From assembly GCA_029858565.1 (NCBI GenBank), contig JAOUEV010000068.1, positions 1 to 16,054 on the forward strand: DNA of 16,054 bases. Reading direction: 5' to 3'. Made by a program: the position numbers and the translations under genes. The stretch comes from Nitrospirota bacterium (GTDB lineage: Bacteria; Nitrospirota; UBA9217). Below are positions 1 through 16,054 of this stretch, piece by piece (the first letter of the stretch is position 1; every line of letters begins with the position of its first letter). The notes beneath the pieces were generated by a model. It did not search any database and had not been told where the DNA came from. It saw only the letters and a list, made by a program, of their open reading frames with translations.

Positions 1-89
1 CCCGAACCACCTCGTCCTGTCAAGCATTTTCGTCAAAACGAAGCGTTTTTTCTTCATGACAAAGAACACGAAACTCTAAACCCTAGAAT

Positions 90-1056
90 TTGACTAAAAA
101 CAAAATTAAAAAAGAACAGCTTGGTATTACTTTCGAAAAAGTAGTTGCCCATATTCAACAAAAAATGGATCCAAATTCTATAGTAACTCATAATGAGATT
201 TTACACGATAGAGTCGGAAATGATAGGCAATGTGACGTGGTAATAAGGGGGTCGTTTGCGGGTCGGCCTATTCTCGGCATTATGGAATGCAAAGACCTAA
301 ACAAAAAAGTCGGCCCAGATGTGGTTGAAGCCTTCTCCAAAAAGGCCGAAAATATCGGAGCTAATGTTCGGATTCTAGTTTCTAAAAAGGGATTTACTAA
401 GAGTGCTTTAAATATCGCTAAGCATGAAAATATCGGATGTCTATCTTTACTGCCAGAAGACCCAATGCAAGCAGGATTTAGTATTGGTGATACGTGGTAT
501 GGTGTAGTTCAAATTTGGGATAGTATTCGTTTAACTGTCAAATTCGCAACTTCTGTTGAGCCAATCAATACCTTTAGGCCCGATACCTTAAAAATTAATC
601 AACAACTAATTGGCTTATGGTTTATGAAAAAGCTGTTTACAGCATATAATGAGGTGCAGGTAGAAGGCAAGTATATGCTCGTGGTTAGCTTCCATGAAGA
701 GCAAAAAATAGAAATTGAAGGTCAAATTTTCTCTGTCCTAGGAGTAGCATGCTCTGCCGATAGGATTATTCGAAAAAAAAAAGAAGTGGATGGTTTGGTC
801 AGGTGACGCTTTTTATGATTGGCAATCTAAAAAATTTACAATTGCACCAAGTGGAACAATAGTAGGGAGTGCAATTAGGACAGATTTATCTGATTGGTTA
901 GATCACGATGGCGAAATTCCGAAGATTGGAGAGGGTACTGGCGTCGGCTTCATGAATGGCGTACTTGTTTATTCACAAAAGTGGAACCCTATTCAAGATC
1001 CAGAAGTCCCGGACTTGGAAGGCATTGGAACTGTCAGCTTTTCAAAGCAGGGATAG
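90..1056 (+). pseudogene. Mrr-like (PD-(D/E)xK) restriction endonuclease, frameshifted at the A10 run 773-782 (ORFs 90..806 and 790..1056)
   Basis: Mrr catalytic-domain pattern FEKVVAHI...RQCDVVI...IMECKD...VGPDVVEAF...LVSKKGFTKSA. Removing one A from the run gives ...IIRKKKKWMVWSGDAFYDW..., about 321 aa. Clearly more AT-rich than the rest of the window. TTG start uncertain. Confidence 0.75.
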
Positions 1057-1486
1057 CTGAACTGCGGTTTCCTGCGAGAAATAAGAACCTAGGACTTTGA
1101 CGGTCGCTTCTCGATTCTCGACATATGTAACTTTCAATCAGAAATTGTCACAGTTTCACTTCTACGAAATCTGTTTAGTAGTAGGTGATATCCACTTTAT
1201 TCCTTCTGACCGCAAGGTGCTTCCCTCGTATATTGCCAGTTCACAACCTGCCCCGATGCCTAATAAATCAATTGGTTGCAGTAGGTACTGAAACCCCTTT
1301 GACATTTTCCGATCCCAATCCCTCCGCAGCGCAACCGTGTAATTTTTAACTCCCGCACTAACGGATCCAATTACCGCCTACTACCAATCCGCTTGGGTAG
1401 GTGCGACGACAGGCTACGGCCATAACTCGAACAACAACCTGATCTCGGTACAGGACGTCCGCCGATGATACTTACTGTCTATTTTC

Positions 1487-1495
1487 TGCTATATT
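1487..1495 (+). promoter_or_regulatory. Possible extended -10 promoter of the diguanylate cyclase gene
   Basis: TG-C-TATATT about 105 nt upstream of ATG 1600; no convincing -35. Confidence 0.3.
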
Positions 1496-1599
1496 TTAAC
1501 TAGCGAATGCCTCGGGATTCAGCCATCTGTTTCAAGACGAGAACACTACAACAATCACAGGAACACAGATAGACCCTAATGACTTCATGGAGAGACACT

Positions 1600-2779
1600 A
1601 TGACCCAGTCCAACAGCGCGCAACCGCCAAAAGAAACAGCCCTGCTTGAGATGCTCTCCCTTGTTTACGAGGAGATGGACATTAATGTCATTGAGGAGCG
1701 ATTTGTCGACCTGACCGCCGATATTTTCGGATTTGACCGGGTAGCCCTGTTTTTCGTGAAACACCGCAAAGGCATGCTGCAGGGTAAGTTGTGCAAGGGC
1801 TTTGTGCCCGGGACGATCAGTTCCCTGGAAATACCGGTTTCGACCGAGAACCTGCTTACCAGACCGCTGGTCACGGGGCTTCCCGTTTTTAGCAAGGCCG
1901 TGCCACATGATGACGACATCGTGAAATTAGGCCTGAAGAATTTCGCTCTTATTCCCATCGTGAGCAAGAAAAGGCTTTCCTGCTGGCAGATCAGAAAGTG
2001 CTATAAAGATGACTGCCCGGCGTTCGGCAAGAGATGGCTGCGCTGCTGGATGGTGCCGGGGACCAAGTGCGGCGATATTCCCCTTGATGATATTGAGCAA
2101 AAAGAGCAACTGTGCCGTGAGTGCGAGGTCTATGCCCAGTTGGAGGCCAATGCCGTGGAAGGGGTGATGATCGTAGACAACTCGATTTCGAACCGGCCGA
2201 TACCTCCGGAAGAGGTGGCGCTGCTCTCCATTGTTGCCCATGCGGTCGGAGGGGCGATCAACCATGCCAAGCTCTATTCCCGGACCTTGCGGGAGTCGAT
2301 CCACGACGAACTCACCGGGCTGTATAACAGGCGGTTTTTCAACGAACGGCTGTTGGATGAAGTGGAACGGACGCGACGGTATGGCGGATCCTTCAGCATC
2401 CTTATCTGCGACATTGACCACTTCAAGCGGATCAACGACACCTATGGCCATCCGATCGGAGACCGGGTGCTCGTCCAGGTGGCGTCCTTGCTCCAGAATA
2501 ACATCCGCAGCAATGACATGGCGTGCCGGTACGGCGGTGAGGAATTCGCGCTGTTGCTGCTCAATTCCGATAAGGACCTCCTGCCGCCTTGCGGAACAAC
2601 TGCGCGGGAAACTGGCGGCAAACGCCATGACCGACATTGGCGGCAATTGCATCACCGCAAGCTTCGGCGTCGCCTGTTTCGGGGAGGACTCCATTTCCTT
2701 TGAGGGGCTGGTGAACAAAGCAGACCAGTCGCTCTATCAAGCCAAGACCCATGGACGCAATCAGGTGTGGACATTGTGA
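1600..2779 (+). pseudogene. Sensor diguanylate cyclase (GAF with inserted Cys-rich two-CW domain, plus GGDEF), frameshifted near 2575
   Basis: GGAG at 1589-1592 before ATG 1600 (alternative ATG 1579). GGDEF hallmarks DELTGLYNRR, DIDHFKRINDTYGH, I-site RSND, RYGGEEF. The C-terminus (LAEQLR...ITASFGVA...KADQSLYQAKTHGRNQV) is in the frame of ORF 2231..2779. Confidence 0.85.
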
Positions 2780-2794
2780 TGCGGCAATGAGTAC

Positions 2795-2828
2795 GCAACA
2801 ACCGGTTTTTACGAAGCACCGTTGTTGT
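2795..2828. terminator. Imperfect hairpin between convergent genes
   Basis: GCAACAACCGGT ... ACCGTTGTTGT inverted repeat just after the cyclase stop codon. Confidence 0.3.
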
Positions 2829-2865
2829 ACGAGTCGGGAGGTGACAGGAGGCGCCCTTTATACCC

Positions 2866-3414
2866 TGCATATGCGGCCAGTCTTCGCCGTAGGCTCCGAT
2901 CTTGATCAAGGTCAGGTCAAAAGGCCCATAACGCCCGCCGATCTCTGCAAAATGATCAGCATATCCCGTGTCCCCGCTGTAGTATACGCTCCTGCTGTCG
3001 CTCCGCACGATCCAGCCTGCCCAGAGCGTTTCGTTCCTGTCGAACAACCCCCTGCCTGAAAAATGACGCGCAGGAACGCAGATGAAGGTCAAGTCTTCGA
3101 TCGTCACCTCTTCCCACCATGACAGCTCCCTGATCTGGCCTGCGGGTACGCCCCAATCCTTCAAACAGGGGCCGACGCCGGTGGTCACGAGGAATATCGT
3201 CCCTTTTCCTGACAAGGCCCTGATCGTGTCCTTTTCCAGGTGATCGTAATGATCATGGGAGATCACCACTGCATCGATGGCCGGCAGGTCTTCAACGCGG
3301 GTCGGCGAATAGTTCTTTTTCAGCCTGCACGGCCGGCGAGCAGGCCGCGCTGATGAGGAGGCTGAACAGGAGGCAAGAGGAAAGAACGGAGCAGGTGATC
3401 AACGAGTTCTTCAT
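2866..3414 (-). pseudogene. Degraded metallo-beta-lactamase-fold hydrolase (RomA/NAPE-PLD-like), lipoprotein-type signal
   Basis: Motifs LPAIDAVVISHDHYDHL, PARHFSGRG, YYSGDTGY, IGAY. Signal peptide MKNSLITC...ISAAC (ATG 3414, AAGGA upstream) is in another frame. The usual N-terminal WLGH/TDP region is absent and similarity ends after WPHM. Confidence 0.75.
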
Positions 3415-3479
3415 GCGGTCCTTGTCCCGACAACAAACCGGGCCGTGGGAGATAATCCGACGGCCCGGTACTTGCCAGG

Positions 3480-3611
3480 TTAGCGTTTCTTCATCTGCCC
3501 CGGCGCGGACTGTTTCTTGATCTGTCCCGGCGGAATATGGCCGCGGTGGTGACACCCCGCAAACACTCCCAGAAACAAGACCAGGGTGAACAATGCGATG
3601 ATCCTCGTCAT
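3480..3611 (-). CDS. 43-aa putative lipoprotein with two PGQxKK motifs
   Basis: Hand translation: MTRIIALFTLVLFLGVFAGCHHRGHIPPGQIKKQSAPGQMKKR*. AGGAGG at 3620-3625, hydrophobic stretch, lipobox FAGC. Confidence 0.75.
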   Translation of the reverse strand: MTRIIALFTLVLFLGVFAGCHHRGHIPPGQIKKQSAPGQMKKR

Positions 3612-3685
3612 GCCCTGTACCTCCTATGAAAGTTTGTAATGTGCATTATGGCTCTCGATGGAAGCCTGATGCAGCTGATGAGCTG

Positions 3686-3706
3686 AAAAGGCCGCAGCAC
3701 GGCTTT
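3686..3706 (-). terminator. Weak intrinsic terminator after rimO
   Basis: Minus strand AAAGCCG-TGCTG-CGGC-CTTTT directly after the stop codon. Confidence 0.35.
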
Positions 3707-3708
3707 GT

Positions 3709-5049
3709 TCAGTCATTTCGCGTTTCCGCTTTCCCCAGGACGTCGTAGTCCCGCGCCTCGGTGATCGTTACATCAACGAACTCGCCGGGTTCGACCTCGG
3801 TCTCCGAAAGATAGACCACCCCGTCGATCTCCGGGGCCTGGGTCTGCATGCGGCCGATGAGCGCCATGTCCTCGATAGCGTCCACGATCACGCGCTGCCG
3901 GGTCCCGACGAGCGCCTGGTTCTTCTTGAGCGATATCTTCTTCTGCAGCCGCATCACCGCGTCGAGCCGCTCTTCCGCGACCTGCGCTGCCACCTGGCCC
4001 GGCAGGTCCCTGGCCGGCGTCCCTTCCTCGGGAGAATAGGTGAAAACGCCCAGGTGGTCAAAGGCATATTCTTTTGCGAACGCCAGCAGCCGCTTGAACG
4101 CGGCGTCGGTCTCTCCGGGAAAACCCGTGATCAGCGATGTGCGGAGAGCTATGCCCGGCACTTTTTTCCTGAGCCGGTCGATGGTGCGCTTGATGTCATC
4201 GGACGTGCCCCGGCGGTTCATGGCCTGAAGTATCTTGTCGTCAATATGCTGCACCGGGATGTCCAGGTATCTGCACAGCTTTTCTTCATCCGCAAGGACC
4301 GCCATGAGCTCATCGGTCACCTTGCCGGGATAGACATACATCAGCCGGACCCATTCGAGGCTTTTTATCTTCGCCAGCTTCCTGAGCAGCTTGGGGAGGT
4401 CGATAGAAAGATCGCGGTACTGCGTCGAATCCTGGGCCAGAAGGACCAGCTCCTTCGTCCCCTCATCAGCCAGCCGCTTTGCCTCGTCAAGGATCGAGTC
4501 AGCCGGCCTGCTGGTGAAGTTGCCCCGGATAAGCGGGATGGCGCAGTAGGAACAGCGGTTGCTGCATCCTTCGGCGATCTTGAGATACCGGTAATGGCGG
4601 GGAGTGGTGCTGACGCGCGGCAGGCCGAAGACCAGGGTCGGCGCCGAGGTCGTGACGATATGCTCGTGCCTGCCCAGCACGCGGCCCGCGATCTCGGCGA
4701 TCTTCGGTATCTCGGCGGTCCCGATGATTGCGTCCGCCTCGGGCAGTTCCTTAGCCAGATCGTCCTTGTACCGCTGGGCAAGACAGCCCGCGACGATCAA
4801 GGCCCGGCACTTGCCCTGCTTTTTCATTTTCGCCGCGTCCAGGATCGCCTCAATGGACTCTTCCTTGGCCGATTCGATGAACCCGCAGGTATTCACCACG
4901 ATCACCTCGGCCTCCGCCTGGTCCGGGGTGATCTCGAAGCCCTGTGATGCGAGCACACCCAGCATCTGCTCGGCGTCCACCTGGTTCTTGGGACAGCCCA
5001 GGCTGATCATGCCGATGCGGATCGGCTTTATCGGTCTCTTTGTACTCAT
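3709..5049 (-). CDS. rimO: Ribosomal protein S12 methylthiotransferase RimO
   Basis: N-terminal LGCPKN, NTCGFIESAKEESI, AGCL; radical SAM YLKIAEGCSNRCSYCAIP; C-terminal TRAM domain with APEIDG. Confidence 0.96.
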   Translation of the reverse strand: MSTKRPIKPIRIGMISLGCPKNQVDAEQMLGVLASQGFEITPDQAEAEVIVVNTCGFIESAKEESIEAILDAAKMKKQGKCRALIVAGCLAQRYKDDLAKELPEADAIIGTAEIPKIAEIAGRVLGRHEHIVTTSAPTLVFGLPRVSTTPRHYRYLKIAEGCSNRCSYCAIPLIRGNFTSRPADSILDEAKRLADEGTKELVLLAQDSTQYRDLSIDLPKLLRKLAKIKSLEWVRLMYVYPGKVTDELMAVLADEEKLCRYLDIPVQHIDDKILQAMNRRGTSDDIKRTIDRLRKKVPGIALRTSLITGFPGETDAAFKRLLAFAKEYAFDHLGVFTYSPEEGTPARDLPGQVAAQVAEERLDAVMRLQKKISLKKNQALVGTRQRVIVDAIEDMALIGRMQTQAPEIDGVVYLSETEVEPGEFVDVTITEARDYDVLGKAETRND

Positions 5050-5105
5050 GATATTTCGCGCAAGACGAGGTTTTCCGGGAAAGGATGAAATATGAACAAG
5101 CTGAG

Positions 5106-5188
5106 TTTACCGCAGAGGCGCGGAGGCCACGGAGAAAGACCTGCTATGCAATATGCTTTTCTCTGTGCCTCTGCGCCTCCGTGGTGAA
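5106..5188. repeat. Palindromic intergenic element with about 9-nt periodic arms
   Basis: Left arm TTTACCGCAGAGGCGCGGAGGCCACGGAGAAA (5106-5137); reverse complement of right arm (5157-5188) is TTCACCACGGAGGCGCAGAGGCACAGAGAAAA. Confidence 0.85.
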
Positions 5189-5215
5189 TATTAAATCGGT
5201 GCTCTCCGTGTTTTG

Positions 5216-5674
5216 CTAGAATCCGCCGGCCATGGCAAGGAACGTGGTCATTTTGTCGTTCATGTCGCGCAGCCGCCGGGACAGCGTCTTGGTGAAGGCC
5301 CAGAGGAACTTGAAGCCCAGCTCCCGGTCGGTGATGAAGATGTTCTGAAGGTCTTCCTTCTTGAGGGTGATGAGGGACGCATCGGTGTTCGCGATCGCGT
5401 GGGCCGAGCGGGGATAGTTGTCGATCAGGGCCATCTCGCCGAAATACTCGCCTTCCTTCATGACGGTCAGGGCTTCCTCGCCGATGTTCGGAACATGCTT
5501 GCTGATGCGGACCTCGCCCTTCAGGATCATGTAGCATTTGTCGCCGACATCGCCTTCCTTGAAGATGACCTCGCCGGTCTTGAAATAGATGCCGTCGCAG
5601 ACCTGCCGGATCTTCTCAAGCTCCGAATCGGTAAAATTCTCAAAGAGGTTGATCTTCTTGAGCAGGATGATCAT
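5216..5674 (-). CDS. Stand-alone cyclic-nucleotide-binding domain protein
   Basis: LF...IFKEGDVGD..YMILKGEV...FGEMALIDNYPRSAHAIA; no CRP HTH. AAGGAG precedes ATG ATG (start 5674 or 5677). Confidence 0.9.
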   Translation of the reverse strand: MIILLKKINLFENFTDSELEKIRQVCDGIYFKTGEVIFKEGDVGDKCYMILKGEVRISKHVPNIGEEALTVMKEGEYFGEMALIDNYPRSAHAIANTDASLITLKKEDLQNIFITDRELGFKFLWAFTKTLSRRLRDMNDKMTTFLAMAGGF

Positions 5675-5687
5675 CATTGCTCCTTTG

Positions 5688-6062
5688 TCACCGGAAACCG
5701 CTGCGCGTTTCAAAGGCGTTCCGGATAAGTTCAATGCGCTCTTCGGGCATGCGCGTGATCGCAACAATATCGAACCGGCAGGGCATCTGGTGCAGCTTCC
5801 TGGCGGCGAGATAGGCCAGGGCGGCCTTGGTCATCCTCGCCTGCTTGCGCGTATCCACGGCCAGCTCCGGCGCGCCGTAGGCATCGCTGGTGCGCGTTTT
5901 GACCTCCACGAACACGATCGTGTCACGGTCCATGGCGATGAGGTCGATCTCGCCCGCGGCGATGCGGAAGTTCCGTTCCAGGATCCGATATCCCTGGCCG
6001 GCAAGGAACCGCGATGCGCTGTCCTCGCCGCTTCTACCCAGCAGTTTGCTTAGAAGGCTCAT
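5688..6062 (-). CDS. yraN: YraN family (UPF0102) nuclease-like protein
   Basis: GRSGED.A...[10 protein letters not shown]...GEIDLIA...VFVEVKTR...RFDIV; usual position after rnhB. Confidence 0.93.
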
Positions 6063-6741
6063 GCTTCACCAGGAGCATCGAGGATATCGGCCGGAAGGAA
6101 CGCCGGTGCGCTTCGCAGGGGCCGTGCTCACGGATGCTGGCAAGATGCTCCGCCGTGCCGTATCCCTTGTGCTTCCGGAAATTGTACGCCGGGAACCGCT
6201 CATGGAGCTCGTTCATCATCCGGTCCCGCGTTACCTTCGCCAGGATCGATGCGGCCGCGATGGAATGGCTCAGGCTGTCGCCTTTAATAATGGCCTTTTG
6301 CGGGATCGTCAGGCGCTTAAGGACGCAATTTCCGTCAATGAGCAGGTAATCGGGCGGAGGAACGATGGCCGCCACCGCGCGTTCCATTGCGAGGAGTGCT
6401 GCCTGGAGGATATTGATCTCATCGATGGTGCGCTCGTCAACGAGCCCGATCCCGTGCGCAACAGCCTTCGCGCGGATAACATCGTAGAGCCGCTCCCGCT
6501 GGCGCTCGGTCAATTTTTTCGAATCATTCACCCCGTCGATCAGGCAGCCCTCGGGAAGGACGACCGCGGCGGCTACCACCGGTCCTGCAAGCGGTCCGCG
6601 CCCGGCCTCATCAAGACCGGCGATGCGGAGCGCCCCGGAAGCGCGTACGGCCCGCTCAAACGAAAGCGGGTCGCAGTTCAGATCGAACGGGCTTTCCGCT
6701 CCCGCCTGGTGGGCCGACGGGCGAACCGAATCTCGGGGCAT
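6034..6741 (-). CDS. rnhB: Ribonuclease HII
   Basis: [53 protein letters not shown]. Start set at ATG 6741 (GAGG upstream), approximate. Confidence 0.96.
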
Positions 6742-6853
6742 AAAGACCTCGGCGAATGGTTCAGATTTGAAGCTTCCGGCGGCGAACCGCGGGGACCGCG
6801 CCCGCTGCCGGACCAACGGTCAGATCATGACCGGGAACAGGCGGTTTTCTCGC

Positions 6854-7240
6854 CTACTCCGCTTTGGCTGCTGCAGGAGCGTCCGCGAACACGCGGCCCT
6901 TCTCCTTGATGCGGGCCGCGCGGCCGCGAAGATCGCGGAGATAGTAAAGCTTCGCCCGGCGGATCTTGCCTTCCTTGGCAAGCTCGATCTTGTCGACCAT
7001 GGGGGAATGGAGCGGGAAGAGCCTCTCCACGCCCACGCCGTAGGAAAGCTTGCGCACGCGCACGGACTCGCGCATGCCCGAACCCTGCCGGCCGATCACG
7101 AGACCCTCGAAGATCTGGATGCGTTCCTTGTCGCCTTCGACTACCTTCGCATGCACCTTGATGGTGTCGCCGACGCGGAAGTTCGTGATGCCCGATTTCA
7201 TCTGGGGCTTCTCGATCGCGTTCAAAATAGTGTTGTTCAT
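6854..7240 (-). CDS. rplS: 50S ribosomal protein L19
   Basis: FRVGDTIKV...[12 protein letters not shown]...[18 protein letters not shown]...RRAKLYYLR; AGGAGG at 7247-7252. Confidence 0.98.
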
Positions 7241-7258
7241 GGTAATCCTCCTGGTTCA

Positions 7259-7310
7259 AATGCGGAATGCGGAGAGCGGCATGCGGATATCACATCCGCA
7301 CATCGCATCC
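7259..7310. repeat. Heptamer tandem repeat with inverted copies (trmD-rplS spacer)
   Basis: TGCGGAA TGCGGAG AGCGGCA TGCGGAT, spacer ATCAC, then ATCCGCA CATCGCA; perfect 7-bp stem 7282-7288/7294-7300. Confidence 0.8.
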
Positions 7311-7322
7311 AACACGCCAAAA

Positions 7323-8081
7323 TTAATGTAAATTATGTTCCTTCTTGAGTTCGTCGAGAACTCTCAAATCTTCCTTGGTCAGCTCGGCGGTCCTCAGCAG
7401 GTCAGGCCGCTTCAGCAGCGTCGCCCGGAGCGATTCCTTCCGCCGCCACCGCATGATCGCGTCATGGTTCCCCGAGAGCAGCACCTCGGGTACCTTCCTG
7501 CCCCGGAACTCAGCCGGCCGCGTGTAGTGCGGATGGTCGAGAAGGCCGTCGCCGAAGGAATCTCGGTACGCCGATTCCTCGTCGCCGAGCACGCCGGACA
7601 CCAGCCGGGCAGCCGCGTCGATCACTACCAGCGCCGCGAGCTCGCCGCCGGTCAACACATAATCGCCGATGGAAAGCTCCTCGTCCACCAGCGTTTCCTT
7701 CACCCGCTCATCAATGGCTTCGTAATGCCCGCAGAGCAGGATGATCCTGCGCCGCTCCCGCGAGAGCCGCTCCGCCGCCGGGTGATCGAACACCCTGCCC
7801 TGAGGAGAGAGCAGAATGGTCAGAAATCCTTCGCCGGGATGCTCCGCCTTGACCGCGTCCACTGCAGCGAAGACCGGCTCGGGCTTCATCACCATGCCGG
7901 CCTCGCCGCCGTAGGGGCTGTCGTCAGCAGTCCGATGCTTGTCCGCGGTGAAGTCCCGGATGTTCCACAGCCGGACGTCCAGAAGATCCTTTTCCCGGGC
8001 GCGCTTCAGGATGCTTTCCGAGAGCGGGCCGGCGAGGATGCCGGGGAACAGGGTGAGCACATCAAACCGTAGCTTCGTCAT
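7323..8081 (-). CDS. trmD: tRNA (guanosine(37)-N1)-methyltransferase TrmD
   Basis: [66 protein letters not shown]. Start ATG 8081 or GTG 8099. Confidence 0.98.
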
Positions 8082-8116
8082 TGCCCGACCCGCCGTCACT
8101 CATCCGAACTACTTTG

Positions 8117-8228
8117 TAAACCACGGGTTCCGACTGCGTCGGAACACACAGATAAAAGCTCAGTATTCAGAATTACATTCGGTCAGACTCTGGGTCGCAA
8201 CCGTGTGCGACGCAGGCGCCAGTGGTTA
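8117..8228. repeat. Palindromic intergenic element with nested hairpins (rimM-trmD spacer)
   Basis: Ends AACCAC...GTGGTT; internal hairpin GTTCCGAC-TGC-GTCGGAAC (8127-8145); GTCGCA...TGCGAC in the right half. Confidence 0.65.
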
Positions 8229-8236
8229 ATCAAACT

Positions 8237-8740
8237 TCAGTCCAGAAGACCTTCCAGCACATGGATGACCATGCGCCTGGCCTTCCGGTCCACCTGCCGG
8301 ACCACTTCCTTTGTCGCGGGCAGATAGATCTCCCTCGTGCCCGCCTTCATGACATAGACGTCGTTGCTGCCGGTCTCGAAGATATCGGTGATCGTGCCGA
8401 GCTTTTCGCCCGCCTCGTTCACCACTTCCATCCCGATCAGTTCGAACCAGTAGTAGTGACCCTCGGGAAGCGGGACCGCTTCCTCTTCGGGGACCTGCAC
8501 CAGCCATCCATTGAACGCCTTGGCGGTCTCCGGCGCGCTGTAGCCTTCCAGCAGCAGCAGCGGATCGCCGTTCATGTACCGCACGGCCTTGACCCGGCAC
8601 TCCTTCTGCTCCCCTCGGGACGACACCAGGAACACCCTCCGGAGCTTCAGGAACCGGTCCGGATGGTCGGTAAGGGGCTCGATCTTGATCTCGCCCTTCA
8701 CCCCGTGGGGCTTCAGGACCTTGCCGATGGTTATGAGCAT
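8237..8740 (-). CDS. rimM: Ribosome maturation factor RimM
   Basis: IGKVLKPHGVKGEIKI, LPEGHYYWFELIG, ETGSNDVYV, YLPA; synteny. Confidence 0.97.
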   Translation of the reverse strand: MLITIGKVLKPHGVKGEIKIEPLTDHPDRFLKLRRVFLVSSRGEQKECRVKAVRYMNGDPLLLLEGYSAPETAKAFNGWLVQVPEEEAVPLPEGHYYWFELIGMEVVNEAGEKLGTITDIFETGSNDVYVMKAGTREIYLPATKEVVRQVDRKARRMVIHVLEGLLD

Positions 8741-8763
8741 GTGTTCAGCGGGAGCAATCGCTC

Positions 8764-8811
8764 ATGCGGATTTCGCATCTCATTCCGCACTTCGCACTCC
8801 GCACTTCGCAC
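8764..8811. repeat. Heptamer tandem repeat (rpsP-rimM spacer)
   Basis: TTCCGCA CTTCGCA CTCCGCA CTTCGCA (8783-8810) next to the rpsP stop; small hairpin ATGCG-GATTT-CGCAT (8764-8778). Confidence 0.85.
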
Positions 8812-9075
8812 TTATTTTGCCGCTGCGTGCTGTTTCATGATGCCGGCCTTGGAAAGCAGGGCCCGCACGGTATCGGTCGGGACCGCGCCCTTCTTGAGCC
8901 AGCCGAGAGCCTTTTCCTGGTCGACCTTCGTGCCGCCTTCCTGCTTGAGCGGATCGTAGGTCCCGATCATCTCGATGAACCGGCCGTCGCGCGGGCAACG
9001 CTCGTCCGCGATCACGACCCGGTAATAGGGCTTCTTGTGGGTTCCGATCCTCTTGAGTCGAATCTTTACTGACAT
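8812..9075 (-). CDS. rpsP: 30S ribosomal protein S16
   Basis: [34 protein letters not shown]...WLKKGA.PTDTV; GAGGTG upstream. Confidence 0.98.
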
Positions 9076-9103
9076 TGTGTCACCTCTTTCGTCTGATTGA
9101 ATC

Positions 9104-9135
9104 TTCCTGCTTTCCTCTGCGGTCTCTGCGCGAGA
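9104..9135. repeat. Single arm of a 9/10-nt periodic element (ffh-rpsP spacer)
   Basis: TTCCTGCTTTCCTCTGCGGTCTCTGCGCGAGA resembles the right arm at 5157-5188; local hairpin GCGGTCTC-TGCGC-GAGACCGC. Confidence 0.55.
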
Positions 9136-9147
9136 CCGCCTTGTTTT

Positions 9148-10488
9148 TTAAAACGGCATCCGGCCGCCCATCATGCGGCCGAGGTTCTTCATCTTGCCGC
9201 CCTTCATCATCTTCATCATCTTCTGCATTTCCACGAACTGCTTCAAGAGCCGGTTCACATCCTGCACCTGGGTGCCGCTGCCCCTGGCGATCCGCGCCCT
9301 GCGGCTGCCGTTGATCAGGGTGTGATTCGCCCGTTCCCGCGCCGTCATGGAGTTGATGATCGCCTCGACGCGCTTCAGTTCCTTCTCGCCCTGCTGCATG
9401 TCCACGTCGGCCATCTTCTGCTTGTTCAAGCCGGGGATCATGCCGATGATCGACTCGAGGGAACCCATCTTCTTGACCTGCCGGAGCTGGTCCCGGAAAT
9501 CCTCGAGATTGAAATCGTTCTTCCGGAGTTTTTTGGCGAGCTTCTCGGCCTCCTCGCGGGAGACCGTTTCCTGCGCCTTCTCGATGAGCGTCAGCACGTC
9601 GCCCATGCCGAGGATGCGCGACGCCATGCGGTCCGGGAAGAACGGCTCCAGGGCGTCGAGCTTCTCGCCCATGCCCACGAGCTTGACCGGCTTGCCCGTC
9701 ACCGCCTTGACGGACAGCGCGGCGCCGCCCCGGGCGTCGCCGTCCATCTTCGTCAGCACCACGCCGTCGAACCCGATGTCGGCGTTGAACTTCTCGGCGA
9801 TGTTGACGGCTTCCTGGCCGGTCATCGCGTCGGCAACGAACAGGACCTCCGACGGTTTTACCGAGGCCTTGATCTGCCGAAGCTCATCCATGAGCGGCTC
9901 GTCGATCTGGAGCCGCCCCGCGGTATCAAGGATCACCACATCGAACAGCGAGCGTTCCGCATGCGCTTTCGCGTCCCTGCAGATCGCCACGGGGTCCGAT
10001 GATTCCGAAACGAATGCGTCGACCCCGACCTGTTTTGCCAGGGTCTTGAGCTGCTCGATCGCGGCCGGCCGACGGGTGTCAGCCGGGACCAGAAGGACCT
10101 TTCGGCCGTCCTTCTTGAAGTTCCTTGCCAGCTTGCCCGAGGTCGTGGTCTTGCCTGAACCCTGAAGACCGACCATCATGATGATCGTCGGCGGGTTCGG
10201 AGAAAGATGCAGCTTTGACTGCGTACCGCCCAGGAGGCTCATAAGCTCCTCATGGACGATCTTGATGACCTGCTGGCCGGGCGTGAGGCTGGTCAGGATC
10301 TCCTTGCCGACCGACCGCTCCTGGACCTTTGCGATGAACTCCTTGACGACCTTGAAGTTGACGTCAGCCTCAAGGAGAACAAGGCGCACCTCGCGCAGCG
10401 CCTCCTTGACGTCCTCTTCCTTCAGAACGCCTCTACCGCGAAGTTTCTTGAAGACCGTTTCTAATTTTCCCGTCAGTGCATCAAACAT
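9148..10488 (-). CDS. ffh: Signal recognition particle protein Ffh
   Basis: LLEADVN, GLQGSGKTTT, DTAGR, TKMDGDARGGAALS, Met-rich M domain with SRRARIARGSG. Confidence 0.98.
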   Translation of the reverse strand: MFDALTGKLETVFKKLRGRGVLKEEDVKEALREVRLVLLEADVNFKVVKEFIAKVQERSVGKEILTSLTPGQQVIKIVHEELMSLLGGTQSKLHLSPNPPTIIMMVGLQGSGKTTTSGKLARNFKKDGRKVLLVPADTRRPAAIEQLKTLAKQVGVDAFVSESSDPVAICRDAKAHAERSLFDVVILDTAGRLQIDEPLMDELRQIKASVKPSEVLFVADAMTGQEAVNIAEKFNADIGFDGVVLTKMDGDARGGAALSVKAVTGKPVKLVGMGEKLDALEPFFPDRMASRILGMGDVLTLIEKAQETVSREEAEKLAKKLRKNDFNLEDFRDQLRQVKKMGSLESIIGMIPGLNKQKMADVDMQQGEKELKRVEAIINSMTARERANHTLINGSRRARIARGSGTQVQDVNRLLKQFVEMQKMMKMMKGGKMKNLGRMMGGRMPF

Positions 10489-10517
10489 GGGAGTACATGG
10501 CTCGGCAAAGAACTAGA

Positions 10518-10546
10518 ATATTAAAAGATAAGTCCTCTTCTGTCAA
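10518..10546 (-). promoter_or_regulatory. Sigma70-type promoter of the ffh operon
   Basis: Minus strand TTGACA (10546-10541), 17 nt, TAATAT (10523-10518). Confidence 0.7.
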
Positions 10547-10612
10547 GGCTTTTCTCTCCTGACAACGGACCTTTTGGCAAGCCGAAAGAGGGTTTCGAAG
10601 TTTATATTCCTG

Positions 10613-10641
10613 TTGACCTTGGATATAACTACAATTATAAT
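10613..10641 (+). promoter_or_regulatory. Sigma70-type promoter of the rhodanese gene
   Basis: TTGACC (10613-10618), 17 nt, TATAAT (10636-10641). Confidence 0.75.
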
Positions 10642-10788
10642 AACAACTAAAGTTGCATATTGCATCGCTAAAAACCATCGCTTTCTCGACTAGTTGAAGA
10701 AAGGAGGAGCACGGGACAACCGGTCCGCATCAGCAGAAATCGGAGCATATCAGCCCCTGTCACAAAGAAAGGGCGGAAACGGAGGATC

Positions 10789-12213
10789 ATGATGCTTGGA
10801 AGTAAAAATATCAGTCTAGTTCCGGCGTTCACGCTGGCCGCCAGCCTGGCCATGGCAGTTATCGGCTGCCAGACCACGCCGGCAGCCAAACCGGCCACGG
10901 CAGCACCGGCAGCCCCGACCAGGCCGACCATGGCCAAGATCTGCGGCAACTGCCACACCCCCCAGGCCGGGAGCCTGCGAGGCAACTTTGAAGGTGTCGC
11001 ATACAAGACCCAGTCGATCCAGGTAAAGATCGACGACATCTCCGAGGTCATCCGCTTCGACAAGGCGACCCTCAAGATCGAGAATGTGAAGGGGGAGAAT
11101 ACCGAAGAACCCCTGCGCGACATCTCCAAGGGCAAGGAAGTGCGCGTCGAGTATACCGAGAAAGATGGCAAGAAGTTCGCCACGCTTGTCGTGGCAAAAC
11201 CGCCCATCAAGGTCGCCGCGGACAAGATCATGAGCACCGAGGACGTGGAGAAGCTTGTTGGCCTGGGCCCCGAGAAAGGCAAGTACACCCTGATCGACGC
11301 ACGGCCTCCTCTCAAGGCGCTGGAGGGCACCATCCCCACGGCCATCAACATCCCCTTTGTGGCGTTTGACAAGATGGTGGACAAGCTTCCGCAGGCAAAG
11401 GATGCGCTAATCGTCTACTTCTGTCAGGGCGTTACCTGAGCAATGAGCCCAAACTCCGCCAGTCGGGCGGAGAAGCTCGGTTACACCAATGTCAAGGTCT
11501 ACCATGACGGGATCCCTGTCTGGACAAAGAAGAATTTTACCGTACTGAACATAAAGCAGTTGAAGGAAGGCTGGATCGAGAAGGACATGCCCCACGTACT
11601 GGTCGACGTGCGGCCTGCATCGGAGGCAGAGAAAGGCTTCATCAAGGGCGCAGTAACGATTCCCGCAGCCGACGTGGCAAAGAACATCGACCGGTTCCCG
11701 CCCAAGGAGAAGAAACCGCCGATCATGATCTATGACCAGAAAAGCGGCGATGACGCCAAGGCTGCTGCGAAAGCGCTGGTCACGGCCGGATACCCGATGG
11801 TCAATGTGATCACCGGCGGATTCGATGCCTGGCAGGCCGCGGGATTCCCGACCGAGGCCGGCAAGCTCGCCACGACCATGGCCTACGTTCCCAAGCCCCG
11901 GCCCGGGACGATCGCGATCGACGAGTTCAAGAAGCTCGCCGCCAGCATCCCCCCTGATACGATCCTTGTCGATGTACGAAGCCAGGCTGAGGCAAATGAG
12001 GGCATGATCAAGGGCGCCAGGGTCATCCCGGATGCGGAGATCCTGGACCGTCTTGCCGAACTCTCCAGGGACAAGAGGATCATCACCTACTGCAATACGG
12101 GCGTGCAGGCGGAGATGACCTACCACAAGCTGAAGGAGAAGGGCTACAACGTGGCATTCCTGAACGCGAAGGTTTCGTTCGATGACAAGGGAAACTACGT
12201 GATCGAACCGTAG
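10789..12213 (+). CDS. Putative selenocysteine-containing lipoprotein: heme c motif plus three rhodanese domains (474 aa, Sec217)
   Basis: The two ORFs are in the same frame, separated only by TGA GCA. The TGA falls within rhodanese domain 1 (LIDARP...GTIPTAINIP...IVYFCQGVT-U-AMSPNSA...LGYTNVKVYHDG...W). Lipobox VIGC (C27), CGNCH (52-56), domain 2 loop IYDQKSG, domain 3 loop YCNTGVQA. GGAGG at 10781-10785. Confidence 0.88.
11444..11479 (+). promoter_or_regulatory. Bacterial SECIS-like hairpin
   Basis: Upper stem CTCCGCC (11454-11460)/GGCGGAG (11466-11472), loop AGTCG with G second, lower stem GAGC (11445-11448)/GCTC (11475-11478); 21 nt between TGA and loop. Confidence 0.82.
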
Positions 12214-12236
12214 GATGGGATCCTTATGAATCAGTG

Positions 12237-12270
12237 GGCCCCGGGATCAAAAGACTCCGGGGCCTTTTTT
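12237..12270 (+). terminator. Intrinsic terminator of the rhodanese gene
   Basis: GGCCCCGG ... CCGGGGCC followed by TTTTTT. Confidence 0.85.
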
Positions 12271-12307
12271 ATTCCAAACTCTGTTATCAATGCTTTTCTG
12301 CCGACAC

Positions 12308-12380
12308 CGTCAGTCTCGGCTTCGCCGGAAATCCTGGGACTTTAGGAATAACTCCGTATCTTCGCTTTCAGGGGACGACG
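12308..12380. repeat. Degenerate REP-like palindromic element
   Basis: CGTCAGTCTCGGCTTCGCCGGAAATCC ... TATCTTCGCTTTCAGGGGACGACG; resembles a decayed GTCATTCCCGCGAAAGCGGGAATCC-type repeat pair. Confidence 0.4.
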
Positions 12381-12413
12381 AAATGCCGGCAAGAATCGCA
12401 CGCTCAGCCATTC

Positions 12414-13424
12414 CTACAACGGGAAATGGCACGCCACGCGATGACCGTCCCCGACCTCGCGCAGCTCCGGCTCATTCGCCGGGTCCGTGCAGACCTCCGG
12501 CCGGCCCCTGGCCTCGTACACCGGACAGCGCGGTGCGAAACGACAGCCTGACACCGGGCGCTCAAAATCGAACACGCCCCAGCGCCCTGCCTGCACGCTC
12601 ACGGCCTTTCGCGAGACCTCTTTGCTCTGCTTTTCCGTGAGCGACGACCAGAGGATATGCGTATAGGGATGGTGCGCCGCCCGCGCGATCCTCTCGGCCA
12701 TGCCCATCTCCACCACTTTGCCGAGATACATCACCGCCACCTTGTGGCTCATGAGCTCCACCACCCGTAGATCGTGGGAGATGAACAGAAAGGAAAGCTT
12801 GAGCTGCTGCTGGAGGTCCCGCAGCAGGTTCACGACCTGGGCCTGGATCGAAACATCGAGCGCGCTTGTGGGCTCGTCCGCCACAATGAACTGGGCGCCC
12901 ACCGACAGGACCCGGGCGATCCCTACGCGCCGTTTTTCGCCGCCCGACAGTTCATGAGGAAAGTTCGAAAGTTTGCTCTTCTTGAGGTTCACCATTTCCA
13001 GCAGTTCAGCGATCCGCTTTTCGGTCGACCCCTCGGCGATCCGGTGATGGACCTCGATGGCCTCGGTCAGGATCTCGCGGATGCGCATCTTGGGGTTCAA
13101 AGCCGCGTCCAGGTCCTGGAAGATCATCTGCATCTTTCCGCGCAGGCCCCGCAGCTCGTCGGTCGAGAGCGTGGTGATATCCTTCCCGTCAAAGATGATC
13201 TTTCCCGATGTCGGCTTCTCCAGGCGGAGGATGGTCCTTCCGATGGTCGTTTTGCCGCAGCCAGATTCGCCCACAAGACCGACGGTCTCGTTCTCCTTGA
13301 GGTAGAAGCTCACGCCGTCCACCGCGGGGATGGACTGCTGCTCAGCCTTCACCGCGGAGAAGAGCCCTTTGCGGTGGGTGAAGTGTTTTTTCAGGTCCTG
13401 AACTTCAAGAATGGTCTTTGCCAT
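12414..13424 (-). CDS. Oligopeptide/dipeptide ABC transporter ATP-binding subunit (OppF/DppF-like)
   Basis: GESGCGKTT, QMIFQD, LSGGEKRR, IVADEPTSALDVSIQAQ, HPYT, GCRFAPRCP, VACH. Start ATG 13424 (alternative GTG 13481). Confidence 0.93.
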   Translation of the reverse strand: MAKTILEVQDLKKHFTHRKGLFSAVKAEQQSIPAVDGVSFYLKENETVGLVGESGCGKTTIGRTILRLEKPTSGKIIFDGKDITTLSTDELRGLRGKMQMIFQDLDAALNPKMRIREILTEAIEVHHRIAEGSTEKRIAELLEMVNLKKSKLSNFPHELSGGEKRRVGIARVLSVGAQFIVADEPTSALDVSIQAQVVNLLRDLQQQLKLSFLFISHDLRVVELMSHKVAVMYLGKVVEMGMAERIARAAHHPYTHILWSSLTEKQSKEVSRKAVSVQAGRWGVFDFERPVSGCRFAPRCPVYEARGRPEVCTDPANEPELREVGDGHRVACHFPL

Positions 13425-13471
13425 AATAATTGAATTTTTCCGCAGCGGAACAGAGACAATCCTAAATCTGT

Positions 13472-13588
13472 TTTTTGACACCGAAGACGCTGAAAAAGGC
13501 TATGAAGAACCAGGATAAAGCTTTGCTTCTTCCGCTTTTCATCCGCCTCTTCCGTGTCAAAAGTATTTCCAGTGTCCTCAGTGTCCAA
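13472..13588. repeat. Palindromic intergenic element between the two ABC ATPase genes
   Basis: TTTTGACACCGAAGA...TGAAAA pairs with TTTTCA...TCTTCCGTGTCAAAA (ends 13562), followed by 9-mer repeat CAGTGTCCT CAGTGTCCA. Confidence 0.65.
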
Positions 13589-13597
13589 GCAAACGAT

Positions 13598-14695
13598 TCA
13601 ATCAAAATACAACCAGCACCGCGCCTTGTGCCCGCTGCTGATCTCGCGCAGCTCCGGCTCCTGTTGCTCGCACCGCTCCCGGACCTTATCGGTCACCTGG
13701 CTGCACCGGCCGTAGAACCGGCAGCCTGCGGGGATATTGATCGTATCCAGCACATCCCCTTCGATGGCCTGAAGATGCCCCTTCTCCTTCACGTTCTCGG
13801 CGCTCGGGATCGACGTGAGCAGTGCGGACGTGTACGGATGCTTGCGCTCGGCGGTGCGGGACAGGATGTCCTTCACAGGACCGGTCTCCACCACCGTGCC
13901 GCCGTACATCACCGCGACCGTGTCGGACAAACGCGAGATGATACTGATGTCGTGACTGATCAGCACGGTCGTGATGCCGAGTTCGGACTTCAACTCCGCA
14001 AGCAGGTCAGCTATCTTGGACTGGATGGTCGCGTCCAGGCCGGTTGTCGGCTCGTCTGCGATCAGAAGCTGCGGTTCGCAGGACAGGGCCATGGCGATCA
14101 TGGCCCGCTGGCACATGCCGCCTGACAGGCCGTAGGGATAGTTGTCGTACCGGAGCCGGGGGGAATCTATCTTCACCCGGTCTAGCCATTCAATAGCTTT
14201 TTCCTTGGCAGCTTTTTCTTCCTTATGGTCCGTATGCAGGCGCACCGCTTCGGCGATCTGGCTTCCCACGGTCTCGAAGGGATTCATGGATTGCTTGGGG
14301 TTCTGGAAGATCATGGAGATCTCCTTGCCCCGGATCTTCGCCATCCGCCGTTCCGACACTTCCCGCCACCCGTCCTGGTCCTTTTGCACGGCCATGATGC
14401 GGCCGTCGGTGCGCGTGAGCGTGACGTAATCCTCCAGGTCCTGGAGCAGGTTCTTCTGCACCGTTTCCGACTTAAAACCGATCTTTCCGGTGATCACCCC
14501 CGGCCCGGAGGAGACCAGGCCCATGACCGACATGGCGGTAATGCTCTTGCCGCTGCCGCTCTCGCCGACGATGCCGAGGGTCTCGCCCTTCCCGACCTCC
14601 AGGCTCACGCCGTCCACGGACCGGATAAAGGCCTGCTTGCTCTTGGAATAGAAGTAGGTCCGGAGGTCCTCGATCTTGAGCAGAGGAGCTGTCAT
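13598..14695 (-). CDS. Oligopeptide/dipeptide ABC transporter ATP-binding subunit (OppD/DppD-like)
   Basis: GESGSGKS, SMIFQ, LSGGMCQR, LIADEPTTGLD, HPYT, GCRFYGRC. ATG 14695 overlaps the upstream TGA (TGATG). Confidence 0.94.
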   Translation of the reverse strand: MTAPLLKIEDLRTYFYSKSKQAFIRSVDGVSLEVGKGETLGIVGESGSGKSITAMSVMGLVSSGPGVITGKIGFKSETVQKNLLQDLEDYVTLTRTDGRIMAVQKDQDGWREVSERRMAKIRGKEISMIFQNPKQSMNPFETVGSQIAEAVRLHTDHKEEKAAKEKAIEWLDRVKIDSPRLRYDNYPYGLSGGMCQRAMIAMALSCEPQLLIADEPTTGLDATIQSKIADLLAELKSELGITTVLISHDISIISRLSDTVAVMYGGTVVETGPVKDILSRTAERKHPYTSALLTSIPSAENVKEKGHLQAIEGDVLDTINIPAGCRFYGRCSQVTDKVRERCEQQEPELREISSGHKARCWLYFD

Positions 14696-15588
14696 CACTT
14701 GTTCCTCTTGCCTTCCAGAATGTTGTTCAGGCCGTCGCCGAGCAGATGGAACCCCAGGATGGTGAACAGGATCGCCAGGGCCGGCGCGGTGGACGGCCAG
14801 AACTGGCCCTTCATGAAATAATTGGACCCCGCCTGCACCATGTTGCCCCACGACGGCGTGGGCTCCTGCACTCCGAAGCCCAGGTAGGAAAGCGAGGTCT
14901 CCATCAGGATCGCCTCTGCCATGCCGAGCGTGGCCTGGATGATCAGGATGGACCGGCAGTTATGCCAAAGGATGTGCTTGAGAATAATAATGCGCGTGGG
15001 CACGCCGAGAGCGATGTCCGCTTCGATGAAGTTCTTCTGCTTCAGGAACAGGATCTTGCCCTTGACCAGCGACGCGACCGCCGGAATATTCGTGATGCCC
15101 ACGACCAGCATGATGTACCAGATATCAGGCTTGAACGCGGCGATCACGAGCAGGATCAGGACAAGCCGCGGAAAGGAATCCACGAGGTTCGTGAAATAGG
15201 TGATGCCTGTCTCGAACCTGCCCCCCCGATACCCCGCAAGCACGCCGAGGATGGTCCCGAACAGGAGCGCTATGAATATGGCGAGCAGTCCCGGCAGGAA
15301 GTAGGCCTGGATCCCCACGATCAGCCGCGAGAGCATGTCCCTTCCCATGAAATCCGTGCCGAGCAAATGCTTGCCCGTGAAAGGCCCGGCCATCATGAGC
15401 TCAAGGTCAAGGTCCTGGGGATCGAACGGCAGCAGATTGAACGCGCCGAGGAGATAGGACAGTACCACGAGTGTCACGACCAGCAGACCGTAGCTCACGT
15501 AGGCCAGGTCGATGCGGTCCGCCTTTTTCCAGAACGGCAGGTCCGAGAATTCGCCGATCTCGCCGGATATTTGGGTGTAGGATTTCAT
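14695..15588 (-). CDS. Peptide ABC transporter permease (OppC/DppC-like)
   Basis: HLLGTDFMGRDMLSRL, FIEADIALG, ETSLSYLGFG...PSWG. ATG 15588 overlaps the upstream stop (ATGA). Confidence 0.93.
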   Translation of the reverse strand: MKSYTQISGEIGEFSDLPFWKKADRIDLAYVSYGLLVVTLVVLSYLLGAFNLLPFDPQDLDLELMMAGPFTGKHLLGTDFMGRDMLSRLIVGIQAYFLPGLLAIFIALLFGTILGVLAGYRGGRFETGITYFTNLVDSFPRLVLILLVIAAFKPDIWYIMLVVGITNIPAVASLVKGKILFLKQKNFIEADIALGVPTRIIILKHILWHNCRSILIIQATLGMAEAILMETSLSYLGFGVQEPTPSWGNMVQAGSNYFMKGQFWPSTAPALAILFTILGFHLLGDGLNNILEGKRNK

Positions 15589-16054
15589 TCTTTCGACGCT
15601 CTCGGATTCACCATCACATACACCACGCTCTGGAACAAACTGCCCATGCGCACCAGCATGGCGGCTACGATCGCGATGCCCATGATGACCGGATAGTCGC
15701 GGTCCTGGGCAGCCTGCCAGGCCATCCTGCCCATGCCCGGCCAGTTGAACACCTGCTCCACGATCACCGCGCCGCCGAGGATAAAGGGGATCTTGGCCGC
15801 CACGATCTCGGTCACCGGGATCAGGAACCCTTCCTTGAACGCATGCTGCCAGACCGATGCGCCTTTGGCCCGGGCAGTGCGGATGTAGTCCTCTTCCATG
15901 ACCCGGCCCATCTCCTCGCGGAGCGATCGGATCACCTCGCTGATCGTGCCGTTGCCGATGCCGAGCACGATGATCGGAAGCAGCGCATATAACCATTTCT
16001 CGCCGCCTGTTGCGTAGCCGAATGCCATGGGAAAGAGACCGAGCTAGTGGGTAA
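15585..16054 (-). CDS. Peptide ABC transporter permease (OppB/DppB-like), 3' part; in-frame TAG at 16044-16046
   Basis: EDYIRTARAKG, GAVIVEQVFNWPGMG, RDYPVIMG. The gene runs off the window end. Confidence 0.88.

Follow-up and report, generated by a model that had tools for sequence, protein, structure and literature searches.

Two open reading frames joined through an in-frame UGA probably encode an exported, CXXCH-bearing selenoprotein with three rhodanese domains

The analysed stretch of DNA, 16,054 nt long and hereafter called the window, contains two open reading frames (10789-11439 and 11443-12213) in a common frame. TGA 11437-11439 is the sole stop between the ATG at 10789 and the TAG at 12211-12213. 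An earlier note on this DNA had described the single interruption, and direct reading of 10789-12213 confirmed it. Read-through of the TGA gives a product of 474 amino acids containing ...F-C212-Q-G-V-T-U217-A-M-S-P..., and thus the length and the C212-x4-U217 loop that had been foreseen. The features of the locus are as follows.

10613..10641, + strand: promoter-like TTGACC and TATAAT separated by 17 nt, ∼148 nt ahead of the start codon (11/12 consensus matches; consensus only)
10781..10785, + strand: GGAGG resembling a Shine-Dalgarno sequence, upstream of ATG 10789 by 3 nt and of ATG 10792 by 6 nt (read directly)
10789..12213, + strand: coding sequence of 474 codons plus TAG, with UGA 217 taken as selenocysteine (from the frame and ortholog comparison)
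10789..10869, + strand: predicted signal peptide of the lipoprotein type, ending in the lipobox V-I-G-C27 (read directly from the sequence)
10927..11208, + strand: small N-terminal beta-barrel, OB-like/CusF-like, residues ∼47-140 (predicted model, pLDDT 86-91)
10942..10956, + strand: CXXCH motif C52-G-N-C55-H56, putative covalent haem c site (alignment)
11272..11529, + strand: rhodanese domain 1, residues 162-247, containing the UGA (positions 10-101 of the 102 of profile PF00581, 50 bits)
11422..11424, + strand: codon of Cys212, located immediately past a beta-strand at the canonical catalytic position (in alignments it matches the cysteine of the loop in 6mxv, 6bev and 3nhv)
11437..11439, + strand: UGA, taken as Sec217 (the column is TGA in 38 distinct sequences and Cys in 120/120 full-length homologs)
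11445..11448 and 11475..11478, + strand: possible lower helix GAGC/GCUC, weak, present in the minimum-energy fold
11454..11472, + strand: SECIS-like hairpin with a 7-bp stem (11454-11460/11466-11472) and the loop AGUCG (11461-11465)
11578..11841, + strand: rhodanese domain 2, residues 264-351, with Asp316 at the place of the cysteine (profile and alignment)
11911..12156, + strand: rhodanese domain 3, residues ∼375-456, its canonical C-x-T-G-x-R-A loop carrying Cys435 (12091-12093)
12236..12271, + strand: terminator-like GC-rich hairpin followed by UUUUUU (fold z only -1.6; missed by the consensus scan)

The two candidate start codons differ in their upstream sequence. The first frame has the GGAGG just before its ATG, whereas direct reading immediately upstream of ATG 11443, the start of the second frame, found no GGAGG-like Shine-Dalgarno sequence, in line with the earlier observation. 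The gene stands alone between its neighbours in the window, ffh and an opp transporter. Other genes of the window are long open reading frames under translation table 11, and a tRNA scan of the whole window returned none.

The read-through product is probably exported and, in the source organism, lipid-anchored at Cys27. A lipobox-like signal end was also found in one ortholog of the same genus (L025), while most others end in an AxA-type site for signal peptidase I. In the homolog alignment, C52 is present in 119 of 121 rows, and C55 and H56 in all of them. The three residues are found in 63/63 rows of the CXXCH sub-family, which is defined by having the motif; a sub-family with the same rhodanese loop lacks it (L147, L148 and L050). 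A distal haem ligand was sought as a conserved His or Met in the N-terminal domain of the 63 CXXCH rows and none was found, the only conserved His, Met, Cys or Lys residues being C52, C55, H56, K45, K73, K114 and K137. The genome holds six matches to the cytochrome c assembly family (PF01578), so that a conserved CXXCH, predicted export and haem c maturation genes, which together form one criterion for a c-type cytochrome, are all present. The protein has no cytochrome Pfam match. A CXXCH motif in an exported protein is normally haem-loaded in a genome with cytochrome c assembly, and the motif on the OB-like barrel probably carries one covalently bound haem c. It could instead be a metal site, since the fold is not a known cytochrome fold and no distal ligand is conserved.

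The best Foldseek match of the N-terminal domain was CusF (E 6.6e-4, target TM 0.70), and a fold search retrieved OB folds with a best Z of 7.1, a value that common folds also reach. A function based on these matches was rejected, as both are too weak. One homolog (P0121) matches DUF7283 (E 7e-7); the corresponding domain encoded in the window does not.

Against PF00581 the full protein scores 156.8 bits over three stretches, above the gathering score. The profile coverage of domain 1 is divided between the two frames: the first alone stops at profile position 70, and the beginning of the second covers positions 77-101. The TGA therefore bisects a rhodanese domain, as had been claimed, with the profile match (10-101 of 102) spanning the codon. 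Alignments to PDB rhodaneses likewise continue across it. Cys212, conserved as Cys in 120/121 homolog rows, follows a strand at residues 207-211 of the predicted model, in which a helix begins at residue 219. Sec217 lies five residues after it, in a loop longer than that of ordinary rhodaneses, and S220 is invariant in the homolog alignment. A catalytic cysteine after the central beta-strand is present in domains 1 (C212) and 3 (C435, in 121/121 rows), and its place in domain 2 is taken by Asp316 (D in 115/121 rows); domain 2 is presumably inactive. The domain 3 loop of the window's protein contains Gln440. The predicted model of the whole protein has a pLDDT of 91 and a pTM of 0.81, and a full-length fold search for a closer identity retrieved generic multi-rhodanese proteins only. 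Compared with the earlier description, the picture of the product is refined by its predicted export, the CXXCH motif and the presence of three rhodanese domains.

The column of the TGA was examined in orthologous DNA and in homologous proteins. A set of 38 distinct sequences with TGA at column 217 was assembled from the order of the window's genome, with named records added; their labels are Nitrospirota, Thermodesulfovibrionales, Geobacter, Desulfosediminicola and Desulfobacterales. They come from independent assemblies and, where reported, show 33-77% protein identity to the window's protein. Within the order, 28/64 genomes had a match. Exactly one in-frame TGA was carried by 28 of the 30 listed places, counting the window's own, and the other two are fragments; in all 28 (L050 among them) the TGA shares one column. 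In the family of a Geobacter-labelled genome, 26/87 genomes had a match; the TGA was present once in 14 of these and absent from 12. Downstream of the TGA the frame stays open and invariant residues are present. Cys occupies column 217 in 120/120 full-length homologs from the protein collection, and 49 distinct DNA segments carry a Cys codon there. Every homolog examined thus has either TGA or Cys at this position, the outcome expected of a selenoprotein in the earlier note. At least 5-6 switches between Sec and Cys were counted on a quick tree from which rows outside 380-560 aa were left out.

Direct support for the TGA in reads, a check that had also been suggested, is thin. One independent contig of assembled DNA (run X4, record 22) extends over 11305-11572, and the differences listed for it include none at 11437-11439. 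The stretch is identical in run X1, which may be its source. RNA-library contigs of a relative (run X2, ∼92-95% alike) span 10699-11278 and 11491-12077, leaving the TGA uncovered.

The earlier note had also reported a hairpin 3' of the UGA. The stem, CUCCGCC/GGCGGAG, is indeed a perfect 7 bp closed by AGUCG, and its offset needs correcting: the 21 nt given for the stem is the distance from the TGA to the loop, the stem itself beginning at 14 nt. Folded as a single sequence, the hairpin has a z of -2.1, and 5/200 shuffles fold equally well. Since this is just modestly better than shuffles, the case for the hairpin rests on conservation and not on the fold. When pairs were scored in a fixed 7-bp register, six or all seven of them formed in 35/38 TGA forms versus 12/49 Cys forms (median 7 versus 4 pairs). 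The proportion of paired cells in TGA forms was 92.1%, compared to 38-56% with the partners slid, and their covariation score was reached by 0/500 shuffles. The pair at columns 30-42 occurs as CG (22), UG (9), UA (5) and GC (1), at synonymous third positions of Ser/Ala codons, and the third-position pair at columns 33-39 is invariant (38/38). Four of the seven stem pairs never vary, the covariation being carried by three. The hairpin overlaps the conserved codons S-A-x-x-A-E, and its conservation is therefore partly owed to the protein. Conservation and covariation in the TGA forms only are what the covariation check proposed earlier was meant to reveal.

In bacterial SECIS elements, 16-37 nt separate the UGA from the apical loop, and a G occupies one of the first two loop positions. 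Here the loop starts 21 nt after the UGA, and G is at loop position 1 or 2 in 37/38 TGA forms. The possible lower helix was rejected as a conserved element, as its 3' side varies among orthologs. No Rfam family reached the gathering score in the window, and the region around the hairpin gave two chance snoRNA matches with E above 2.

The selenocysteine machinery that the earlier note proposed to look for was found complete: the genome, rated 100% complete, contains selA, selB, tRNA-Sec and two selD genes, all above curated cut-offs. The selA gene adjoins selB, and tRNA-Sec scores 64 bits. Each selD gene contains one in-frame TGA followed by a hairpin at about the same distance as in the rhodanese gene; in the C3 copy it has a 7-bp stem and a 5-nt loop, as here. 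On this comparative evidence, TGA 11437-11439 almost certainly codes for selenocysteine. The hairpin at 11454-11472, located inside the coding sequence, would recruit SelB with Sec-tRNA(Sec), and the UGA would be read as Sec.

The possible role of the protein was approached through gene neighbourhoods. In three Cys forms labelled Geobacteraceae or delta-proteobacterium, the gene order is a DUF3373 porin-like gene, a small ORF, the rhodanese gene and, further on, a molybdopterin oxidoreductase gene. An octahaem-Otr-like cytochrome lies between the last two in L062 and L072, and in L105 the molybdopterin oxidoreductase is PhsA-like and is followed by NrfD. The window's genome encodes a selenoprotein of the ExtKL/MccSep type (574 bits). 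An ExtKL-like gene is present in 25/28 genomes of the order with the rhodanese compared to 21/36 without it (89% versus 58%), a modest difference confounded by the kinship of the genomes, which are not independent. The rhodanese gene of the window's genome stands alone, with the ExtKL-like and DUF3373 genes located on other contigs, so that any functional link has to be drawn from Cys-form relatives that are distant. The DUF3373 gene of the window's genome adjoins an AhpC/TSA redoxin gene and an ArsR regulator gene.

From the porin-like, multihaem cytochrome and thiosulfate/polysulfide-reductase-like neighbours of these relatives, we infer that the protein may be a periplasmic sulfane-sulfur relay or reductase. 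In the mechanism that we propose, the 474-aa product would cross the inner membrane and probably be lipid-anchored at Cys27. Cys212 occupies the canonical persulfide-forming place, and because Sec217 lies five residues past it in the lengthened loop, both residues are expected to act as a chalcogen pair of Cys and Sec. This pair would take up sulfane sulfur from polysulfide or thiosulfate and be resolved via a Cys-S-(S)-Se-Sec intermediate, with the haem and/or Cys435 of domain 3 acting as an electron or sulfur relay. The protein may thereby feed, or work beside, periplasmic sulfur-compound reductases.

The most serious alternative accepts the selenoprotein and assigns it to selenium/tellurium handling, such as periplasmic selenite reduction or delivery of selenium, or to thiol-disulfide redox defence, not to respiratory sulfur metabolism, with the CXXCH possibly binding metal. 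The Geobacter porin ExtI has been linked to selenite and tellurite reduction, and the rhodanese-like ExtH belongs to the same cluster, according to the accessible part of the report (PMC5877670); MccSep shows selenite-dependent methyl viologen oxidation in the portion of its description at hand (PMC13510729). The resemblance of the N-terminal domain to the metal chaperone CusF and the redoxin and ArsR regulator genes next to DUF3373 fit the same idea. The PhsA/PsrA-like molybdoenzyme, NrfD and Otr-like cytochrome beside the Cys-form relatives argue for sulfur instead, and the weakness of the CusF match and the usual haem loading of such motifs argue against a metal site. We regard this assignment as unlikely, though it deserves more weight than any of the readings that deny selenocysteine.

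The first of those readings, that the TGA is a true stop separating an exported CXXCH protein of 216 aa, its rhodanese domain truncated, from a two-rhodanese protein of 256 aa, follows from table 11, which yields two ORFs, and from public gene calls, which hold separate proteins P0133 and P0131. Such a stop would cut the rhodanese domain at profile position ∼70 of 102 and leave the second ORF without a signal peptide or Shine-Dalgarno sequence, whereas the frame, TGA column and downstream hairpin are kept in 38 sequences and the Cys homologs are one continuous protein. It is therefore very improbable. Read-through of the UGA as Cys, Trp or another standard residue, by near-cognate suppression or a variant code, appears equally improbable: other genes of the window are long ORFs under table 11, the genome has the complete Sec machinery, the hairpin is conserved at SECIS distance in TGA forms only, and Cys in the homologs at this column is the usual Sec/Cys signature. 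A pseudogene, or an assembly or sequencing error for TGC/TGT, would take just one base change in a Cys codon at a site with thin read support, and is hardly credible: independent assemblies provide 38 distinct sequences with the TGA, at 33-77% protein identity where reported, the downstream frame stays open with invariant residues, and the X4 contig bridges the TGA with no listed change there.

The whole reading, namely one gene with SECIS-directed Sec217 encoding an exported CXXCH-bearing three-rhodanese protein with an inferred role in sulfur metabolism, carries high confidence. The earlier expectation that ordinary gene callers would split such a gene proved correct, as P0133 and P0131 are the two halves of the window's protein stored as separate entries in the public protein collection. 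In the same collection, over 115 clusters comprise products of 255-257 aa that match the C-terminal 54% of the protein, as if starting just after the TGA, and the split annotation orphans the CXXCH-bearing N-terminal half. The read-through protein scores below the cut-off of every NCBIfam model. Because of the split entries and the missing model, the selenoproteomes of Nitrospirota-labelled and Desulfobacterota-type genomes are undercounted. As predicted from its sequence, the protein would be periplasmic and unite a putative haem with a Cys-Sec pair and with domains for sulfur transfer, in anaerobic hosts that also have a polysulfide reductase of the MccSep type.

No description of a CXXCH-rhodanese selenoprotein was found in the main texts of the literature searched. 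More speculatively, the CXXCH sub-family may be an undescribed periplasmic selenoenzyme in which a single haem c is wired to Cys-x4-Sec, acting as a haem-driven polysulfide/thiosulfate reductase or oxidative coupler and not as a passive carrier. We offer this as a tentative idea that is more likely to be wrong than right. If true, the protein could be a missing periplasmic sulfur-transfer component in sulfur respiration.

Rhodanese-family selenoproteins were already on record, as the earlier note had stated. The accessible text of the 2026 and 2022 reviews of prokaryotic selenoproteomes lists a rhodanese-like selenoprotein form 1 (UxxS), citing Zhang and Gladyshev 2005 (PMC13188914, PMC9312934). 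That form has a PF00581 domain with one Sec followed by x-x-S, here U217-A-M-S220, and according to these entries was predicted by SECIS and Cys/Sec comparison. The window's protein is likened to the listed example, WP_010941598.1, by motif and domain. The entries, as far as accessible, make no mention of CXXCH, haem, export or a three-domain architecture (PMC13188914, PMC9312934). A Cys-form homolog (P0102, 54% identity) bears the source name 'sulfur transferase selenocysteine-containing protein'. Since a rhodanese selenoprotein with UxxS is already catalogued, the window's protein is a further member. The word 'hidden' used earlier thus holds for the gene, which is split in public annotation, but not for the type.

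Other rhodaneses share parts of the architecture. Residues 147-254, around domain 1, match positions 45-158 of the profile of the rhodanese/DsbD fusion-like TsoB (NF045694), whose motif, as given in the accessible listing, is UxxxxU, with a spacing equal to that of C212-x4-U217. The window's protein has Cys at the first position, one Sec only and no DsbD part, and identity with TsoB was rejected (63.7 bits versus a cut-off of 805). The CxU form rhodanese_LYCAU (NF041203) was rejected as well, scoring 72.9 bits versus a cut-off of 115, with its best match on domain 2 and a motif unlike C-x4-U. In the rhodanese BH2092 (3nhv, 3o3w), the loop C-W-G-P-A-C aligns residue-for-residue with C-Q-G-V-T-U. 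BH2092 is a single-domain protein of ∼126-144 residues with Cys instead of Sec, and its entry title gives no function.

ExtH is a rhodanese-like lipoprotein of ∼49 kDa encoded in the Geobacter extHIJKL cluster, and 10/18 ext-type regions carry a different rhodanese-like protein, according to the portions of the two papers available (PMC6148476, PMC5877670). The resemblance, drawn from that description only, lies in the size of ∼49 kDa and the rhodanese lipoprotein character. The surroundings of the gene in Cys-form relatives also recall extHIJK, with a porin-like DUF3373 gene, a small ORF and a gene for a multihaem cytochrome. Those same portions mention neither selenocysteine nor a CXXCH motif for ExtH (PMC6148476, PMC5877670). 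An ExtH-type assignment by gene context was rejected, as the neighbours in the window are ffh and opp, not porin or cytochrome genes, and the feature is found only in the distant Cys-form relatives.

The closest parallel in chemistry is MccSep/ExtKL, a periplasmic multihaem cytochrome c selenoprotein with polysulfide reductase activity, for which the accessible part of its description proposes that haem reduces a Sec-Se-(S)-S-Cys intermediate (PMC13510729). Like the window's protein, with its predicted export and putative haem, MccSep is periplasmic and combines haem c, Sec and Cys. As described in that part, it differs in having a multihaem cytochrome fold with five haems, compared to an OB-like barrel and rhodaneses with one motif, and in MccSep the Cys itself ligates haem. 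If the tentative haem-wired enzyme proposed above is real, the CXXCH sub-family would represent a second way, unrelated in structure, of achieving the haem, Sec and Cys chemistry described for MccSep.

The target gene (10789-12213, plus strand) comprises two ORFs separated by TGA 11437-11439. The features of the locus are:

10789-11439, plus strand: ORF1, 216 aa
11443-12213, plus strand: ORF2, 256 aa, in the same frame as ORF1
11454-11460 / 11466-11472, plus strand: hairpin with a perfect 7-bp stem, loop AGUCG
10613-10641: promoter-like site (consensus match)
12236-12271: GC-rich hairpin with a U-run (fold)
flanking the gene on either side, both minus strand: ffh and an opp ABC transporter

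Reading through the TGA, as an earlier note made from the sequence alone had proposed, gave a protein of 474 aa (...V-Y-F-C212-Q-G-V-T-U217-A-M-S-P-N-S...). The read-through segment matched positions 10-101 of the 102 in the Pfam Rhodanese profile (50 bits), while ORF1 by itself matched no further than position 70, and the 38 residues that open ORF2 corresponded to positions 77-101. Since each ORF matches only part of the profile, the TGA falls within a domain. GGAGG was read 5' of ATG 10789, and nothing resembling it 5' of ATG 11443. The promoter-like site and the hairpin with U-run are predicted to bound a single-gene unit between ffh and opp. Public gene calls split the gene, its two halves being separate protein entries; products of 255-257 aa that span the C-terminal 54% of the target (66-80% identity) form more than 115 clusters.

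The order of the window's genome (64 genomes, one family) was searched for target matches, which were found in 28 genomes, at 30 listed places. Exactly one in-frame TGA was present in 28 of these places, including the window's own, the other two being fragments, and its column was identical in all 28 (C-x-G-x-T-U). Further TGA forms were found in named public records labelled Nitrospirota, Thermodesulfovibrionales, Geobacter, Desulfosediminicola and Desulfobacterales. In the family of a Geobacter-labelled genome, 26 of 87 genomes carried matches; 14 of these have a single TGA and 12 have none. Column 217 is Cys in every one of the 120 full-length homologs drawn from the protein collection (50-63% identity; their labels include Betaproteobacteria, Holophagaceae and Geobacteraceae), so that it holds Cys or TGA, as anticipated. 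In a quick maximum-likelihood tree, built from 73 rows of 380-560 aa, at least 5-6 Sec/Cys switches are required. In one Desulfobacterales-labelled locus, L114, two consecutive rhodanese domains each carry a TGA at the loop position (L114:1130-1201, C-Q-G-P-T-U-K-L-S; L114:1442-1513, C-G-G-Y-T-U-K-L-S), with a hairpin 3' of each.

The earlier note had described the stem and loop of the window's hairpin correctly, but the 21 nt that it gave as the distance to the stem is the distance to the loop, the stem lying 14 nt downstream of the TGA. On its own, this fold only modestly beats shuffles (z -2.1). The comparison of 38 distinct TGA segments with 49 distinct Cys-codon segments in a fixed 7-bp register was more telling: at least six pairs were formed in 35/38 of the former versus 12/49 of the latter. 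In the alignment of TGA segments, 92.1% of cells were paired, compared to 38-56% with partners slid by 1-3 columns, and the covariation score was reached by none of 500 shuffles. Four of the seven stem pairs never vary and are uninformative for covariation either way; one of the pairs has the composition CG 22, UG 9, UA 5 and GC 1. The varying and the invariant closing stem positions are third positions of Ser, Ala, Arg/Lys and Ala codons, which places the constraint on the RNA.

The window's genome, G000 (rated 100% complete), carries selA adjacent to selB, tRNA-Sec and two selD genes, all above cut-offs:

G000:C3:2376-3290 (L010): selD, one in-frame TGA near the N-terminus (...G-U-A...)
G000:C14:90529-91446 (L011): selD, one in-frame TGA near the N-terminus (...G-U-A...)

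Both selD genes have a hairpin after their own TGA at about the target's distance (7-bp stem and 5-nt loop in the C3 copy); that of the ExtKL-like gene of G000 is weaker.

Direct read support for the TGA is thin. The run identical to the stretch may be the source of the window DNA. One independent DNA contig spans the site, with no change there among the differences listed; in a relative, RNA-library contigs span each gene half and miss the TGA itself. Taken together, the TGA of the orthologs, the Cys forms, the hairpin and the Sec machinery make it very unlikely that the TGA is a true stop or a sequencing error or that the gene is a pseudogene. The earlier note was right: the target is almost certainly a real selenoprotein gene.

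By inspection, the protein begins with a signal peptide ending in a lipobox, V-I-G-C27. A lipobox-like end was seen in one ortholog of the same genus (L025), and an AxA-type cleavage site in most others. The motif C52-x-x-C55-H56 begins about 25 residues past C27, and is conserved in a 121-row alignment (C52 in 119, C55 and H56 in all 121). Exported proteins with CXXCH are normally haem-loaded, and the target motif therefore probably carries haem. Six PF01578 (cytochrome c assembly family) matches were found in G000; the N-terminal domain alignment revealed no conserved distal haem ligand. In a structure model of the 474-aa protein (pLDDT 91, pTM 0.81), a short helix at CXXCH is followed by a six-stranded barrel (residues 62-136) and three rhodanese domains. 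Folded alone (pLDDT 86), the N-domain matched OB folds (best Foldseek match CusF, E 6.6e-4; best VIA-align Z 7.1), an arrangement that is common and gives no evidence of function. One homolog has a DUF7283 match at this domain.

In the modelled rhodanese domain 1, Cys212 directly follows strand 207-211, and a helix starts at 219. Cys212 aligns with the loop cysteine of solved rhodaneses, placing U217 at the canonical Arg position or within a two-residue insertion. Domain 2 has Asp316 at the cysteine position, and domain 3 has an invariant Cys435 in a canonical loop. A sub-family (L147:369-1775, L148:36-1466 and L050) combines three rhodanese domains and a C-x4-U-x-x-S loop with the lack of CXXCH; a Desulfosediminicola genome that has the CXXCH form carries one of these members as its second copy.

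The place of the gene between ffh and opp is conserved across the order and uninformative on function. Elsewhere in the window, a GGDEF ORF (1579-2703, plus strand) covers only profile positions 2-93 of 161, and a metallo-beta-lactamase-fold ORF matches its profile from position 35 on, a short ORF lying immediately upstream (2652-3269 / 3292-3555, minus strand); both may be frameshifted or truncated genes. At the left end, an ORF (90-806, plus strand) with a domain of the Mrr-type restriction endonucleases (PF04471, E 3e-8) adjoins housekeeping genes.

Three relatives with the Cys form, labelled Geobacteraceae or delta proteobacterium, share a gene order: a DUF3373 porin-like gene comes first, then a small ORF and the rhodanese gene, with a molybdopterin oxidoreductase gene further on. 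Two loci, L062 and L072, have a cytochrome between the latter two, whose top NCBIfam family is octahaem tetrathionate reductase (152-158 bits, under the cut-off of 375). The oxidoreductase of L105 best matches thiosulfate reductase PhsA (503 bits, under the cut-off of 694), with NrfD next. In betaproteobacterial forms, a molybdopterin oxidoreductase gene precedes the rhodanese gene. The Cys-form order recalls the Geobacter extHIJKL cluster, in which ExtH is a rhodanese-like lipoprotein (PMC6148476, PMC5877670) and ExtKL (MccSep) a periplasmic pentahaem selenoprotein and demonstrated polysulfide reductase (PMC13510729). G000 carries, unclustered and on contigs other than the target's:

G000:C2:7522-8775 (L143, minus strand 1483-2790): ExtKL/MccSep-type multihaem cytochrome c selenoprotein gene (NF040886, 574 bits, cut-off 250), one TGA, alone between beta-ketoacyl synthase and PBP-like genes
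G000:C62:42769-44010 (L146): DUF3373 porin-like gene, ArsR-type regulator before, AhpC/TSA-type redoxin after

The ExtKL type occurs in 46 of the 64 genomes of the order, several copies directly adjoining a DUF3373 gene. Matches in two related genomes (G033:C5:54107-55381, G023:C60:986-2104) carry two TGA codons in frame rather than one. Its co-occurrence with the rhodanese gene (25/28 genomes with versus 21/36 without) is weak and phylogenetically confounded. We tentatively favour a function in the periplasmic metabolism of polysulfide or thiosulfate, though at slightly less than an even chance; a selenium/tellurium or general redox role seems unlikely. In the mechanism preferred, Cys212/Sec217 would take up sulfane sulfur and resolve it by way of a mixed S/Se bridge, and haem and Cys435 would hand on electrons or sulfur.

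Among known proteins, BH2092 (3nhv), from structural genomics, shows C-W-G-P-A-C aligned in register with the target loop, and the motif listed for the selenoprotein TsoB, UxxxxU, has the spacing of C212-x4-U217. A 2026 review (PMC13188914) distinguishes five forms of rhodanese selenoproteins, including a CxU form (NF041203), TsoB and form 1 (PF00581, UxxS, WP_010941598.1), the last credited to the 2005 bSECISearch paper; a 2022 review gives the same form 1 example (PMC9312934). By NCBIfam cut-offs, the target qualifies neither for the CxU form nor for TsoB; its U-A-M-S fits form 1, a likeness of motif. A Cys-form homolog is named 'sulfur transferase selenocysteine-containing protein'. The main texts of the literature searched held no description of the CXXCH domain, export signal or gene context. 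The target probably belongs to a selenoprotein type already catalogued; its putative haem domain is undescribed in the literature searched, and a connection of the protein with sulfur respiration is plausible.

Follow-up and report, generated by a model that had tools for sequence, protein, structure and literature searches.

The window, the whole 16,054-nucleotide stretch of a Nitrospirota contig analysed here, holds two adjacent open reading frames that lie in one frame and are separated by a single TGA codon. The locus raises the question of whether these are two genes or one, and what the product does. The reading that we consider best, with a probability of about one half, is a single gene for an exported, probably lipid-tethered periplasmic selenoprotein that would act as a carrier and transferase of sulfane sulfur in anaerobic chalcogen respiration and carry a redox module of its own.

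One gene and its UGA codon

The open reading frames at 10789–11439 and 11443–12213 (both plus strand) are split only by the TGA at 11437–11439. Read through this codon, they form one coding sequence at 10789–12213 (plus strand) of 474 codons with a TAG stop, encoding a selenoprotein in which a heme motif and an OB-fold precede three rhodanese domains. Database homologs of the window protein that span its full length have 424–497 amino acids and a Cys at the TGA position. A preliminary description of this DNA had confined the feature of interest to 10789–11260; this extent is too short, and the proper unit is the entire gene. The sequence features themselves all sit at the positions given there.

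The in-frame TGA corresponds to residue 217, which is Cys in 121/121 aligned database homologs (the window protein was aligned with its best 120 relatives), and TGA itself occupies the identical column in 18 fetched loci. A SECIS-like hairpin at 11454–11472 (plus strand), with a 7-bp stem and a 5-nt loop, begins 15 nt after the TGA. A hairpin is found 14–16 nt downstream of the UGA in all 19 Sec forms, and 90.2% of its cells are paired, as against 37.6–51.1% when the alignment is slid; three of the seven pairs show compensatory changes. Its score was reached by none of 500 shuffles, and the RNA after codon 217 folds more stably in Sec forms than in Cys forms (−12.3 versus −8.8 kcal/mol, p = 4e-4). 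Rfam gave no match at the gathering threshold over the whole window, so the hairpin matches no named SECIS family. Judged by sequence comparison, the all-Cys column and the fixed-position hairpin with compensatory changes establish the recoding signal: the UGA is read as selenocysteine (U217).

If the TGA were a true stop, there would be two genes. The first would give a heme/OB protein of 216 aa that breaks off within a rhodanese domain, and the second, with its start at ATG 11443, a protein of 256 aa with two rhodaneses. Translation table 11 yields exactly those two open reading frames, and the ESM Atlas holds the 216-aa product letter for letter, along with clusters of about 200 aa. Such a stop would, however, cut rhodanese domain 1 within its active-site loop, at a position where all 121 full-length homologs have Cys, and the hairpin after the codon is conserved only in TGA forms. 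The database entries also look as if gene-calling programs had taken this codon for a stop: 22 of the 150 inspected matches to the N-terminal module (N-module) end exactly before the Sec position. Two separate genes are thus highly improbable. With best scores of 0.78 ('lead only'), the ESM Atlas matches to the N-module fall in ~200-aa clusters that carry a rhodanese label. With so many inspected matches ending at the Sec codon, a rule for reading through this UGA would be usable by annotators.

The gene appears to have its own expression signals. A sigma-70-like promoter, TTGACC-17-TATAAT (10613–10641, plus strand), precedes the start codon by about 148 nt; it is a consensus match only (11/12 positions), and the region holds 4 promoter-like sites versus 1.1 expected in shuffles. 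The Shine-Dalgarno-like GGAGGA read from the sequence at 10781–10786 (plus strand) precedes tandem ATG codons (10789, 10792), and its spacing would favour the second ATG as the start. An intrinsic-terminator-like hairpin followed by UUUUUU lies at 12236–12271 (plus strand), 23 nt past the stop codon, with a 10-bp GC-rich stem inside a fold whose minimum free energy is −24.9 kcal/mol; it was missed by a pattern scan with a loop limit of 8 and found by folding. The gene is flanked in the window by ffh and by genes of an oligopeptide ABC system, and this ffh/ABC synteny is Nitrospirota-like. Within the 16-kb window there are no tRNA genes, no selA, selB, selC or selD, and no selenium-specific genes. 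Elsewhere in the window, plus-strand open reading frames at 5890–8959, which have no Pfam match, were considered as unknown genes and rejected as shadows of minus-strand rpsP-rimM-trmD-rplS-rnhB.

Three rhodanese domains behind a putative heme module

Pfam PF00581 matches the protein in three stretches (156.8 bits, gathering score 22.2, E 2.3e-46). Domain 1 (11230–11550, plus strand; residues ~148–254) has the active-site loop C212-Q-G-V-T-U217. Its C212 (11422–11424), five residues before the TGA, is retained in 120/121 sequences and is placed by hhalign in the same column as the canonical catalytic Cys435. Domain 2 (11551–11874, plus strand; residues ~255–362, best Pfam stretch 264–351) has Asp316 (11734–11736) in place of the catalytic Cys; D316 aligns with C212, Asp stands there in 115/121 sequences, and by this substitution the domain is catalytically dead. 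Domain 3 (11902–12210, plus strand; residues ~372–474) has the canonical loop C435-N-T-G-V-Q440-A, in which C435 (12091–12093) is conserved in 121/121. At position 440 the window protein alone has Gln (1/121) versus Arg in 114/121, and this change of a conserved Arg may weaken its classical sulfurtransferase activity. Thus the earlier assignment of the three domains as Cys plus Sec, Asp, and Cys is confirmed by Pfam, hhalign and the alignment. Among PDB profiles, domain 3 matches Sud (1qxn), PspE and the rhodanese domains of CoA-disulfide reductases. In the PDB sequence-profile search only rhodanese domains match, and profile positions 1–128 are left uncovered; NCBIfam gives 20 partial matches to the protein at E up to 1, none above its own cut-off.

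The N-terminus carries a signal peptide (10789–10869, plus strand; AF2 pLDDT <50 for residues 1–30) with K6 in the n-region and a lipobox-like V-I-G-C at residues 24–27 (10858–10869; Cys27 is 10867–10869), followed by QTTPAAKPATAAPAAPTRPTMAK. A lipobox has the form [LVI][ASTVI][GAS]C and closes a signal peptide; VIGC with Cys27 fits this rule. A signal-peptidase-I site, AMA|V, competes with it just before the lipobox and ends at 10857. Beyond Cys27 a Pro/Ala/Thr-rich tether extends over residues 28–51 (10870–10941, plus strand; pLDDT low to moderate). In the alignment of the best 120 relatives, AxA-type signal peptides prevail. The closest relatives among the fetched loci (L001–L005) lack the lipobox Cys, and one relative (P0140), with VAAAC-QTAPAAKP at this position, is the only one to share it with the window protein; a loose lipobox pattern flags 8/121 sequences, the other seven being ambiguous on reading of their N-termini. 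The membrane anchoring put forward in the preliminary description is weakened: VIGC fits the lipobox rule, but anchoring is no family trait and the AMA|V site competes. Lipidation is plausible, though peculiar to the lineage of the window. Export is predicted more generally, from signal peptides read by eye in the window protein and its relatives. Since heme c is attached in the periplasm, the compartment of an exported protein fits c-type heme attachment.

The putative attachment motif is CGNCH (10942–10956, plus strand), which comprises C52, C55 and H56 within residues 52–56. In the alignment of 121 sequences, C52 is retained in 119/121 and C55 and H56 each in 121/121. At the level of genomic loci CxxCH is present in 52 of 60; three of the remaining eight are cut at a contig end, one has CX4CH and four are true losses. 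Some lineages have the spacing variants CX4CH and CX3CH, in which the Cys-His pair is retained, and known c-type heme sites, e.g., in cytochrome c3, also vary in spacing. From the motif, its conservation and the predicted export, CGNCH is likely a heme attachment site. Pfam has no match in residues 1–147, and no cytochrome model matches. No Met or His that could be a distal heme ligand is conserved in the N-module, whose only invariant residues in the family alignment are C, C, H and K137; a heme would therefore be five-coordinate or ligated from another domain. Heme-less relatives (L056, L058, L062, L067 and P0274) keep the OB-fold and the Cys/Sec pair, so the heme would be dispensable for the core function. 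When the heme-motif forms are set against these five in search of a distal ligand, ~35 of ~140 conserved positions are not the same, H269, M406, Y445 and H446 among them, a comparison confounded by the five being the most divergent sequences.

The segment after the motif had been described as beta-rich and OB-fold-like, and structure prediction supports this. AF2 places strands at residues 62–71, 76–81, 84–90, 96–98, 117–125 and 128–136, which make up a predicted CusF-like OB-fold beta-barrel (10972–11199, plus strand; residues ~62–137) with no Pfam or PDB sequence match. The models, computed without a heme cofactor, have a pLDDT of 91.0 and a pTM of 0.81 for the whole protein and a pLDDT of 92.0 for the N-module alone. 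Foldseek against the PDB gives CusF as the best match of the N-module (3e6z, 1zeq, 2vb2, 2qcp; E 4.5e-4 to 7.5e-4, TM on target 0.66–0.74), followed by SilF, YgiW, CspA and LysRS N-domains, which are OB folds. In the model, CxxCH precedes the barrel in a short helical turn (H50–54).

Family and gene neighbourhoods

The architecture is common to the best 120 database relatives, and both it and its conservation, which goes beyond chance, are established. In an exhaustive profile search the N-terminal module was found in 181 representative clusters out of 1.84 billion, and an indexed search with residues 40–148 gave 12 matches, all of identical architecture; judged by these searches, the module is almost confined to this heme/OB/triple-rhodanese family, which includes both Sec and Cys forms. 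The architecture had been called unusual, which in the sense of rare does not apply, the family being large and widespread. One NCBI source names a member (P0310) 'cytochrome c with three rhodanese y domain, selenocysteine-containing'. The earlier statement that no characterised protein has this combination agrees with the literature searches, in which no described heme-rhodanese protein was found. The family is thus annotated but unstudied, and the window gene is one exported Sec member of it.

Gene neighbourhoods differ between the two forms. Genes for PsrABC/PhsABC-like molybdoenzymes adjoin 24 of the 34 Cys-type CxxCH loci, as counted by tblastn (longest-ORF calling undercounts them in high-GC loci, at 17/52), and this operon link of the Cys-type relatives is established. 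By the same method, PsrABC/PhsABC-like Mo/FeS/NrfD genes occur at 0 of 15 Sec-type CxxCH loci and are absent from the window. The operons at the Cys-type loci encode 4Fe-4S and NrfD-type subunits together with a molybdopterin subunit that is exported by Tat; the best NCBIfam model for the molybdopterin subunit is PhsA, at 505–518 bits and under its cut-off of 694. Genes for YeeE/YedE sulfur transport also lie near Cys-type loci, and the Geobacteraceae loci add an octaheme cytochrome of the tetrathionate-reductase family and a DUF3373 outer-membrane barrel. Psr/Phs-type operons with family members occur across Betaproteobacteria, Geobacteraceae and others. Cultivable carriers include Rubrivivax sp. 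A210 (L012), with a Cys-type gene in a psr-like operon, and Desulfosediminicola flagellatus (L052), with a Sec-type gene. Otr-like, DUF3373 and Ext-like genes are likewise absent from the 15 Sec-type CxxCH loci and from the window.

Proposed role and related systems

Sud is the periplasmic polysulfide-sulfur transferase of Wolinella succinogenes and serves a PsrABC-type molybdoenzyme. Like Sud, the window protein is predicted to be an exported protein with a rhodanese fold and a catalytic Cys, and the family profile matches 1qxn over domain 3 (E 1.3e-4). Unlike Sud, a homodimer whose subunit is one rhodanese domain and lacks heme motif, OB-fold and Sec, it combines three rhodaneses with the N-module, and its gene has no psr genes nearby, although its Cys-type relatives adjoin Psr/Phs-like operons. 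The Sud-like concept of the preliminary description thus gains real support from 24 of the 34 Cys-type loci, but none from the Sec-type loci (0/15) or the window. For the window gene a Sud-like partnership is extrapolated, because Psr-like genes adjoin only Cys-type relatives, which are 46–56% identical to it.

We infer heme binding, lipidation, the substrate and each chemical step of the following scheme. The protein would carry and transfer sulfane sulfur derived from polysulfide or thiosulfate, and possibly also selenium, much as Sud does for the polysulfide reductase of Wolinella, but with heme c and the Cys/Sec pair as a redox module of its own. A persulfide would form on Cys435 of domain 3 in the classical rhodanese way. 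Cys212 and Sec217, at both ends of the domain-1 loop, would then attack S-S or S-Se bonds, and the product would be either a selenenylsulfide or an intermediate bridged as Cys-S-(S/Se)n-Se-Sec. The heme would either relay single electrons from periplasmic cytochromes to re-reduce Cys212/Sec217 or sense the redox state. Heme electron transfer would thereby be coupled to S/Se transfer, as had been suggested on first reading of the sequence. Periplasmic sulfur carriers such as Sud are regarded as redox-inert shuttles; a heme site and a Cys/Sec pair on a triple rhodanese in Psr/Phs-type operons would indicate that polysulfide/thiosulfate respiration includes a redox step not yet studied.

It is also possible, at odds well short of even, that the protein is a self-sufficient periplasmic chalcogen reductase and not a carrier. 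The heme would draw electrons from the periplasmic cytochrome pool, and Cys212/Sec217 would cleave polysulfide, tetrathionate/thiosulfate or selenite, with Cys212 or Sec217 possibly serving as the distal ligand, in a one-heme analogue of MccSep or TsdA. Consistent with this, the Sec-type genes are solitary, with their own promoter-like site and terminator and a partner enzyme nearby in none of 15 loci, and Sec is typical of catalytic redox residues. The precedent is MccSep, in which a His/Cys heme and Sec are reported to reduce polysulfide and selenite (PMC13510729). The N-module without a conserved distal ligand leaves a place for one from a rhodanese domain; M406, Y445 and H446 of domain 3 and H269 of domain 2 are kept in heme-motif forms and differ in the five heme-less ones, a weak and phylogeny-confounded pointer. 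Against a reductase, a single heme passes one electron at a time and no partner for electron entry was identified; the Cys-type members lie inside operons of an enzyme already doing such chemistry, and the Cys/Sec pair is retained in heme-less forms. A more specific version, which we regard as doubtful, would make the family an unrecognised class of periplasmic chalcogen oxidoreductase: the single OB-fold heme would be axially ligated by or closely apposed to the Cys212/Sec217 loop, as a His/Cys(Sec) site evolved independently of MccSep, TsdA and SoxAX. It would break or make S-S and S-Se bonds on the persulfide that the canonical domain 3 delivers, and in Sec-type organisms, such as this Nitrospirota-like one, the protein would act unaided as a lipid-tethered polysulfide/selenite reductase.

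Two other readings move further from the proposed sulfur carrier. CxxCH could bind a metal or metalloid such as Cu(I), Zn, Hg or As through Cys2His, or could form a redox CxxC disulfide, on a CusF-like metallochaperone fold, so that the protein would handle thiophilic metals or metalloids together with sulfur. In line with this, the N-module is structurally most similar to CusF and SilF, which are chaperones of Cu(I)/Ag(I). The lack of matches to Pfam cytochrome models and the absence of a conserved distal ligand also agree with it, as are ArsR-family regulator domains near some Cys-type loci (a doubtful ORF call). It is nevertheless unlikely: the His right after the second Cys is invariant (121/121), the CX3CH and CX4CH variants hold the C-H as heme sites do, the GenBank annotator likewise read a cytochrome c, and the motif, in its modelled helical turn ahead of the barrel, would not lie at CusF's metal site. 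We consider very unlikely a function in selenium trafficking, in which the protein would bind periplasmic selenite or selenide, as a selenotrisulfide or as Cys-S-Se-Sec, so that it can be taken up or detoxified. Rhodaneses can bind selenium as perselenide. A similar proposal exists for ExtH/ExtI in Geobacter; ExtI/ExtH are reported to be tied to selenite uptake and reduction (PMC5877670), and MccSep to turn over selenite too (PMC13510729). The Cys-type members, however, go with Psr/Phs-like enzymes and YeeE-type sulfur transporters and not with known selenium genes, and the window holds nothing selenium-specific.

The comparison with Geobacter has further aspects. ExtH (GSU2940), a rhodanese-like lipoprotein that an anaerobe exports, is reported to be connected with selenite/sulfur metabolism (PMC5877670, PMC6148476), and Geobacteraceae relatives of the window gene cluster with an outer-membrane barrel, a ~107-aa protein and a multiheme cytochrome, which resembles the ExtI/J/KL list (porin, small protein, ExtKL cytochrome) of extHIJKL. 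By its published description and annotation ExtH differs from the window protein: it is described without cytochrome character (PMC6148476) and labelled a 'Rhodanese homology domain pair protein' (PMC10599522). The window has no ext-like neighbours.

MccSep/ExtKL is reported to be a pentaheme selenoprotein polysulfide reductase that also acts on selenite and occurs in Desulfobacterota and Nitrospirota (PMC13510729). It has in common with the window family the periplasmic location, c-type heme (putative in the window family) with Cys and Sec, Cys-type beside Sec-type forms, and the same phyla. Unlike the window protein, with one CxxCH on an OB-fold and rhodaneses, MccSep carries its five hemes on a multiheme-cytochrome fold and lacks a rhodanese; the 20 NCBIfam matches listed for the window protein (E up to 1) do not include the ExtKL model (NF040886). 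The resemblance, hypothetical as it is, would be mechanistic and not one of homology. Taken with the 2026 MccSep finding, the family would mean that 'heme plus selenium' sulfur chemistry occurs in these phyla on two scaffolds that are not related to each other.

Among rhodanese selenoproteins, a published table lists TsoB with a UxxxxU motif, whose spacing equals C212-x4-U217, and a 'rhodanese-like form 1' with UxxS, which U-A-M-S of the window protein fits, a likeness by motif; the table mentions no heme motif (PMC13188914). The window protein is not a member of TsoB (NF045694; 63.7 bits versus a cut-off of 805, a weak match in domain 1) or of rhodanese_LYCAU (NF041203; 72.9 versus 115). CusF and SilF share the fold of residues ~62–137, but at 12–14% identity, and CusF has neither a CxxCH motif nor rhodanese domains fused to it. 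Whole-model Foldseek matches are only multi-rhodanese proteins with three or four tandem domains, the best being 1yt8 (E 7e-16), EanB (~1e-12) and YnjE (2wlr/3ipo; ~1e-10). None of these has a heme-motif/OB module or Sec, and the TM score is only ~0.2 because the domains are arranged differently.

Layout and decoding of the rhodanese gene

Two plus-strand ORFs of the window, 10789–11439 and 11443–12213, lie in the same frame and are separated only by a TGA at 11437–11439. Reading this TGA as selenocysteine (Sec) yields a protein of 474 residues, laid out as the preliminary description had proposed: a signal peptide with V-I-G-C27 at its end, a stretch rich in Pro, Ala and Thr, a heme-type motif CGNCH (residues 52–56; 10942–10956, plus strand), a beta-rich segment, and three rhodanese stretches, which are recognized by Pfam (E 2.3e-46; no Pfam match in residues 1–147). 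The gene is preceded by a promoter-like TTGACC-17-TATAAT consensus match (10613–10641, plus strand) and followed, 3' of its stop codon, by a GC-rich hairpin and a U-run. As a result, it looks monocistronic.

In a profile-profile alignment of the three domains, C212, D316 and C435 share the catalytic column, which bears out the earlier assignment of Cys plus Sec to domain 1, Asp to domain 2 and Cys to domain 3. U217 lies at the far end of the domain-1 loop, which is one residue shorter than the domain-3 loop. There are two rhodanese active sites, and one of them is a Cys-x4-Sec pair. The canonical loop of domain 3 is C-x-x-G-x-R-A. Among 121 aligned sequences (the window protein and its best 120 database relatives), Arg is present in 114 and Gln only in the window protein (Q440; 12106–12108). 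Since CAG is a single base from CGG, Q440 may be genuine or may reflect an error in sequencing.

Position 217 is Cys in 121/121 aligned database sequences, and among the genomic loci fetched that contain the loop motif, 18 have TGA at this codon (Sec-type) and 46 have TGC or TGT (Cys-type). All 19 Sec forms, the window included, carry a hairpin at a constant register, 14–16 nt after the UGA. Its stem cells are paired in 90.2% of cases versus 37.6–51.1% with the partner slid, three of seven stem pairs have compensatory changes, and none of 500 shuffles matched its covariation score. Over the 33-nt stretch, Sec forms fold at a mean of -12.3 kcal/mol and Cys forms at -8.8 kcal/mol (Mann-Whitney p = 4e-4); no Rfam match reached the gathering threshold. 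Based on the all-Cys column, the TGA loci and the conserved, covarying hairpin, the TGA is concluded from sequence to encode Sec. By these results and the Pfam matches, the window protein is a rhodanese-domain protein and a selenoprotein.

The protein is exported, and its VIGC fits the lipobox rule; P0140, a database relative, has VAAAC-QTAPAAKP at this place. On the other side, the closest genomic relatives carry ordinary AxA sites instead of a lipobox, and an AMA|V site is also present in the window protein's own signal. Lipidation as read from the signal sequence is plausible, and any anchoring would be a lineage trait.

The N-terminal module and its distribution

A word-indexed search with the window protein returned 760 matches, the best 120 of which are 424–497 aa long, 49–63% identical, and of the same architecture; a second search with a Geobacter-type Sec form returned 1684. 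The heme-type motif of the preliminary description proved to be conserved. C52 is present in 119/121 aligned sequences (the exceptions are one Gly and one N-terminal truncation), C55 and H56 in 121/121, and CxxCH in 52 of 60 closely examined loci. Of the other eight, three are truncated where their contig stops, L043 has C-x4-CH instead, and four (L056, L058, L062, L067), all lipoprotein-like, have lost CxxCH and kept the OB module and Cys/Sec loop.

The N-module (CxxCH plus OB-fold segment) is rare: an exhaustive HMM search found 181 matches with E up to 0.001 among 1.84 billion representatives, the HMM being built from CxxCH-selected sequences, so that motif invariance inside the profile is by construction. 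The 150 listed matches comprise 17 full-length Cys forms, 22 that stop directly before the Sec position, and 111 fragments or others. CxxCH is present in 109 of them, CX4CH in P0181, P0199, P0210 and P0215, and CX3CH in P0200; with few exceptions, the module occupies residues about 30–135. Some unrelated proteins (P0226, P0230, P0273 and three giants) match by barrel repeats only. In P0226, P0230, P0273, P0239, P0267 and P0278, the barrel lacks CxxCH and occurs as 3–5 tandem repeats in unrelated exported proteins and inside giant proteins of 2649–3995 aa.

The whole-protein AlphaFold2 model (121 sequences) is compact and confident (pLDDT 91.0, pTM 0.81), with residues 1–30 disordered, a short helix at CxxCH (50–54), a six-stranded beta module (62–136), and three alpha/beta domains. 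Its PDB matches are only multi-rhodanese proteins (1yt8, EanB, YnjE) at low TM, and no solved structure covering the N-module was found in the PDB by sequence profile. Modelled alone (residues 44–147, 51-sequence alignment, pLDDT 92.0), the N-module best matches CusF, a periplasmic OB-fold chaperone (E 4.5e-4 to 7.5e-4, TM on target 0.66–0.74), followed by other OB folds (SilF, YgiW, CspA, LysRS N-domains), in agreement with the earlier guess of an OB-like fold.

Gene neighbourhoods of Sec-type and Cys-type loci

The window is syntenic with five Nitrospirota MAG loci (L001–L005), whose homologs are 61–66% identical and whose Ffh proteins are 80–85% identical to that of the window. Its minus-strand genes are miaB-like, cNMP-binding, UPF0102, rnhB, rplS, trmD, rimM, rpsP and ffh; the plus-strand rhodanese gene follows the ffh block, and minus-strand oligopeptide-type ABC genes come next. 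No sulfur-related genes were found near it in the window. Four long plus-strand ORFs at 5589–8959 were considered as genes and rejected as shadow ORFs without a Pfam match; the actual minus-strand genes there encode UPF0102, RNase HII, L19, TrmD, RimM and S16, then Ffh, in the order seen in L001–L005.

Several further ORFs were observed. Directly downstream of the homolog in L002, a gene (9425–10369, minus strand) encodes a single rhodanese domain and a region with weak similarity to the iron exporter MbfA; it is absent at the equivalent place in the window, and an ORF just downstream of the L004 homolog (9526–10170, minus strand) groups with it by clustering alone. In the window, a GAF-GGDEF ORF (1579–2703, plus strand) aligns with no more than positions 1–93 of the 161-position GGDEF profile, and for a convergent metallo-beta-lactamase-fold ORF (2652–3269, minus strand) the profile match begins at position 35; each may be incomplete or have wrongly called boundaries around 2650–2700. 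Beyond the block of conserved synteny, at the left end of the window, is an ORF (90–806) with an Mrr-type restriction endonuclease domain.

Cys-type relatives are operon-linked to polysulfide/thiosulfate-reductase-like enzymes. By tblastn with representative neighbours, a Psr/Phs-like set is present in the flank of 24/34 Cys-type CxxCH loci, whereas 0/15 Sec-type CxxCH loci have this set, an Otr-family cytochrome or a DUF3373 gene in the fetched flanks; in both counts the loci are phylogenetically non-independent and some flanks short. The neighbourhoods bear out a sulfur link for the Cys-type relatives and not for the window, and independence from Psr is a lineage trait. The set consists of a molybdopterin subunit with a Tat signal (closest to PhsA in NCBIfam, at 505–518 bits against a cut-off of 694), a 4Fe-4S subunit resembling NrfC/PsrB and a third subunit resembling NrfD/PsrC. 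Betaproteobacterial loci are arranged Mo-FeS-NrfD-rhodanese; those of Geobacteraceae run DUF3373 barrel, small protein, rhodanese, octaheme cytochrome of the Otr family (152–158 bits, under the cut-off of 375), Mo, NrfD, FeS. YeeE/YedE 'Sulf_transp' genes recur near Cys-type loci.

The cluster of DUF3373 outer-membrane barrel, heme-motif rhodanese, Otr-family and PsrA/C/B-like genes recurs in Geobacteraceae and related genomes (L018, L020, L023, L025, L044, L049), its small protein being about 107 aa. In L065, DUF3373, the small protein and a bona fide Otr (594 bits) lie near a triple rhodanese without the heme motif. Paralogs in one Geobacteraceae MAG (L027:1–1257 and L028:1–1257), both cut N-terminally by the contig end, lie directly upstream of Psr-like operons; in L027 the domain-1 loop is D-T-G-P-D-S, with Asp in place of Cys212 as well as of Cys/Sec217, a naturally occurring form whose domain 1 is 'dead'. 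Two betaproteobacterial homologs (L042:7830–9647, L064:7905–9368) look decayed, each showing several in-frame TGA codons on read-through; L042, from the same MAG as the intact copy in L007, is out of frame after about 60 N-module residues.

Proposed role and relation to known systems

Sud is a carrier of sulfane sulfur in the periplasm, and the window protein would carry it there in a Sud-like manner. The putative heme and the Cys/Sec pair may contribute redox chemistry, either by re-reduction of a selenenylsulfide or by cleavage of a bridged polysulfide or selenotrisulfide. A possible precedent, by analogy, is MccSep (ExtKL) of Desulfobacterota and Nitrospirota, in which, according to its 2026 description, a His/Cys-ligated heme and Sec jointly reduce polysulfide and selenite (PMC13510729). 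Three points count against a simple story: no conserved distal heme ligand was found in the N-module alignments, relatives without the heme motif exist, and domain 3 has Gln in place of Arg (114/121 Arg). If the heme were within the active site, the protein would be of considerably greater interest.

In kind, the protein is akin to periplasmic rhodanese sulfur carriers and rhodanese selenoproteins. By NCBIfam it falls outside TsoB, LYCAU and ExtKL, with all matches below threshold: the LYCAU rhodanese selenoprotein model scores 72.9 bits (cut-off 115) and the TsoB model 63.7 bits (cut-off 805), the latter in domain 1 only. In a selenoproteome review, 'rhodanese-like form 1' is given the motif UxxS and TsoB the motif UxxxxU; by motif alone, U-A-M-S of the window protein fits the former (PMC13188914). 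ExtH is described as a rhodanese lipoprotein lacking cytochrome character (PMC6148476, PMC5877670) and is annotated as a domain-pair protein (PMC10599522); so described, it differs from the window protein with its heme motif and three rhodaneses. The components of the Geobacteraceae DUF3373/rhodanese/Otr cluster resemble extHIJKL, but order and proteins differ.

The heme-motif triple-rhodanese selenoprotein is real, its features being confirmed in the sequence. The interpretation first given to it is right in outline, except that its family is sizeable, already annotated and never characterised. No paper describing or characterising such a protein was found in a literature largely without subscription journals. 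The architecture has already been noticed in annotation, since one NCBI source names P0310 'cytochrome c with three rhodanese y domain, selenocysteine-containing' and P0102 'sulfur transferase selenocysteine-containing protein'.
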